This document shows positions 1 to 64,000 of a stretch of DNA of 64,000 nucleotides, in pieces (position 1 is the first letter of the stretch; each line of letters opens with the position of its first letter). Source of the stretch: an uncultured Acidobacteriota bacterium (lineage in GTDB: Bacteria > Acidobacteriota > Thermoanaerobaculia > Gp7-AA8); NCBI GenBank assembly GCA_963822445.1, contig CAWGHO010000003.1, positions 832,001-896,000 of the forward strand, read 5' to 3'. A model generated the notes under the pieces. That model was not told where the DNA came from. It made no database searches and worked only from the letters and a program-made list of their open reading frames with translations. The translations under genes and the position numbers were made by a program.

Positions 1-2
1 CG

Positions 3-122
3 CTGGAGGTGGGGATGTTGCCGCTGACCGGCACGACGGACGCTGCGCACATGCGGGAGGATCTGGGGGCGCTCGAGTTCACGTTGTCGGCGGAGGATGT
101 CGCGCTGATTGAAAAGGTGTAG
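3..122 (+). CDS. Aldo/keto reductase, C-terminal fragment (runs off window start)
   Basis: Hand translation LEVGMLPLTGTTDAAHMREDLGALEFTLSAEDVALIEKV* resembles the AKR C-terminus (P..GT....H..E.L....F.LS.E.V..I). Confidence 0.6.
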   Translation: MEVGMLPLTGTTDAAHMREDLGALEFTLSAEDVALIEKV

Positions 123-165
123 TGCCTGCACCACACCACGTCGGCGCTCCTGTCAGAATGCGCGC

Positions 166-453
166 ATGCCTGCTCTGATCATCGTCGACATCGAAGTGAC
201 CGATCCCGTTCCGTACGAAGACTACAAACGCCTCGCCTCCGCCTCCATCGCCGCGCATGGCGGGCGCTATGTCGTTCGCGGCGGCCAGTCCGAAGTGCTC
301 GACGGCGACTGGACTCCGCGGCGTCTGGTCGTCCTCGAATTCGACTCCATGGAGAAGGCCAAAGCGTGGCGCGCATCGCCCGAGTATGCGGAAGCGAAGA
401 AGGTCCGCGAGACCTGCGCGCGCTCAAACATGATCGTGGTCGAGGGCGTTTAG
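166..453 (+). CDS. DUF1330 family protein
   Basis: MPALIIVDIEVTDP..YEDY...AHGGRYVVRGG...W.P.RLVVLEF.S...A.AW..SPEY pattern; ATG at 166 preceded by CAGAAT. Confidence 0.85.
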   Translation: MPALIIVDIEVTDPVPYEDYKRLASASIAAHGGRYVVRGGQSEVLDGDWTPRRLVVLEFDSMEKAKAWRASPEYAEAKKVRETCARSNMIVVEGV

Positions 454-1149
454 CCAGAGCCGCCGTACTTCGCTCGCGCCGCGCGCGTTCGGCTCGATGA
501 TCGATTCCTGCAGGTACCATCGCTCCGCTTCGCGAAGCTTCAGGCCGTGGCCGAGGAAGTGCGCGTGGATGTCGACGAGCCGCAGTGTTGGATGCGCGTC
601 AGCGATCTGGCGAACGCGCTCGTTGTAATCGCGCAGCCATTCGGCCTCGCGATCCAGACCCATCGCCACGCCGGGTAATCGATTGGTGCCGTCCGAGGGA
701 TCGTAGACCGTGCCGATGAGGATCAGAGAGAACGGACGAAGCTCGAGCACGCGGCCGATCGCTTTCTGAAGACGCGCGGCGATGGCGGGCGCCGGGTTTT
801 CGCTGCCCCAGCCGATGGCGCCGAGGAGATCGTTGCCGCCGGCGGTGATGGTCACGAGGGTGTGCTCGTCGTCGCGCGCGATGCGCTCGACCTGGCGGAG
901 CAGGCTCTCGGTCGTCGCACCATCCGCGGTGAGATCGGTCGCTTTGATCTTCGGCCAGCGCGTTTTCAGATCGCGGCCGTGAAATTCGGGCCAGAGGCGA
1001 TCGTCGTTGCGAACGAGAAGCGATGCGGCGCCGAGCCGATCGGTGCTTGCTTTTCCGGGATGGCGGCGCGCGACGTCGGCCGCGGGGTAGAGGTCGATGG
1101 AGATGCTGTCGCCGAGGGCGATGTAGTGGGTGTACATCGGGGTCGCCAT
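424..1149 (-). CDS. SGNH/GDSL hydrolase family protein
   Basis: ALGDSIS (block I), DGATT, TAGGNDL (block III), IEPN in the usual DxxHP position; start uncertain. Confidence 0.85.
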   Translation of the reverse strand: MATPMYTHYIALGDSISIDLYPAADVARRHPGKASTDRLGAASLLVRNDDRLWPEFHGRDLKTRWPKIKATDLTADGATTESLLRQVERIARDDEHTLVTITAGGNDLLGAIGWGSENPAPAIAARLQKAIGRVLELRPFSLILIGTVYDPSDGTNRLPGVAMGLDREAEWLRDYNERVRQIADAHPTLRLVDIHAHFLGHGLKLREAERWYLQESIIEPNARGASEVRRLWLNALDHDHV

Positions 1150-1162
1150 GGTTACATTCGCT

Positions 1163-2016
1163 ATGCCATCCCCTCCGCTGAATATCCTCATCCTCGGCGG
1201 CACCGGCTTCATCGGACCGCATCTCGTTCGCTATGCCGTGGCGCGCGGTCATCGGGTGTCGGTCTTCAATCGCGGCACGACGCTGTTGCCGGACGTCGAG
1301 CAGCTCGCGGGTGATCGCGAGGGGAACCTCGATGCGCTGAAGGGCCGTGTTCATTTCGACCATCTCGGTTTATGCGGACAGCTCGACGGTTGACGCGGAT
1401 GAAGACGCGTCGCTCCTCGACCTACGGTGGCTTGAAAGCGCGTGCGGAGAAGGAGCTGCAGACAGTCTTCCGCGAACGCGCGACCATCGTCCGGCCGGGC
1501 TTGATCGTCGGACCGGGCGATCCGACCGATCGCTTCACCTACTGGGTGGCTCGCATCGCTCGCGGCGGCGAGGTGCTCGCGCCAGGCGATCCGAGCGATC
1601 CCGTGCAGGTCATCGACGTCCGCGATCTCGCGGAGTGGACCGTTCGCCTCGTCGAGCAGAAAGCGTTCGGGACGTTCAACGCCGTCGGTCCTGCGATGCC
1701 GATGTCGATGGGGGAGATGCTCGAAGGCATTCGCGCCGCGACCAACGCCGATGCGCGCTTCACCTGGGTCCCCGCCGATTTTCTCGAGCGCCACGAAGTC
1801 TGGCCATGGGTGGACATGCCGGCATGGATCCCGCCGATCGACTCGAGGGCCGGATTCTCGCGGAGAAGCAATCGGCACGCGCTCGCGGCGGGGCTGACGT
1901 TTCGGCCGTTTGCGGAGACGGTGCGGGCGACGTTGGATGTGAATACGAATGACGTTTTGAAGGCCGAGCTGACTGCGGCGCGCGAGGCGGAGGTGCTGGC
2001 GTCGTGGAGGGAGTAA
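1163..2016 (+). pseudogene. NAD-dependent epimerase/dehydratase, disrupted
   Basis: ILGGTGFIG in one frame, FISTISVY in a second (about 1350), YGGLK and RPGLIVGPGD in a third; the segment normally between LKGR and FISTISVY is missing. Confidence 0.75.
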
Positions 2017-2083
2017 GGATCCCTGATCAAGGACATCGAATGCAGGAGGGCGGCGCAAGGGACCATCGAGGTAGAATTCCCTT

Positions 2084-2314
2084 ATGACGCGCGCGGTCGA
2101 AGAGCTCTACGAAGAGGCCTCTCAGTTACCGGAAGCAGATCGCGCCGAGCTCGCGGGTCTGCTACTCGAGAGTATCGAAGATCCTTCCGACGAGGGTGTC
2201 GAGGAAGCCTGGGCGGCAGAAATCGAAAGACGGCTGGCCGACTATCGCGCCGGCAGAGTCAAAACCATTCCGTGGTCGGCGGTTCGCGCGCATCTGCATC
2301 GTACTGACCGCTAA
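2084..2314 (+). CDS. Addiction-module antitoxin (TIGR02574/Unstab_antitox-like)
   Basis: 76 aa acidic protein with LP..RAELA..LL.S...E.AW..EI.RR...G....IPW; TAATG overlap with the toxin. Confidence 0.85.
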   Translation: MTRAVEELYEEASQLPEADRAELAGLLLESIEDPSDEGVEEAWAAEIERRLADYRAGRVKTIPWSAVRAHLHRTDR

Positions 2315-2616
2315 TGCGGCTCGAGTTCTTCGAAGACGCTGCTGCCGAGATCGAACAAGATCGCGCATGGTACCGCCAGCGCAGTGAGTCAGCAGAAGCA
2401 GGCTTTCTGCGCGAGATCGACCACGCGGTGCAGCAGGTCATCGATGCGCCTGAGCAATGGCCGCCGTATCTCGCCGGCACGCGTCGATACGTGTTTCCCA
2501 CCTATCCTTACTCACTCGTCTACTTCGTTGAAGATCACGTAATCAGAGTTGTTGCGGTGGCGCATGACAAGCGTCGCCCGGGCTACTGGCGAAAGCGGCG
2601 GCTCAAGAGCCGCTGA
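2314..2616 (+). CDS. RelE/ParE family toxin
   Basis: A..EI.....WY...F..EID.A...I...P..WP...RR....YPY.LVY...V.AVAH..R.P.YW..R pattern. Confidence 0.85.
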   Translation: MRLEFFEDAAAEIEQDRAWYRQRSESAEAGFLREIDHAVQQVIDAPEQWPPYLAGTRRYVFPTYPYSLVYFVEDHVIRVVAVAHDKRRPGYWRKRRLKSR

Positions 2617-2679
2617 CTAACTTCTGCCAAGCTCTCATGCGTCGTTTACCGCACCCGCCGGGCAGTACGATGCTTCGGC

Positions 2680-3237
2680 GTGACCTCTACTTCTCCCCAT
2701 ACGAAAGACGACCTCCTCCGCGCCTTTGATCAGCAGGAGGTCGACAGCCTCGCCTACTGGAACGCGTTCGACACGGAGACCTTCTTTCGTCGGATCGGTC
2801 CTACGTGGTCGCCGGCGGAAACGGTGAGGCATCTGAGCAAATCCACGCGGCCGGTCGTGAAGGCATTGAAGATGTCGCGGCTTCTCCTCCGCCTGCTCTT
2901 CGGGAAGGCGAGGCGGGCTTCGATGAGCTATGAGGAGTTCACCACCCGCTATCTGCAGGCGTTGGCGCAAGGCGGTCAGGCTGGGCGATTCGCGCCGTCT
3001 GCACAGTCGCTCGATGATCGCCAGGCGTGGCGCAACGCGATCATGCGCGACTTCACCAACGTGAACGCGCAGCTTCGCGACGCCGTCCAGCGTTGGCCGG
3101 AAGGGAAGCTGGATCGCCTTCAACTTCCGCATCCGCTGCTCGGAAAGCTGACCGTCAGGGAAATGCTGTTCTTCACCCTGTACCACCACGGGCATCACGT
3201 GGCCGTGGTCAAACGACGACTTGTCGTCAGCGCGTGA
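2680..3237 (+). CDS. DinB family protein
   Basis: WSPAETVRHL, LPHPLLGKLTVREML, YHHGHH. Confidence 0.85.
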   Translation: MTSTSPHTKDDLLRAFDQQEVDSLAYWNAFDTETFFRRIGPTWSPAETVRHLSKSTRPVVKALKMSRLLLRLLFGKARRASMSYEEFTTRYLQALAQGGQAGRFAPSAQSLDDRQAWRNAIMRDFTNVNAQLRDAVQRWPEGKLDRLQLPHPLLGKLTVREMLFFTLYHHGHHVAVVKRRLVVSA

Positions 3238-4171
3238 ACCGCATCCGGTTGTTCGCGATCTGCTGCAGCTCCGCGGCCGTCAATGGCAGTTTGGTTCGGA
3301 AGATCTCCCAGCCCTGACGGATGCTTCCGCCGGGTGCGCTCAGATCGGATCCGTAGAGGATCCGCCGCGCGCCGACCTGCCGGATGCGCTGCACGACGAG
3401 CGCGGCGTCGGCGGGCGTGATCTCGTCGGTGACGTTCGAGGAGACATCGAAGTAGACATTGGCCATCCGCGGGTCCTTGCGCTCCGCCGCGGCGCCGAAG
3501 ACCGCCATCACCTCGTCGTGCTGAGACGAGTATCCGGGACCTGAGGCGCCGAGGTGGGCGATGACGATCTCGATGTCCGGTGCGGTCGTCACGATCTTGT
3601 CGAGGAAGATCGTCGCGTCCTCAGCGCCGTAATTCGTGCCGCCTCGCGCACGCATGTGGATCAGCACCGGCGCGCGCCGCCGTTGCGCGAGCGCAAACAA
3701 CTCGTGCATGCGCGCGAGATGCGCCGGATCGCGCAGGGTGATGCCCGCATTGCCGAGGTGCACCTTGATTCCGACCATGCCAGGGAGGCCGAGGCATCGG
3801 TCAAGTTCCTCCAAGGCAACGGGGCGGAGCGGATTGGCGCTGCAGAAGCCGATCAGCCGCGGCGCATTCTTCGCGACTTCGGCGGACGTCCAGTCGTTCT
3901 GTTCGCGCGTCAGCCGGTCGGGGTCGCTGAGCGCCTTGCGCTCGTCGGCGAAGCTGTATCCGACGGACAGCACCACCGCCTGCTCGATGCCGGCCGCATC
4001 CAGCTCCTTCACCAGCGCTGCGCCGTCTCTTCTAGGCATTTTCACAATCGGCTCGAACGCGGCGCTGACCAGATGCTGGTGATAGTCGACGAGCGGCGTT
4101 GTGCGCGGGGCGGGAGTTGCCGCGCAAGCGGCAAGCAGGGGCAGGGCGGCGAGGGGAACCGGGATCTTCAT
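3227..4171 (-). CDS. Amidohydrolase family (TIM-barrel) lipoprotein
   Basis: Lipobox LLAAC; DYHQH, GIKVH, LIHM, IAHLG, LYGSD metal-binding motifs. Confidence 0.85.
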   Translation of the reverse strand: MKIPVPLAALPLLAACAATPAPRTTPLVDYHQHLVSAAFEPIVKMPRRDGAALVKELDAAGIEQAVVLSVGYSFADERKALSDPDRLTREQNDWTSAEVAKNAPRLIGFCSANPLRPVALEELDRCLGLPGMVGIKVHLGNAGITLRDPAHLARMHELFALAQRRRAPVLIHMRARGGTNYGAEDATIFLDKIVTTAPDIEIVIAHLGASGPGYSSQHDEVMAVFGAAAERKDPRMANVYFDVSSNVTDEITPADAALVVQRIRQVGARRILYGSDLSAPGGSIRQGWEIFRTKLPLTAAELQQIANNRMRFTR

Positions 4172-4177
4172 CGGTTT

Positions 4178-4989
4178 TCAGAGCTTCAGCTCGCGGAACG
4201 CGCGCGGCAGGTCGGCGGTGAACGTCACCTTCTGTCCCGTTCGCGGGTGCACGAAGCCGAGGTGTTTGGCGTGCAGCGCGAGTCGGCCGAACTCGTCCTC
4301 GCGTCCTTTCCCATACATCGTGTCCCCGACCACCGGATGACCGGCCTCGGCCAGATGGACGCGGATCTGATTCCGCCGGCCGGTCTCGAGCGTCACTTCG
4401 ATGATCGAGTAGCGGCGCCCCGAGGCGACGGTGCGGTAGTGCGTGACGGCCTCTTTGCCTTCCGCGGGATTGGCCACGCTCCGCACTCGCAGATTGCGAT
4501 CCTCGGCGAGGAACGAACGGAACGTTCCGACCGGCTCGCGCAGCTTGCCGTGGATGATGGCGACGTAGACGCGCTCGATGTCGTGCGTGGCGAATAGCTC
4601 CTGCAGGCGATCGCGGATCCAGCTGTTTTTCGCGAAGACGAGCACGCCGGATGTGTCGCGATCGAGGCGATGCACGTGATGCACGGGGTTCTTCGCATAC
4701 GCGCTGAGAAACGTCTCCGCGGTCTCGTGCAGGACCTCGTCGCTGGGAACGGTGAGCAGCCCTTCGGCCTTGTCGATGACGATGAGGTCCGAGTCCTCGA
4801 AAAGGATGCGCACGCGCGGATCGATCCGCTCGGTTTTGCCGGCGATCTCCACCCGATCGTCGGCATTGATCTCGCGTTTGGCATCGCGCTCCGGCGCGCC
4901 GTTGACGCGGACGCGATCGTTCTGCAGAAGGCCGCGCAGAGTGGTCTTTGACGAATCGGGGAAGCGCTCCTGCAGGACCTCGAGGAGGG

Positions 4990-4993
<4 letters not shown>
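4178..4993 (-). CDS. RluA/RluD family pseudouridine synthase with S4 domain
   Basis: VHRLDRDTSG catalytic motif, LETGRRNQIRVH, GHPVVGDTMYG, LHA..LGF.HP. Confidence 0.93.
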
Positions 4994-7614
<2,621 letters not shown>

Positions 7615-7634
7615 ACGGCGCTGAGGATAACCCG

Positions 7635-8951
7635 CTACCTCGCCGTCACGCGCCAGATCACGTTGCCGACGTCGTCCGCGACGAGCAGCGCGCCTTTCGC
7701 GTCGACGACCACGCCGACCGGGCGACCGCGCGCGTTCCCGTCCTCGTCCACGAACCCGGTCAACACCTCCTCGGCGGCGCCATTCGGACGTCCGCCGGCG
7801 AAGGGCACGAAGATGACGCGGTAGCCGCTGCGCGGGCGGCGGTTCCAGGAGCCGTGCTGGCCGATGAATGCGCCCTTCGCCGTGAAAGCGAGTCCGAGCG
7901 AGCCGGTGTGCGAGCCGAGGGCGTAGTCGGGGACGAGGGCGGTGGCCACGAGGTCGGGCCGCGGCGGCTTCACGCGATCGTCCACATGTTGACCGTAATA
8001 GCTGTACGGCCATCCGTAGAACGCGCCGTCCTTCACGGAGGTCATGTAATCGGGAACGAGATCGCTTCCGAGCTCGTCGCGCTCGTTGACGACGGTCCAG
8101 AGCACGCCGCTTTCCGGATGCCAGTCGATGCCGACCGGATTGCGCAAGCCCGATCCGTAAACGCGCGAACTACCTGTGCTGGGGTCGATCTCCAGGATGG
8201 CCGCGCGGTTGACCTCCTTGTCCATCCCGTTCTCGGCGACGTTGCTGTTCGAGCCGACGCCGACGTACAGGCGCGATCCATCACGGCTGGCGAGGAGACT
8301 CTTCGTCCAGTGATGGTTGAGCGGGCCGCCGGGAAGATCGGCGACCTTCACCGGCGCTTCGGCGATGCTCGTGGCGCCAGCTGTGTAAGGAAAACGGACC
8401 ACGGCATCGGCGTTGGCGACGTAGAAATTGTTCCCGACCAACGCCATGCCGAACGGGTGAAAGAGGTTCTGCAGGAAGACGCTGCGGGTTTCGGCGACGC
8501 CGTCGCCGTCCGCATCGCGAAGGAGGGTGATGCGATTCGCGCTCGGAACCGCGGAGCCGGCCTTCTTCATGAACATCTTCATGAACCAGGCTTTGATGCC
8601 TTTCGGCTCGGGGTTCTTCGGCGGACGATTCGTTTCGGCGACGAGCACGTCGCCGTTCGGCATCACGTACAGCCAGCGGGGGTGATCGAGGCCGGTCGCG
8701 AAGGCGTTGACCGCGAATCCCGCCGCGGCGGTGGGTGTGGTGCCGGCGGGCCATCCTTTGGCCGGGGCGATGTGCACCGTCGGAATCAGGGTCTTGTTCG
8801 GCGGCGGCAGCTCGGGGCTCGGTCCAATGCCGGCTTCGACCGGGAGGCGGGCCGATTCACAGGCGGCGAGAGTGAGAACGAGAGCGGCGGCGGCGACGAC
8901 GAGGACGAGCAGGAGGACGGATTTGAAGCGCATTCGAAAAAGCGCGTTCAT
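7635..8951 (-). CDS. L-sorbosone dehydrogenase family (PQQ-type beta-propeller) lipoprotein
   Basis: GLDHPRW...[53 protein letters not shown]; lipobox LAAC. Confidence 0.9.
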
Positions 8952-8965
8952 GAAACGGGCCTGAC

Positions 8966-9033
8966 GTGTAGTGTGGGCCTCCGGCCTACCTGTGGGCGGG
9001 GGACGAAAGGTAGGCCAGAGGCCCACACTACAC
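8966..9033. repeat. REP-like inverted repeat (25 bp arms)
   Basis: GTGTAGTGTGGGCCTCCGGCCTACC (8966-8990) is the reverse complement of 9009-9033 with one mismatch. Confidence 0.85.
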
Positions 9034-10827
9034 CGGCAGAATTTCTTCCCCCGGATTGATGAACCGGTCCGTCTCGAAGTTGTACTGCTTGTCGTAGAGC
9101 TGGCGATACCGTCCGTTCAGGGCCAGCAATTCCGGATGCGTCCCTCGCTCGACGATCTCGCCGCCTTCGATCACCAGGATCTGGTCGGCAGTCCGAATGG
9201 TCGACAGCCGATGGGCGATGACGAAGGTCGTGCGGCCTTTGCGCAAGGCCCGCAGGCCGTCCTGAATCTTCGCTTCGCTCTCGCTGTCCAGACTGGACGT
9301 AGCCTCGTCGAGGATCAGAATCGACGGATCGGCGAGGATGGCCCGGGCAATGGCGATGCGCTGCCGCTGGCCGCCGGACAGCTTGATGCCCCGCTCGCCG
9401 ATGATCGTGTCGTACTTCTTTTCGAGCGGCTCGACGAACTCGTCGACGTGAGCGAGACGCCCGACCTCGAGCACGTCTTCCATCGTCGCGGTCGGCTTCG
9501 CGTAGCGGATGTTCTCCAGGATCGAGCCATCGAAGAGGAAGTTGTCCTGCAGGACGATGCCGAGGTGGGAGCGGTAGTCGTGGAGGCGCAGGCTCTCCAG
9601 GTCGCGGTCATCGATCAGGATGCGCCCGCCCTTCGGATGATTGAACGTCATCACCAGGCTCATGAGCGTGCTCTTGCCGGAACCGCTCGAGCCGACCAGC
9701 GCCGTGGTCGTGCGCGCCGGCGCGTGGAAGGAAACGTTCTTCAGCACGGGAACGCCTGCGTCGTATTCGAACGTGACCCCTTCGAACTTCACGTCGCCGC
9801 GGATGGAATCGACGGGAAGGCGGCCCGCGTCTTCGACCATCTCCGTCTGCTGTTTCATGATCTCCCGGATCCGATCCAGCCCCGCAAACGCCTCGGTGAT
9901 CTGCGTCCCGATCGAAGCGATGCTCATCACCGGCGCGGCCAGCAGTCCGGTAAAGAAGATGTACATGATGAATTCGCCGAGGGTCATGCGGCCGGCGAGG
10001 ATGGCGCGACCGCCGATCAGCATGATCGTGACGCCGACGATGCCGAGGATGGTCGTGGCCAGCGCCGTGACTCCCGACACTGCTGTGATGGTTTTCGCGA
10101 CGTTGCGATAAAGCTCGTGAACGCCTTTCGTGAAGACGCGGTCCTCGCGTTTTTCACGCGTGTAGGCCTTGACCACGCGGATGCCGCCGAGGCTTTCCGC
10201 GAGACGGCCGGTGACCTGCGCGTTGATCTCGCCGCGTTTGCGAAACAGCGGGCGGATGCGCTTGAAGGTGAAGGCCATGATCCCGCCGAAGATGGCGAGA
10301 GTCGTCAGGGTGAGGATCGTCAGCGTGGGGTTGAGGTAGAGCAGCACGCCCAGCGCGAGGATCGCCGTGACGATGCCGCCGACGAGCTGCACCAGTCCCG
10401 TGCCGACGATGTTCCGGATGCCTTCGGCGTCGGACATGATCCTGGAAATGAGGACGCCGGATTTCGTGGAGTCGAAGTAGGCGACGGGAAGTCGGAGGAC
10501 GTGCTGCTCGACGTTGCGGCGCATCTCGGTGATGGTTCCGTGCGCGGCGACGCCGAGGATCTGGGAGAGGGAGAAGGAAGTCGCGGCCTGGATGAGCGTC
10601 GCGCCGAACGCCGCCGCGGCCAGCCACGGCAGCAGCTCATGCCGTCCCTTGCCGATCACGTCATCGATGAGGAACTTCGAGCTTGCCGGCAACACCAGCC
10701 CGGCGAAGCGGCTGATGAGCATCAACGTCAGACCCGCGGCGATGCGCCCGCGCCGCGCCCAAACGAGGGTCTTCGCCTCGCGCCAGGCTTCGTCGAGTTT
10801 GAAGGGTTTCTTGGGTGGATCGGGCAT
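9028..10827 (-). CDS. ABC transporter ATP-binding/permease (MsbA-like exporter)
   Basis: N-terminal TM domain; [35 protein letters not shown]. Confidence 0.95.
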
Positions 10828-10845
10828 TGCGGCGTTTGTTCAGCT

Positions 10846-10941
10846 TGTCATCCCGAGCGAAGTCGAGGGACCTGGCGGGCCGGGAGCCGCGACTCACGTG
10901 CCCCCCTCCTCCCAGGTCCCTCGACTTCGCTCGGGATGACA
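10846..10941. repeat. REP/RIME-like palindromic element (30 bp perfect arms)
   Basis: TGTCATCCCGAGCGAAGTCGAGGGACCTGG (10846-10875) and its exact reverse complement (10912-10941). Confidence 0.9.
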
Positions 10942-10947
10942 TGAGGA

Positions 10948-13257
10948 CTACGGCGCGACGCTCCACCACAACGCGTTAAACACGAGCGGAAATGTCGCGT
11001 GGGTCTGGCCGCGGTGTTGCGGGCGGAATCCGAACAGCACGATCTTGCCTTTGCCGTAGGTCACGGCGACCGCGGCGGCTTTACGCGTCAGGCGTTCTTC
11101 TCCTTCGATCCAACCCGAAAGCAGAATGTCCTGCGCGTCTTCCGGGTACCAGGCCAGGACCCAGCGTTGGGTGTCGCTCGATGGTGTGGTCGTGTCGAAG
11201 GCGAGGGCTCCATCGAGAAACGCCGCGGTCTCGGAAGGCATGCCGGCGGTGACGGGATGATCGGGGCGGAGCTTGATCCGCACCAGTGACCCGGGATTCG
11301 AGTAATCCTCGGACCGAATGCCCGCGAGCGCGTTGCGCACGGGGATGTTGAAGTGCTCGATCACGTACTCCGTCGAGTCGCCGAACGCGATCAGCGTTCC
11401 GCCGCCGTCGACGAACTTGCGCAGCGCGTCCGCGCCGGATGATTCGAGACCGCCGCGATACTCGGGCGGCATCTCCTCTTCGTAACGCATCGTCGTGTCG
11501 CTCGGCGAGCGCCGTCCCGCGGCGATGAGCTGCTTGTGCATGTCCGGGAGGATCACCGCGTCGTAGCCGGCCAGCCCGCCTTTCTGAATCTCCTGATTCG
11601 AGAGGCCCTTGACCGAGACGCCGTACGTCTCGAGCAACCAGCGCGTCCAGCCTTCATCCATCGATGCCTGCCAGGGTTTGTACGTCGCGACTTTCGGTTT
11701 GCGCGGGAGCTTCTCCGCGCGGGCGATCACTTCCTTCGTCGCCGGCTTGATGTCGCTGACGCGCGTCGTACCCTCGGGCATCGCGGCGCGCTCGACGCGA
11801 ACGCCCATCTGCAGCGGCAGCGTCCACGTCGCGACGTCGTACGGACGGAGAATGTCCTTGCCCGCCTGCAGTCTCACCTCGGGATACCGCTGCGGCTCGA
11901 GCATCTCGCTCACGAACTTCGAATACGGCTGCGCGAGCGGAATCCAGTAGTCGCCGTTCGCGGCCTGACGCACTTCCACGTTGTGCTCGGCCATCAGCCA
12001 GGCCAGGTGCTGCGCGGTCGGCCAGTCGTGCTGTTGCTTCGGGATGCGATACGCGTCGCCCGGCTTCGCCTGCGCGATGGCGCCACGCGCACGCACGAGG
12101 AGGTTGCGGAGAAAGTCGGTGCGATAGCGCGCGACGAGCTCGATCAGGGCGTCCGAGGCGATGCGCTCGTAGTCCATGATGTCGCGCATCCGCCACCATC
12201 CGCCCTTCCACGGATTCGGATGATTGATTGTCGCCTTGTACTCGATGAGCCCCTTGCTGCCGCCGCGAAGCTCGGTCGGCTCGACGTACATCGGCGACGC
12301 GATCCGCGCCGACGCGACTTCGAGCAGCATGCCGGTGATGTTCTTCCACCAGCCGGTGTTGCGCGTGCCGCCGAGCCAGTAGGCGTCGAACGAGTAGCCG
12401 TAAATGAGACCGCTCTTGCCGGCCTGCTCCAGGCGAAAGGCCATGTTCGAGCCGATGAGATTGGCCTCGCGCCAGATCAACGGGTGCACGTCGGGATCGA
12501 GCGGATCGGCGAACGGCGGGATGAACATGCGCGGGCCGTCGGAACCCATCTGGTGCTCGTCGACGAACACCTGCGGATTCCAGTCGTGGTACACGGCGCG
12601 GCTCAACGCGCGGGTCTCGAGCTGGGTGAGCATGTACCAGTCGCGATTGTTGTCGTGGCCGACGTAGTGGTGATACAGCCACGGCAGCCGGCCGCCTTCG
12701 TACTTCGTGCCGGCGTACTTGCGGTAGTAGTCGGTGATCATCGTCTGGCCGTCGGGATTCAGCGACGGCACGAGCAGCAGGACCACTTCATCGAGGCGGC
12801 GTTTGGTCTCCGGATCGTTCGTCGTTGCCAGCGCGTGCGCCCATTCCATCGCCATCTGGCTCGAGGCGATCTCGGTCGAGTGGATGTTGCAGGTGACGAG
12901 GACGACCGCCTTGCTGTCGCGAATGAGCGCGTCGGCATCGGCGTCGGAGAGTCCGCGCGGATCTGCGAGCCGCTTCGCCTGATCCTTGATCCGCGTTTTG
13001 TTCCGGATGTTCTCCTCGGACGAAATGACGGCCATGATCATCTCGTCGCCGAGCGTCGTCTTGCCGAGGACTTCGATGTCGACGCGCGGGGAGGCGGCGT
13101 CGAGGGCGCGGAAGTACGACTTGATCTGCGAGTAGTCGGCGAGCACGCGATCCTTGCCGATGTCGAGCTTCAGAAACTGCGCCGGCGACGGAATCGATTG
13201 CGCGAGCGCGGAGAAGGCGAGAAGAGTGACGGCGACGAGCCCTGCCAGACGAGTCAT
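10948..13257 (-). CDS. M14 family zinc carboxypeptidase with C-terminal glutamine-amidotransferase-like domain
   Basis: Signal peptide; IHSTE, NPDG, DNNRD, DEHQM motifs; C-terminal DEGWTRW...FV..GGTLI...GFRPQHR. Confidence 0.88.
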   Translation of the reverse strand: MTRLAGLVAVTLLAFSALAQSIPSPAQFLKLDIGKDRVLADYSQIKSYFRALDAASPRVDIEVLGKTTLGDEMIMAVISSEENIRNKTRIKDQAKRLADPRGLSDADADALIRDSKAVVLVTCNIHSTEIASSQMAMEWAHALATTNDPETKRRLDEVVLLLVPSLNPDGQTMITDYYRKYAGTKYEGGRLPWLYHHYVGHDNNRDWYMLTQLETRALSRAVYHDWNPQVFVDEHQMGSDGPRMFIPPFADPLDPDVHPLIWREANLIGSNMAFRLEQAGKSGLIYGYSFDAYWLGGTRNTGWWKNITGMLLEVASARIASPMYVEPTELRGGSKGLIEYKATINHPNPWKGGWWRMRDIMDYERIASDALIELVARYRTDFLRNLLVRARGAIAQAKPGDAYRIPKQQHDWPTAQHLAWLMAEHNVEVRQAANGDYWIPLAQPYSKFVSEMLEPQRYPEVRLQAGKDILRPYDVATWTLPLQMGVRVERAAMPEGTTRVSDIKPATKEVIARAEKLPRKPKVATYKPWQASMDEGWTRWLLETYGVSVKGLSNQEIQKGGLAGYDAVILPDMHKQLIAAGRRSPSDTTMRYEEEMPPEYRGGLESSGADALRKFVDGGGTLIAFGDSTEYVIEHFNIPVRNALAGIRSEDYSNPGSLVRIKLRPDHPVTAGMPSETAAFLDGALAFDTTTPSSDTQRWVLAWYPEDAQDILLSGWIEGEERLTRKAAAVAVTYGKGKIVLFGFRPQHRGQTHATFPLVFNALWWSVAP

Positions 13258-13268
13258 GGACGCGGATG

Positions 13269-14729
13269 CTAGAACAGCTCCGAAACGCGCCGGAAAATCT
13301 TTTCACCCGCCTTCGGAAATTCGTCGTTCGTTCCTTTGAAGCCGATGAGGATTCCGATGACGATCGAGTAGACCGCCAGGACGATCGTGGCGATGCGCAG
13401 GGGCCGGATCGAAACGCCGGTATTCGCGAGCCAGGTCAGACCGCGCTCGACGCAGACGATGGCCCCGACGGTGATCAGCAGCCAGAAGTCGAGCTCGTAC
13501 CGGGCCGTGACGAACCAGCAGGACGACAAGCCGAGAAGGACCAGCCAGCCACCCGCGATCGCGAGGAGCGCGGCGCGCGTCTCGACGTCTTTCGGCTCCT
13601 TGCGAAGGATCAGGATGATGGCGAACAGACTGCCGATGATCGTCAGCGGCGCGAGCGGCGCCAGGCCGCCGACCTCTTCGCTCCAGGAGTTGTACGCGAT
13701 GTCGACATCATCACCGAGCCGCTGCGGCGGGAGATCGACGAACGGGAACTCGCCGCCGATCTGCGGCGGCGCGAAGAGATAGAGGGACGACGTGTTCAGC
13801 AGGCGGAGCAGCTCGGGGCCGCTGCAGAGACCGCAGACGCGATGGTCGGCCATGTTCACCTGGGTGAGCTGGTAGCGATGGCCGAATTCGAACGGCTGCT
13901 GAAACCGCGCGTAGTTGTAGGCGAGGAGCGCGCCGCCGATGAACGCCAGGGGGATCGATGCGATGAGCGCGGACTTGATGGTGTGGTGCAGCCCTCCGGC
14001 TTGCACCACACCAATCAGCGCGATTGCCAGCAAAACGCCTACGTTCGGGCGGGCGGCGATGGAGAGTCCGAGCCAGATGCTCATCCAGATGAGCCGCGAG
14101 GTCGTCGGTGACGCGAGATAGCGCAGGAGCGACCAGGCCCAGGTCGCGGTCATGGCCATGCCGCACAGCGCGGCCACTTCGTACGTTCGCGAGAACACCA
14201 TGATGAACGGCACGACGTTGCCGAGACCGATCAGCAGGATCCACAGCGACAGAGGAACGTGACGCGCGGTCGTGCTCAGCGCGCGTCTGACGAACAGCAT
14301 CGCGAAGAGGAAGGCCCATGCCGCAAAGACCGTTGCGGCCAGTTGATCGCTCGGATACAGGCCGTACAGGAGGCGCACCGGCAGGTAGAAAAGGAGTGCG
14401 GGCAGCGGTGTGAAGTAGAGGTAGTACTTGCCGTTGAAGTAGCTCGCGTCCCAGAGGTACGGCACGTTGTTGGTCTTGCGCAGCTCGTAGTCCCAGGGGT
14501 TGGGCATCTCCATCAGAATGGGAACGGGCACATGGGCCATGTTCAACTGCCCCTGCCGGAATCCCTCGGCCAGCGCGGCGTAATACGCGTCGCCCGGCCG
14601 TCCGCCGAGGAGGTACCACGGTCTGCTTTTGAAGGCGAACTGACCGTACGTCGCAAAAAACGTGTAGACGAAGAGCACGAACAGAATCGCGGCGGGCACG
14701 CCGAGGCGAGCCAGTATTATTGACGGCAT
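13269..14729 (-). CDS. Polytopic membrane protein, probable GT-C glycosyltransferase
   Basis: About 12 hydrophobic helices; D.SY..GKYYLYF, ARP, YNYARF..PFEFG..Y, RY..DF; start uncertain (14699/14729/14753). Confidence 0.65.
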   Translation of the reverse strand: MPSIILARLGVPAAILFVLFVYTFFATYGQFAFKSRPWYLLGGRPGDAYYAALAEGFRQGQLNMAHVPVPILMEMPNPWDYELRKTNNVPYLWDASYFNGKYYLYFTPLPALLFYLPVRLLYGLYPSDQLAATVFAAWAFLFAMLFVRRALSTTARHVPLSLWILLIGLGNVVPFIMVFSRTYEVAALCGMAMTATWAWSLLRYLASPTTSRLIWMSIWLGLSIAARPNVGVLLAIALIGVVQAGGLHHTIKSALIASIPLAFIGGALLAYNYARFQQPFEFGHRYQLTQVNMADHRVCGLCSGPELLRLLNTSSLYLFAPPQIGGEFPFVDLPPQRLGDDVDIAYNSWSEEVGGLAPLAPLTIIGSLFAIILILRKEPKDVETRAALLAIAGGWLVLLGLSSCWFVTARYELDFWLLITVGAIVCVERGLTWLANTGVSIRPLRIATIVLAVYSIVIGILIGFKGTNDEFPKAGEKIFRRVSELF

Positions 14730-16257
14730 GCGCACGCGTCGTTCGTCAGTCATCGTTTGTTCGTTCGTCCTCCTGCTCGCCCTGGCCGGGTGCACGACCA
14801 CTCAGCCGCAGGCCGCGTCGAACCGCTTCAAGATCCTGCAGATCAACGACGTATACAAGATCGAAGGCCTGGAGGGAGGACAGAGCGGCGGTCTGGCCCG
14901 GCTGCGCACGCTGCGCAAGCATCTCGAATCCGACGGCACTCCCGTGCTCGTTCTGCATGCCGGCGATGCACTCTATCCGTCGGTGATGAGCAAGTACCTC
15001 GATGCGCGGCCGATGGTCGACGTCATGAACCTTCTCGATGGCGACGCGACGGCGTTCGATTCGAAACTGATCGTCACGCTCGGAAATCATGAGCTGGATA
15101 AGAGCACGCCGGATGTGCTGATCGGGCGGTTGCGCGAATCGGCATTCGAATGGGTGGCGACGAACACGGTCATCACCGCGCCGGATGCGCCGGCGATCAA
15201 GAAGACCATTCTCGTCGACACCGCCGGCACGCGCATCGGCTTGTTCGGCATCCTGTATCCGCTGGAGAAGTCGTACGCGCGCTCGTCGGATGTCATCACC
15301 GCGGCGCGTGTGGCGGTGGCCGCGCTGCATGAAGACGGCGCGCGCGTGGTCATCGCCATCACCCATCAGGACATGGGCGCGGACATCGACTTGGTGAAGA
15401 ACGTGCCCGGGATCGATCTGGTGATCGGCGGCCACGATCATCTCTTCATGCAGCAGCAGGTGAACGACACCTGGATCGCGAAGGCGGACGCGGACGCGAA
15501 GAGCGTGATCGTTTATGACGTGACCGTGCCGCAGAACGGCCCGATCCGCACGACGCCGCTGCGGGTCGTGCTCGATGCGACGGTGGCCAAGGATCCGGTG
15601 GTCGACACGTCCGTGCAGCGCTGGCTGGGCGAACTCTCGGCCAAGCTCGGTGGCAACGAGACCCTCGGCACGACGCGCAATCTGCTCGAAGGCGTCGAGC
15701 CCGCCGTCCGCGGCCGCGAAACCGCCCTCGGCAACCTTCTCGCCGACGTCGCGCGCGAGCAGATGCAGACCGACGTGGCGGTGATCAACGGCGGCAGCAT
15801 CCGCATCAACGACAACATCCCTCCCGGCCCGATCACGAAGTACGACATGGAGGGGATTTTCTATTACACGAACAAGCTCGTCGCCGTGCGCGTGAGCGGC
15901 GCGCAACTGCTGGACCTGCTGCGCAACTCCGTCTCGCGCGCCGATGCCGGCGACGGCCGCTTCCTGCAGGTCTCCGGCCTCCGCTTCGCCTACCAACCGC
16001 CCGACTTCGCCGTGAATCTTTCGGACGTGACCGTCGCTGGCCGACCTCTCGATCCGAACGCGACGTACACCGTGGCGCTCCTCGATTACATGTACGAGAA
16101 GGGCATCGAGGACGGCTACACCCTCTTCACCGACCCGAACCGCCCCGCAAAAGTGAATGTGGGGCGCGAGGCCGATTTCCGGACGGCGGTGGAGTCGTAC
16201 GTGCGGCGGGTGCGGGAGGTGGGGACGGGGGTTGAGGGACGGATTTTGCGGAGGTAG
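14728..16257 (+). CDS. Bifunctional metallophosphatase/5'-nucleotidase lipoprotein (UshA-like)
   Basis: Lipobox LAGC; INDVY, AGD, LGNHE, ITHQ, GGHDH; C-terminal ETALGNL.AD, NGGSIR, FLQVSG. Confidence 0.92.
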   Translation: MRTRRSSVIVCSFVLLLALAGCTTTQPQAASNRFKILQINDVYKIEGLEGGQSGGLARLRTLRKHLESDGTPVLVLHAGDALYPSVMSKYLDARPMVDVMNLLDGDATAFDSKLIVTLGNHELDKSTPDVLIGRLRESAFEWVATNTVITAPDAPAIKKTILVDTAGTRIGLFGILYPLEKSYARSSDVITAARVAVAALHEDGARVVIAITHQDMGADIDLVKNVPGIDLVIGGHDHLFMQQQVNDTWIAKADADAKSVIVYDVTVPQNGPIRTTPLRVVLDATVAKDPVVDTSVQRWLGELSAKLGGNETLGTTRNLLEGVEPAVRGRETALGNLLADVAREQMQTDVAVINGGSIRINDNIPPGPITKYDMEGIFYYTNKLVAVRVSGAQLLDLLRNSVSRADAGDGRFLQVSGLRFAYQPPDFAVNLSDVTVAGRPLDPNATYTVALLDYMYEKGIEDGYTLFTDPNRPAKVNVGREADFRTAVESYVRRVREVGTGVEGRILRR

Positions 16258-16275
16258 CCGCCGTCGTTCCATTGC

Positions 16276-16304
16276 TTGACCGGCACTCCGCTCAACGGTA
16301 CGTT
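16276..16304 (+). promoter_or_regulatory. Sigma70-type promoter of the Doc TA pair (leaderless)
   Basis: TTGACC (16276-81), 17 nt spacer, TACGTT (16299-304), ATG 6 nt downstream. Confidence 0.65.
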
Positions 16305-16310
16305 GACTTC

Positions 16311-16505
16311 ATGAAGACTCTCGAACTGCAAGTTCCTGACGAGGTTGCAGTGAAGGCCGAAGCAGTCGCGCAGAAGCATGGCGTGACGATCGAAGATCTT
16401 CTCCGTATGAGCCTCGACGAGAAACTCGACCGCGACGCCGAGCTCGAACAAGCGGTGAGCGAGGTCCTCGTTGAGAACGCGGAGCTCTACAAACGGCTGG
16501 CCTAA
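16311..16505 (+). CDS. Small DNA-binding antitoxin (ribbon-helix-helix-like)
   Basis: MKTLELQVPDE...A...GVT.EDLLR...VL.ENAELYKRLA; directly upstream of a Doc toxin. Confidence 0.8.
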   Translation: MKTLELQVPDEVAVKAEAVAQKHGVTIEDLLRMSLDEKLDRDAELEQAVSEVLVENAELYKRLA

Positions 16506-16895
16506 TTGCGGTCCCTTTCCGTAGAGGACATCCTTTACATCCATTCGCGAGTGATCGCGGATTCAGGTGGTTCTCATGGCCTTCGTGACCGCGGCGCGCT
16601 CGAGTCATCGGTAGCGCAACCACTTCAATCCTTTGACGACCGTGAACTTTATCCACATACGTTGGACAAGGCTGCGGCATTAGGGTTCTTCCTCGCTTCA
16701 AACCATCCGTTCATCGACGGCAACAAGCGGGTCGCCCACGCGGCTCTCGCGGTCACACTTCGTTTGAACGGGTATTTGCTCGTTGCGCCGGTCGATGAAC
16801 AGGAAGAGGTGATGTTGCGTCTCGCCTCTGGAGAGCTGACCCGTGAGGAGTTCTCAGAGTGGGTTACCGGTCACGCAGTCCGACGCGATCCCTGA
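16506..16895 (+). CDS. doc: Death-on-curing (Doc/Fic) family toxin
   Basis: G.RD.G.LES....P, KAA.L...L..NHPFIDGNKR; TTG start; locally lower GC. Confidence 0.9.
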   Translation: MRSLSVEDILYIHSRVIADSGGSHGLRDRGALESSVAQPLQSFDDRELYPHTLDKAAALGFFLASNHPFIDGNKRVAHAALAVTLRLNGYLLVAPVDEQEEVMLRLASGELTREEFSEWVTGHAVRRDP

Positions 16896-16901
16896 GGTTC
16901 G

Positions 16902-16952
16902 CGGGGCCGGCGAGACGCCGGCGATCCAGCCGCCGGGACGGCGGCGCTCCAC
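16902..16952 (-). repeat. GC-rich REP-like element (second copy at 32262)
   Basis: Reverse complement reads GTGGAGCGCCGCCGTCCCGGCGGCTGGATCGCCGGCGTCTCGCCGGC, nearly identical to 32262 onward. Confidence 0.85.
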
Positions 16953-16968
16953 TACAATCCGCGACCTC

Positions 16969-18192
16969 ATGTCTCTGGCCCGCAGCATCGCGTGGCGTTA
17001 TCTTCGCCGGCCCACTGACGCGCTCGTGTCGGCGGTCGGGCTGGTCTCGATCCTCGGCATGGTCATAGGTGTCATGGCGTTGGTCATCTCCATGGCCCTC
17101 ATGACGGGCTACCGCCGTGATTTGCAGCAGAAGCTCCTCGGCGGGAACGCCGAGGTGTTCGTTTACTCGCTCGGCGCGCCGATTACCAATCCCCAGCCGC
17201 TCCTTTCCCTTCTTCGCCGCGTCGACGGCGTTGCCGACGCGTCGCCGGTCCTGTATCAGCACGCGGTCATCACCACGGAGACGAATGCCACTGGTTCCGA
17301 GGTCATGCTCAAGGGGATCGATCCGGCGCGGGGGAAGTCCTCGCCGATGCTGGCGAAGATCGTCGGCCCGACGGGGCGTTTCGAGAATGGCGAAGGCGGG
17401 GTGGGCGTGACCGTGGGCAAGTACCTCGCGTCGAAGCTCGGAGTGAAGAAGGGGGACGCGCTCAGCGTGACCGTTGCCGCGAGCGGCGAGGGCGGCATGA
17501 TGCCGCGACAGGCGACCTTCCTCGTCACGAACGTCTTCGACACCGGCTTCTACGAGTTCGACGCGAAGTGGATGTTCACCGAGCTCGGCGAGGCCCAGCG
17601 CCTCACGGGCATCGAGAGCGTGGCCAACGTCGTCGAGGTGAAGCTGATGCCCGGCGCGGACGTGGACAAAGTCGTCAAGACCATCGAGAAACAGACCGGC
17701 GGCGACTTCGCGGTCACCGACTGGCGGGACACGAACCGCCAGCTCTTCTCCATGCTCCAGATCCAGCAGCTGGTGCTGTTCCTGGTCATCGGCCTGATCG
17801 TGTTCGTCTCGACGTTCAACATCGTCTCCACGCTGATCATGACCGTGCAGGAAAAGCGTCGCGAGGTCGGCATCCTCACTTCGATGGGCGCCGAACCGAA
17901 GACCGTGCGCTGGATCTTCATCTGGTACGGGACGATGGTCGGCGTCGCCGGCACGGCAAGCGGAATCCTCCTCGGATCGCTGATCTGCTGGGTGATCACG
18001 CGGTACGAGCTGGTGTCGTTCCCGCCGGAGATCGCCGAGGTTTATTTCGTTTCTTCGATTCCGTTCGTGACGCGGCCTCTGGAACTGGCGGCCATCGCCA
18101 CGTTCTCGATCGCCGTCTCGTTCTTCGCCACGATTCTGCCGAGCATGCGCGCGGCGCGGCTCAATCCGATCGAAGCGTTGCGCTACGAGTAG
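16969..18192 (+). CDS. Lipoprotein-releasing ABC permease (LolC/LolE family)
   Basis: IAWRYL, GV.AL..SMA.MTG, FDTGFYEFD, FNIVSTLIM.V.EK.REVGIL..MGA, P.EALRYE. Confidence 0.9.
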   Translation: MSLARSIAWRYLRRPTDALVSAVGLVSILGMVIGVMALVISMALMTGYRRDLQQKLLGGNAEVFVYSLGAPITNPQPLLSLLRRVDGVADASPVLYQHAVITTETNATGSEVMLKGIDPARGKSSPMLAKIVGPTGRFENGEGGVGVTVGKYLASKLGVKKGDALSVTVAASGEGGMMPRQATFLVTNVFDTGFYEFDAKWMFTELGEAQRLTGIESVANVVEVKLMPGADVDKVVKTIEKQTGGDFAVTDWRDTNRQLFSMLQIQQLVLFLVIGLIVFVSTFNIVSTLIMTVQEKRREVGILTSMGAEPKTVRWIFIWYGTMVGVAGTASGILLGSLICWVITRYELVSFPPEIAEVYFVSSIPFVTRPLELAAIATFSIAVSFFATILPSMRAARLNPIEALRYE

Positions 18193-18198
18193 CTGGAT

Positions 18199-18957
18199 CT
18201 ACCAGCGATCCGAGGCTCCGCCGCCGCCGCCACTTCCTCCGCCTCCGCTGAAGCCGGACGACGAAGAAGACGAGGACGACGAGCCGGAACGCGAGCCTCC
18301 GTCGCGGCCGAGCTTCCAGTCGCCGACGATGAAGACGCGGTAGAGCATGTAGAAGATCAAGGTGAAAAAAACGATCCCGAAGATCGTCGCGGGGATGATC
18401 AGCTCTTTCTCGCGCTCCGCGATCTCATCGGCGCGCAGCTGAATCGCGGCCGCACGGTCGGCCTGTTCCTGCGCCGGATCGTACGGTTTGGGAGGAGCGA
18501 GCGCGGCGATGATCGCGGACGTTCCCAACTCCGCGGCGCTCGCGTAATCGGCCACCTGGAGCGAGGGACGAAGGTCGACGAGAATCCGCTTGGAGAGCGC
18601 GTCGGTGAGCACGCCTTCGAGGCCGTACCCGACTTCGATCCGCGACTGCCGGTCCTCGATGAAGAAAAAGAGGATCGCCCCGTTGTCCTTCTTCTCCTGC
18701 CCGATGCGCCACGTGCGGATGGCCTCGGCACCCATCTCCTCGAGCGTCGTTCCGGCGGGCACCCGCCGGTCGACGTAGACGATGAGCTGATTGCCGGTGT
18801 CGCGCTCGTGCTGCGCGAGCGTCTCGTTCAGGGAGATCTCACGCGCATCGGGGATCGCCCCGGCCGCATCGGTCACGTACTGCACCGGCGCCTGCGGCAG
18901 AGGAACATTCGCCAGTAGCAGGAGCGCTACCGGGAGCGCGAGAAGAATGCGGGGCAT
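18199..18957 (-). CDS. TPM domain protein (YgcG-like) with Gly/Ser-rich tail
   Basis: YVTD.AG, W.IG...KDNG......EDR..RIEVGYGLEG.LTD; TM helix; FSGGGGSGGGGGASDRW. Confidence 0.9.
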   Translation of the reverse strand: MPRILLALPVALLLLANVPLPQAPVQYVTDAAGAIPDAREISLNETLAQHERDTGNQLIVYVDRRVPAGTTLEEMGAEAIRTWRIGQEKKDNGAILFFFIEDRQSRIEVGYGLEGVLTDALSKRILVDLRPSLQVADYASAAELGTSAIIAALAPPKPYDPAQEQADRAAAIQLRADEIAEREKELIIPATIFGIVFFTLIFYMLYRVFIVGDWKLGRDGGSRSGSSSSSSSSSGFSGGGGSGGGGGASDRW

Positions 18958-18995
18958 GGCCACGGATGATACGCCGCTATAATCCGCGCCGGTTC

Positions 18996-20099
18996 ATGCC
19001 TCCATCACGACTCGTTCTCGAAGACGGCACGGCGTACGAAGGCGAGTCGTTCGGCTCGCCGGCGGACACCATCGGCGAAGTCGTCTTCAACACCTCCCTC
19101 ACCGGCTACCAGGAGATTGCGACCGATCCTTCCTACCGGTTCCAGATCGTGGTGATGACCTATCCCCACATCGGCAACTACGGCGTGGAGAAGCAGGTCG
19201 CGCAGAGCGAAGAGCCGCAGGTCGCCGGGTTCGTCGTGCGCGACGCGGTCGCCGAGCCGTCGAACGCCCACTCGCAGATGTCCCTCGGCGATTACTTCGC
19301 CAACAACAAAATCTCCGCGATCGCTGGCGTCGACACCCGCGCGCTGACGCGCAAGATCCGCAACGAGGGGGCGATGCGGGGGATGATCACCAGCGATGCG
19401 AACCGGTCGATTGATTCGATTGTCGCCGAGCTTCGCCAGGCACCTTCGATGGCCGGCCTCGATCTCGTGCAGCGCGTCACCGCGCTTCGCCCGTATCCCT
19501 TCGACGAACATCCCGCCGAGAAAAAATTGTCCGTTGCGGTCTACGACTTCGGCGTGAAGCGGGACATCCTCCGCCAGCTCACCAGCGTCGGCTGCGACGT
19601 GACCGTCTATCCGGCCACGACCCACGCCGATGAGCTCCTCTCCCGCAACTACGACGGCGTGCTGCTGTCGAATGGCCCCGGCGATCCCGAGCCCGTGACG
19701 TACGCGCAGGAGAACATCCGCCATCTCGTGGGCAAGGTCCCGATCTTCGGCATCTGCCTCGGCCATCAGCTCCTCGGCCTGGCCCTCGGCGGCAAGACGT
19801 ACAAGCTGAAATTCGGACATCGCGGCGGCAATCATCCGGTCAAGGACCTGCGCACCGGCCGCGTGGAGATCACCGCGCAGAATCACGGCTTCTCCGTCGA
19901 TCCCGATTCGCTGAGCGAGAACACCGTCGAGTACACGCACATCAATCTCAACGATCAGACCCTGGAAGGCTTCCGCCACCGCAGCGAGCCGGCCATGGCC
20001 GTGCAGTACCACCCCGAATCGGCTCCGGGACCGCATGACTCCTTCTATCTCTTCGGCGATTTCGTCCGGATGATGGAGGAATGGCGCGGTAAGAAATGA
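18996..20099 (+). CDS. carA: Carbamoyl-phosphate synthase small subunit
   Basis: GEVVFNT..TGYQE..TDPSY, SNGPGDP, GICLGHQ, QNHGF, QYHPE. Confidence 0.97.
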   Translation: MPPSRLVLEDGTAYEGESFGSPADTIGEVVFNTSLTGYQEIATDPSYRFQIVVMTYPHIGNYGVEKQVAQSEEPQVAGFVVRDAVAEPSNAHSQMSLGDYFANNKISAIAGVDTRALTRKIRNEGAMRGMITSDANRSIDSIVAELRQAPSMAGLDLVQRVTALRPYPFDEHPAEKKLSVAVYDFGVKRDILRQLTSVGCDVTVYPATTHADELLSRNYDGVLLSNGPGDPEPVTYAQENIRHLVGKVPIFGICLGHQLLGLALGGKTYKLKFGHRGGNHPVKDLRTGRVEITAQNHGFSVDPDSLSENTVEYTHINLNDQTLEGFRHRSEPAMAVQYHPESAPGPHDSFYLFGDFVRMMEEWRGKK

Positions 20100-20401
20100 G
20101 AGTGCTGGACGTCATCTTCTGGGTGTTCGCGGGAGGGGTCGTCCTGTTCATCGTCGTCAACTGGCTGCGGATGCTGCTTCTCGACGATCTGTTTGCGCGT
20201 CGCGGCCGGAGGAGGATGTCGGCCGCGGGCGGATTCGCGGACAACGGGGTGAGCTCGTTCTCGTCGGACCTCTCTTCTTCAGGCAGCGACAGCACTGGTG
20301 AAGCCGGTGGAAACGATTCGGGCGGCGGCGAATCGGGCGGCGGCGATTTCAGCGGCGGCGGCGGCGAATCGGGTGGCGGCGGATCGAGCGGAGGCTGGTA
20401 A
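20096..20401 (+). CDS. Small membrane protein with Gly/Ser-rich tail
   Basis: ATGA overlap with carA; one TM helix; ends DFSGGGGESGGGGSSGGW. Confidence 0.7.
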   Translation: MRVLDVIFWVFAGGVVLFIVVNWLRMLLLDDLFARRGRRRMSAAGGFADNGVSSFSSDLSSSGSDSTGEAGGNDSGGGESGGGDFSGGGGESGGGGSSGGW

Positions 20402-20766
20402 TGGCCGTCACCGCGCTACATCACGTGCAGCTGGCGATGCCTCCAGATCGTGAGGACGAGGCCCGTGCGTTCTACATCGGCGTCCTCGGATTCACGGAGA
20501 CTCCGAAGCCGGCAAACCTGGTGACGCGCGGAGGTCTCTGGCTCCAGTCGGGAACCGCGGACGTGCACCTCGGCGTGGAACAGGATTTTCGTCCGGCGAA
20601 GAAAGCGCATCCCGCGCTGCTGGTCGACGATCTGGAAGCGATCCGGCGCGCGTGCGAGGCATCAGGCTCGATGCTCACGATCGACGAGCCGCTGGAAGGC
20701 TACGACCGCGCGTATGTCGCCGATCCGTTCGGCAATCGCATCGAGCTACTGCAGCCACTCCCGTAA
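20401..20766 (+). CDS. VOC/glyoxalase family protein
   Basis: LHHVQLA, ARAFY..VLG, VHLGVE, HPAL.V, DPFGNRIE. Confidence 0.92.
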   Translation: MAVTALHHVQLAMPPDREDEARAFYIGVLGFTETPKPANLVTRGGLWLQSGTADVHLGVEQDFRPAKKAHPALLVDDLEAIRRACEASGSMLTIDEPLEGYDRAYVADPFGNRIELLQPLP

Positions 20767-21120
20767 CGCGGCGTGCAGCTCCGCCGGATCGACGCCCGGC
20801 GGATTAATCGGATAGCGCGAGCCATTCAGCACATCCATGGCCACGCCACGCTCGGTGATGACCACGCTGGTGATGTTTGCGCGCAGCACGGCGTAGCTTC
20901 GGAAGAACGTGCGGAGGATCAGGCGGTCAGGGAGGATCTCGAGCTCGCGGACTTCCGTGCGCAGACCGGCGAACGCGCCGGCGATGAAGGTGAGCGGGAG
21001 CAGCACGCCGATGATCGTCTCGCGCAGGAAGAAAACGGCCGCGGCGAGTCCGCAGAAGCCGATCAGCAGCAGTGCGAGCGCGGCGACCTCCGCGACCGGC
21101 CGCTGCTCGCCGAATCGCAC
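20746..21120 (-). CDS. Hypothetical membrane protein (2 TM helices plus possible PH-like domain)
   Basis: GTG overlaps the mutase stop (TAGTG); two hydrophobic helices followed by a beta-rich segment. Confidence 0.65.
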   Translation of the reverse strand: MRFGEQRPVAEVAALALLLIGFCGLAAAVFFLRETIIGVLLPLTFIAGAFAGLRTEVRELEILPDRLILRTFFRSYAVLRANITSVVITERGVAMDVLNGSRYPINPPGVDPAELHAALREWLQ

Positions 21121-22679
21121 TAGAAATTCTGCTCCGTGTGCTCGCCGAAGGTCTTCTTCAGCGTCCCCACGATCTCGCCGATCGTGCATTCGTTGCGCAC
21201 GGCGTCGACGATCAGCGGCATGAGGTTCTCGCTCGAGCGCGCGGCCGTATCGAGAGCCTCCAGTGCGCGCTGCCAGTCGCGCGTTCGCGACTCGCGGAAC
21301 GCCTGCAGGCGAGCCACCTGATCGCGCTCCACGCTCTCCTCGATGACCATCGTCGGCAGCGCGATCTGATCCGCTTCGATGAACTCATTCACGCCGACGA
21401 CGATGGCCTGCTTTTCTTCGAGCGCGCGCTGGGCTATGTAGGCGGAGTCGCCGATCTCGTGCTGCATGAATCCTGATTCGATGGCCGCTTTCGCTCCGCC
21501 CATCGCGTCGATCTTCTCGATGAGCGCGCGGGCCTCGCGCTCGATGTCGAGCGTCATCGCTTCGACGGCGTAGGAGCCGGCCAGCGGATCGGCGGTCGTA
21601 GCCACGCCGCTTTCATGGGCGAGGATCTGCTGCGTGCGCAAGGCGATCTTCACCGACTCCTCCGTCGGCAGCGCCAGCGCTTCATCGCGGCTGTTCGTGT
21701 GCAGCGACTGGCAGCCGCCCAGCACCGCGGCCATGGCCTGGTAGGCGACCCGGATCACGTTGTTCTCCGGCTGCTGCGCGGTCAGCGTCGAGCCGGCGGT
21801 CTGCGCATGAAAGCGTAGCGCCAGCGAGCGGGCATCCTTCGGCGCGTAACGCTCCTTCATCAGCGTCGCCCAGAGCTTGCGCGCGGCGCGGAACTTCGCG
21901 ACCTCTTCCAGAAAATCGTTGTGGGCGTTGAAGAAGAACGAAATGCGCGGCGCGAAGGTATCGACGTCCAGCCCTCGCTCGACTGCCGCCTGCACGTACT
22001 GCAGGCCGTTCGCGATCGTGAACGCCACCTCCTGCACCGCCGTCGATCCGGCTTCGCGGATGTGGTAGCCGGAGACGGAGATCGTGTTCCAGCGCGGGAC
22101 GTGTTTCGCGCAGAACTCGAAGATGTCCGTGACGATGCGCAGGGAAGGGGTGGGCGGGAAGATGTACGTGCCCCTGGCCGCGTACTCCTTGAGGATGTCG
22201 TTCTGAATCGTGCCGCTGAGCTTCGACCAGTCGGTGCCGCGCCGCTCTGCGACGACGAGCAGCAGCGCGAGGAGGATCGATGCCGGCGCGTTGATGGTCA
22301 TCGAGATCGACACTTCGTCGAGCGGAATCGCATCGAGCAGCGTTTCCATGTCGGCGATCGAATCGATGGCCACGCCGACCTTGCCCACTTCACCGCGGGC
22401 GCGTTTGTCGTCGGAGTCCATGCCGATCTGGGTCGGCAGATCGAAGGCCACGGAGAGTCCGGTCGTGCCGCGCTCGAGGAGATAGCGGTAGCGGCGGTTC
22501 GACTCCGCGGCCGTGGAGAAGCCGGCGTACTGCCGCATCGTCCAGAGCTTGCCGCGGTACATCGATTTCTGCGGACCGCGCGTAAATGGAAACTGTCCCG
22601 GCTCGGCCACGTCGCGCTCGGCGTCAAAGGCGCGATCGGCAAGATCCCGGGGCGTAAAAAGAGGTGAGCGGTCCGTCAC
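21120..22679 (-). CDS. Methylmalonyl-CoA mutase family, substrate-binding (large) subunit
   Basis: [49 protein letters not shown]; no B12-binding domain. Confidence 0.95.
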
Positions 22680-22752
22680 GGCGGCGTAGTTTATTCATGA
22701 ATCGGGCTCCCAGCCATTTACTTGGGAGCCGAAAAGTCCCATATTGGTCGCC

Positions 22753-24582
22753 ATGCGCGTCCATTCTCTTGCCGTACCTCTGCTCGCACTGTGTCTTTTG
22801 ACAGGCGCCGTCTCCGCACAGGAGTCGATGCGCGTCTCGCCGACCACCATCCGCCCGGGCGATGAAGGCTTCCTCGCGATCTTCGTGAGCGGCCTGAGCT
22901 CCCTGGACCTGATCACGGTCACGTTCAACGGGCCGGCCGGTCAGTTCACCCTCGAGCCGAGCTACGTCGATGCGAACCAGATCATCACGTACGTTCCGCT
23001 CGAGATCATGGTCACGGAAGGCCGCTACTCGGTCGACGTGTACGTGCAGCGCGGAGAGCTCACGCAGCACTTCGGCCCCGGCTTCTTCGACGTCGAGGTC
23101 CCTGAGAACGAGCCGGATCCGTTCTACCTGGTTCTTCCCGAATCCATCGTCGCCGAAGCTACGTCGCTCGACGGCACCAAGGTCGACTTCGAGGCCCTGA
23201 CGAACACCGGTGCCGCGGCTACATGCACGCCGGCCTCGGGCTCGAACTTCCCGCTGGGCGGGACGGTCGTGCAGTGCTCGGCGACGAACGGCGCCGGCCA
23301 GACCGCGCAAGGCTCATTCCCGCTCTTCGTCGTGGACACGACCCCGCCGGTGATCACCGTTCCGGAGTCGTTCACCTCCACGAATCCGGTCACGTACACG
23401 GTGACCGCGACCGATACGCTCGATCCGAATCCGACGGTCGTCTGCCACCCGCCGTCGGGTAGCACGCTGCCGGGCGGCGTGAACAAGATCAACTGCTACG
23501 CATACGATCACCAGCTGAACTACGCCTTCGGTTCCTTCACGGTGACGGTGCCCGGTGGTCCTCCGGCGCTGAACCTGCCGGACGACATCCAGGCCGAAGC
23601 GAGCAGCGCCGCCGGCGCGGTCGTGACGTTCGACGTTTCGGCCACCGACAACGCCGAACTGTCCTGCAGCCACGCTTCCGGCGCGACGTTCCCGCTCGGC
23701 GAGACGATCGTGAGCTGCTCGGCTACGACTCAAAACGGCACGACCACCGGGGCCTTCAAGATCCTGGTGTTCGACTTCACCGCGCCGGTTCTGACCGTCC
23801 CTGCTGACTTCACGGTCGGCGCGACGGGGCCGTCCGGTGCGGTCGTGACCTTCGTGACCTCCGCGACGGACACGGTCGACAGCAACCCGACTATCGTCTG
23901 CCTGCCGGCCTCCGGCGCCACGTTCCCGATCGGCACGACTCTCGTGGTGTGCTACGCGTACGACGACTTCGGCAACACCGACTTCAACGAGTTCCGGGTG
24001 ACGGTGATCGAAACGCCGCCGCCGGTGCTCACGGTTCCGAGCGACATGACCGTCGAGGCCACCGGCCCGGGCGGCGCTACGGTGACCTTCACCGCCACGG
24101 CCACCAACGACGGCGTCGTCACCTGCACGCCTGCGTCGGGCTCGCTGTTCCCGCTCGGCACGACCACGGTCTCCTGCACCGCAACGAACGCGGGCGGCAG
24201 CGACACGGAAACGTTCAAGATCAACGTCGTCGACACGACGGCGCCGATCATCATCCTGGTCAAGCCGTCCCTGGTGGCGCTGTGGCCGCCGGATCACAAG
24301 ATGGTTCCGATCACGGTCACCGTGGTCGCCATCGACGCCGTCGATCTCGATCCGACCTCAGTCATCACCTCGGTCACCTCGAACCAGCCCGACAACGGCA
24401 CGGGCGACGGCGACACCCCGGGCGACTGGGAGATCACCGGTCCGCTCACCGTCGACCTGCGTGCCGAGCGTTCGGGTACGCAGGACCGCATTTACACGAT
24501 CACCGTCGAGACCACCGACGCCAGCGGCAACACGTCGACCGCCACGACGACCGTCCGCGTGACCCAGTCGCGGCGGCGCTAA
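22753..24582 (+). CDS. Secreted HYR-repeat protein
   Basis: Signal peptide; five repeats of C.P.SG..FP.G.T.V.C; C-terminal LWPPDHKM...LRAER...R.YTI domain. Confidence 0.88.
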   Translation: MRVHSLAVPLLALCLLTGAVSAQESMRVSPTTIRPGDEGFLAIFVSGLSSLDLITVTFNGPAGQFTLEPSYVDANQIITYVPLEIMVTEGRYSVDVYVQRGELTQHFGPGFFDVEVPENEPDPFYLVLPESIVAEATSLDGTKVDFEALTNTGAAATCTPASGSNFPLGGTVVQCSATNGAGQTAQGSFPLFVVDTTPPVITVPESFTSTNPVTYTVTATDTLDPNPTVVCHPPSGSTLPGGVNKINCYAYDHQLNYAFGSFTVTVPGGPPALNLPDDIQAEASSAAGAVVTFDVSATDNAELSCSHASGATFPLGETIVSCSATTQNGTTTGAFKILVFDFTAPVLTVPADFTVGATGPSGAVVTFVTSATDTVDSNPTIVCLPASGATFPIGTTLVVCYAYDDFGNTDFNEFRVTVIETPPPVLTVPSDMTVEATGPGGATVTFTATATNDGVVTCTPASGSLFPLGTTTVSCTATNAGGSDTETFKINVVDTTAPIIILVKPSLVALWPPDHKMVPITVTVVAIDAVDLDPTSVITSVTSNQPDNGTGDGDTPGDWEITGPLTVDLRAERSGTQDRIYTITVETTDASGNTSTATTTVRVTQSRRR

Positions 24583-24596
24583 ACTGCCTTCTTTCC

Positions 24597-24629
24597 GGCG
24601 AGGGATCTCCTGACACGAGATCCCTCGCC
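24597..24629. repeat. 13 bp perfect hairpin (REP-like or terminator)
   Basis: GGCGAGGGATCTC-ctgacac-GAGATCCCTCGCC just after the HYR stop; core resembles the 10846 element; no U-tract. Confidence 0.6.
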
Positions 24630-24675
24630 CGGTTCCGGAACCATCGAAAGCGGCGGATATAATCGCGCTCCCTCG

Positions 24676-25825
24676 ATGGGCCTTTCCGGCAACCTCCGAA
24701 CGATGCTTCCCGGCGATCTGCTCCAATGGCTCAGCCTTGGACAGAAGACGGGTACGCTCGTGATCTCCAACAAGCGCGTCGAGAAGAAGATCTTTTTCCG
24801 CACCGGCCGGGTGATCTCCTCCGCCTCCAACGACCCCCGCGAGTACCTCGGCCAGTTCCTCATGAGCCACGGCTATCTCGAGCGAGCCGGAGCTGAAGAA
24901 GGCCATGGAGGTCCAGACCCAGTCGGGAATCCTCCTCGGCAAGATCCTGGTGATGATCGACGTCATCGGCGAGAAGGATCTGCAGCGGCTGATGCGGCTG
25001 AAGGCGGAAGAAGAGATCTACGACATCTTCCTGTGGGAGGACGGCGACTTCTATTTCATCGACGACCAGCTTCCGCAGATGGAGATGATCCCGCTGCAGG
25101 TCGACGTCACCGGAATCATCATGGAAGGGACGCGCCGCGTCGACGAATGGGCGCGCATCCGCGAGGTCGTTCCCAACGACACCGTGATCCCGCTGACGGT
25201 GAAGGACATCGATCCGACCGAGCTCGAGGAGCACGAGCTGCTGATCGCGCGCGCGATCGACGGCAAGCGCAGCATCGCCGAGATCGTGCTGGAGAGCCGT
25301 TCCTCGGAGTTCGCGGTGTCAGGAACGGTGAGCACGCTCGTGCGGCAGGGCGCGGTGGATCTCCTCGATCCGGCGGTGAAGGCCGCGCCCGCGGAGGCTG
25401 ACGTTCCGGTCGTGCCCGCGGCTCGGCCGGAGTTCAACGAAGACGACGAGATCGTGTCGCTGCTGACCGGCGCGCAGAACGCGCTGCGCTCGCGCGACTA
25501 CGAAAAGACCCAGCGCCTCCTCCGCGCGGCGCAGAACCTCGATCCGAATCATCCGAAGGTCCGCAGCGCCATCAGAGGCGCCGAGACGGTCATCCTCGGC
25601 GAGCTCCGCAATCAGGGTCTGATGGACTCGAAAGTCCCGAAGGTGGCCCGGTCACTGGAAGACATCACCCAGATGAACTTCTCCCCGAACGAAGGCTTCA
25701 TCCTCTCGCGCATCAACGGGACCTGGGACATCGGCTCGCTGATCAAGATCAGCCCCATCCGCGAGACCGACGCGATGCTCATCTTTCACAAGCTGTGGAA
25801 AGACGGGATCATCGCGCTGGACTGA
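24676..25825 (+). CDS. DUF4388 domain protein (one +1 frameshift near 24880)
   Basis: L.GNL....PGDLLQWL....KTG.L...F..G; removing one base in ctcGagc joins YL to SEPELKKAMEVQ and the 24905 ORF. Confidence 0.85.
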
Positions 25826-25826
25826 G

Positions 25827-26279
25827 CTACTCGAGTCCCACCGCCGCCCGCAGCTCGACTTCCAGCGTGTTCATCTCCCCCGAATCCGTCTCGTGGTCGT
25901 AGCCAAGCGCGTGCAGAACGCCGTGCAGGATCAGGTAGCGGAGCTCCGTCGCCAGCGAATGCTTTTCGTCCGCGGCCTGGCGGCGGGCCTGGTCGAGGGA
26001 GATGACGATGTCGCCGAGGGGGCGGCCTTTCGACGAGGGGTCGGCGTAGGAGTCGTCGGCGGGGAAGGTGAGCACGTCCGTCGTTTTGTTTTTGCGGCGG
26101 AACTTGCGATTGAGTCCGGCCATGGTCTCGTCATCGACCAGCGCGATCGACGCCTCGGTGATCTCCCGCTCGATACGGTTCATCTTCTCGAGCGCGAGCA
26201 GGACCTTCCGCGCGAACTCCGCGATCTCGCGGCGGCTGAAACGGGGAACCGCTGGCCCGGTGACCTCGACCTTGCTCAC
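25827..26279 (-). CDS. ybeY: rRNA maturation endoribonuclease YbeY
   Basis: LN..FR.K...TDVL.F, LGDIVIS, HGVLHALGYDH; GTGA overlap with the phoH stop. Confidence 0.95.
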   Translation of the reverse strand: MSKVEVTGPAVPRFSRREIAEFARKVLLALEKMNRIEREITEASIALVDDETMAGLNRKFRRKNKTTDVLTFPADDSYADPSSKGRPLGDIVISLDQARRQAADEKHSLATELRYLILHGVLHALGYDHETDSGEMNTLEVELRAAVGLE

Positions 26280-27265
26280 GAAGCCGGCGCCTCGTCCTTT
26301 TTCTTCGACGCGTCCCACTTGTCGTAGGCGGTGACGATCTTGCCGACCAGCGGATGGCGAACGACGTCCTTGTCGCTGAAGTCGAAGAACTTCAATCCTT
26401 CCACGCCGTCGAGGATGCGCCGCACTTCGCGCAGGCCTGACTTCTTCCCGTCGGGTAGATCGACCTGGGTGATGTCGCCGGTGACGACGGCTTTGGAGCC
26501 GAATCCGAGGCGGGTGAGGAACATCTTCATCTGCTCGGGAGTCGTGTTCTGGGCCTCGTCGAGAATGATGAACGCGTCGTTGAGCGTGCGTCCGCGCATG
26601 AACGCGAGCGGCGCGATCTCGATGATGCTCCGCTCCATCAGCTTCTCCACTTTCTCGAAGCCGATGATGTCGTACAGCGAGTCGTACAGCGGGCGGAGGT
26701 AGGGATTGACCTTCTCGGCGATGTCGCCGGGGAGGAATCCGAGACGCTCACCCGCTTCGACGGCGGGACGGCAGAGGATGATCCGCTTGATTTCCTTGGC
26801 CTGCAGCGAAGCCGCGGCCGCGGCGACGGCGAGGTAGGTCTTGCCCGTGCCGGCCGGACCCACGCCGAAGACGATGTCCATGTCGTTGATGTGCTGCAGA
26901 TAAAGCTTCTGGGCCATGTTGCGCGGCGTGACCACGCGGCGCACGGCGGAGCCGACCTTGTCGTCGGTGAAGAACTCGATCAGGTTCGCGTCCGGTTTGT
27001 CTCGCGCGACGCGCACGCCCGTCAGGACGTCGGACTTCTTCATCGGATAACCCTGGGCGATCAGCGACTGCAGCTCGTTGATCACCTTCTCGACGGGAGC
27101 GAGGCTGTCCGGGGCGCCGCTGACGAAGATCTCGTTGCCACGTGAAGAGATCTTCACGTCGAAGGCGTCCTCGATCATGCGGAGATTTTCGTCGTGGCTG
27201 CCGAAGAGGGTATGGGTCTGCTGTTCGTCCAGGGTCAGTTCTATGGTCGTTTTCTGATCTGCCAT
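26276..27265 (-). CDS. phoH: PhoH-like ATPase (YbeZ)
   Basis: GPAGTGKT, RPAVEAGERLGFLPG, MRGRT, DEAQN, GD.TQ.DLP, VVRHPLV. Confidence 0.96.
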   Translation of the reverse strand: MADQKTTIELTLDEQQTHTLFGSHDENLRMIEDAFDVKISSRGNEIFVSGAPDSLAPVEKVINELQSLIAQGYPMKKSDVLTGVRVARDKPDANLIEFFTDDKVGSAVRRVVTPRNMAQKLYLQHINDMDIVFGVGPAGTGKTYLAVAAAAASLQAKEIKRIILCRPAVEAGERLGFLPGDIAEKVNPYLRPLYDSLYDIIGFEKVEKLMERSIIEIAPLAFMRGRTLNDAFIILDEAQNTTPEQMKMFLTRLGFGSKAVVTGDITQVDLPDGKKSGLREVRRILDGVEGLKFFDFSDKDVVRHPLVGKIVTAYDKWDASKKKDEAPAS

Positions 27266-27271
27266 GCAACC

Positions 27272-27811
27272 TCAGGTAATGAAAAAAGTGATCCAGACCT
27301 CGCCGTACTCGGCGCGGCGGTCGAATTTCAGCTGGTTCAACGCTGCGGTGAAGGGCTCCGTGCGCCGGCGATGCTCGATGGCCACTACCGCGGCGGGAGC
27401 GAGAGTCAGGTGTTTGTCCAGGGAGATCAACAGGTCGTCGTACCGGTCGTAAGCGTATGGCGGATCGGCGTAAACCACGTCAAAAACTTCGCCCTGGAGA
27501 CGCTCGATCCCGGGCATGACGTCAGCGGTTACCGTGCGGACCTGGACGCCGAACTCCCTGGCCAGCCGCTCGATGTCGGCATTTCCCTTCCGCGAAAAGT
27601 CGACGGCCACCGCTTCGGCCGCACCGCGTGAGAGTGCCTCGAAGGAAAAGATCCCGCTGCCGGCGAAGAGATCGAGAAACTTCGCGCCATCGATGCGCTC
27701 GCCGACGATGTTGAAGAAGGCCTGCCGCGCGCGCTCGGAGGTCGGCCGGACGTCCTGCTTTGGAACGGGGATGCGGCGGCCTCGAAGGGTGCCCGCGGTC
27801 ACGCGAATCAT
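27272..27811 (-). CDS. rsmD: 16S rRNA m2G966 methyltransferase
   Basis: RPT..R.R.A.FN, LDLFAGSG...EALSRGA, DPPY. Confidence 0.93.
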   Translation of the reverse strand: MIRVTAGTLRGRRIPVPKQDVRPTSERARQAFFNIVGERIDGAKFLDLFAGSGIFSFEALSRGAAEAVAVDFSRKGNADIERLAREFGVQVRTVTADVMPGIERLQGEVFDVVYADPPYAYDRYDDLLISLDKHLTLAPAAVVAIEHRRRTEPFTAALNQLKFDRRAEYGEVWITFFIT

Positions 27812-27815
27812 GGGT

Positions 27816-27906
27816 GGTAGGCGGTGGGCGGTAGGCGGTAGGCGGGAGAACGGCGTACTGACGGCTGCGAGGTCCCCCGCCTACCGCCTACCGCAAACCG
27901 CCTACT
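27816..27906. repeat. Inverted heptamer tandem arrays (GGTAGGC)x4 ... (GCCTACC)x4
   Basis: Units read directly at 27816-27843 and 27879-27906. Confidence 0.9.
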
Positions 27907-28658
27907 CACTTCGGCCTGGCTCCCACGAAGTACTGATGCAGGTCCTTCTTGGCGATATAGACCGTCGTCGGTGCCGACAGGCACTTCAGCTCGACGACGC
28001 CATTCGGTTCGGCGACGCGGATGACGCGGTAGATCTTCTGGTCGTCAGCAACCAGCTCGTCGCCGGGCTTCGGCTCGTATCCCGCGACGCTGCTGGTCAC
28101 GTCGCGATCCTCGGAGATGGCCCGAAGCAGGTCGCGCAGCGGGGAGATGGGGCGATGGAGCGTCTTGGGAAGGACGTGGCCCGGATCAAAGACGCGCTCC
28201 ACGAACGCGCCTTCCTTGTCGTAGACCCGCAACTGCGCGCGACGGGTTGGTTTCGGAGCGGCGAGCGATTTCTGATCGATCTTGCCGAGGACTTCGATCG
28301 ATGCGGCTTTCATGTAAGCCTCGAGCGCGTCGGCGGGGATGATCACTTTCTTGCGGATGGACGAGGCGCCGGTCATGTTCACCACGACGAGGCCGCCTTC
28401 GAAGATCGAGATGCGCTGGTGCACGTCGTCGGAGACGGCGACGTAGTCGATGAGCGGCTTCGGCAGGCGCCCGTCGATCAGCTGTGACCCGATGGCCTGG
28501 ATCGCTCCCGCCAGATCGGGAACGTCGTACTTTTTCATCGGCTTGCGCGGGCCGGGCGTGGCGATCGCGGCATCGGGCGGCGCGGGCTCGACTTTGGTGA
28601 TGTCGTGCTGCGCGTTCGCGGTGAACGCAACGAGGACCGCGATCAGCAGCAGGCGCAT
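27906..28658 (-). CDS. Hypothetical secreted protein
   Basis: Signal peptide ending ANA-Q; typical codon usage; no family recognised. Confidence 0.75.
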   Translation of the reverse strand: MRLLLIAVLVAFTANAQHDITKVEPAPPDAAIATPGPRKPMKKYDVPDLAGAIQAIGSQLIDGRLPKPLIDYVAVSDDVHQRISIFEGGLVVVNMTGASSIRKKVIIPADALEAYMKAASIEVLGKIDQKSLAAPKPTRRAQLRVYDKEGAFVERVFDPGHVLPKTLHRPISPLRDLLRAISEDRDVTSSVAGYEPKPGDELVADDQKIYRVIRVAEPNGVVELKCLSAPTTVYIAKKDLHQYFVGARPK

Positions 28659-28675
28659 GGAAGGATGATACGCGG

Positions 28676-29899
28676 TTATTGCTGAGGATCGTCCAGCAGC
28701 CGCTTCGCGACTTCACGCGCATACGACCGCGCTTCTTCCGGGGCGATGTCGCCGTTCCAGACAGCCTCGCGAGTCTGCTCGAGCGCTTTGGCGACGTGCG
28801 GTCCGCCGGGCACTTCGAGATCGTTGCCGCGCAGCGGCAGTTTGAATTCCTCGAACTCCCGCCAGCGGGCGATCAATGGCGCTTCGGCGGGACGCTCAAT
28901 GGCGATGACGGCGAGCATTTCCGGCGAGACACCGCGATAAAGACGGAAGCGCCGAGCATCGTCCGGCGCATCCGCCAGCGACTCTTCGAATCGCGGCACT
29001 TCGTTCGCGATCTCCACGACGGCGCGGCCCCGCTTCTGCGAAAAGCCGGAGCCTTCGAAATCGACAGGGGAGGCGTCGCCGCGAAGGAGGACGCCGGTGT
29101 AAATCACGTAGCGATCGAGCTCGGAATTACCCGCGAGCTGCTCATGCACGCGCTCCAACTGCTTCTGCAGGTTTTCGCTGCGGCGCGGCCCGAACAGGAC
29201 CTCGAGCGCCCCTTCGCGTGCCAGGGCGGCCAGCACTCTCGGCGCTTCCTGTTCGTCCATCGCCAGAAACAGCTCCCGCCAGATGCGCTCGCGCGAGACC
29301 GTGCCGAGGGCGTTGGCCTCGATGGCTTCGCGCATCAGCTTCGCCGTATCGGGATGGATCTCGAATCCGAGGCGCGTCGCGAGGCGGATGGCGCGGAAGA
29401 TCCGGGTGGGATCGTCGATGAAGCTGCGGTCGTGCAGGACGCGGACGACGCCGTCGCGGATGTCCCGCGCGCCATGCGCCGGATCGTGAATCTTGCCGTC
29501 GAGCAGATCGAGGGCCACGGCATTGATGCTGAAGTCGCGGCGAAGGAGGTCGTCCTTGAGACGGCCGGCAGTTACCGCCGGAAGAGCTCCCGGCTGGCGG
29601 TAACGCTCCTTGCGCGCGGTGGCGATGTCGATCTCCGGCATGCCCTGCGCGGTGACTTTGTAGGTCAGGAACTGCGGAAAGGAGCGAACCCGCCCTTCGA
29701 TCTTCTTGGCCAGCGCCCGGGCCAGCGTGGAGCCGCCTTCCTCCAAGGTCAGGTCGACGTCGATGGCGTGGCGGCCTAAGAGGAGGTCGCGGACCGGGCC
29801 GCCGACGAGATACGGGCGGCACTCCTTCTCCACGGCGACCTCTTTGACCAGGTCGATGGCGCGTTTCTGTGGATAGGGCAGGTCTAGAAGCGGTTTCAT
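28676..29899 (-). CDS. Class II tRNA nucleotidyltransferase (CCA/A-adding type)
   Basis: VGGPVRD, DVD, ATARKE.Y..PGALP.V, DL.RRDFSINA, SF.DDPTR, RE.I..EL. Confidence 0.92.
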   Translation of the reverse strand: MKPLLDLPYPQKRAIDLVKEVAVEKECRPYLVGGPVRDLLLGRHAIDVDLTLEEGGSTLARALAKKIEGRVRSFPQFLTYKVTAQGMPEIDIATARKERYRQPGALPAVTAGRLKDDLLRRDFSINAVALDLLDGKIHDPAHGARDIRDGVVRVLHDRSFIDDPTRIFRAIRLATRLGFEIHPDTAKLMREAIEANALGTVSRERIWRELFLAMDEQEAPRVLAALAREGALEVLFGPRRSENLQKQLERVHEQLAGNSELDRYVIYTGVLLRGDASPVDFEGSGFSQKRGRAVVEIANEVPRFEESLADAPDDARRFRLYRGVSPEMLAVIAIERPAEAPLIARWREFEEFKLPLRGNDLEVPGGPHVAKALEQTREAVWNGDIAPEEARSYAREVAKRLLDDPQQ

Positions 29900-30687
29900 T
29901 GGATGAGCGTCTGGTACATGTGCAGCAGCACGCGAAGGCGCTGACTCGCCCTGAATTTTCCTGCCGTTTGCCGTGCTGCCGCTACCTTGTTCGAAGCCAC
30001 CTCTGGTTTGAACAGGGCGGACAGTATCGCATGAGTCATCTCGTTGGGATCGCCGGGTGGAACGAGCAAACCGGTGCGTCCCTGTTCGAGCCTGGCGGCG
30101 TTCACGGGCGTCCTCGACGCAACTACCGGCAGCCCCACGACTAACGCCTCGGCGACGAATCCGTCGTAGTCATTTTCCGAGGCCGCCGGGTCGACCCAGA
30201 GGTCTACACGGGATAGATCTTCGGGGGTCGGAACGTGATCGAAAAGGCGCCAGGTGACGTCGTCGCGCACGCGCTGAATTCTGGCCAGGCTCTGCTCGAC
30301 GATCCGGCGGACGGACTCCCTTCCGAATGTGCCGACGACTTTGCCCGCTTGCCGCGTGAACTCTCGTTTTTCAAAGTACGCAACTTCAACCGCTTCAGGA
30401 AGTTCCAGCGGCGTGACCACGTAGCCGGGCGGCACCGGCTTGCGGAACGACCAGCGCGAGCTTTTGAGGTTTGCGGAGGCAACGTAGGGGATCGGGAACC
30501 CAACGAAAGCGCGGGCCGGCAGCTCGGTTGAAGCGTAGATGTGAGCGACCTGCGCGCCGCTTCCGGCGACCTCATCGAGAGACGTGGCGAGGACCTCGTG
30601 ACGCTCCGCGAGCGCCGCCGAATCGACCCGTTGCGACTTGCGCTCGTACTCCGACGCATCCGCCAAAACGACCTGGGCTATCCGCAT
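29896..30687 (-). CDS. Glycosyltransferase family 4-like protein (short)
   Basis: C-terminal EA...GLPVVAS...G.TGLLVPPGD signature; ATGA overlap with the nucleotidyltransferase. Confidence 0.75.
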   Translation of the reverse strand: MRIAQVVLADASEYERKSQRVDSAALAERHEVLATSLDEVAGSGAQVAHIYASTELPARAFVGFPIPYVASANLKSSRWSFRKPVPPGYVVTPLELPEAVEVAYFEKREFTRQAGKVVGTFGRESVRRIVEQSLARIQRVRDDVTWRLFDHVPTPEDLSRVDLWVDPAASENDYDGFVAEALVVGLPVVASRTPVNAARLEQGRTGLLVPPGDPNEMTHAILSALFKPEVASNKVAAARQTAGKFRASQRLRVLLHMYQTLIQ

Positions 30688-30696
30688 GGGCGTAGA

Positions 30697-31995
30697 ATGA
30701 ACAACTTACGCGCCATGATCTCGCAGGCCGGCATCTATAGCGACCGCGGCGACCTCATCGATCTGTTGCGGCAACGCTGCCCCGACTGGACGTTCGAGCC
30801 GGAGGGAGAACCGCGCGACGCCTGCCGTATCGCCGTTGCCGATGCGGGGACCGAACGCCCGTCCGGTAAAAGCGTCGTTCGGATCATGCTGACCGAGGAC
30901 AGTGCAGGGCCGGAGCGGCGGAAGGGCGAGCTGCTGATCGATCGCCAGACCTTTCTCGCCGGCCCGCGCGATTACCTCGCCTTCGCCGCCGATCTTGCCG
31001 ACGCCGCGGTGCATGCGTCATCGCTCGAGCAGGAGACGTCGTACCTCCGCCAGATTCACGAACTGATGACGATGGTGGAGGCGGAGTCGGTATCGGAGCG
31101 GATCACCTCCACGGTCCTCGAGCTTCTCGACCTCGAGATCGGCACGCTGTTTCTCCACGACCCGCGACTCGAACGTTACGTGGTGAGCTACACCAACGAT
31201 CCCGGCTACGAAGAGACCTCGGAGTTTCTGCCTGGGATCCCGCCCGACGTGCTGCAGCAGGCGCTGTCCTCTCCGGATCTCTTCGCGGTCGCGTCGGGGA
31301 TGATGATCATGCCCCTGCAGGTCCGCGAGGACCTTCTCGGCGTGATCAAGGTCCCGCTGCCCGACGACAAGGCACTCACCGCAGAAAGAACAGCGGCCGT
31401 GACGAAGTACCTCGGCGCAGTCGCGCAGGTCCTGAGCAACATCTATCAGCTCACCCGCAGCCGCGACCTGGCCATGCGCGACGACCTGACCAAGGCATAC
31501 AACCGCCGCTTTTTCGAGACCTACCTCGACGAGGAGATCGAGCGCTCCCGCCGCTACGGCACGCTGTTCAGCGTGATCTTCCTCGACCTCGATGACTTGA
31601 AGATGGTGAACAGTTTCTACGGTCACCTGAGCGGCTCGAGGACGTTGCAGGAAGTAGCCAAGCGAATTCTCAGCGCCGTCCGCGGCATCGACAAAGTGGT
31701 TCGCTTCGGCGGCGATGAGTTCTGCGTGATCCTCCCCCAGACCGATCAGGACCAGGCGATCCTCGTTGCGAACCGCATCGCCCGCTCGATTACCGCCAGC
31801 CCTCTGACGATCGATTCGAACGTCGCCGTGTCCATCACGGCCAGCTTCGGCATCGCTACGTACCCGATCCACGCCATGACCAAAGAAGCCCTGATCCGCC
31901 AGGCCGACGCCGCGATGTACCGCGTGAAGTCGACGACGAAGAATGCGGTGGGGGTGGCGGTGGTGGAGGCGGGGTCGGTGGGCGGGCGCGGTTAG
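30697..31995 (+). CDS. GAF-GGDEF diguanylate cyclase
   Basis: DDLT..YNRR, DLD.LK.VN..YGH, RGID (RxxD I-site), RFGGDEF; start 30697 or 30715. Confidence 0.92.
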   Translation: MNNLRAMISQAGIYSDRGDLIDLLRQRCPDWTFEPEGEPRDACRIAVADAGTERPSGKSVVRIMLTEDSAGPERRKGELLIDRQTFLAGPRDYLAFAADLADAAVHASSLEQETSYLRQIHELMTMVEAESVSERITSTVLELLDLEIGTLFLHDPRLERYVVSYTNDPGYEETSEFLPGIPPDVLQQALSSPDLFAVASGMMIMPLQVREDLLGVIKVPLPDDKALTAERTAAVTKYLGAVAQVLSNIYQLTRSRDLAMRDDLTKAYNRRFFETYLDEEIERSRRYGTLFSVIFLDLDDLKMVNSFYGHLSGSRTLQEVAKRILSAVRGIDKVVRFGGDEFCVILPQTDQDQAILVANRIARSITASPLTIDSNVAVSITASFGIATYPIHAMTKEALIRQADAAMYRVKSTTKNAVGVAVVEAGSVGGRG

Positions 31996-32045
31996 TAGGC
32001 AGGGCGTAGTGGAAAATCAGGCCGTTGACCGCCTACCGCCTACTG
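31994..32045. repeat. Degenerate heptamer inverted array (GTAGGC / GCCTACC)
   Basis: agtaggcag ... ccgcctaccgcctactg between convergent genes. Confidence 0.55.
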
Positions 32046-32210
32046 CTTTCCCTCGTCTTCCCCCGGCTCCGGCGGCGGTGTGAAGCGGTTCGTGGCCATG
32101 TCATCCGCGAACTCGGCCGGCTGATTGCGCGGCTCGGAGCTGTCGCGGCCCGTGCGCTTGGCCTGGGGAACTGTTTCTTCGCGGGCGTCGTCATCCTTTT
32201 CGTGGGGCAT
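32040..32210 (-). CDS. Small acidic hypothetical protein (56 aa)
   Basis: GAGGAG ribosome-binding site before ATG; MPHEKDDDAREE...; likely disordered. Confidence 0.5.
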   Translation of the reverse strand: MPHEKDDDAREETVPQAKRTGRDSSEPRNQPAEFADDMATNRFTPPPEPGEDEGKQ

Positions 32211-32261
32211 GGTCGTTCTCCTCGTGCCGTGACGGTGCATGGCGGGTGCCTTGCGGCTGAC

Positions 32262-32329
32262 GTGGAGCGCCGCCGTCCCGGCGGCTGGCTCGCCGGCGTC
32301 CCGCCGGCTCCGGAAAACGCCGGCGCTCC
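32262..32329 (+). repeat. GC-rich REP-like element (same family as 16902)
   Basis: GTGGAGCGCCGCCGTCCCGGCGGCTGG...CGCCGGCGCTCC with internal hairpins. Confidence 0.85.
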
Positions 32330-32340
32330 TGAAGCGCGGA

Positions 32341-33588
32341 TTACTTCTTATCCACGTCCGCGATGAGCGCGTCCCCGGGCGTCTTCTCCTTCTGCAGTCT
32401 TGCCGCAACGGACTCGGCCTGCCGCATCACCCGCAGCACGTTGAGCCCGGCCAGTTTCTTGAGCTGCTGTTCGGTGTGGCCGCGGCGGAGGAGCTCGGTG
32501 AAGAGCTTCGGGTAGTCGGCGACGCTCTCCAGACCGATGGGGGTCGTGCTGATGCCGTCGAGATCGCCGCCGATGCCGACGTGGTCTTCGCCGGCGATCT
32601 TCATCACGTGCTCGATGTGATCGGCGACGTCATTGATGGTCGCGCGCGGCCGCACGTTCGCGGCGCGCCAGGCATCCAGCTCCGACTTCACCTTGTCCGG
32701 CTGGCCCTGGTAGGCCTCTTTCAGCCGCGCTTCCATCGCCTCGCGATCCGCTTCCCACGTGCGCACTTTTTCCGAAACGAAGGACGGCACGAAGGTGACC
32801 ATGACCACGCCGCCGTTCTGCTTTAGCCGCTGCAGAACGTCATCGGGGACGTTGCGCGCGTGATCGGTGATCGCCCGCGCCGAGGAGTGGGAAAAGATCA
32901 CCGGCGCGGCGGTGGAATCGAGCGCGTCATGCATCGTCTTCGGCGCCACGTGCGAGAGATCGACGAGCATGCCCAGCCGGTTCATCTCCCCGATGACCAG
33001 CTTGCCGAACGCGGTCAGGCCGTTGTGCTTCGGATTGTCGGTCGCCGAATCGGCCCAGTCGTTGTTCAGCGAATGGGTGAGGGTCATGTACCGCGCGCCG
33101 TTCGCGTAATGCTGTCGCAGCGCGCCGAGGGAGTTGTTGATCGAGTGGCCGCCCTCCATGCCGATCATCGAGGCGATCCTGCCGCTCTTGTGAAGGCGAA
33201 CCACATCGTCGGCGGTGAGGGCGAGCCCGAAAACATCCGGATACGCGGCGTTCATGCGATGCACGACGTCGATCTGCTCCATCGTCGCCTGCACCGCGTC
33301 CGCGCCTTTGAGCGTCGCCGGCACGTAGACGGACCAGAACTGGGCGCCGAGGAGGCCGGTGCGAAGGCGGGGGATGTCGGTGTGGAGCGGTTTGGCGAGC
33401 TTCGACTGGTCCTGGCGGAGGTCGATCTGCGCCAGCTGATTCTTCACGCGCTCCCGGTACTGCCAGGGCAGGTCGTTGTGCCCGTCGATGAGCGGAACGT
33501 CGCGCAGGATGCGCTCCACCCGCGGGTCGGTCTGCGCGAGGAGAGGCAGGGTGAGGACGAGAAGGGCGATGAACAGGGTGCGTCGCAT
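32341..33588 (-). CDS. Membrane dipeptidase (peptidase M19)
   Basis: IDGHNDLP, GMEGGH, TLTH, VDLSH, FSHS, H.RNV.D, GIGGDLDG; signal peptide. Confidence 0.95.
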   Translation of the reverse strand: MRRTLFIALLVLTLPLLAQTDPRVERILRDVPLIDGHNDLPWQYRERVKNQLAQIDLRQDQSKLAKPLHTDIPRLRTGLLGAQFWSVYVPATLKGADAVQATMEQIDVVHRMNAAYPDVFGLALTADDVVRLHKSGRIASMIGMEGGHSINNSLGALRQHYANGARYMTLTHSLNNDWADSATDNPKHNGLTAFGKLVIGEMNRLGMLVDLSHVAPKTMHDALDSTAAPVIFSHSSARAITDHARNVPDDVLQRLKQNGGVVMVTFVPSFVSEKVRTWEADREAMEARLKEAYQGQPDKVKSELDAWRAANVRPRATINDVADHIEHVMKIAGEDHVGIGGDLDGISTTPIGLESVADYPKLFTELLRRGHTEQQLKKLAGLNVLRVMRQAESVAARLQKEKTPGDALIADVDKK

Positions 33589-33614
33589 GTACGTGCATGT
33601 TAAAACGTCCGCCG

Positions 33615-34928
33615 ATGTCCCTCGCCTTCGGCCCCAAAGAAAGCCATCCCATGGTCGACGCCTTTCTCGCCCCGCGCGTGCCGCGGTGGACCGAGCTCAA
33701 TCGCGCCGTCGACGAGCGGGATGACATGCTCGACTTCGCGATCAAGCTCTTCGAGCACGACCGCGACGTCGCCATCTCCAATTACTTTCAGAACGGCTTC
33801 GAGCAGTTCGAGCTGGTGCGGCACATCGCCGGCTGGCGCGCGCACCCGAAGACGATGCTCGATTTCGCCAGCGGCTACGGGCGCCTGACGCGCTTCCTCG
33901 TGCACGAGCATCTCGCCGATGACGTGACCGTGTCCGACATCCTCGAAGGGGGGATGGAGTTTCAGGCCGCGCAGTTCGGGGTGAGGACGATCGTCTCGAC
34001 GACTCGCCCCGTGGATTTTCCGGCGACGGGAAAGTACGACCTGATCTTCGTCGCGTCGCTGTTCACCCATCTGCCGGAGGCCGCGTTCACGGCCTGGCTG
34101 CGCAAGCTGGCGGCGTTGCTCGAGCCGGAAGGGCTGCTCATCTTCAGCGTGCACGACGAATCGATCGCCCCGGTGGCTGTCGACGGCATCGCCTTTCACA
34201 GCTACAGCGAGAGCCGCGTGCTCGACGCGAATGAATACGGTTCGACCTGGGTCACGGAACAATACGTTCGCGATCAGGTCGCGGCGATCGATCCCGCCTT
34301 CGCCTGCGTGCGGTTGCCGCGCGCGCTCAGCGACTGGCAGGACGTGTACGTGATCTCGCCGCGGCCGATCGCCGATCCGAAGCCGCGCCGCGTGCCCAAA
34401 GGCTTTCTCGATCAGTTCGAGATGACCGACGAAGGCCTCCGCTTCGCCGGCTGGGCCACGGTCCTCGGCGACCCTGTCGATCGCATCGAAGTGCGCGTCG
34501 ACAACCAGCTCGTCGCCACGGCGCGCGAGTTCTACGACCGCGATGACGTCGCGGCCTGGCTGAAGATCGATGCGGCGAGGAAGTCGGGCTGGTCGTGCGA
34601 CGTGCCGCATCGCGCCATCCGCTCCTTCCGCTATCAGGTCGTGACCGTCTCGGCGTTCTCGCGCGAAGGCGTGGAGCGCATCCTCTTTCATGGTGTGATC
34701 GAGTCGCTCGCCGGCGTGATCGCCCGCGAGAAAACGAAACAGCGCGACGAGCAACTCGCCCAGCGGGATCTCGAGCTGGGCTCGCTGCGACACGATGTGA
34801 CCGTGGCCGCGCATCAACGCGACTCGCTCGCGCAGCAGATCGAGGCCATGCGTCAGAGCCGGTTCTGGAAGGCGCGCGAGCAGTGGTTCCGCGTCAAGCG
34901 CGCGGCCGGACTGACGGACGAGGCCTGA
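33615..34928 (+). CDS. Class I SAM methyltransferase with C-terminal beta domain and coiled coil
   Basis: LDFASGYGRLTR, YDLI...SLFTHL; G..D......GWA; heptad-like C-terminus ending SRFWKAR. Confidence 0.85.
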   Translation: MSLAFGPKESHPMVDAFLAPRVPRWTELNRAVDERDDMLDFAIKLFEHDRDVAISNYFQNGFEQFELVRHIAGWRAHPKTMLDFASGYGRLTRFLVHEHLADDVTVSDILEGGMEFQAAQFGVRTIVSTTRPVDFPATGKYDLIFVASLFTHLPEAAFTAWLRKLAALLEPEGLLIFSVHDESIAPVAVDGIAFHSYSESRVLDANEYGSTWVTEQYVRDQVAAIDPAFACVRLPRALSDWQDVYVISPRPIADPKPRRVPKGFLDQFEMTDEGLRFAGWATVLGDPVDRIEVRVDNQLVATAREFYDRDDVAAWLKIDAARKSGWSCDVPHRAIRSFRYQVVTVSAFSREGVERILFHGVIESLAGVIAREKTKQRDEQLAQRDLELGSLRHDVTVAAHQRDSLAQQIEAMRQSRFWKAREQWFRVKRAAGLTDEA

Positions 34929-37205
34929 TTGGCGCTCGTGCTCTATCTGGCCGTCACCGTCGGCATCGCCGCGCTCCTGCGGAGGCTGATTCCGCGAACC
35001 GCGGCGATCGTCCTCATCGCCATGCCGCTGGTCTTCACCGGGCCGGCGCTCTTCACCGGCCGCACGTATGCGCCGCTCGATCTTCTGTACATGTCCGAGC
35101 CGTTCGCCTCCGCGGCATCGGTGCAGGTGCGCAACTCCGTGCTCACCGACATCTCGCACCAGATCATCCCGTGGAACGTCGCCGTGCGCGACACGGTTCG
35201 CGCGGGCGCGTGGCCGCTCTGGAATCGCTTGATGCTTTCCGGCGATGTGCTCGCCGCCGCGGGGCAGCCGGCGCCGTACTACCCGGTCACGATTCTGGCG
35301 TGGCTGCTGCCGCTCGCGCATGCGCTCACGTTCGCGGCGGCGATGGGCTTCTTCATGGCCGGGCTCGGCGCGTATCTTTTCTTCCGAAAACTGGAGTCGA
35401 GCGAGCTGGCTTCGCTGTTCGGCGCCGCGGCGTGGATGTACGCAACCCCCGTCGTCTTCTACCTGGAATGGCCCCTCGGCACATCCCTGGCGCTCCTGCC
35501 GCTGGTTCTGTTCGGCGCGGAATGGCTGCTCGAGGACGCGATCCCCGGAGCGATCGCGCTGACCATCGCCCTGACCCTGCTCATTCTGGCCGGACATCCC
35601 GAGAGCGTCGTGCATGTAGTCGGTGCGTCGGCCGCGTATGCGCTGGTGCGGCTGATCATGAAGCGCGCGTGGAACGTGCGGACGATCCTCGCCGGCATTT
35701 GCGCCGGAATCGCGGCACTGGCACTCACCGCCATCTACCTTCTTCCGATTCAGGACGCGTTGCCGCAGACGGTCCAGTACACGTTCCGGCGCGAAGTGTT
35801 CGCGCGGATGGACCGCTCAGTGCCGTGGCGCGAAGCGGAAGCGCTGGCCGTGCGGACGCTCGTGCCCTTCGCGTACGGCCGGCTCGCGCACGACGTCGCC
35901 GATGAAGTGCCGATGCGCTACTGGCTTTCGGACAATGGATACGCCGGCTCGATCGTGCTCGCGCTGGCCGCATTCGCGATCGTCCGCTCGCGCCGCCGCG
36001 AGCGCTGGCTGTTTCTCGGCCTGGTCCTCTTCGGCCTGATGGCCGGCTCGGATGCGCCGGGTGTCTCTGAACTCCTGGCGCGATTGCCTCTTTTCAACAT
36101 CGCGTTGAACGAGCGCCTCATCGTCTTGTGCGCGTTCGGTCTCGTTGCGCTTGCGGTGCTGGGGATCGACGCACTGGATCGCTCGTTCTGGAAGATTGCC
36201 GTGGAAACGCTGGTCGTGCTGGCGATTCTCGTCGCAGCGCTCTGGCCCTCGATGCGCGCGGCGAATCTGAGCGAGGAGCTGCTCGCGACCAACGCCGCCT
36301 TCCTGCTCGTGCCGCTGGCGATCGTTCCGTTTCTTCGCACGCGCGTGCCGCTGATCATCGGTCTGCTGCTCGCACAGCGCTTTCTCGAGATGGGCGATTT
36401 CTGGCCGACTGTCGACCGCAGCCTGGCCACGCCGAAATTGCAGCTCGTCGAGCGCTTGCCGCGAACCGGCGAGCCGTATCGCGTCGTCGGCCACGGTCCA
36501 GTCCTTCCGCCGAACAGCTCGGCCTACTTCGGCCTCGAAGACGTGCGCGGCTATCAGGCCATGAACCTGACGTTCTTCCACGACACCTTCGGCCTCTGGA
36601 GCAAGGCACCGCCGGTCGGCGCGAACATCGTCGACGACCTCGGCGCGCCGTTCCTCTCGTTGATGAACGTTCGCTACGCCTTCGCGGCCGCGGACGCGAA
36701 ACTGCCCGCCGGCTGGAACGTGATCGGGCGCGAGAAGGGCTATCTCATCGCCGAAAACACACGCGCTCTGCCGCGCGCGTTCATTCCGAAGACGGTGATC
36801 TGCGGTGCCGACGCATTGCAGGCCATGACCGGCGAGACTGATTTCGCCGCGCGGGCCTGGCTTCGCGGGGACTGCGAGACGACGCCCTTCATCAACGGGA
36901 CCGGAAGCGTGCGCACGACGCGCAGGAAGCCTGGTCATCTCACGCTCGATATTCGGACGACCGCGCCGTCGTGGGTGGTGGTGACCGAGACCGCCTGGCG
37001 CGGGTGGCGGGCGGTCGATGGGAAAGGGAAGCGGTTGCCGCTTCGGCGCGCGAACCACGCGTTTCTTTCATTTCAGGTTCCGGCGGGGGAGAGTCGGGTC
37101 GAGTTGATTTATCGGCCGCGGTCGTTTGTGTGGGGGGCGGGGATTAGTGGGATGGCGTTGGTTGGGCTTTTGGTGTTCCTCGTACGGCGGGTGTCTCACT
37201 CTTAG
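34929..37205 (+). CDS. YfhO family membrane glycosyltransferase (GT-C)
   Basis: G.WPLWN....G..L.A..Q....YP, GHPE, many TM helices, D.RGY, ALPRAF, GWRA..DG...AN.AF. Confidence 0.85.
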   Translation: MALVLYLAVTVGIAALLRRLIPRTAAIVLIAMPLVFTGPALFTGRTYAPLDLLYMSEPFASAASVQVRNSVLTDISHQIIPWNVAVRDTVRAGAWPLWNRLMLSGDVLAAAGQPAPYYPVTILAWLLPLAHALTFAAAMGFFMAGLGAYLFFRKLESSELASLFGAAAWMYATPVVFYLEWPLGTSLALLPLVLFGAEWLLEDAIPGAIALTIALTLLILAGHPESVVHVVGASAAYALVRLIMKRAWNVRTILAGICAGIAALALTAIYLLPIQDALPQTVQYTFRREVFARMDRSVPWREAEALAVRTLVPFAYGRLAHDVADEVPMRYWLSDNGYAGSIVLALAAFAIVRSRRRERWLFLGLVLFGLMAGSDAPGVSELLARLPLFNIALNERLIVLCAFGLVALAVLGIDALDRSFWKIAVETLVVLAILVAALWPSMRAANLSEELLATNAAFLLVPLAIVPFLRTRVPLIIGLLLAQRFLEMGDFWPTVDRSLATPKLQLVERLPRTGEPYRVVGHGPVLPPNSSAYFGLEDVRGYQAMNLTFFHDTFGLWSKAPPVGANIVDDLGAPFLSLMNVRYAFAAADAKLPAGWNVIGREKGYLIAENTRALPRAFIPKTVICGADALQAMTGETDFAARAWLRGDCETTPFINGTGSVRTTRRKPGHLTLDIRTTAPSWVVVTETAWRGWRAVDGKGKRLPLRRANHAFLSFQVPAGESRVELIYRPRSFVWGAGISGMALVGLLVFLVRRVSHS

Positions 37206-37215
37206 AATGTCCGTT

Positions 37216-37635
37216 ATGCGTCACCTTTCGCTCTTCCTCATCCTTCTCGCGGCCGCCTGCTCCTCGACCCCCAATCCGTACCGGCCTACGGTGACGCTCG
37301 ATCAACTCAGCGCCATCAACTTTGCGGCGACCACGAGGGCGCCGTTCACGGTCGAGGTCCAGCTGACCAACCGGCACACCCAGCCGCTCACGTTGCGCCA
37401 CATGCGGATCGAGGGAGGCCTGAGCCAGCAGTACCGCGTGACGCCGGCCGACCAGTCGGTGCACGAGGTCATTCAGCCCAAGCAGACCTACACCCTCAGG
37501 CTGGTCATGAGCGCCTTTTCCCAGCAGGGGTTCATCCAGGACCCCGAGCCCCTGAACCTCCGCGGCTTCGTCAGCTACACCGTCGGCGAGCAGCAGTTCC
37601 GCGATCTGTACATCTTTCGGACGATGATGCAGTAA
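37216..37635 (+). CDS. Hypothetical lipoprotein
   Basis: MRHLSLFLILLAAAC lipobox; TAGAAT 7 nt upstream; beta-rich. Confidence 0.75.
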   Translation: MRHLSLFLILLAAACSSTPNPYRPTVTLDQLSAINFAATTRAPFTVEVQLTNRHTQPLTLRHMRIEGGLSQQYRVTPADQSVHEVIQPKQTYTLRLVMSAFSQQGFIQDPEPLNLRGFVSYTVGEQQFRDLYIFRTMMQ

Positions 37636-37668
37636 CCCCCGCGGCAAAACTCCGTATAGGTAGCCAGC

Positions 37669-38895
37669 ATGAAGCGTCGTACGAAAATCATCATTACTGT
37701 CATTGTCCTTCTCGCCATCGCCGGAATCACCTTCGCCTCCATCAAGGGGAAGAAGCAGGAAGGCACGCCGGTCACGTTCGGAAAGGTCGAGCGGGTGGAC
37801 CTCACCAGCAAGGTCTCCGCGAACGGCCACATCGATGCCAAGCGCAAAGTCGACCTCTCCGCGAACGTCATGGGGCAGATCGTGAACCTGGCCGTCCGGG
37901 AGGGGGACGTCGTCAAAAAGGGCGATTTCCTCCTGCAGATCGATCAGAAGCAGCTCGCCCACTCGGCCGAAGGGGCCGCCGCATCGATGCGGGCGCTCTT
38001 CTCCGATCGTGATGCTGCCCGCGCCAATCTGGCCGAGGCCCAGCGGATTCACGAGCGGGCCCGGAACAATTACGAGCAGAAGATCATCCCGCTCGCCGAG
38101 CTCGACCGGGCTCGGACCGCCCTCGAGTCCGCCCGCGCGGCACTCAGCAGCATCGAACAGCGCGTCGGCCAGGCCCGCGCCAACGTCGCCGCCGCCCAGG
38201 ACACGCTCTCGAAGACGACCATGAAAGCGCCGATGGCCGGCATCGTCACGGCCCTGCCCGTCGAGGAGGGCGAAGTCGCGGTGATCGGCACCATGAACAA
38301 CCCCGGCACGATCCTCCTCACCATCGCCGACATGAGCGTGGTCGAGGCGGTGATGGAAGTCGACGAGACGGACATCCCCGCGGTGAAGGTCGGGCAGAGC
38401 GCCACGGTCACGATCGACGCCTATCCGAACAAGACCTTCAAGGGCATCGTCACCGAAGTAGGGTCGAGCCCGATCACCCGCATGGGCACGGCCAGCGCCG
38501 AAGCGATCAACTTCGAGGTCAAGATCCAGATCGAAAATCCGCCCGAGGGTGTGCGCCCGGGATTCTCCGCCTCGGCGGACATCATCACCGGCACGCGCTC
38601 GAAGGCGCTGTCCATTCCGATCCAGGCCCTGGTCGTCCGCGAAAAGCCGAACGTCAAGCCGCCGACGGATGAAGAAGGCGTCTACCTGCACAAGGACGGC
38701 AAGGCGAAGTTCGTCCCCGTCACCACCGGTCTGACCGGCGACACGAACATCGAGATCGTGAAAGGCGTGGCCGACGGCGACCAGATCATCACCGGCCCGT
38801 TCCGCGCGCTGCGCGAGATCAAGGACGATACGAAGGTCCGCGAGCAGAAGGAAGAGAAGAAGGACAAGGACGCGGAGAAGGGCAAAGAGTCGTGA
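37669..38895 (+). CDS. Efflux periplasmic adaptor (MacA/HlyD family)
   Basis: N-terminal anchor; V.EGD.VKKGD.L, coiled hairpin, AP..G.V, VDETDI..VK.GQ, RPG.SA. Confidence 0.93.
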   Translation: MKRRTKIIITVIVLLAIAGITFASIKGKKQEGTPVTFGKVERVDLTSKVSANGHIDAKRKVDLSANVMGQIVNLAVREGDVVKKGDFLLQIDQKQLAHSAEGAAASMRALFSDRDAARANLAEAQRIHERARNNYEQKIIPLAELDRARTALESARAALSSIEQRVGQARANVAAAQDTLSKTTMKAPMAGIVTALPVEEGEVAVIGTMNNPGTILLTIADMSVVEAVMEVDETDIPAVKVGQSATVTIDAYPNKTFKGIVTEVGSSPITRMGTASAEAINFEVKIQIENPPEGVRPGFSASADIITGTRSKALSIPIQALVVREKPNVKPPTDEEGVYLHKDGKAKFVPVTTGLTGDTNIEIVKGVADGDQIITGPFRALREIKDDTKVREQKEEKKDKDAEKGKES

Positions 38896-38903
38896 CGTTG
38901 ACT

Positions 38904-39009
38904 GGTTGCTGAGTTGCTTGGTTGCTGGGTTGCTCGGTGCTGCGCCGAGAGCCGTGATTGCGCCCCAGCGAAGCACCCAGCAACCTAGCAACCCAGCAAC
39001 TCAGCAACC
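38904..39009. repeat. Inverted octamer tandem arrays (GGTTGCTG)x4 ... (CAGCAACC)x4
   Basis: Units at 38904-38935 and 38978-39009. Confidence 0.9.
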
Positions 39010-39015
39010 AACACA

Positions 39016-40227
39016 ATGGAGACTCTTCGCATCGCCGCCGGCGCCCTGCGCGCGCACAAGCTGCGCAGCTTTCTGACGCTTCTCGGCGTGATCATCGGGG
39101 TCATGACCGTGGTCACGGTCGTGTCGATCATCTCCGGGCTGAACAACTACATCGCCGAGAAGGTCTTCGATCTCAATCCGGACGTCTACGTCGTCTCCCA
39201 ATTCGGGATCATCACCAGCCGCGAGCAGTTCCTCGAAGCACTGAAGCGCAAGCCGATCACCTGGCGCGACTTCGAGATGGTTCGCGAGGGCTGCCAGACC
39301 TGCGCGGGGGTCGGTGTTTCCCACGGCCGCCGCGGCGCGATCAAGTTCGGGCCGGAGCGCGTCCCCGACATCCGCATCCGCGGCACCACGGCCAACATGG
39401 CCGAGATCAACAACATCGACGTCGAGGTGGGACGCTACTTCATTGACAGTGAAGAACACCGCTCCGCATTGGTCGTCGTGATCGGCTCGGACGTACGCGA
39501 CGCGCTGTTCGGAAAGCTCGATCCGATCGGCCGCATGATCCGCGTCGACAACAAGCCCATGCGCGTGATCGGACTGCTGCGCAAGCAGGGCACGGTCCTC
39601 GGCGAGAACCAGGACGACGTCGTCTACATCCCCGTCACCACGTGGCGCAAACAGTTCGGCGCCCGGAACAGCCTCGACCTCGTCATCCGCGCTCGCGGCG
39701 GTGTCGAAGGCATGGACAAGTCGCAGGACGAGGTGCGGGTGATGCTGCGCGGCGCGCGCAAGACCGCGTTCCGCTCCGATGATCCGTTCGGATACGTGAC
39801 TGCCGAAGTGCTGCAGAACCTCTGGAAGGGGATCTCCGCGGGGATGTTCTCGTTGATGATTTTCATCTCCGGCATCTCGCTCGTCGTCGGCGGCATCGTG
39901 ATCATGAACATCATGCTGGTCTCGGTCATCGAGCGGACCCGCGAGATCGGCGTCCGCCGCGCCCTCGGCGCAACCCGCGGCAACATCCGCAGACAGTTCC
40001 TCACCGAAGCGGTCTATCTCGCTCTTGGCGGCGGAATCATGGGAGTCGTGCTCGGCGCGACGATCGCCTTCATCATCGCGAAAGTCAGCCCGCTGCCGAC
40101 GCTGGTGCGTCCGATGACCGTCATCGCCGGCCTGGGCGTGTCCGTGCTGACCGGCGTCATCGCCGGAATCGTCCCGGCCATCCGCGCGTCGAAGCTGCCG
40201 CCGATCGATGCCCTGAGGTACGAATGA
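39016..40227 (+). CDS. ABC transporter permease (MacB/FtsX family)
   Basis: KLRSFLTLLGVIIGV, VGGIVIMNIMLVSV.ERTREIG.R.ALGA, P.DALRYE. Confidence 0.94.
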   Translation: METLRIAAGALRAHKLRSFLTLLGVIIGVMTVVTVVSIISGLNNYIAEKVFDLNPDVYVVSQFGIITSREQFLEALKRKPITWRDFEMVREGCQTCAGVGVSHGRRGAIKFGPERVPDIRIRGTTANMAEINNIDVEVGRYFIDSEEHRSALVVVIGSDVRDALFGKLDPIGRMIRVDNKPMRVIGLLRKQGTVLGENQDDVVYIPVTTWRKQFGARNSLDLVIRARGGVEGMDKSQDEVRVMLRGARKTAFRSDDPFGYVTAEVLQNLWKGISAGMFSLMIFISGISLVVGGIVIMNIMLVSVIERTREIGVRRALGATRGNIRRQFLTEAVYLALGGGIMGVVLGATIAFIIAKVSPLPTLVRPMTVIAGLGVSVLTGVIAGIVPAIRASKLPPIDALRYE

Positions 40228-41486
40228 TCGAGCTTCTCTTGCAAACGCGCGAGAACATCCGTTTCGCGACCGGCGCTCTGCTCTCGCACAAGCTCCGCTC
40301 GGCGCTGACGGTTCTGGGAATCGTGATCGGCGTGACCACGGTCATCGCCATGGTCTCGGTCATCGAAGGCTTCAACAACAGTGTCATCAGCAGCTTTCAA
40401 TCGTTCGGCGCGACGCTGGTGCAGTTCCAGAAGTTCGACGTGAACATGGGCCCGGGCCGTCGTGGTGAAGATCAGCGTCTGCGCAAGGAGCTGACCTACG
40501 AGGACGCGCTGGCCCTCAAGAAGCTTTGCCCGTCGATGGCGGCCGTGTCACCGGAGCGGTATTACTTTTCGCCCGACAACCGCGAGCCCGCTGCGGTCTA
40601 CGGCGGGGAAGAGGCATCGATCGACGAGTTCGCGGGGGTGAGCGAGGATTACCCGATCGCCAACAATCATCAGGTCGGCGAGGGACGGTTCATCAATGAA
40701 GGAGACGTCCGCCGCTCCGCGCCGGTGACGGTCCTCGGCTATGAGATCGCCAGGACTCTCTTTCCCCACTCCGACCCTCTGACGAAGGTCGTGGCCATCT
40801 CCGGCCGCAAGTACACGGTGATCGGAGTGATGGAGAAGCAGGGGCAGACGATGTTCGAGTCGACCGACCAGCACGTCTATCTCCCGATCACGCGGTTCGA
40901 CATCGATTACCCGCACGTGAAGCGGCAGCGCGGCGTGAACATCGCCACCGTGCCGCGCCACCCCGATCTGGTCAACAAGATCATCGAAGAGGGGACGACC
41001 GTGCTGCGCGCGCGCCGCAAGGTGCCGTTCAACAAGCCGAACGACTTCGGGATCATGACCCCGGACATGCTGATCAACAGCTTCAAGCAGATCACCGGCG
41101 GAATCGCGCTGGCCATGGTCTTCATCTCGTCGATTGCTCTTCTGGTCGGCGGAGTCGGCGTGATGAACATCATGCTCGTCTCGGTCACCGAGCGGACGCG
41201 CGAGATCGGCATCCGCAAAGCGATCGGCGCGGTGCGCCGCGACATCGTCCAGCAGTTCCTGACCGAGGCCATGACCCTCTCCGGAATCGGCGGCATCATC
41301 GGCGTCGCGCTGGGCCTGGCCATCGCCGCGATCGTGCGCGCCGTCAGCCCGCTCCCGACGACGACCCCTCTCTGGTCGATCATGGTCGGCCTCTTCGTGT
41401 CGATCTCGATCGGCCTGTTCTTCGGGATTTACCCGGCGTACAAAGCGGCCAGACTCGATCCCGTCGAGGCGCTGAGGTACGAGTAG
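40224..41486 (+). CDS. ABC transporter permease (MacB/FtsX family)
   Basis: KLRSALTVLGIVIGV, VGGVGVMNIMLVSVTERTREIG, DPVEALRYE; ATGA overlap. Confidence 0.94.
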   Translation: MIELLLQTRENIRFATGALLSHKLRSALTVLGIVIGVTTVIAMVSVIEGFNNSVISSFQSFGATLVQFQKFDVNMGPGRRGEDQRLRKELTYEDALALKKLCPSMAAVSPERYYFSPDNREPAAVYGGEEASIDEFAGVSEDYPIANNHQVGEGRFINEGDVRRSAPVTVLGYEIARTLFPHSDPLTKVVAISGRKYTVIGVMEKQGQTMFESTDQHVYLPITRFDIDYPHVKRQRGVNIATVPRHPDLVNKIIEEGTTVLRARRKVPFNKPNDFGIMTPDMLINSFKQITGGIALAMVFISSIALLVGGVGVMNIMLVSVTERTREIGIRKAIGAVRRDIVQQFLTEAMTLSGIGGIIGVALGLAIAAIVRAVSPLPTTTPLWSIMVGLFVSISIGLFFGIYPAYKAARLDPVEALRYE

Positions 41487-41559
41487 TTACGGGGTTGCGA
41501 GGTTTCGGGGTTTCGGGGTTTCACTTCCCCGCAACCTCGTAACCCCGTAACCTCGTAAC
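41486..41559. repeat. Inverted octamer tandem arrays (GTTDCGRG)x4 ... (CYCGYAAC)x4
   Basis: Units at 41486-41517 and 41528-41559. Confidence 0.9.
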
Positions 41560-41565
41560 GCCCCC

Positions 41566-43101
41566 ATGTTCACCTTCAAGCTCGCCGACACTCCTGCCGA
41601 GATCGAGCAGATCCAGGCCCTTCACTACAAGACCTTCGTCGAGGAGATCCCGCAGCACCATCCCAACGAGGCGCGGCGGCATGTCGACAAGTTTCATGAC
41701 GACAACGTGTATGTGATCTCGCTGCGGGATGACGAGGTGGTTGGGTCGCTGGCGGTGCGGACGCACCGGCCGTTTTCGCTCGACGGGAAGCTGGAGGATC
41801 TCGACAGCTATCTGCCCGAGGGGCGGCGGATCTGCGAGGTGCGGCTGCTGTCGATCGATCGCGAGCATCGCACCGGCGTCGTGTTGCCGGGGATCCTGTC
41901 GGCGTTTCACGACTACGCGATGGGGCAGCGGTTCGACTGCGCGGTGATCTCGGCGACGACGCGGCAATTGAAGCTTTACGCGCAGCTCGGATTCGAGCCG
42001 TTCGGGCCGCTCGTCGGAACGGACGAGGCACCGTTTCAGCCGATGATCGTCACGCTGGAGCGGTTCCGCGAGCATGTCCGCCGCTTCGGCGCGCTGCCGC
42101 CGGCGATGCGCGGCGAGATCGCGACCTTTCTTCCAGGGCCCGTCGCTGTGCATGCGGATGTCGCGGCGGCGTTCGCGTCGCCTCCGGCGTCGCATCGCTC
42201 CCACACGTTCAGCGATGACCTTCGGGCGGTGAAGGCCAGTCTCTGCGCGATGACGGGAGCGAAGCACGTCGCGGTGCTCTTAGGCAGCGGGACGGTGGCC
42301 AACGACGTCGTGGCCGCGCAGCTTTCGCTGCTCGAAGGTGCGCGCGGTCTCGTGGCGAGCAACGGCGAATTCGGGGAGCGGCTGGCCGATCACGCCTCTC
42401 GGGCGCGGCTGAACTTCGAGCATCTCCGCTTCGAGTGGGGACAGCCGCTCGACGTCCACGCGATCCGCGCGAAGAACGCCGATTGGACGTGGGTCGTGGC
42501 CTGCGAGACGTCGACGGGGACGCTCAACGACATCGCCGCGCTGGGTGACGTGCAGCGCTTGTGCGTCGACGCGGTCAGTGCGATCGGAGCGGTGCCGCTC
42601 GATCTCTCGAAGGTCTGGCTGGCGACGGGGGCCAGCGGAAAAGCGCTGGCGTCGTATCCAGGCCTGTCGTTCGTCTTTCACGATCACGCCGTCGCCCCGG
42701 CGCCGCACGGTCTACCGCGCTATCTCGACCTCGGACTGTACGGCGTCGAGGGAGAAGTGCCGTTCACGCATTCCTCGAATCTCGTGCGCGCGCTGCGCGT
42801 GGCCGTGGAGCGCGTGGACTGGCCGAAGCGCTACGCGGAACTGGCCCGCATCGGCGATTGGCTGCGCGCGCGGCTCGAAGCGGCCGGCGTGAAGCTCATT
42901 CGCTCATCCGCGCCGCATGTCGTCACGATCGAAGTGGACGACGCGGCGTCCGTCGCCGCCTCGCTGGAGAAGAGCGGATTCGTCGTCGCTCATGCGAGCT
43001 CCTACCTGCGCGCGCGCAACTGGTTGCAGATCGCGGTGATGGGGGAAGTGACGCGCGCGCAACTGAGCGGGGTGGTGCGGGAGCTGGGGCGGCGGATGTG
43101 A
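41566..43101 (+). CDS. Fusion: GNAT-fold acyltransferase + class V PLP aminotransferase
   Basis: N-domain FK.A....E..QI..L.Y.TFVEE...CEVRLL...LY..LGF; C-domain FLPGPV, GSGT.AN, NGEFGERL, ETSTG.LND, VDAVS, ASGK (PLP Lys). Confidence 0.85.
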   Translation: MFTFKLADTPAEIEQIQALHYKTFVEEIPQHHPNEARRHVDKFHDDNVYVISLRDDEVVGSLAVRTHRPFSLDGKLEDLDSYLPEGRRICEVRLLSIDREHRTGVVLPGILSAFHDYAMGQRFDCAVISATTRQLKLYAQLGFEPFGPLVGTDEAPFQPMIVTLERFREHVRRFGALPPAMRGEIATFLPGPVAVHADVAAAFASPPASHRSHTFSDDLRAVKASLCAMTGAKHVAVLLGSGTVANDVVAAQLSLLEGARGLVASNGEFGERLADHASRARLNFEHLRFEWGQPLDVHAIRAKNADWTWVVACETSTGTLNDIAALGDVQRLCVDAVSAIGAVPLDLSKVWLATGASGKALASYPGLSFVFHDHAVAPAPHGLPRYLDLGLYGVEGEVPFTHSSNLVRALRVAVERVDWPKRYAELARIGDWLRARLEAAGVKLIRSSAPHVVTIEVDDAASVAASLEKSGFVVAHASSYLRARNWLQIAVMGEVTRAQLSGVVRELGRRM

Positions 43102-43113
43102 CGGAACGCCAGT

Positions 43114-43209
43114 TCTGGAGAGCGGCAGCAGAGCTGCCGCTCTCGCTTGCGCCAGCCGCAGCTGGCGCTGCGGCGAGTGAGAGCGGCGGCCTTGCCGCCG
43201 CAGTCCAGA
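43114..43209. repeat. Inverted REP-like doublet between convergent genes
   Basis: TCTGGAGAGCGGCAGCAGAGCTGCCGCTCTC (43114-44) and a related inverted copy (43179-209), each self-complementary. Confidence 0.8.
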
Positions 43210-43220
43210 GCTTGACGTCG

Positions 43221-46200
43221 TCACTCCATCCCAATCACAACCCCACCCGGCGCGCTGACCTCGACGGTCTTCTCCGCATACCCAATCGTCACCACCTTCA
43301 CCCGATACTTCCCTGGCGCAAGCGAGAACACGAACTCCGATCCGTCGGCGGTGCGTCTCGGACGGATCGGCAGGAGCGTTCCCTTCTCATCGGCGATGAC
43401 GAGGTGTGCTTCGAGCGGCGTTCCGTTTCGCGCGTCGACGACCCGCACGCGCAACTCCGACGCGGGCGCGAGCTCGAATTGCGCTCGGATCGCCGCGCTA
43501 CCGCCCGCGAGGACCTCCTGCGAGCGCTGCGCATACCCCGCGGCGGACGCTATCAGCAGGTGAGGTCCGCTCGCGGAAACGACCAGCGTGAACCGGCCGT
43601 TGAGATCGGTGATGGTCTCGCCTGAGAAAGCCGGCATGTTCGCGTTCACCGCCTCGCGGGGCACGAGCGTGACCAGAGCCTCGCGAATCGGCAGGCCGGT
43701 CGCGGCATCGAGCACGATCCCTTCGATGGTCTGCTCGGCGAGATGCACGTCGAAGGTCTCCGAGCCACGCACGTCCCGACTGGTCTGGTAACTCCGCGAC
43801 TGCAGCGCCTCGGCATGAACGAAGACCTGATAGCGCCCGCTGGCCGGCAGCCCGGCCTCGTACGTGCCGTCCTCGCGCGTCGTGGCGTTGACCATCCCGA
43901 ATTCTTCGTTGTGAAACACGACCTGCGCCCGCGCGACCGGCTTCGAAGCGCCATGCGTGACGCGGCCGCTGACGATCAACGCCGGTGTGAGATCGAGATC
44001 GACGCGCATTGTCTGTCCCGGCGAAAGCGCGACGCGCTTGCGGACCGTGGAGCGCGAGCCCGCCGCCGTCTCGACATGCGCGGCGATGTCCACCAGACCC
44101 GCCGGCGCGTTCTCGATCCGGTAGTTCCCCGACGCGTCGATCATTCCTTCGGCACCCCGTTCCGTCGATTGGGCGAAGACCGTTCCCCGCGCCATTTTTC
44201 CGCTGTCGCGGGGTAGGCCGGAGACAGTGCCGAAGACGACTCCGCGTCCGCGGCCATCGAGCTCGATCGTCACTTCGCGTCGCTGCCCGGGATCGACGTC
44301 GCCCACCTGCGCATGATGGGTCTCGAAGTTCGCGTTGAGCGTGTAGCGCGCGGCGATGAGCCCTTCCAGCGTGAACCGACCTCGCTCGTCGGTTGCGGCG
44401 GATTGATGATCCGAGCCGAGCGCGGACGTCGTGGCGTCGACGTTTGCGCCGGCGATCGGTTTTCCGTTGAGCGTGACGATCCCCGAAACCGTGAGGCCTC
44501 GCGCGAGGGTGATGTCGACACGCGTCTGCGGCTCGACGTCGATCGTCTTCCGCTGCATGACGTAGCCGCGGGCGCGGACGATGACCTGCGAAGAGCCGGT
44601 CTCGACGCCGGTGATGGTGAACGTGCCGTCTTCGCCCGTCGTCGCGGACATCGGACCCATGCGCGTCACCGACCGGCTGGACCGCGTGATCTCGCCGATC
44701 TCGCTCATGACCATGACCTGGGCCTCGAGCACGGGCTTGCCCTGCTCGTCGATGACTCGGCCGCTGACTGTTGCTCCGCGGCTCAGCGGAATCTCGACGA
44801 ATGCCTGCTCGCCTTCGACGATGCGGACTTCGCGCGGCTCCGAGGCGATGAAGCCGGTCGCCGCGGCAACGATGCGATACGCGCCGACGGGAACGGTCGT
44901 GTCGAACGTTCCGTCCTCGCGAGACTCGCCGCGCTGATGACCGCCGCGCCGGCGCTCGTTCCGCGGTTCATCGAGCGACTCGAGGGAGTACAGAAACTGC
45001 GGCACCGGCTTGCCGGTTGCCGCGTCGATGACGCGCCCGCGAAGCACGGCCACCGGCGGCAGATCGATGTCCAGTTCCGCCGGCGCTTCGACGGTCAACA
45101 CCCTGTCGACCATCTCCTCGGCCTTGAACACGGCCACGGTGAAGGTCTCGCGGGGAAGAGCGTCGAACACGAACTCGCCCTTTTCGTCGGTCTGCACCGC
45201 ACGCTCGCCGCGCGGCGCCGTGCCGCCGCGAAGCGTTACGTGTGCGCCGGACACAGGCTGCTTGCCGCGATGCACGCGGCCGCGGATCTGATGGCCGGTT
45301 TCGAGGGCGATGTCGATCGTCGTGGCGCGCGCGATCGATCGCGAGGTCGTCTGCTGCTGATGCTTCGGCGCGGATGCTGCGAAGACGTAGTCGTCGGCCT
45401 CGAGGTGGAGCATGGCTGTTCCGCCCGCGTCGGTCTTCACGCGCCGCCGCGCGGCGTGAGGCATGAGCAGGACGCCGGGATCGCCGAAACTCGCGATCTC
45501 CTCCGCGCCGGCGTAGCTGACATTCGCATCAGTCAGCGCCTTTCCCGCGCGATCGGTCACGCGAACGGTGACGGTCTCGAAGCGGGGGAGCGTGATGGTC
45601 GTGTTCTTCGCCTGCGCGAGCGGGAACGCTTTCGATCGCGTCGACGAATGGCGCGGCGGAGTCACCACGATCTCGACCGGATTCGTGTCCTCGAACGGCG
45701 GGGCAGGAACGGCGAACCGTCCGTCGGGGAAGGTGCGGGTGATGGGCTGGTGAAAATATTCGAGCGTGGGCCGGCCGGAAGGAACGAGCATCACATCCGC
45801 GCGCGCGACCGGTTTTCCGTCCGCATCGAGCACGCGGCCGGCGATGAGCTGCGCCGCGACGAGCTCGACGTCCTGCGACGCCTCGCGTGCCTGCGTCACA
45901 TCGGCGTACTGCATCTCGCTGTCGGCGTACATCCGACTCTCGTGAATCGATCGCAGGCGAGGCGACAGTCCATCGCCCATCGCCACCATGTAGCGTCCCG
46001 CCGCGACGTTGATGCGGTAGCGGCCTTTGTCGTCCGTGGTGATGGTCGTCGGCGAGTGGTAGACCTCGCCCAGGCCGTGAATCATCACCGGCGCATTCGC
46101 CAGCGGCTTCTTGCCGATGCGAGCGATGCCCGTGATCACGCGATCCCGTTCGACCACCGGTGCCGAAGTGGCGCGGCCAGCACGCATCGGCACGGCGCTG

Positions 46201-46496
46201 GTCGTCATGATCATGTCTTCGCGGCCGAGGGTGATGGTCAGGGGTGGATCGCCGGCAAGGGCCAGCAGTTTCGCGGCAGGCATGTTCGCCGCGCGCACCT
46301 CGATGTTGACGATCGAATCGGCAGGTGCGGTGACCTTGAAATGGCCGTCATCGGAGGTCGTCGCGCGTTGTGAACCGGCGGTGACGGCGGCTTTCGCGAC
46401 CGGCGTTCCGTCGGGCGTGTAGACGTAGCCTTCCACGTCGACCGCGAGTGCGGCGGGCGCGGCAAGCAGCATCAGCAGCAGAGCGAACCGTGTCAT
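43221..46496 (-). CDS. Secreted carboxypeptidase-regulatory-like (transthyretin-like) repeat protein
   Basis: Signal peptide; about 11 repeats of G.V.D..GKP...A.V...TD..G.F; the ORF-track N-terminal extension overlaps the next gene. Confidence 0.88.
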   Translation of the reverse strand: MTRFALLLMLLAAPAALAVDVEGYVYTPDGTPVAKAAVTAGSQRATTSDDGHFKVTAPADSIVNIEVRAANMPAAKLLALAGDPPLTITLGREDMIMTTSAVPMRAGRATSAPVVERDRVITGIARIGKKPLANAPVMIHGLGEVYHSPTTITTDDKGRYRINVAAGRYMVAMGDGLSPRLRSIHESRMYADSEMQYADVTQAREASQDVELVAAQLIAGRVLDADGKPVARADVMLVPSGRPTLEYFHQPITRTFPDGRFAVPAPPFEDTNPVEIVVTPPRHSSTRSKAFPLAQAKNTTITLPRFETVTVRVTDRAGKALTDANVSYAGAEEIASFGDPGVLLMPHAARRRVKTDAGGTAMLHLEADDYVFAASAPKHQQQTTSRSIARATTIDIALETGHQIRGRVHRGKQPVSGAHVTLRGGTAPRGERAVQTDEKGEFVFDALPRETFTVAVFKAEEMVDRVLTVEAPAELDIDLPPVAVLRGRVIDAATGKPVPQFLYSLESLDEPRNERRRGGHQRGESREDGTFDTTVPVGAYRIVAAATGFIASEPREVRIVEGEQAFVEIPLSRGATVSGRVIDEQGKPVLEAQVMVMSEIGEITRSSRSVTRMGPMSATTGEDGTFTITGVETGSSQVIVRARGYVMQRKTIDVEPQTRVDITLARGLTVSGIVTLNGKPIAGANVDATTSALGSDHQSAATDERGRFTLEGLIAARYTLNANFETHHAQVGDVDPGQRREVTIELDGRGRGVVFGTVSGLPRDSGKMARGTVFAQSTERGAEGMIDASGNYRIENAPAGLVDIAAHVETAAGSRSTVRKRVALSPGQTMRVDLDLTPALIVSGRVTHGASKPVARAQVVFHNEEFGMVNATTREDGTYEAGLPASGRYQVFVHAEALQSRSYQTSRDVRGSETFDVHLAEQTIEGIVLDAATGLPIREALVTLVPREAVNANMPAFSGETITDLNGRFTLVVSASGPHLLIASAAGYAQRSQEVLAGGSAAIRAQFELAPASELRVRVVDARNGTPLEAHLVIADEKGTLLPIRPRRTADGSEFVFSLAPGKYRVKVVTIGYAEKTVEVSAPGGVVIGME

Positions 46497-46560
46497 CGCC
46501 AGTGAAAAGCGCTGCCGGGCGGTGAAATATTTGCAGTGCAGACTCATCGGAGGAAAACCG

Positions 46561-47333
<773 letters not shown>

Positions 47334-47335
<2 letters not shown>

Positions 47336-49374
47336 AAGCTCGCAGCGCGACTCTGTCCCCGAACCGCGCAGCCACCGCGGCCATCATCGTTTCGGTGGCC
47401 GCGTTCACTTCCTCGTTCGTCAGGGCGTGATCGGCGAGGTATTCGATCTCGAACGTGATCGCGTTGGCGTCCGGCAGTTCGAAGAGATCGGTGATGCGGA
47501 TCGTGCGGATGAAGGACGGCGCGGCGGCGAGCAGCGTCGCGCTGACTTCGCCGGCGCTGATTCCGCGCGGAATCGCATACGCCACATTGCGCACGACGGC
47601 CTGGCGTGAGGGCGGCTCGGTGTAGGTCTTCGGCAGCGGCGATGCGAGCAGCGATTCGCTCTCGATCTCGAAATACACCGGCCGCTGGCGTTTGATGTCG
47701 AAGCGTTGCAGCACGGAGCGGATGAAGCTCACCGACGATGCCGCGCAGCGATCCATTGACCTGGATTCTGGCGCGGCGGCCGGGATGGAAGAAGGACTCG
47801 AGACGATGTCCGTCTGATGCGACCAGCTGGATGTCGACGCGGAGCTCCAGCCGCAGTTGCTCGAGGATGCCTTTGACGTAAATCGCGTCGGCGTTGCGTC
47901 CTTTGTCACCCCAGAACGGACCGCGATCGCGGCCGTTGACCAGCCCCCACAGCACGCCCTGTTCGGAGAGATCGGCGAGGTAGATCTTCGCCCACTCGTA
48001 AATCTTCAGGCTGGCGGTCTTGAGGTTGAGGTTCGTGACCAGCGCGTCGAGCGCCTGCGCAAGCGTGTTGTTGCGCATGAGCGAGTAGTTCTTCTCGATC
48101 GAGTTCTGCATCTCCACGTGCGGCCACAAGGCATCGCCTTCGACGACGCCGAGGCGGTCGCGCATGCCGCGGCCGTAAAAGCTGTCGGTGAAGATCTCGT
48201 AGAAACCTTCGGCGACGAGGACTTCGTTCACGTGCGCGACGACGTTCTCTTCGTGCGACGGCAGCGCGCCCATTTCCACGTGCGGCAGCGTAACCACTGT
48301 CTCGTTGTAGCCCACGCTCTTCACCAGCTCCTCGGCGATGTCCGCCTCGAAGTGCACATCCCAGAGGCGATGGGGAGGCACGATCGCGCGGAACGTCTGC
48401 TCGTTCGGATCCTCAATGGCGAAGCCGTAGCGCGTCAGGCGATCGGCCATCTGCATCGCGCTGATTTCCGCGCCGATGAAACGACGCATCGCCGGAACGT
48501 GAACTTCGATCGTCCTCTGCGGATCGCGCCAGTCGCCCGCGGCGTAGGCATTGCCGATGCGATAGCCGGAGTATTTTTCCAGCAGATACGCGACCCGCGA
48601 GGCACCGATGAGCGGCAGACTCGGATCGCCGCCGCGCATGAAGCGCGCCGCGGCATCGGTCGGTTGATCGAGCTTTCGCGAAGCGATGCGCACGGCAACC
48701 GGATCGAAAGTCGCGGACTCGAGGAGGATTCGCGTCGTCTTCGGCGTAACCGACGACTCCACGCAGCCGATGACGCCGGCGATGCCGAGGATCTTCGACT
48801 CGTCGGCGATCACGAGCGTGCCTTCGGGGATCTCCACGGCTTCCGGCGTGAAGAGCATCCACGCCTTTTCGTCTTTGCGCGACGTGCGAATGATGATCGG
48901 TCCGTCGATCGTGTCCGCGTCGAAGGCATGCGTCGGTTGGCCGATCTCGATGTTGGCGAGGTTCGACGCGTCAACGGACGCGCTGATGGAATGGATGTCG
49001 GCAGCGGTGAGGGGGAGGAGAGCTTCGCCTGGCAGCACACCGCCATCGGTTTTGAACAGCTCCGTCACCGTGTACACGAGACAGAGCGGCGACTCGATAC
49101 GCACGCGATCGGGCGTCGCGTTCTGCCGGTTCAGTGTCGCAACCGGCGGATAACGCAACCGCCCGCCCGTCCGCCCGCTCGCTTCGCGGGCGATGCCGGC
49201 GTAGCAGTAGTGATCGCCGCGGTTCGCCAGGAGCTCGACGTTGAACACCGTGCCGAGCGACGAGGTCTCCGCGGTTTTCACTTCGATGCCGACGTCGTCG
49301 AGGAGCTCGCGCGCGTCGTGCAGGCGCTCGGGCATGTCGATGAAGGTGCGCAGATGTTCAAGGAGGATCTTCAC
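47334..49374 (-). CDS. pheT: Phenylalanine--tRNA ligase beta subunit, short divergent form (one +1 frameshift near 47718)
   Basis: GTGA overlap with pheS; ANRGD...GIARE, GQPTHAFD, ESATF, D.....DIAEE, HPGR.A, GELHP, then C-terminal FDX-ACB in the next frame (PVYFEIE...LTNEEVN...LRA). Confidence 0.9.
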
Positions 49375-50429
49375 AGGCCCCCTCGGTGGATGGTGCGGTG
49401 AACGCGCAGGTCCTGTTCGTAAAGCGGTTTGAGCGCGGTCATGCCCGCGGCCTGCGCGGCGATGCGCGTTGTGCCGAGGCCGAAGGCGATGCCGCTGACC
49501 CGGGTGTGGTCGTAGCCGAACTCGATGAAGACCTTGGGATGGATCATCCCCGAGCCGAGGATGGTGATCCAGCCCGCGCCGCGGCAGGTCGGGCACTCGT
49601 CGGTCTTGCCGAAGCAGACCGCGCACTGGATGTCCATGCCCACCGAGGGCTCGGTGTAGGGGTAGTACTTCGGCTTGAAGCGGAACTTGTGCTCCGCGCC
49701 GTAAATCGATTTCGCGATCTCCAGCAGCGTGCCTTTGAGATCGCCGAAGGTCAGGCCTTCCTCGACCCAGATGCCTTCGAACTGGTGAAACATCGCCAGG
49801 TGGGTCGCGTCGACAGCCTCGTTGCGATACACACGGCCCGCGGCGACGACTTTGATCGGCAGGGGAGGCTTCGATTCCAGCACGCGGGCCTGCACGGTGG
49901 TGGTGTGCGAGCGCAGGAGCATGTTGTTCGGCAGCCAGAACGTGTCCTGCATGTCCCGCGCGGGATGGTTCTCGGGGATGTTGAGCGCGTCGAAGTTGTA
50001 ATACGGCGTCTCGATGTCCGGCCCCGGCTCGAGCCGGAACCCGAGCCGGCGCATGACGTCCATGCACTTTTGATGGACCTGGGTGAGCGGATGCGTCGAG
50101 CCGCGCTGCTGGGCGATGCCGGGTAGGGTGAGGTCCTGCCACTCGCTCTCGATCTGTTTCGCAACCGCCGCCTCGGCGACTCGGGCGTTGGCTTCGTCGA
50201 GCTCGCGCTCGATGTGTGCTTGCAGGTCGTTGAGGCCTTGTGCGAATTGCGCTCTGATGTCCGCATCCATCGAGCCGAGCGATTTGAGCTGCTTTCTGAC
50301 GTCTGACTTCTTACCGAGATACTTCGTCCTTAGCTCATTCAGTTCCTCAGGGGTCTGCGCGTCTGAGAGTTCGGTATCGAACGTGGCTCGGATGTTGTCC
50401 GCCGCTTCGGCGGGTATGAGCGGTTTCAC
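49371..50429 (-). CDS. pheS: Phenylalanine--tRNA ligase alpha subunit, divergent
   Basis: HPL, NFDALN.P..HPARDMQDTF, GRVYRNE..DATH, FHQ.EG, TEPS, CxxC..CxxC, G.AFG.G; GTG start overlaps the lysS stop. Confidence 0.93.
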   Translation of the reverse strand: MKPLIPAEAADNIRATFDTELSDAQTPEELNELRTKYLGKKSDVRKQLKSLGSMDADIRAQFAQGLNDLQAHIERELDEANARVAEAAVAKQIESEWQDLTLPGIAQQRGSTHPLTQVHQKCMDVMRRLGFRLEPGPDIETPYYNFDALNIPENHPARDMQDTFWLPNNMLLRSHTTTVQARVLESKPPLPIKVVAAGRVYRNEAVDATHLAMFHQFEGIWVEEGLTFGDLKGTLLEIAKSIYGAEHKFRFKPKYYPYTEPSVGMDIQCAVCFGKTDECPTCRGAGWITILGSGMIHPKVFIEFGYDHTRVSGIAFGLGTTRIAAQAAGMTALKPLYEQDLRVHRTIHRGGL

Positions 50430-51960
50430 GCAGATTCCTCTGAGCCTGTGAGCCTCTGAGCCTCTGAGCCTTCCGGCTCCTCGGCCTCCGGCTTCATCAA
50501 CGGAAACCAAACCACATCCCGCAGGTTCGGCGCATCCGTCAGCAGGGCGACGAAGCGATCGATGCCCATGCCCCAGCCGGAGATCGGCGGCATGCCGAAC
50601 TCCATCGCCGTCAGGTAATCCTCGTCGGCGGGCATGGCCTCGTCGTCGCCTTTCTTGCGCAGCTCGGCCTGTTCCTCGAAGCGGCGGCGCTGGTCGAGCG
50701 GGTCGACGAGCTCGGAGTAGGCGTTGATCACTTCCCACGTATCGACGACGAGCTGGAAACGATCGACGGCATCGGGATTCGTGTCGCTGCGGCGAGCGAG
50801 CGGGGAGAGGTCGACGGGATGGCCGACGATGAACGTCGGCTGGATCAGCGTCGGACGCGCGGTGCGCTTGTAGAGCTGGTCGATGAGGCTTCCGCGGCCC
50901 GCACCGGGATTATCCAGCTCGACCTTCACCGCGAAGATCGCTTTGCGCAGCGAATCGGCGTCTTTGTACTGATCGATGTCGATGCCGCTGTGCTCGCGGA
51001 TCACATCGCGCGAGCCGGCGCCGCGGCCAGGGCTGCTCGAAGTCGATGGTCTTGCCGCCGCGCTCGATCTGCAGCGTGCCCACCGCCTCCTTGATCGCAT
51101 GCTTGAGCAGCGCCTCGGTGAAGGTCATGTTGTCTTCGTAGTTCCAGTAGGCCGCGTAGAACTCCAGCATCGTGAATTCCTGGAGGTGCGACGCGGCCAG
51201 ACCTTCGTTGCGGAAGCAGCGCGCGAACTCGTAGACGCGGTCGTAGCCGCCGACGATGAGACGCTTGAGATACGTCTCCGGCGCAATGCGCAGGACGAGA
51301 TCCATGTCGAGCGCGTTGTGATGCGTGAAGAACGGCCGGGCCAGAGCGCCCGACTGCGTGCGTGTTGAGGATCGGCGTCTCGACTTCGACGAAGCCGCTG
51401 CGGTTCAGGAAGTCGCGCAGCGCATTGACGGACTTCGTGCGCACGCGAAAGCGATTGCGCGTCTCTTCGTTCGACACGAGATCGAGGTAGCGCTTGCGCC
51501 AGTTCAGCTCCGATGTCTTTGACGCCCTGGTACTTGTTCGGCGGCGGATTGCAGGGTCTTGCCGAGGAAGATCCAGTTGCGGACTTTGATGGTCAGCTCG
51601 CCCTTGTCGGTGTGGTACATCTCGCCTTCGACGCCGAGGAAATCCCAGCGGTCGACGGTTTTGGAGAAGAGCTCGTACTTCTTCCGGCTCACCTCGGGAT
51701 CGTCATCGAGCTGATCGCGCGACGAGGGCGAGCTGGATGTGCCCGTCGAAGTCCTCCAGCGTGGCGAACGTGAGCTTCCCGAACTTGCGCAGCTGCCCGA
51801 CGCGACCGGCCGCGCGCACCTTCGTCCCATCCGCGAGCTTCATCGATTTCCGCGATGCGTGTGCGTGCGCTCGAAACGGTCCGGATGAACCTGAATCCCG
51901 GCGCGCCTCGAGGGCTTCTCGTTTTTCGATGCGGACGTCGCGGAGGGACTGCTCGGCCAT
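50426..51960 (-). CDS. lysS: Lysine--tRNA ligase (class II), broken by about 8 single-base insertions
   Basis: Fragments in successive frames: R.FGKLTF (OB fold), [74 protein letters not shown]. Confidence 0.92.
50437..50470. repeat. Single-arm octamer array (CCTSTGAG)x4 inside the lysS 3' end
   Basis: cctctgag cctgtgag cctctgag cctctgag; same unit family as 51983-52071. Confidence 0.85.
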
Positions 51961-51982
51961 AGGGGCGGGAGAATAGCAGACG

Positions 51983-52071
51983 AGGCTCAAAGGCTCAGAG
52001 GCTCAAAGGCTCAAAGCAGAGGCGTGTCCATTCATGACCTTTGAGCCTCTGCGCCTTTGAGCCTTTGAGCC
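51983..52071. repeat. Inverted octamer arrays (AGGCTCAR)x4 ... (CCTYTGMG)x4
   Basis: Units at 51983-52014 and 52038-52069, between divergent genes. Confidence 0.9.
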
Positions 52072-52094
52072 ATGCGATGCACAATGCCCCGCCC

Positions 52095-53311
52095 ATGAAC
52101 GTCGACCACATCCGCGCCCAGTTTCCCGCTCTCGAACGCACGCCACAACGGCCATCCCGTCGCGTACTTCGATGCGCCCGGCGGGACGCAGGTGCCGCGC
52201 GTCGTCGCGGAGGCGATGACCGACTATCTCTTTCACCACAACGCCAACACGCACTGGGACTATCCGACCAGCGAGGAGACCGACGCGATCATCAGCGGAG
52301 CGCGAGAAGCCGCGGCGGATCTGCTCGGTGCGTCACCGGACGAGATCGCCTTCGGCGCGAACATGACCACGCTCACCTTCCACCTGGCCCGCGCCCTCGG
52401 CCGGATGTGGTCGGAAGGCGACGAGGTGATCGTGACCGAGCTCGATCATCACGCCAACGTCGCGCCGTGGCGCGCGCTGGAGATCGATCGCGGCATCGAG
52501 GTCCGTTCGCGCGAAGCTGAATTGCGATGGCGGGCAGCTCGATTACGACCACCTCGCGTCGCTGGTCTCGCCGCGGACGAAGCTCATCGCCGTGGGCGGG
52601 GCGTCGAATGCGATCGGAACGATCAACGACCTGCGGCGAGTCGCGCAGATCGCCAAAGCCGCGAACGCGCTGCTGTTCGTCGACGCCGTGCATCTCGTGC
52701 CTCACGAGCTCCTCGACGTGCGCGAGATCGGCTGCGACTTCCTGGCCTGCTCGTCGTACAAGTTCTACGGTCCGCACGAGGGCATCCTCTGGGGACGCTT
52801 CGAGCTACTCGACACCCTGCCGTTTCCGAAGCTGCTGCCGGCGCCGGACACCGCGCCGGAGCGGGTGGAGACGGGAACGCAGAACCACGAAGGCATCGCC
52901 GGAATCACAGCGACGATCGATTTCCTGGCGTCGATCGGCGGAGAGGGCGGCACACGACGCGAACGGCTCGGCCGCGCCTTCGCCGGACTTCACGAAGAAG
53001 GGCAGCGGTTCGCGGCGATGATCTGGGAAGGGCTCAGCGCGTTGCCGCGAGTCCGTGTCTACGGACCGCCTCCCGGTCAGCCGCGCACGCCGACGATCTC
53101 CTTCACGATCGACGGCATGCACGCCGATGACGTGGCCCGCGCGCTTGCCGCCGAAGGTCTGTTCGTGAGCAGCGGCGACTTCTACGCGGCGACTGTCTGC
53201 GAGCGGTACGCGGTGGAGAGTCTGGTGCGGGTCGGATGCGCCTGCTACACGACGGAAAACGACGTGCGCCGGCTCGTTGACGGTGTGGCGCGGATCGCAT
53301 CGGTGCAGTAG
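52095..53311 (+). CDS. Cysteine desulfurase-like protein (TIGR01976/VC1184-type class V PLP enzyme), two +1 frameshifts (about 52140, 52510)
   Basis: R.QFPAL, YFDAPGGTQVP, FGANMT, LDHHANV.PW, ASN..GT, VDAVH, CS.YKF.GPH, ETGT, GDFYA in place of GHHCA. Confidence 0.88.
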
Positions 53312-53323
53312 GATCGACCGGCA

Positions 53324-53935
53324 ATGGCGAAACGCAGACACGAAGAAGTACAGACCTCATCCTCCAAATCGGCGATGACGGGCATGGCCGTGGCCGGACT
53401 GGCCGTGGCGGGGCTCGTCATCTGGGCGCTGACCCGCACCGTGCAGCCCGCCCCGTCGGTCGCGGCGGACATCCCCATCGAACAGACCCAGACCCAGCCC
53501 GCGACGAATACGTTGCCGCCGCTCGAGGGCATGCCGAACCCGAATCAGGCCACCGCTTCGCCTGTCCAGGTCCCGCCGGTGTCCGACGAGAACGCGAGCG
53601 TGAAGCGCATCAGCGTCACTGAACTGCAGTCGAAGGTGAGCGCGAAGCAGGTCACGGTGATCGACGTGCGGGACAAGACGACGTTCATCGCCAGCCACAT
53701 CCCCGGCTCGCTGCACGTGCCGATGGCACAGATCGAGAGCCAGGTGACCTTCCTGCCGAAGGACAAGCCGATCGTCACGTACTGTACGTGACCCAATGAA
53801 GAATCGAGCGCCCGGGCGGCGCTCATCCTGCAGCGGTACGGCTTCACCAACGTTTCGGCTCTCGAAGGCGGATATGACGCGTGGCGCACGGTCGGTGCTC
53901 CGACCGCGCAAGGGGACCCGCCGCCGATTCCTTGA
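53324..53935 (+). CDS. Membrane-anchored rhodanese, candidate selenoprotein (UGA at 53789-53791 read as Sec)
   Basis: TM helix, Pro/Thr linker, IDVR...F...HIPGS, IVTYCT[TGA]PNEESSARAALILQRYGFTNVSALEGGYDAW; the rhodanese fold is complete only with readthrough to the TGA ending at 53935. Confidence 0.85.
53792..53830 (+). promoter_or_regulatory. Candidate bacterial SECIS element
   Basis: Perfect stem GAGCGCC (53806-12) / GGCGCTC (53818-24) with loop CGGGC, 21 nt between the UGA and the loop. Confidence 0.7.
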
Positions 53936-53936
53936 T

Positions 53937-54039
53937 TAGTAGGCAGTAGGCAGTGGGCAGTAGGCAGTGGACCGCCACCCACTCCCGTCGTGGTTGGGCG
54001 GCGGCCTCCTGCCTACTGCCCACTGCCTACTGCCCACTA
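53937..54039. repeat. Inverted heptamer arrays (CAGTRGG)x4-5 ... (CTGCCYA)x4
   Basis: Units at 53937-53970 and 54009-54039, filling the rhodanese-archease spacer. Confidence 0.9.
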
Positions 54040-54441
54040 ATGTTCGAGGTCATTCATCACACGGCCGACGTGCGGCTGCGCGTTTCCGCGGCCACGCTCG
54101 AGGAGCTTTTCCGCGATGCCGTCCGCGGGATGTACGCGGTCATGCGCGGCGAAGCTCGCGGCGGCGCACCCGTTCATCGCGTGATCGCCGTCGACGAATC
54201 AGCTGACACGACCGCGCTGCTGGTCGACTTTCTGAACGAGGTCCTCAATCGCGCGCAGATCGGGCAGGAGATGTTCGAGGACGTGCGCTTCACCCGATTC
54301 GAGCCGGAGTCGCTGACCGCGGAGCTGACTGGCACAGCGCCTGCGGAGTTCGAGGAGGATGTGAAGGCGGTGACGTACCACGAAGCAGACGTCTGTCGCG
54401 AGAACGGCGGATGGACGACGATGCTGGTGTTCGACTTATGA
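54040..54441 (+). CDS. Archease
   Basis: HTADV (N-term), LLVDFLNE, VKAVTYH, C-terminal FDL; ATGA overlap with rtcB. Confidence 0.93.
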   Translation: MFEVIHHTADVRLRVSAATLEELFRDAVRGMYAVMRGEARGGAPVHRVIAVDESADTTALLVDFLNEVLNRAQIGQEMFEDVRFTRFEPESLTAELTGTAPAEFEEDVKAVTYHEADVCRENGGWTTMLVFDL

Positions 54442-55826
54442 ACAAATCCAACCTCGAGAAAATCAACGACCATCTCTGGGAAGTGCCGAAGAGCTTCCGC
54501 GGCGACATGCGCGTTCCCGCTCGCGTGTACGCGACGGAACAGATGCTCGACGCGATCCTGCGCGACCGCTCGCTCGATCAGCTGGTCAACGTGGCCACGC
54601 TGCCGGGTATCCGCAAGTACGCGATCGCCATGCCGGACGTGCATGAAGGCTACGGCTTTCCGATCGGCGGCGTGGCGGCGGTGGACGCGCAGGACGGCGC
54701 GGTGTCGCCGGGCGGCATCGGCTACGACATCAACTGCGGCGTGCGACTTCTCCGATCGACGAAGACCTTCGACGAGATCCAGCCGCTGCTGCAGAAGCTC
54801 ACGCATTCCTTGGCGCGCGGCGTCCCGTCGGGCGTCGGCCGCGGCGGAAGCGTGCGGCTGAAGAAAGAGGATCTCGATCTGATCCTTCGCGATGGCGCCG
54901 CGCGCGCTGTGGCGATGGGATACGGCGATGCCGAGGATCTGAAGCACATCGAATCAGGCGGCCGTCTCGACGGCGCGGAGCCGAACGAAGTGTCGCAATC
55001 GGCACGCGAGCGCGGAGCCGACCAACTCGGAACGATCGGGTCAGGCAATCACTTCGTGGAGATCGATCGCGTGGACGAGGTGTACGACGTCGAGGAAGCC
55101 GAGCGTCTAGGCATCGTCCGCGGCGGCATCGTCATCCAGATCCACACCGGCTCCCGCGGCCTCGGCCACCAGGTCGCCACCGACTCTCTCCGCGTGATGA
55201 CCAAGACCATGGCCAAATACGGGATCGAGGTCGCCGATCGCGAGCTGGCCTGCGCGCCGCTCAGCTCGGGCGAAGGGAAGCAGTACTTGCGTGCGATGGC
55301 GGCCGCGGCGAATTTCGCATTCGCCAATCGGCAGCTGATCACCGCCGCGATCCGCCGCGCGTGGCTGCACGAGCTGACCGACGATCGCATCGACATCGTT
55401 TACGACGTCGCCCACAACGTCGCGAAGGTGGAGCGCTATCCCGATGTCGGCGAGGTGGTCGTGCACCGCAAAGGCGCGACGCGCGCATTTCCGAACCAGC
55501 CGGTGCTCATCCCCGGCAGCATGGGTACAGCCTCCTACCTCCTTCTCGGACAGGACGGCGCGATGAAACAGAGCTTCGGCTCGAGCTGCCACGGCGCGGG
55601 CCGGACGATGTCCCGAACGAAAGCGCGCACGGAGATCAATGCCGAGGAGTTGAAGGGGCGGCTGAAGAAGCTCGGGATCATCGCCGAGGCCGGATCGTCG
55701 AAGGGGCTCGTGGAAGAGGCGCCCGAGGCGTACAAGGACATCGATGCCGTGGTCGATGTCGTGGCCAAGGCCGGCATCGCGAAGAAGATCGCGAGGTTCA
55801 AGCCCGTGGCGGTGATCAAGGGGTAG
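54438..55826 (+). CDS. rtcB: RNA 3'-phosphate/5'-OH ligase RtcB
   Basis: MPD.H.GYGFPIG, DINCG, GNHF.E, H.GSRG, HN.AK, HRKGATR, PGSMG, SSCHGAGR, EEAP.AYKD. Confidence 0.97.
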   Translation: MNKSNLEKINDHLWEVPKSFRGDMRVPARVYATEQMLDAILRDRSLDQLVNVATLPGIRKYAIAMPDVHEGYGFPIGGVAAVDAQDGAVSPGGIGYDINCGVRLLRSTKTFDEIQPLLQKLTHSLARGVPSGVGRGGSVRLKKEDLDLILRDGAARAVAMGYGDAEDLKHIESGGRLDGAEPNEVSQSARERGADQLGTIGSGNHFVEIDRVDEVYDVEEAERLGIVRGGIVIQIHTGSRGLGHQVATDSLRVMTKTMAKYGIEVADRELACAPLSSGEGKQYLRAMAAAANFAFANRQLITAAIRRAWLHELTDDRIDIVYDVAHNVAKVERYPDVGEVVVHRKGATRAFPNQPVLIPGSMGTASYLLLGQDGAMKQSFGSSCHGAGRTMSRTKARTEINAEELKGRLKKLGIIAEAGSSKGLVEEAPEAYKDIDAVVDVVAKAGIAKKIARFKPVAVIKG

Positions 55827-55858
55827 TTGCGGGGTTACGGGGTTTCGGGGTTACGAGG
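55826..55858. repeat. Single-arm octamer array (GTTDCGRG)x4
   Basis: gttgcggg gttacggg gtttcggg gttacgag; same unit as 41486. Confidence 0.85.
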
Positions 55859-57386
55859 CTTTCTTCTTTTTTGCCGGTGCCGCCGGTTTTTCTGCCGCCG
55901 CAGGTGCAAGAGCGACGGCGATGAACTTCACGCTCGCGTTTTGCGCGGTCTTCGCCTTGTCGAGCAATGCCTTCGTGCGCGCTTCTTTCGGGAAACGCGT
56001 GGCTGCGGTTCGGACGAGGTGGGCCTGCACGACCGGCGTGCGGTCGTAAGTCGCATCGAATGCTTTGGCCATTCCGTCCAGTGCCGCGGGCGTGGTCAGG
56101 CGGGCGAGGGCGTATGCGGCGCTGGCGCGGACGGTCGGGCTGGAGTCGCCGAGGAGCGAGACCAGCGGAGCAACGGCGGACTCCTGATCGATCTTCGCCA
56201 GCGCCATTGCTCCGCGCGTGCGGGTGATCGTGCTGTAGTCGCCGGCGACGATCTTCTTGACCGTTTCCAGCTTCGACGCATCGCCGAGCTCGAGGAGGAC
56301 GACGTTGATCGTCGGCCAGAGCGGATCGTTCTCCGCGCGGCCTTCGAGCGCTTTGGTCAACACGTCGCGCGATTGTGCATCGCCACGGTGAAGAAACGCG
56401 CGAACGAGAACCGGCGCGGGATCGACGTCCGACTTCGTTTTCAGCAGACCTTTCAATGCGCTCTTCTTCTGTGGCGTGAGCTTCTGCGTCGCGTACTCGA
56501 ATCCGGCGGAGTCACCCGCCTCGATGAGCGTGACCGCGGCGAAGAGCTGGTTCGATCCCTTGAGTGCCGCGCGAAGCTGCTCGAGCGCCGTAGAGTCCTT
56601 GTACGTGAGCGCCAGACCACGCAGAGCGGCCTGCTTCACCTCTTCGGCCTTGCCGAGGCCTTTCGTCATCTTGCGGAGCGGCTCGATGGCGCGTCCGTCT
56701 TTCGCTCGCACGAGACCTTCGATCGCCGCCTCGTAGTAGATGTTGTTCAGCATTCCCTCGGTGCGCTTGATCAGTTCGGCCACGATCGCGTCGCGTTGCG
56801 CTTTCGGCGTCGCCTCATCGCCGGCGACATCGCCGAGGATCCGCAACGCCGCGTTCGTGACCTCGGACGGCTTGTCTTTCGCCAGCAACGCCATGAGGTG
56901 GGTCATCGCGTTTTCGGGATCGGAAAAAACGAGACCCGTCGCGCAACGGCCCTGCAGCGATTCGTACGGGAAGTTGTCGACGCAATTCCTGAAGAACGGC
57001 GCAACCTCGGCTTTGTATCCGGCTTTGAGCAGCACGAACGCGGCGTCGACCCACTCGCTCCAGACTTCGGCCGCCGCATCCGCGGTCGCGTCGCCGACGT
57101 CGCCGCCGAGGAGCGCGCCGGCGAGCGTCGCTACCTGCGCGGTCACTTTTTCCGACGGTTTGACGTCGACGGATTCCTTGAAGCCAGCGAGCTGCTGATC
57201 GAGGGCGAGCTTCTGCTGTTTCTGCGGCAGTTTCGCTTTCCCCTCGTCGAGGAGGAAGGAGACGAGCACCGGGTTGTACTCACCCTGGAGCGCTTTGCTG
57301 TCGAGGATGGTCTGGATCGAATCGGCCGCAAGGACGGGCCGGATGCCGAACAAGAGGACGACTGCCAGTGCCGCGATGCGCCGCAT
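55851..57386 (-). CDS. Secreted HEAT-repeat protein
   Basis: GGAGG RBS; signal peptide; AIEPL, AVAPLVSLLGD.S..VR.SAA.AL repeats. Confidence 0.8.
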   Translation of the reverse strand: MRRIAALAVVLLFGIRPVLAADSIQTILDSKALQGEYNPVLVSFLLDEGKAKLPQKQQKLALDQQLAGFKESVDVKPSEKVTAQVATLAGALLGGDVGDATADAAAEVWSEWVDAAFVLLKAGYKAEVAPFFRNCVDNFPYESLQGRCATGLVFSDPENAMTHLMALLAKDKPSEVTNAALRILGDVAGDEATPKAQRDAIVAELIKRTEGMLNNIYYEAAIEGLVRAKDGRAIEPLRKMTKGLGKAEEVKQAALRGLALTYKDSTALEQLRAALKGSNQLFAAVTLIEAGDSAGFEYATQKLTPQKKSALKGLLKTKSDVDPAPVLVRAFLHRGDAQSRDVLTKALEGRAENDPLWPTINVVLLELGDASKLETVKKIVAGDYSTITRTRGAMALAKIDQESAVAPLVSLLGDSSPTVRASAAYALARLTTPAALDGMAKAFDATYDRTPVVQAHLVRTAATRFPKEARTKALLDKAKTAQNASVKFIAVALAPAAAEKPAAPAKKKKAS

Positions 57387-57417
57387 ACTTCGCCTCCCTG
57401 ATTTCGAGGCGGAAATT

Positions 57418-58737
57418 CTAGCGCGTCGGGGCGGAAAGATGTCTCGCGAGATCCGCGGCCTGCTGCCGGATTTCCGGAATTGCAGTCGACTCCCACAGCG
57501 CCGGACGGCGGAGCGGGCCGAGGGTGAAGAGGCCATCGACGCGGGCGCCGTCGTAGCCGAGAAGTGCGCCGTCGTCGTCGGTCTCGAGGCCGAGCCCGAG
57601 CGGATCGGGACTCAGCCAGCCAGCCTGGCGCAACTGCACGACGAGCGGCAGCTCGACGCGCGCGTAATCGCTCGCCGGTCCCGTGCAGTTGATCACTCGC
57701 GCGAAGTTCATCGTGCGAGGCTCGCTCGTTCCGCGATCGCGCCAGGTGACTTCGACGCCTGCATTGGTCTGCCGCATTTCTTCGATCCGTCCCGCATGAA
57801 CGACCAGCGGTGTCTCACCCAGTCGCCGAGCAACCTCGGGAGCCATGCGATGACGATGAACATCCCAGACATTCTTCGCATGTCGCAGAAACGACGCGCG
57901 CTGGGCGATCGACCATCGCCGCCAGATCGTCGCGGTGAGCGGGCGAAGAGCGTCGATGACCGGGCGCCAATCGCCGCTGATCTGTTCGCGAATCCAGCGA
58001 AGCACGCGACGCGGCGAATCGACGTCGTCGGGAAGCGCGAGCGTCTGCGGCGTCGATGGCGCGTGCGTTTGCGGAAGGCGTCCGTGTCGCGACAGCGCGT
58101 GCAGCGTTCCGCGATGACCTTCCGCGCGCAGCGACAAGGCGATGTCGACCATCGTGAGGCCGGTGCCGATCAGCAGGACGTCGGCGTCGCGCTGCAATCC
58201 GACCGCAGCGCCGGGCGCCCAGGGATCGCGCAGGTATTGCGGCGGTCCGACATCCGTTCCGCCGCAAGGATCTGCGGGTGGAAGGTTGCCGAGGGCGAGG
58301 ACGACGGCGTTCGCGCGGATCGTGCGGCTGTCGTGCAGGTGAACGATCCAGTGATCGTCCTGACGGGTGATGCCGACCGCGGTACCGGCAATGCGCGCGA
58401 TCGATGACGGTCCGCCGTTCTGGAGAACATGCGCGAGGTACTCGCCGTACAGCGCCCGCGGCGCGAACGTGCCGCCGTCCGCCGCGGGAAAGAGCTGTTG
58501 CAGCCAGCGCAGGAAATGATCGGGATCATCCGTGAACGCGCTCATGCGCGCCGCGGGAACATTCAGCAGGTGCGCGCCGTACGGCGTTCCGTAGGCGAGT
58601 CCGCGTGCGGCGCGCGCGCCGGCTTCGACCAGAGCGATGCGCGCATCGGGCGGTGCGACGCTGCGCCAGTGCGCCGCGAGCAACGTGCCGCTTGCGCCGG
58701 CCCCGATGATGGCGGCCCGGTACTCCGGAACGCTCAT
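57418..58737 (-). CDS. FAD/NAD(P)-binding protein (YdhS-like)
   Basis: IIGAGASG, GLAY....HLLNVPA..MS, PR.LYGEYL, IGTGLTMVD, SRHG.LP, WDVHRHR, INCTGP, WESTAIPEIR.QA. Confidence 0.88.
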   Translation of the reverse strand: MSVPEYRAAIIGAGASGTLLAAHWRSVAPPDARIALVEAGARAARGLAYGTPYGAHLLNVPAARMSAFTDDPDHFLRWLQQLFPAADGGTFAPRALYGEYLAHVLQNGGPSSIARIAGTAVGITRQDDHWIVHLHDSRTIRANAVVLALGNLPPADPCGGTDVGPPQYLRDPWAPGAAVGLQRDADVLLIGTGLTMVDIALSLRAEGHRGTLHALSRHGRLPQTHAPSTPQTLALPDDVDSPRRVLRWIREQISGDWRPVIDALRPLTATIWRRWSIAQRASFLRHAKNVWDVHRHRMAPEVARRLGETPLVVHAGRIEEMRQTNAGVEVTWRDRGTSEPRTMNFARVINCTGPASDYARVELPLVVQLRQAGWLSPDPLGLGLETDDDGALLGYDGARVDGLFTLGPLRRPALWESTAIPEIRQQAADLARHLSAPTR

Positions 58738-60206
58738 CGCCGCGGCAGAACGACCACGAACGTCGCGCCTTTCCCCACGCCTTCACTCGCGGCGGAGACC
58801 GTGCCGCCGTGCATCTCGACGAGCTGCTTCACGATCGCCAGGCCGAGGCCGAGACCACCGTGCTGGCGCGACTCGGAGGTGCTCTGCTGGCTGAACCGAT
58901 CGAAGACCGACGGCAGGAACTCCGGCGGGATGCCGATGCCGGTATCGCTCACGGTCACCTTGAAGCGCTCGGACGTGCACTCCAGATGAATCCAGACGCG
59001 CCCGCCTTCCGGCGTGAACTTGATCGCGTTCGAGAGCAGGTTCCAGAGCACCTGATGCAGGCGGCCGCGATCCGCTTTCAGCATCGGATCTTCGCAGTCG
59101 ATGATGCGCTCGATGTCGATCTTCTTCGCGGCGGCGGTCGTCTCGACGAAGCGCATGGCCTCGTCGAGGACATTGATCACGTCGACGGTGTCGATGTGCA
59201 GCCGCAGCTTGCCGGTGATGGCCCGGGAGATGTCGATCAGGTCGTCGACGATGGCCGCCTGCGCTTTCGCGGCGAGCTCGATCTGTTCGACGGCGACGCG
59301 CAGCTCGGCGTCGATGTTCATCACCTTCATCAGCTGCGCCCAGCCGAGGATGGAGGTCATCGGCGTGCGCAGCTCGTGGGAGACCGTGGCCAGGAACTCA
59401 TCGCGGGCGCGGCTTGCGTCGCGAAGTGCGTTCTCCATCAGCTTGCGATCGGTGATGTCGTGCAGCGAGAGCACCGCGCCGGCCAGACGGCCCTCCTGCA
59501 TGATCGGCGTGGCCGAACAGATCAGGGAGATGCTCTGCCCGTTCTTGTGCAGCCATCGCTCTTCATGATCGGAAACGGTCTTGCCTTCGAAGAGGGTCTG
59601 GCTCAGCGGGCACTCGGCGGTGGGGTGGCTTTCGTGAACGGCGGTGTGGAGGTCTTTGCCGCGGAGCTCGTCTTCCGACCAGCCGAGGATTTCCGCGGCG
59701 GCGGGATTCATGTAGGTCAGGCGGCCGCTCGCGTCCATGAAGCAGAGCCCTTCCGCGACGTGGGTGGTGATGAGCCGGTTCAGCTGTTCGACGCGGCGGC
59801 GCTCGGTGTCGTCGATGGTCGTGCCGACGAGGCCCGGACGTCCGGCGATGTCGACGGAGCGTCCGCGGGAGGCGATCCAGTGCACCGAGCCGTCGGGCCA
59901 GATGGCGCGGTACTCGATCGCATACGACGCGCGGGTCTCGATCGCGTACTGGACGCGATCGTTGACCCGGTCGCGATCGTCGGGATGCATGAGCGCCCAG
60001 ATCGTGTCGATGGTGACCACGCGCGAGTCGAGAGGAATCCCGAGGTTGGCCTTGCAGCGGGGCGTGCAGTCGATGACGCCCGTCTCTACGTCGAGGTGCC
60101 AGAACCCGACGCAACCCGCGTCCGCGGCGAGGCGCAGCCAGGCCGGCTCGAGGGCTGTTGCGTAAGTCGGAATGGCGCGCTCGTGATGGACGGGGTCAAC
60201 GGTCAT
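58734..60206 (-). CDS. Cytoplasmic PAS-PAS sensor histidine kinase
   Basis: HPDDR PAS, second PAS, FLATVSHELRTP, NLLSNAIKFT, DTGIGI, GGLGLGL, GATF; start uncertain. Confidence 0.93.
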   Translation of the reverse strand: MTVDPVHHERAIPTYATALEPAWLRLAADAGCVGFWHLDVETGVIDCTPRCKANLGIPLDSRVVTIDTIWALMHPDDRDRVNDRVQYAIETRASYAIEYRAIWPDGSVHWIASRGRSVDIAGRPGLVGTTIDDTERRRVEQLNRLITTHVAEGLCFMDASGRLTYMNPAAAEILGWSEDELRGKDLHTAVHESHPTAECPLSQTLFEGKTVSDHEERWLHKNGQSISLICSATPIMQEGRLAGAVLSLHDITDRKLMENALRDASRARDEFLATVSHELRTPMTSILGWAQLMKVMNIDAELRVAVEQIELAAKAQAAIVDDLIDISRAITGKLRLHIDTVDVINVLDEAMRFVETTAAAKKIDIERIIDCEDPMLKADRGRLHQVLWNLLSNAIKFTPEGGRVWIHLECTSERFKVTVSDTGIGIPPEFLPSVFDRFSQQSTSESRQHGGLGLGLAIVKQLVEMHGGTVSAASEGVGKGATFVVVLPRR

Positions 60207-60315
60207 GCGAACCGGCATCGTCGCATCGCGAGTCGAGGCGGTCAAACACAGCCGTGAAAAGGGGAGGTCGAGAGCCGTCTCGCGGCGGCTCTCGAGTGGG
60301 TCATTCCTGATGGTG

Positions 60316-60774
60316 TCAGCCCTGCGGGCCGGCGGGTTGGCTGATCGCGACCGTGACGTAATTTCCGTCGCTGTTCTTGATCACGTACGCGGCGACCATG
60401 CCCTGCTGAAGCTGGACGTCGGTGGTGTACTGGCTGCCGTTGGCCGCCCACTGAAATCCGGCCGAGCCGCCCAGGAAGTTCGAGTTCGGATTGACCCGCG
60501 CCAGGGCCGCGTTCGTGAACACTCCGATCCAGTCGAAGGAGCTGACGATGTTTCCGCCGTAGGGCTGGTTGCTGGCGTTCCACGACAGCAATGCGAATCC
60601 GTTGCTGGACGAGATCGAGACGGCATACGTGGTCGTGCCCGCGCCGATCGGCGCAAGGGCAGCAGTATTCGACAGCGCCTCGATCCGTTCACTCTCCTGC
60701 GCGGCAAACAGGACCGCGGCCCCCTCCTGCGCGCGTCCACGCACACTGCTCTTGTCCTGAATGGGGATCGTCAT
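60316..60774 (-). CDS. Hypothetical protein (beta-rich, DWIGVF motif)
   Basis: AGGAGAGAGG RBS before ATG 60774; strong high-GC3 codon usage; no family recognised. Confidence 0.7.
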   Translation of the reverse strand: MTIPIQDKSSVRGRAQEGAAVLFAAQESERIEALSNTAALAPIGAGTTTYAVSISSSNGFALLSWNASNQPYGGNIVSSFDWIGVFTNAALARVNPNSNFLGGSAGFQWAANGSQYTTDVQLQQGMVAAYVIKNSDGNYVTVAISQPAGPQG

Positions 60775-61266
60775 GACCTCTCTCCTTGCGGGTCCTGCGA
60801 AACCAGACAGAGCGCAGCCACAGGCCGGGCCGAACCGGGTTACGTCCAACGCCGCTTTTCGAAGCGACACTGGCTACTGACTTCACGGTATGTGAGGAAA
60901 GAGTGGACCTGCAGCACTAGATATGTCGCAGCAATAGATACGGCAAGTGGTAATAACGGAGTGATTCCGATTGCTATCGGTTCTCACTTGATGGCTCTCC
61001 GTGGGCGCGCGGGCGCGTCACCATCCGGAGATGTCTCGACACTGGTTTCCCATCCGTCGTAGCGACCGCCGAGTTCTTCAGGATCAGTCAATGCTGGATC
61101 GTGAAACCGTTCGGGACCGCCCAGGCAGTGAACGCGTCGCGATCCGAGGAGGCAGGAAATACAACCAGTGGTCAATCCGATGTGTCACCGAACGATCGTC
61201 ACTCTGGTCTTTGAGAGCTGTACGCGGATCTTGGCCGCCGACCACATCCTCGATCCGTCCGCCGAG

Positions 61267-61884
61267 CTACGGCTTCGAGTAAAACGGCCGCTTGTATTTC
61301 GCGAGCAGGTCTTCGACGCGTTTCATCCAGTAGCCGCCGAATGGGGAGGGGGAGACGGTGTAGCCGGGTGGGGGGTAGGGGACGCAGGCGCCGGACTCGC
61401 CCCATTGGGAGTGGAAGACCGTGGCGCCGGGGCTGACGCGCGAGGGCAGGGGATCGGTGACCCACAGCCAGGCGTTGGTCGGGGCGAAGTGCGCGCCGAC
61501 GGGCAGGACCATCGCGTAGCGCTTCATCAGCGGCGGCCAGTGCAGCATCGCGAACATCGACGTGCCGCTGCAGTCGGGTGTGGTGAAGAGAGCCACGCTC
61601 CCGCCGGGTTGCTGCAGACCCTGAATCGTTTCCGGCGAGACCAGCAGCGCGACTTCGTCGCCGCCTTTCAGCTTGTAGCGGACGATCGCCGACAGGGGCA
61701 CGGTCGGGAAGCGGTCGTCCCAGCGGATCAGATCGCCCACCAGGGTGTCGTTCGCGTCGTAGATCTTCGTGGTGCAGCAGCGATCGCGTTCGAGACCGGG
61801 CGGTTGCACTTTCGTCGTCGGACGTTGGGCGAATGCGGAAAGGGAGATGAGGACCAGGGACAGGACCAGGGCGATGCGTCGCAT
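61267..61884 (-). CDS. Hypothetical secreted protein
   Basis: GAGGAGGAG RBS; signal peptide ending AFA-Q; four Cys. Confidence 0.75.
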   Translation of the reverse strand: MRRIALVLSLVLISLSAFAQRPTTKVQPPGLERDRCCTTKIYDANDTLVGDLIRWDDRFPTVPLSAIVRYKLKGGDEVALLVSPETIQGLQQPGGSVALFTTPDCSGTSMFAMLHWPPLMKRYAMVLPVGAHFAPTNAWLWVTDPLPSRVSPGATVFHSQWGESGACVPYPPPGYTVSPSPFGGYWMKRVEDLLAKYKRPFYSKP

Positions 61885-61902
61885 GCGACTCCTCCTCCTC
61901 GT

Positions 61903-62259
61903 TTACTGTGCCGGTGCCGGCTCGGCCAGCGAATCACGAATCCGTTTGTCCCACGACGTGGACTGAATCTCCTGAACCTTTCCACCGACGAAGACGACCA
62001 GCGAATCCATCTTGCGGACGTAGTCGGTGACGTAGCTCCACTCCTCGATCGACACGCCGTCGAAGCGAAGCCGCGCCGCGCGCCGCTCGGGCGGTCCCAT
62101 CAGCCGCTCCACCTCGACCAGGGTCTGGCCGAGGCGGATCTTGTTGATGGCGGCGCGATTCTTTTCCGCGAGCTTGAAGGCGTGCCGTTCGACGTTCACG
62201 CCGCTGCTGCAGCCGGCGAGGACGATCACGGCGATGGCAATGACTTTCTTCAGAACCAT
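61903..62259 (-). CDS. Lipoprotein, BamE/SmpA- or DUF3192-like
   Basis: Lipobox LAGC; I.KI.LG.T..EV...MG.P...E.W.Y...VF..GKV. Confidence 0.7.
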   Translation of the reverse strand: MVLKKVIAIAVIVLAGCSSGVNVERHAFKLAEKNRAAINKIRLGQTLVEVERLMGPPERRAARLRFDGVSIEEWSYVTDYVRKMDSLVVFVGGKVQEIQSTSWDKRIRDSLAEPAPAQ

Positions 62260-63446
62260 CCGTCTCCCGCGGGATTGACCAGGGCCCGGGCCAGACTCGC
62301 GTACATCGCTTTCCGCTGTTCGTTCCGATCGAGACCTCCGCGGACGACGACGTAGCGCATCGGCATTTCCGTCGGATGGAACTGCGAGTGATACGACAAC
62401 CAATCGGTGGTCTGTCCGACTTTGGCGTTCATGCCGGCGCCGAGGACGACGACGTAGACGGCGTTCGGGTCGACGTGCTGAATCGCGCCCGCTTCGACCT
62501 GAGCGAGCAGCGCGCGCTGCACGTCGAGATCGGTCACGTCGGGACCTGCGAGCGGCAACTGGCGCGAGCCGAAGCGGAAGCCGAAGCTGCGCACGCCGTA
62601 GCGATCGAGATCGCGAATCCGCTCATCGCGATCGATGCTGCGGGCCATGGCCATGATCGGAGCCATGTCGCCCCTGGCCCATTCGCCCGCGTACAGAACC
62701 TGGATCGACGGATCTTCGAGCACCGGTCCGCCATGAAAGAGGACGTCGCCGAGGGGATCGCCGCCGCGGTAGACGCGGACCAGGCCGCCGTCATCGTCGC
62801 GGACCATGTCGGCGGGCAACGCCACCTGCGGCTCGATCGCCTCCGTGGCTTCCGTCGCTTCGCTTTCCTCGCCTTCGACGGCCACGGACGTCGCCGCCGT
62901 GCCGAAGACGATGTCGAGCACCGGATGCACTTCGATTCCGTTCGGGGCCACGCCGGTCTGGCCGTGGATGTAGTCCCAGAAGCCGATGCCTTTGATCGTG
63001 ACCGGCGTGCTGGTGGTCTTGAAGCTCGTCGTCGCTGTGAAACGGGCGTCGAACTGATTGCGCGCGCGGGCGATGCCGGGGCCGAACGGGCTGCCGGCGC
63101 CGACGCAGTTCGTGGCCGGAAGCTCGATGATCATCGTCCGGCCGGAGCCGTCCTTGATGACCAGGTGATAGTCGGAGTCGTTTTCGCGAACGTACTTCGT
63201 CAGCGTGCCGCTGAGCCGGTACTGGGTGGTCTCGCGCGGCGAGACGCGCCCGTTCGAGGGCAGCGAGCTCGGTCTCGTGGACTGGTGAAAGTTGTAGATC
63301 GTGGAAGAGATGTAGCTACTGAGGTTGACCGATGGGGCGTTCGGATCGGTGCCGGTCTTGACCGACCAGCGCTCGACACCGCATGCAGCATGAAGCTCGG
63401 AGACAGCGAACAGCAACAGCGCCGTGACGGAGAGAACCACTCGCAT
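62250..63446 (-). CDS. Secreted two-domain protein (CGVERW OB-fold-like domain + Phi-1/EXORDIUM-like domain)
   Basis: GGAGG RBS; signal peptide; CG.ERW.VKT, E.DSDYHL, G.GFWD..HG, EVHPV; acidic linker; FHGGPVL, SYHS, NP..DGWF. Confidence 0.7.
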   Translation of the reverse strand: MRVVLSVTALLLFAVSELHAACGVERWSVKTGTDPNAPSVNLSSYISSTIYNFHQSTRPSSLPSNGRVSPRETTQYRLSGTLTKYVRENDSDYHLVIKDGSGRTMIIELPATNCVGAGSPFGPGIARARNQFDARFTATTSFKTTSTPVTIKGIGFWDYIHGQTGVAPNGIEVHPVLDIVFGTAATSVAVEGEESEATEATEAIEPQVALPADMVRDDDGGLVRVYRGGDPLGDVLFHGGPVLEDPSIQVLYAGEWARGDMAPIMAMARSIDRDERIRDLDRYGVRSFGFRFGSRQLPLAGPDVTDLDVQRALLAQVEAGAIQHVDPNAVYVVVLGAGMNAKVGQTTDWLSYHSQFHPTEMPMRYVVVRGGLDRNEQRKAMYASLARALVNPAGDGWF

Positions 63447-63483
63447 GAAGGCCTCCAACCGATCGTTTTTTTGTGTTGTCGGA

Positions 63484-63999
63484 TCAGTGTAGCTTGTTGC
63501 GGCTCTCGAACAATCGCCTTCCCGCGACGATGGAGTCGTTCGGCAGCGGAACGGGCTCGCCGATGCGCAACGCTTCGAGGTAGATCCGCGCGCCCGCTTC
63601 CATGGCCACGGCGAGATGCAACGCATGCTCGAGATCGCGGCCGACGCAGACGTTGCCGTGGTTGGCGAGAATCACCGCCGTTCGATCGCCCAACGTGCGG
63701 ATGACGTTCGTCCCCACAGCCTCGGTGCCGGTGAACGCGTACTCGGCCACTTCGATCTGGCCGCCGAAGAAGACCATCATCTCGTCGAGGATCGGCGGCA
63801 ACGGTCTGCGCAGAACGGACAGCGCCGTGACACAAGGCGAGTGCGTATGCACGACCGCCCCAACCTCGGGATGCGACCGGTAAACCGCGAGGTGCAGCGG
63901 CAACTCGTAGGACGGCTCGCGATTCGATTCGACGGCCTCGCCGGTATGCAGATCGACGAGGACCACGTCATCGGGAACGAGCCCGTCGTATTGAACGGT
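63484..63999 (-). CDS. Class II aldolase/adducin family protein (5' end outside window)
   Basis: PS.EL.LH...Y, VVHTHS, L.NHG zinc-binding motifs. Confidence 0.9.
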   Translation of the reverse strand, partial: TVQYDGLVPDDVVLVDLHTGEAVESNREPSYELPLHLAVYRSHPEVGAVVHTHSPCVTALSVLRRPLPPILDEMMVFFGGQIEVAEYAFTGTEAVGTNVIRTLGDRTAVILANHGNVCVGRDLEHALHLAVAMEAGARIYLEALRIGEPVPLPNDSIVAGRRLFESRNKLH

Positions 64000-64000
64000 G

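Follow-up and report, generated by a model that had tools for sequence, protein, structure and literature searches.

PheRS is an antibacterial drug target, and its subunits PheS (alpha) and PheT (beta) form a textbook pair. AARS Online, in excerpt, gives PheRS-A, PheRS-B and PheRS-M as the only families. The ring of the bound Phe is caged by two Phe residues, Phe258 and Phe260 in Thermus thermophilus and Phe255 and Phe257 in Mycobacterium tuberculosis (excerpts of PMC8555319 and PMC8136816). In the M. tuberculosis enzyme, as the excerpts of PMC8136816 describe it, Ser177 belongs to the hydrogen-bond network round the Phe amino group, and alpha Glu263 and Glu279 hold a Mg2+ that, in one crystal form, is bound close to the pocket and is not described there as the catalytic metal. 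According to the same excerpts, human cytosolic PheRS carries Tyr412 at the position of M. tuberculosis Phe257 and still charges Phe. Second, drug-insensitive synthetase copies, of which mupirocin and IleRS provide an example, spread by transfer or are located in producer clusters (in general terms, PMC5388404, in excerpt).

In this report, we focus on a PheS from an uncultured Acidobacteriota bacterium of the class Thermoanaerobaculia, encoded within a window of 64,000 nucleotides (assembly GCA_963822445.1, contig CAWGHO010000003.1, positions 832,001 to 896,000), of which all coordinates below are counted. We consider it very probable that this protein is the sole housekeeping PheRS alpha subunit of its host, that it belongs to a divergent bacterial lineage with a remodelled active site, and that it was acquired by xenologous replacement. 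We favor this reading over that of a paralogue since the gene is the sole copy, is coupled to a PheT of the editing type, and the site after rplT, where pheST would be expected, is empty.

The pheS gene and its operon

The pheS gene lies at positions 49371..50429 on the minus strand and translates from a GTG start into 352 aa without interruption, so that the frame is intact, as had been claimed in a sequence-only reading of this DNA. Its product scores 271.1 bits on the TIGR00468 profile (cut-off 237.45), which it exceeds as canonical PheRS-B alpha subunits do, and it also passes the family cut-offs of Pfam PF01409 (283.5 bits) and PF02912 (53.7 bits). Its fold is predicted with a mean pLDDT of 89.1, and the top Foldseek matches of this model are all PheRS alpha chains, at target-normalised TM scores of at most 0.89. 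The order of the domains, a coiled coil followed by the class II core, is that of the canonical subunits (Escherichia coli 3PCO, Pseudomonas aeruginosa 4P71, M. tuberculosis 7K98/7DAW), to which the variant is however only 35-45% identical, and a four-Cys insert resembles that of the P. aeruginosa and Staphylococcus haemolyticus PheS. Compared with PheRS-A, which is the archaeal/eukaryotic type, the sequence, the length and the PheT bearing an FDX-ACB domain are all of the bacterial type, and the PheS scores 189.1 bits on the archaeal-type NF003210 profile, under its cut-off of 350. The same holds for the PheS-related ligase SrmL (NF051887), with 108.8 bits for a cut-off of 300.

As in canonical systems, pheT is adjacent. 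Located by tblastn and Pfam at 47337..49374 on the minus strand, it encodes a PheRS beta subunit of about 690 aa that lacks the B2 (tRNA_bind) domain. On the other side, at 50426..51960 on the same strand, frame-by-frame translation recovers lysS, encoding a class II lysyl-tRNA synthetase whose pieces match PF00152. The lysS-pheS-pheT coupling that had been proposed from the sequence is real: the lysS stop codon overlaps the pheS start, and the stop codon of pheS in turn overlaps the GTG start of pheT, with GTGA at both junctions. In the assembly, pheT shows one frame change at about position 47718 (in a tblastn search with the intact PheT of the relative G005, residues 1-560 and residues 561-690 match in different frames), and lysS is scattered over several reading frames, while the lysS of G005 is intact (499 aa). 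We read these frame changes as consensus error, because both genes are sole in the genome, essential, and intact in relatives. No public sequencing run contained over 0.10 of the words sampled from window positions 47200-52100.

The PheT carries the B3_4, B5, CLM and FDX-ACB domains according to Pfam, which makes it an adjacent beta subunit with an editing domain, and its editing residues, which align with H265, G318, E334, T354 and A356 of the E. coli beta subunit, are retained. A short PheT was considered as a hallmark of the variant and rejected, the PheT of a canonical class relative (G036) being 676 aa long and equally devoid of tRNA_bind. A free-standing B2 gene beside pheS was likewise discarded: the only tRNA_bind match of the genome is a 726-aa frame on another contig.

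The active site

The variant was aligned residue by residue with the solved PheS of P. aeruginosa, Acinetobacter baumannii, S. haemolyticus and E. coli, and columns were counted over 149 clade rows and 123 canonical rows, in which duplicates were kept and some genomes stand twice. Four motif differences had been noticed from the sequence, and they are real, because the alignment to solved bacterial PheS sets canonical residues against each of them. The HTS motif (lrtHTSpvQ in the four solved PheS) reads RSHTTTVQ at residues 173-180 (49890..49913, minus strand), with Thr177 in place of the Ser; this column holds T in 136/149 clade rows and S in 111/123 canonical rows. The ring-cage segment, (f/y)FPFTEPS(a/v)EvD in the solved proteins, is K-YYPYTEPSVGMD over residues 254-266 (49632..49670, minus strand), YYPYTEPSVGMD itself covering residues 255-266. 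The Phe-Pro-Phe cage is thus replaced by Tyr256-Pro-Tyr258, and a third conserved Glu, beyond those initially listed, is also gone, PSAE having become PSVG with Gly264. The next motif, GW(l/i)E, starts here as GWIT (residues 286-289, 49563..49574, minus strand) within GWITILG (residues 286-292), and Thr289 takes the place of the second Mg2+-ligand Glu, Glu279 in M. tuberculosis. Finally, motif 3, GFAFG(m/l)G(a/v/p/m)(e/d)R in the references, is GIAFGLGTTR (residues 313-322, 49464..49493, minus strand), in which Ala315 and Arg322 are kept and the acidic residue before the Arg has become Thr. At this position 321, 137/149 clade rows carry T or S, and 114/123 canonical rows carry E or D. Position 314, where Phe has become Ile, varies inside the clade, with I in 93, F in 39 and L in 15 of the 149 rows.

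Five of these residues, K254, Y256, Y258, G264 and T289, are each present in 149/149 clade rows; at the corresponding columns, the 123 canonical rows have S in 85 cases, F in 116, F in 117, E in 113 and E in 120, respectively. The substitution pattern is far beyond chance. When M. tuberculosis Phe255, Phe257, Glu263 and Glu279 are mapped onto the variant by alignment, Glu263 corresponds to Gly264 and Glu279 to Thr289, so that, going by the excerpted description of that enzyme, both members of the Mg2+-binding Glu pair are replaced. The Tyr at the second ring-cage position is shared with PheRS-A (human 3L4G, from the same excerpts).

The class II catalytic residues are nonetheless all present: an alignment of 50 sequences shows no variation at R202, Q216, E218, A315 and R322, and F214, which belongs to the FHQxE element, is F in 149/149 clade rows and 122/123 canonical rows. 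The motif 2 and 3 Arg, the FHQxE element and the pocket-floor Ala are therefore common to the variant and the canonical PheRS-B alpha subunits; what sets the variant apart, besides its low identity, the replaced Glu pair and the Thr or Ser before the motif 3 Arg, is its YPY cage in place of FPF, its invariant Lys254, and a branch of its own with full support (see below).

Distribution of the variant

The motif set is found in 24/24 aligned loci of the genus, while the 6/6 aligned relatives from the order and class are canonical. Beyond the genus, scanning species-representative genomes with a degenerate motif yielded at least 119 further pheS loci, and all those examined (80/80) are PheS with the full motif set. 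Counting the centre genome each time, the motif occurs in 38/61 genomes of a Bdellovibrionota draw and in 8/101 of a Myxococcota draw; the variant is the majority PheS type in the Bdellovibrionota genomes searched. Further carriers are scattered over SAR324, Planctomycetota, Chlamydiia and Acidobacteriota, and two actinomycetes have the variant as a second copy. The labels of MAGs are those of record titles, some of which are clearly unreliable, as Klebsiella, Enterobacteriaceae and Muribaculaceae rows stand among the variant genes. The clade cannot well be called "Myxococcota-type", because only 8 of the 101 genomes drawn from that phylum are positive. We found no paper describing this variant PheRS type, and none containing its motif strings.

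Second copies in actinomycetes and a possible link to inhibitors

The two actinomycetes, both cultured, are Sphaerisporangium flaviroseum JCM 16908 and Streptomyces cinnamoneus JCM 4633 (names taken from record titles); each possesses a canonical PheS and, in addition, a variant pheST. In both, the variant pair adjoins a homologous hybrid NRPS-PKS megasynthase (51% identity over 1402 aa) and has an MFS transporter gene nearby; a P450 gene completes the Streptomyces cluster, and a thioesterase/TylF-methyltransferase gene that of Sphaerisporangium.

Resistance to an inhibitor had been among the suggestions of the sequence-only reading, and these two genomes lend it circumstantial support from outside the host. 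The possibility, which we regard as doubtful, is that a natural inhibitor of PheRS leaves the variant enzyme intrinsically unaffected, and that selection by the compound drove the patchy transfer of this enzyme, including the replacement in the genus studied here. Beside the second pheST next to an NRPS-PKS cluster, the patchy spread over phyla points in this direction, and so does the location of the substitutions, which fall in the cage around the Phe ring and next to the adenylate site, as far as the excerpted structural descriptions place them. Moreover, the excerpts of a survey (PMC5388404) name PheRS among the synthetases with known small-molecule toxins and flag a paralogue of PheRS in Azospirillum that lies close to PKS genes. 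The known drug-insensitive synthetase copies resemble the variant in these respects, being patchy across phyla as it is, and the two actinomycetes have it as a second copy by a cluster; they differ from the variant of the host, which is a sole copy without a cluster nearby. A second copy in or beside a biosynthetic cluster, as expected of a self-resistance paralogue, is seen only in the two actinomycete genomes.

Against this reading, adjacency to a cluster does not amount to resistance, and there is no known compound, target or resistance phenotype. The neighbourhood in the window, whose flanks encode YceI, an aminotransferase, a rhodanese, archease and RtcB, has no biosynthetic genes, and in Bdellovibrionota the variant is simply the common PheS. 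In a tblastn search of 72,556 plasmid records, 59 had a match, all below 45% identity, and therefore none is of the variant type. We found no paper joining PheRS, self-resistance and a biosynthetic gene cluster, although the supplements of PMC5388404 may list PheRS paralogues, and, among the titles listed by a broader genome-mining search, none on PheRS self-resistance. A bolder proposal would be that a different binding of the adenylate or the metal confers insensitivity to a PheRS-targeting product of such NRPS-PKS clusters, which we hold to be unlikely.

This idea is compatible with the housekeeping role and would supply a reason for the replacement.

Function of the variant enzyme

The housekeeping reading rests first on copy number. 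The host genome, which is 94.7% complete, has a single PF01409 match, the pheS of the window; the 23 genomes of the same genus with a PF01409 match have one apiece. The genome also has one lysS, one pheT and one tRNA-Phe(GAA), which is ordinary. When ten other carriers are added to the host, the variant is the sole PheS in 7/11 genomes (G000, G041, G042, G045, G047, G048, G049). In this setting, the enzyme would activate Phe and charge tRNA-Phe alongside an editing-competent beta subunit, as the sole PheS and the single tRNA-Phe(GAA) suggest. Its active site is remodelled as a package, with Tyr at both cage positions, Gly and Thr at those of the M. tuberculosis Mg2+ Glu pair, Thr or Ser instead of the acidic residue preceding the motif 3 Arg, and a fixed Lys254. 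Judging from the residues involved, the remodelled site likely binds the metal and ATP differently, and its amino-acid specificity is probably unchanged.

The sequence-only reading had envisaged altered amino-acid specificity or a repurposed paralogue. With Tyr for both ring-cage Phe and three conserved acidic residues gone, a change of specificity, or the recruitment of a paralogue to another role, does come to mind, and yet we find it highly improbable. Besides the count of sole copies and the single normal tRNA-Phe(GAA), the residues that contact the Phe amino and carboxyl groups (His175, Gln216, Glu218 and Arg202, following the excerpted structural papers) are retained, as are the pocket-floor Ala315 and the PheT editing site. 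The Tyr at the second cage position is no obstacle to Phe in the human cytosolic PheRS (PMC8136816, in excerpt), and the scores on the SrmL and SepRS profiles are far under their cut-offs. Altered specificity is unlikely in a sole PheRS. As for the paralogue, it does not fit a sole PF01409 match coupled to a complete PheT in a genome with one ordinary tRNA-Phe(GAA). Where known groups have PheS as a sole copy, the odd residues turn out to be common, a finding that the sequence-only reading itself had named as contrary to its proposal.

Phylogeny and probable gene replacement

A distinct PheRS clade had also been suggested, and this is borne out by two trees: the motif set marks one side of a branch separating variant from canonical PheS, with a support of 100 in both FastTree (192 rows) and an IQ-TREE quick search (86 rows). 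The genus itself is a group with a support of 100 inside a 35-row set with a support of 99, composed mostly of Myxococcota-labelled MAGs. These trees are unrooted, and neither the polarity of the variant state (derived or ancestral) nor the donor phylum can be read from them. When the genus is constrained to group with its canonical class relatives, 165.5 lnL are lost and the AU test gives p-AU 4.8e-5, for a group that was defined by taxonomy but chosen after inspection of the tree. Among 300 Acidobacteriota genomes drawn evenly, the closest match outside the host's own genome has 45% identity, and all 5 remaining genera of the family give scores of the canonical level. The PheT follows the same pattern: in the genus, it shares 44-53% identity with the PheT encoded beside most variant pheS labelled Myxococcota, and about 30% with that of class relatives.

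Gene order keeps a trace of the event. In the host, a convergent gene comes after thrS-infC-rpmI-rplT, where the relative G027 has pheS after the same run; the ancestral pheST site after rplT is empty in the host. The lysS-pheS-pheT order, which had been singled out as unusual with respect to a pheST following rplT, is indeed so, because of gene replacement. An ancestor of this Thermoanaerobaculia genus would have acquired a foreign pheS-pheT pair, which would have come to lie behind lysS in translational coupling, and the native pheST after rplT would then have been lost, the whole amounting to a xenologous replacement.

That the native PheS instead evolved fast in place, without any transfer, would agree with identities of 76-83% within the genus and their sharp fall to 35-43% outside it, but this is the least probable explanation of all and can practically be set aside, as the genus is nested in a clade of other phyla sharing every hallmark residue, the AU test rejects its grouping with class relatives, the gene pair has left the rplT site for one next to lysS, and the affinity of PheT is the same as that of PheS.

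Significance

The window is mostly ordinary: its odd residues are those of an inherited enzyme type, and its gene order is the record of a replacement. Beyond this locus, hundreds of genomes translate with a bacterial PheRS that lacks the textbook Phe-Pro-Phe cage and both of the carboxylates by which the M. tuberculosis enzyme holds a metal beside its pocket, which makes the variant PheRS a natural test case for the rebuilding of the ATP and metal site of a class II synthetase. The presence of this divergent site as a spare copy by two actinomycete NRPS-PKS clusters is a lead for the target-directed mining of PheRS inhibitors. If the insensitivity considered above were true, selection by such compounds would explain both the passage of the enzyme between phyla and the displacement of the native enzyme in a soil genus.

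A variant PheS as the sole copy of its host

The pheS gene (49371-50429, minus strand) has a GTG start and a stop-free translation of 352 amino acids. Its product scores above the cut-off of TIGR00468, the bacterial PheS equivalog (271.1 bits for a cut-off of 237.45), carries the tRNA-synt_2d and PheS N-terminal Pfam domains, and falls far under each cut-off of the profiles for archaeal-type PheS, SrmL (a PheS-related ligase), mitochondrial PheRS and SepRS. An AlphaFold2 model from a 50-sequence alignment reached a mean pLDDT of 89.1, and its top Foldseek matches were all PheRS alpha chains, with a target-normalised TM of at most 0.89 (catalytic-domain chains).

The sequence-only reading had listed differences from the textbook bacterial motifs, and on alignment to four solved PheS (P. 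aeruginosa, A. baumannii, S. haemolyticus and E. coli) every one of them proved real. Relative to the solved proteins, the window PheS has HTTT for HTS(P/G), YYPYTEPSVGMD for (F/Y)FPFTEPS(A/V)EVD, GWIT for GW(L/I)E, and GIAFGLGTTR for GFAFGxGx(E/D)R. Its CxxC...CxxC insert, however, is also present in the P. aeruginosa and S. haemolyticus enzymes and is ordinary. We call variant those PheS that carry this set of motifs, and canonical those with the textbook ones.

When columns were counted over 149 variant and 123 canonical rows, which were not de-duplicated, five positions were invariant in the variant clade (149/149 each): Lys254 (canonical Ser, 85/123), Tyr256 (Phe, 116/123), Tyr258 (Phe, 117/123), Gly264 (Glu, 113/123) and Thr289 (Glu, 120/123). 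Position 321 is Thr or Ser in 137 variant rows and Glu or Asp in 114 canonical ones, and position 177 is Thr in 136 and Ser in 111, respectively. In the M. tuberculosis enzyme, as a section of PMC8136816 describes it, alpha Phe255 and Phe257 hold the Phe ring together with Ala305, Arg201 and Thr258, and alpha Glu263 and Glu279 bind Mg2+ near the pocket; the same section names the two cage residues of human cytosolic PheRS as Asn410 and Tyr412, and an excerpt of PMC8555319 gives Phe258 and Phe260 as the T. thermophilus cage equivalents. In our alignments, Glu263 lies within the PSAE stretch and Glu279 within the WVEW stretch of M. tuberculosis PheS, and they correspond to Gly264 and Thr289 of the window protein. 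According to the column counts and the 50-sequence alignment, the clade keeps the residues that contact the substrate amino and carboxyl groups, the adenine and the phosphate. From these retained contacts and the location of the substitutions, we infer that variant PheS would retain Phe specificity and that the metal/ATP side of its site would be remodelled.

The sequence-only reading had also considered a repurposed paralogue. This is not supported: with copy number taken as PF01409 matches above cut-off per genome, the window's genome has a single match, and the variant is the sole PheS there and in six other genomes (one each from Myxococcota, Acidobacteriota, Planctomycetota, Micavibrio, Bdellovibrionales and Chlamydiia). 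The window pheS is the ordinary, sole PheRS gene of its host. Variant and canonical PheS occur together in four genomes, namely a SAR324 MAG, a Methylococcaceae MAG, Sphaerisporangium flaviroseum and Streptomyces cinnamoneus. In the two MAGs (G043, loci L156 and L161; G050, loci L162 and L167), the two types represent either a double complement or mixed binning.

Distribution of the variant type

Within the genus, 23 of 24 genomes have one PF01409 match each, 76-83% identical to the window PheS, and the one lacking a match is 71% complete; the PheS of 16 order and class relatives are only 35-43% identical. The motif set is present in all 24 aligned genus loci (window counted), one of which, L009, comes from the unpublished genome G002 and can be removed without changing the finding, and all six aligned order and class relatives are canonical. 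In a draw of 300 Acidobacteriota, 290 had a PheS match, the best being 45% identical to the window protein, and the other genera of the family (5/5) gave canonical-level scores; this outcome is unaffected by the unpublished genomes G030, G097 and G195 that the draw includes.

The named close homologues are Thermoanaerobaculia and Acidobacteriota MAGs, and among the best 150 matches from 1.84 billion cluster representatives, about 10 further clusters (40-68% identity) carry the motif set. A DNA-level scan for the peptide K-[FY]-Y-P-Y-T-x-P-S-[VI]-G, with a single genome for each prokaryote species, found at least 119 loci; every one of the 80 inspected contains a PheS ORF in which the set is complete. 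By record titles, which are partly unreliable (some MAGs are titled Klebsiella or Muribaculaceae), the 119 loci listed comprise 33 labelled Pseudomonadota, 30 Myxococcota, 23 Bdellovibrionota, 21 Acidobacteriota (13 of these Thermoanaerobaculia), 2 Planctomycetota, 2 Actinomycetes, 1 Chlamydiia, 1 labelled Bacteroidota and 6 unplaced. Even draws of two phyla, each counting its centre genome, gave the motif in 38 of 61 genomes around a Bdellovibrionales carrier and in 8 of 101 around a Myxococcota carrier, with zero matches to the reversed pattern in both.

Probable replacement of the native pheST pair

The proposal of a distinct PheRS clade was borne out by the split between variant and canonical PheS, which has a support of 100 in both a FastTree tree (192 rows) and an IQ-TREE quick search (LG+C20 PMSF, 86 rows). 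Both trees are unrooted, so no donor is named. The genus forms a 100-support group nested in a larger set (35 rows, support 99) made up mainly of MAGs with a Myxococcota label; in the opposite half of the tree, its canonical class relatives group with a support of 97. Constraining the genus to group with these relatives lowers the log-likelihood by 165.5 units (p-AU 4.8e-5, for a group named after tree inspection).

Of the 119 loci listed, 112 have a PheT match downstream of pheS in the same orientation, and in the remaining 7 the stored DNA ends no more than 160 nt from pheS. The genus PheT shares 44-53% identity with the PheT encoded beside most variant pheS that carry a Myxococcota label, and about 30% with the PheT of class relatives, which argues that pheS and pheT moved as a pair. 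In this PheT (about 690 aa), B3_4, B5, CLM and FDX-ACB domains are present and tRNA_bind is absent; it conserves the residues that align with the editing-site residues H265, G318, E334, T354 and A356 of the E. coli beta subunit. The short form is not diagnostic of the variant type: the canonical class relative G036 has a 676-aa PheT without the tRNA_bind B2 domain (L035:7002-9029, plus strand), and B2 loss is therefore independent of the PheS type.

In the window, two GTGA start/stop overlaps link lysS, pheS and pheT. In 17 of the 24 genus loci, a lysS gene is located upstream of pheS at a distance of no more than 1.5 kb; among the non-genus variant loci listed, lysS was found only once, on the opposite strand. 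In the relative G005, an 890-aa ORF on the opposite strand (L032:7356-10028, plus) separates lysS from pheS and breaks the coupling. Another relative, G027, has the order thrS-infC-rpmI-rplT-pheS; in the window's genome (G000:C2:266676-272010), a convergent 624-aa ORF comes after thrS-infC-rpmI-rplT, and the ancestral pheST site there is empty. Taken together, the affinity of pheT, the lysS coupling and the empty rplT site indicate that a foreign pheST was inserted behind lysS and the native pair lost; the window pheS was gained through xenologous replacement.

Several neighbours have broken frames: pheT (minus) has one frame change at about 47718, lysS (50426-51960, minus) is spread across several frames, and a class-V aminotransferase gene (52192-53311, plus) is split into two. 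These look like indel errors of the assembly consensus, because the genome has no other copy of lysS or pheT and both genes are unbroken in G005. The surroundings also contain a 1180-aa ORF (43221-46763, minus) and an ordinary gene pair, archease and the RNA ligase RtcB, with the first gene running into the start of the second (53953-55826, plus).

Second copies in actinomycetes

In S. flaviroseum (G044 contig C39, L171:15180-19991 with L172:3-10683) and S. cinnamoneus (G046 contig C6, L173:17997-20000 with L174:62-14714), the variant is a second pheST, directly beside a hybrid NRPS-PKS megasynthase with AMP-binding, PP-binding, KS, AT, luciferase-like monooxygenase, Condensation and second AMP-binding domains. 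The two megasynthases (3606 and 3088 aa) are homologous (51% identity over 1402 aa), and both clusters have an MFS transporter gene nearby and are completed by a thioesterase/TylF-methyltransferase gene in Sphaerisporangium and by a P450 gene in Streptomyces. A spare copy of a drug target beside a biosynthetic cluster is the usual signature of self-resistance, and the variant pheST is a candidate for such a copy, in clusters that may make a PheRS-directed compound. No biosynthetic genes were found in the flanks of the window pheS.

Within the literature searched, this variant type of PheRS appears to be undescribed, and it merits biochemical study.

Follow-up and report, generated by a model that had tools for sequence, protein, structure and literature searches.

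A rhodanese gene with a predicted single membrane anchor and an in-frame UGA that almost certainly encodes selenocysteine

A rhodanese gene in the genome of an uncultured Acidobacteriota bacterium contains an in-frame TGA that, on comparison with its relatives, is almost certainly a selenocysteine codon. The gene lies in the window, by which we mean the whole stretch of 64,000 nucleotides that was analysed. As a whole, the data are best explained by a selenoprotein gene whose UGA is decoded under the direction of SelB and a downstream hairpin, H2, to give a 203-residue anchored rhodanese, a reading to which we assign a probability of roughly 0.88. The ribosome would read the UGA as Sec by means of SelB and Sec-tRNA(Sec), directed by H2. 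The product would then comprise a K/R-rich cytoplasmic tail, one transmembrane (TM) helix, a disordered Pro/Thr-rich tether of ~50 residues and the rhodanese domain. The positions of all features are given in Table 1.

Table 1. Features of the rhodanese locus, in positions of the window.
Feature	Position	Strand	Details
Class-V aminotransferase / cysteine desulfurase-like gene	52041..53311	+	TIGR01976 in an intact ortholog
Predicted complete selenoprotein ORF	53324..53935	+	ATG at 53324; 203 codons, Sec at codon 156, then terminal TGA (53933-53935)
N-terminal TM helix (predicted)	53366..53437	+	Residues about 15-38; AF2 helix 15-38; charge counts
Pro/Thr/Ala/Ser-rich linker	53438..53593	+	Low-confidence (disordered) in the model
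Rhodanese domain, Pfam PF00581	53615..53887	+	Residues 98-188; 73.3 bits, cut-off 22.2
Hairpin H1	53774..53792	+	Perfect 9+1+9 palindrome; 8-bp stem, 3-nt loop; UGA in 3' arm
Cys154 codon TGT, C of C-x-U	53783..53785	+	Codon usage comparison
UGA almost certainly read as selenocysteine (U156)	53789..53791	+	Catalytic-Cys column, rhodanese active-site loop
Hairpin H2, SECIS-like	53806..53824	+	7-bp stem GAGCGCC/GGCGCTC (53806-53812 / 53818-53824, perfect inverted repeat), 5-nt loop CGGGC
REP-like inverted repeat	53935..54041		47-nt arms, 89% complementary; between rhodanese and archease genes

The read-through frame of 203 residues claimed in an earlier note on this DNA is present and stays open past the in-frame TGA to position 53935. 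Around the TGA the read-through peptide is ...IVTYCT-U-PNEESSARAALILQRYGF.... Gene callers stop the gene at 53791, and the window's own product is entered in the database with 138 aa. In public protein sets most relatives, named 'hypothetical' or 'rhodanese-like', end at 68–76% of the query, indicating that they are cut at the TGA, and the public relatives that cover 97% of the query look like Cys forms. Because public sets truncate the gene and its orthologs at the UGA, databases lack the active site of the whole clade. The source assembly, in which the window spans 832001–896000 of contig C3, consists of 6.0 Mb in 3 contigs at 64% GC, and its single-base quality is imperfect, as indicated by frame breaks in genes that neighbour the rhodanese gene.

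The source organism clearly decodes selenocysteine. The earlier note had predicted that selA, selB, selC and selD would be found elsewhere in the genome; a genome profile search detected selA (488.6 bits), selB (368.6 bits) and selD (371 bits), all above curated cut-offs, together with a tRNA-Sec (71.1 bits) with the anticodon tca (ARAGORN). The selD gene of the source genome has its own in-frame TGA at the GG-U-ACK motif. Additional TGA-containing genes are FdhA (905.8 bits, one TGA) and two AhpC/TSA genes with one TGA each.

To find relatives of the rhodanese gene, we searched 61 related genomes with stops read through and kept the best 30 loci. Apart from the window's own locus, 28 of these come from the same genus and one from a different family within the same order. 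At the protein level they are 44–55% identical to the query. A TGA occupies one column in 28 of the best 30 loci (...V-T-Y-C-[TS]-*-P-[AN]-E-E...), a count that takes in locus L039 from the unpublished genome G025 and becomes 27 of 29 without it. The other two loci, L046 (genome G004) and L050 (G017), are Cys forms with a TGC codon in this column and read Y-C-T-C-P. The 47 codons past the TGA are open and conserved, with G182, G183 and W187 invariant. Our conclusions are independent of the unpublished genomes G025 and G002.

A wider set of 160 loci from two collections covers Terriglobia, Bryobacteraceae, Burkholderiales, Chloroflexota and others. In the same columns, 109 of these loci carry C-x-C and 28 carry C-x-TGA, and the closest titled matches in the wider collections are Thermoanaerobaculia MAGs. 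Thus, relatives with TGA or Cys in this column, for which the earlier note had proposed a search, occur in both sets, and its statement that related rhodaneses read YCxCPxE agrees with the C-x-C loci. Loss of the Sec trait was rejected as the cause of the two Cys forms among the best 30 loci, since the selA and tRNA-Sec of G017 and of G004 all score above the cut-offs. In G017, selD is a Cys form still carrying SECIS sequence.

Contigs of relatives in four sequencing runs (X1, X2, X3 and X20, from at most three samples) span the TGA with no alternative letter listed. These runs contain contigs of relatives only, and the best run has 0.25 of the sampled words; X20 is an RNA run, and its coverage does not show transcription. 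Taken together, the comparative evidence shows that the UGA at 53789–53791 is recoded, as far as sequence can, and we regard the recoding as strongly supported.

We take the hairpin H2, on comparative grounds, to be the SECIS of the rhodanese gene. The perfect 7-bp stem with loop CGGGC described in the earlier note was confirmed; 14 nt separate the UGA from the stem and 21 nt separate it from the loop. Folding energy was no better than that of shuffled sequences, with z = 0.12 for 62 nt (104/200 shuffles fold as well) and a non-significant z = −1.40 for 71 nt (16/200). Folding energy was therefore dropped as evidence for the hairpin, and the significance of H2 derives from the comparison with relatives. 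Among the 27 published Sec forms, mean third-position pairwise identity is 0.967 over codons +3 to +11 versus 0.599 elsewhere. The codons that form H2 are frozen in the Sec forms, four- and six-fold degenerate sites included (AGC 27/27, GCC 27/27, GGT 25/25, GCG 27/27 and CTC 27/27), and both Cys forms, L046 and L050, diverged exactly at these codons.

Of the 24 distinct distant Sec forms, across which the H2 core, (A)GCGCC-NGKGY-GGCGC(U), recurs, 19 have a fully paired stem (six positions) and the other 5 have five pairs. By contrast, full pairing occurs in only 1 of 109 Cys forms, and in 0 of 5 Cys forms whose codons specify the identical residues S-A-[RG]-A-A. In a 47-sequence alignment, 94.5% of H2 cells are paired, and H1 and H2 together have 84.3% of cells paired versus 21–49% with the partners slid. 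The closing pair of H2 switches from G:C to C:G in 7 of the 47 sequences. Its five core pairs are invariant and so provide no covariation evidence; they also overlap codons of the conserved S-A-x-A-A residues.

Bacterial SECIS elements are hairpins a few nucleotides past the UGA with a G, mostly GU, in the apical loop. H2 resembles the E. coli fdhF type in its position just after the UGA and in the G of its apical loop; it differs in that the window's loop, CGGGC, lacks the U and in that an extra upstream hairpin holds the UGA. The loop is GGUGC in 25 of 27 orthologs. The suspicion that the window's loop is defective is weakened by the same CGGGC loop in L070, L104, L109 and L165. The same design, with a 7-bp stem and a GGU-type loop, is found elsewhere in the source genome, in FdhA (loop GGUCU, 11 nt after the UGA) and in one peroxiredoxin gene (loop GGUUC, 9 nt). 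The rhodanese spacer of 14 nt is longer than the 9–11 nt of these genes.

A further hairpin, H1, which does not appear in the earlier note, is built from codons upstream of the UGA, the UGA itself and the next C. Conserved H1 is confined to this Thermoanaerobaculia clade. Codons −7 to −1 are near-invariant in the Sec forms of the clade (GTC 26/27, ACG 23/25, TAC 27/27, TGT 26/27 and ACG 26/26). The top pair of H1 requires the TGT codon for Cys154, which is used in 26 of 27 Sec forms, compared with ~22% TGT among Cys codons in the long open frames of the genome. All eight H1 pairs form in 23 of 27 Sec forms and seven of eight in the other 4, and in L041 one G:C pair is replaced by C:G, a compensatory change. 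The two Cys forms retain 5 and 6 of 8 pairs, with changes at pairing third positions. The distant Sec form L071 has the identical peptide, I-V-T-Y-C-T, but uses other codons for it and lacks H1, and at most 5 of 8 pairs form in 22 of 24 distant Sec forms.

As an internal control for H1, we used selD of the same genus, with 28 published Sec forms; the wider selD tally takes in the unpublished genome G002. In selD the frozen codons are +2 to +9 only, and one sequence has compensatory changes there. Upstream, 13 of the 14 codons from −14 to −1 vary freely at synonymous sites (0.31–0.62), and only Phe −6 is fixed (TTC 28/28). Additionally, no upstream hairpin containing the UGA was found in the FdhA and peroxiredoxin genes of the source genome. 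For these reasons we rejected the idea that H1 generally accompanies Sec decoding in this lineage, and its absence from these genes and from most distant Sec forms indicates that Sec insertion does not need H1. Together, H1 and H2 provide a clean natural setting in which to ask if sequence upstream of the UGA can tune Sec insertion, with selD of the same genus, which has no such upstream element, as the internal control.

The only Pfam domain found in the protein is Rhodanese, and its match covers residues 98–188 and so spans the TGA. In a gap-free alignment with the solved rhodanese 6mxv, U156 falls on the catalytic Cys, in a loop of equal length (Y-x-Y-C-G-G-G-F-R-S-A in 6mxv, Y-C-T-U-P-N-E-E-S-S-A here). 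An AlphaFold2 model built with 33 sequences has a pLDDT of about 95 over residues 90–200 and places C154-T155-U156 between strand 150–153 and helix 157–171. The top Foldseek matches were all rhodanese domains (3tp9, 3nhv, 6mxv, YgaP and GlpE), and no solved structure in the Foldseek list had a C-x-C/U-P-x-E loop. With a score above the gathering cut-off and a nucleophile that opens a six-residue loop between the central strand and a helix, the domain has the features of a catalytic rhodanese.

The active-site loop is acidic, reading U-P-N-E-E-S here and U-P-[AN]-E-E-[ST] in the orthologs. In thiosulfate sulfurtransferases this loop is basic or neutral, CRxGx[RT]-like, and binds the thiosulfate anion. 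The acidic loop argues against classical thiosulfate transfer and separates the protein from thiosulfate:cyanide sulfurtransferases of the GlpE/PspE/bovine type; scores against the GlpE model (54.5) and the PspE model (21.9) both fall below their cut-offs of 102. Together with the Sec/Cys pairs, the acidic C-x-U loop points to redox chemistry. Sec156 would be the nucleophile, taking a sulfane sulfur or attacking a persulfide or disulfide to form an Se-S intermediate, which Cys154 could resolve as an intramolecular selenenylsulfide. Such a cycle would be of the redox type, unlike simple ping-pong transfer with thiosulfate as the donor. PMC1976440 reports rhodanese selenoproteins of a UxU form, which would fit a redox role of the −2 position, and the series C-x-U, C-x-C and U-x-U argues for a two-residue redox cycle. 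We infer the Sec156/Cys154 chemistry tentatively and place it somewhat below even odds.

A CxU rhodanese selenoprotein is an already catalogued kind; what sets this clade apart is the architecture of single anchor and tether, the score below the NF041203 cut-off, the tight linkage to an upstream desulfurase-like gene and the presence of H1. The earlier note had stated that Sec-containing rhodaneses are known, and indeed the exact CxU motif belongs to a catalogued family (NF041203; PMC13188914 and PMC9312934). In these two papers, a rhodanese domain with CxU is listed as a selenoprotein family, and the family is a predicted one only. The 2022 review credits the 'form 3' rhodanese-like selenoprotein (COG0607 form 2) to Zhang and Gladyshev 2005 (bSECISearch). 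By the definition in PMC9312934 and PMC13188914, domain plus CxU, the protein described here is a rhodanese-like selenoprotein of form 3.

The best NCBIfam match is NF041203 (rhodanese_LYCAU, rhodanese-related (seleno)protein; 8.3e-25, model positions 15–123 of 126). With C written for U, the protein scores 86.9 bits (80.9 in a six-frame search), below the cut-off of 115 for an equivalog, and no locus in the source genome scores above that cut-off. The C-x-U motif of the family is present as Y-C-T-U. Our protein shares with NF041203 and form 3 the rhodanese domain, Sec in the catalytic column, Cys two positions before it and a downstream SECIS hairpin. It differs from NF041203 in the motif itself (T-Y-C-T-U here, L-Y-C-A-U there) and in length, being 203 residues long, N-terminal TM anchor and Pro/Thr-rich linker included, compared with ~126 model positions. 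H1 is an extra upstream hairpin relative to both NF041203 and form 3.

Among the wider relatives, Pfam confirmed fusions of VTT/DedA with Rhodanese (L164) and of Na_H_Exchanger with Rhodanese (L209). CxU selenoproteins of these DedA and Na+/H+ exchanger types, from Terriglobia, Bryobacteraceae and Chloroflexota, share with our protein the Y-C-[TS]-U-P-N-E loop, the same H2 core and an association with the membrane. In these fusions, the rhodanese domain is C-terminal to a multi-pass domain across a K/R-rich junction, and both the linker and H1 are lacking. The protein in the window is not a DedA-rhodanese fusion, as it has the Rhodanese domain alone and a single TM helix. A literature search found no paper joining rhodanese, DedA and selenocysteine.

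E. coli YgaP (5hbl, 2moi) and PspE (2jtq) are similar in having a single rhodanese domain at or outside the inner membrane. Both match in sequence (YgaP, E = 1.1e-5; PspE, E = 1.4e-4), and YgaP is also matched by Foldseek. Unlike our protein, they have a single catalytic Cys and neither Sec nor a C-x-C/U motif. Additionally, the anchor of YgaP is C-terminal and PspE is soluble. In the literature as far as it was available, the single-anchor architecture of a rhodanese selenoprotein was not found described; supplementary lists of selenoproteomes may contain members of this clade.

The predicted TM helix is preceded by a K/R-rich tail (MAKRRHEE...) and followed by a conserved WALTRTV(E/Q)P motif. 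The same layout is found in 28 of 28 orthologs, with a MAK.RH... tail, a 19-residue hydrophobic segment ending in W-A-L, then T-R-T-V-E-P and a linker. Ortholog linkers are 45–82 residues long and consist of 50–73% Pro/Thr/Ala/Ser. Summed over the 28 orthologs, a set that includes L039 of the unpublished genome G025, there are 90 K+R and 38 D+E before the helix, versus 29 and 51 in the 15 residues after it. By the positive-inside rule this charge bias predicts a cytoplasmic tail and an outward-facing rhodanese domain. The location is thus a predicted one, and we consider it probable that the domain faces the periplasm (N-in/C-out). The earlier note had called the TM anchor and linker unusual. 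The single anchor with its tether does set this protein apart, but membrane association is the rule in the wider family, as in the DedA and Na+/H+ exchanger fusions. Among the 160 wider loci, a hydrophobic N-terminal segment is present in 18 of 28 Sec forms and in 100 of 129 Cys or other forms, with the ORF as delimited here. With our protein, a predicted selenoprotein family gains an architecture that has a single anchor and probably faces outward.

Upstream of the rhodanese gene is a desulfurase-like gene, which in the window is split over at least two reading frames. An intact ortholog of this gene matches TIGR01976, 'cysteine desulfurase-like protein', with 432.3 bits against a cut-off of 352. 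Three of the 6 loci that lack this gene have less than 160 nt of upstream flank. Between the desulfurase-like and rhodanese genes, some relatives have a tandem paralog of C-x-C type that bears a signal-like N-terminus of its own (P0122).

Reading the TGA as a real stop would leave a truncated product of 155 residues, or a pseudogene, with the downstream frame as a relic. This would agree with the termination of the frame by gene callers and databases, where most matches have 68–76% coverage, and with the frame breaks in neighbouring genes of the assembly. We consider it highly improbable, given that the TGA column is kept in 28 of 30 loci, that the 47 downstream codons are open and conserved, that Cys forms exist in the same column and that a hairpin specific to Sec forms is present. 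According to the structural model, the truncated product would also lack the active-site loop and the last helix-strand-helix (H157–171, E177–180 and H183–189). Lower still is the probability that the TGA is an assembly or sequencing error for TGC or TGT in the source genome. The assembly does have errors, as the reading frames of lysS and of the aminotransferase gene are broken in the window, and the runs contain contigs of relatives only. However, the neighbouring errors are indels and not substitutions, the identical TGA is present in 27 other independent assemblies and in the relatives' contigs from the four runs, and H1 and H2, the companions of Sec forms, are both intact in the window. 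A selenocysteine codon therefore remains the preferred reading of the TGA, and the alternatives that carry more weight concern H1 and the side of the membrane.

H1, in which codons −5 to −1 pair with the UGA, may be a novel accessory element for bacterial Sec recoding that is particular to this gene, although we regard this as doubtful. Our best guess for its action is that H1 would pace ribosomes just before the UGA, so that the SECIS could refold and reload SelB; alternatively, it could couple expression to selenium supply. In PMC4513850, ribosomes are described as piling up upstream of the UGA, where some terminate for want of a refolded SECIS, which suggests that H1 might space ribosomes ahead of the UGA. 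An upstream, UGA-containing element like H1 was not found described in the literature as far as it was available. We give about even odds to an origin of H1 unrelated to Sec decoding; it would then be a palindromic site in the DNA, an element for mRNA stability or a side effect of local codon preferences. In that case one would expect H1 to be missing, as it is, from most distant Sec forms, from selD and from the FdhA and peroxiredoxin genes, and H1 must already be melted once the UGA has entered the ribosomal A site. Such an origin is harder to reconcile with the perfect pairing of H1 in most Sec forms of the clade, its decay at pairing synonymous positions in both Cys forms, the one compensatory change in L041 and the same peptide encoded by other codons in L071.

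The same selenoprotein could also have its rhodanese domain in the cytoplasm (N-out/C-in or peripheral), as a tethered acceptor for the upstream desulfurase-like enzyme. A persulfide or perselenide would then be handed over as in the IscS-ThiI or CsdA-CsdE sulfur relays. The TIGR01976 gene immediately precedes the rhodanese gene, in the same orientation, in 25 of 31 loci, both Cys forms included, with 12 nt in the window between its stop and the rhodanese ATG, and its product begins without a visible signal peptide. Additionally, DedA-rhodanese fusions have a K/R-rich stretch of the W-K-Y-W-K-R-R-R-F type (WKYWKRRRF) past the last TM helix, suggesting a cytoplasmic domain there. We nevertheless consider a cytoplasmic domain unlikely in the present protein, as the charge bias in 28 orthologs favours N-in/C-out, and the long Pro/Thr-rich tether and the tandem CxC paralog with its signal-like N-terminus (P0122) fit an extracytoplasmic site. 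The membrane side may differ between the architectures, or the outward prediction made here may be wrong.

Downstream of the rhodanese gene are the genes for archease and RtcB. The earlier note had regarded this RtcB context as unusual; RtcB does adjoin the gene, but archease and RtcB follow it in only 11 of 31 loci (10 of 30 without L039), and the tight neighbour is the desulfurase-like gene upstream. These 31-locus synteny counts include L039 of the unpublished genome G025. The partial conservation and the inverted repeat that lies between the rhodanese and archease/RtcB genes indicate that the link to RtcB is loose. The repeat probably ends the transcription unit. One of its arms matches about 42 places in the genome and thus belongs to a dispersed repeat family.

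Two genes of the window, lysS and the class-V aminotransferase gene, are each broken in frame. In the Pfam search of the window, segments 14-56, 74-161 and 187-307 of the tRNA-synt_2 profile matched lysS in different frames, as did segments 12-119 and 148-371 of Aminotran_5 in the class-V aminotransferase gene, whose orthologs have a single uninterrupted frame. Because lysS is essential, we read these breaks as probable assembly indel errors rather than marks of pseudogenes.

Some relatives have an additional gene at this locus, a tandem C-x-C rhodanese paralog that separates the Sec rhodanese from the cysteine desulfurase-like gene. This paralog is also found in genomes G015, G030 and G031, and is absent from the Sec rhodanese locus of the window's own genome, G000. 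An inverted repeat starting at position 53935 is composed of GGCAGT-type heptamer or octamer units. Its arm has ∼42 matching places in G000, and the repeat is therefore assigned to a REP-like family of dispersed palindromic elements.

Coordinates of the features discussed
Feature	Location	Strand	Description
lysS	50426-51990	-	coding sequence broken across several frames, as shown by Pfam matches
Class-V aminotransferase gene	52041-53311	+	coding sequence broken across several frames, as shown by Pfam matches
Inverted repeat	53935-54041		47-nt arms, 89% complementary
Tandem C-x-C rhodanese paralog	L150:4899-5318		139 aa; own signal-like hydrophobic N-terminus
L060	G000:C3:471697-474603		one in-frame TGA
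L063	G000:C2:970480-970869		one in-frame TGA
L064	G000:C1:1064781-1065152		one in-frame TGA
L010	G000:C2:1710833-1711771		one in-frame TGA
CxU rhodanese-VTT/DedA fusion	L164:4395-5348		selenoprotein; Bryobacteraceae MAG
CxU rhodanese-Na+/H+ exchanger fusion	L209:3681-5276		selenoprotein; Thermomicrobiales MAG

Four more genes of G000 contain an in-frame TGA, all from classic selenoprotein families: FdhA (L060), selD (L010) and two AhpC/TSA peroxiredoxin-like genes (L063, L064). Hairpins of 7 bp with GGU-type loops lie 9–11 nt past the UGA in FdhA and L064.

Compared against L231-L258 of the genus, the selD gene of G017 (L230) carries TGT (Cys) where TGA stands, and its downstream SECIS sequence is retained unchanged despite the Cys codon. 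It appears that selD in G017 switched from Sec to Cys recently. The rhodanese of G017 is also in the Cys form, and selA and tRNA-Sec are retained.

CxU rhodanese selenoproteins also occur as domain fusions; we found no literature on the VTT/DedA type (L164). In five distant Sec forms (L082, L084-L087), the delimited ORF begins just 15 codons before the rhodanese domain (MWKYWKRRRF...), whereas relatives carry a DedA domain at the upstream position. What cuts these ORFs may be a frame break or else a stop codon lying in frame farther upstream, perhaps one more TGA.
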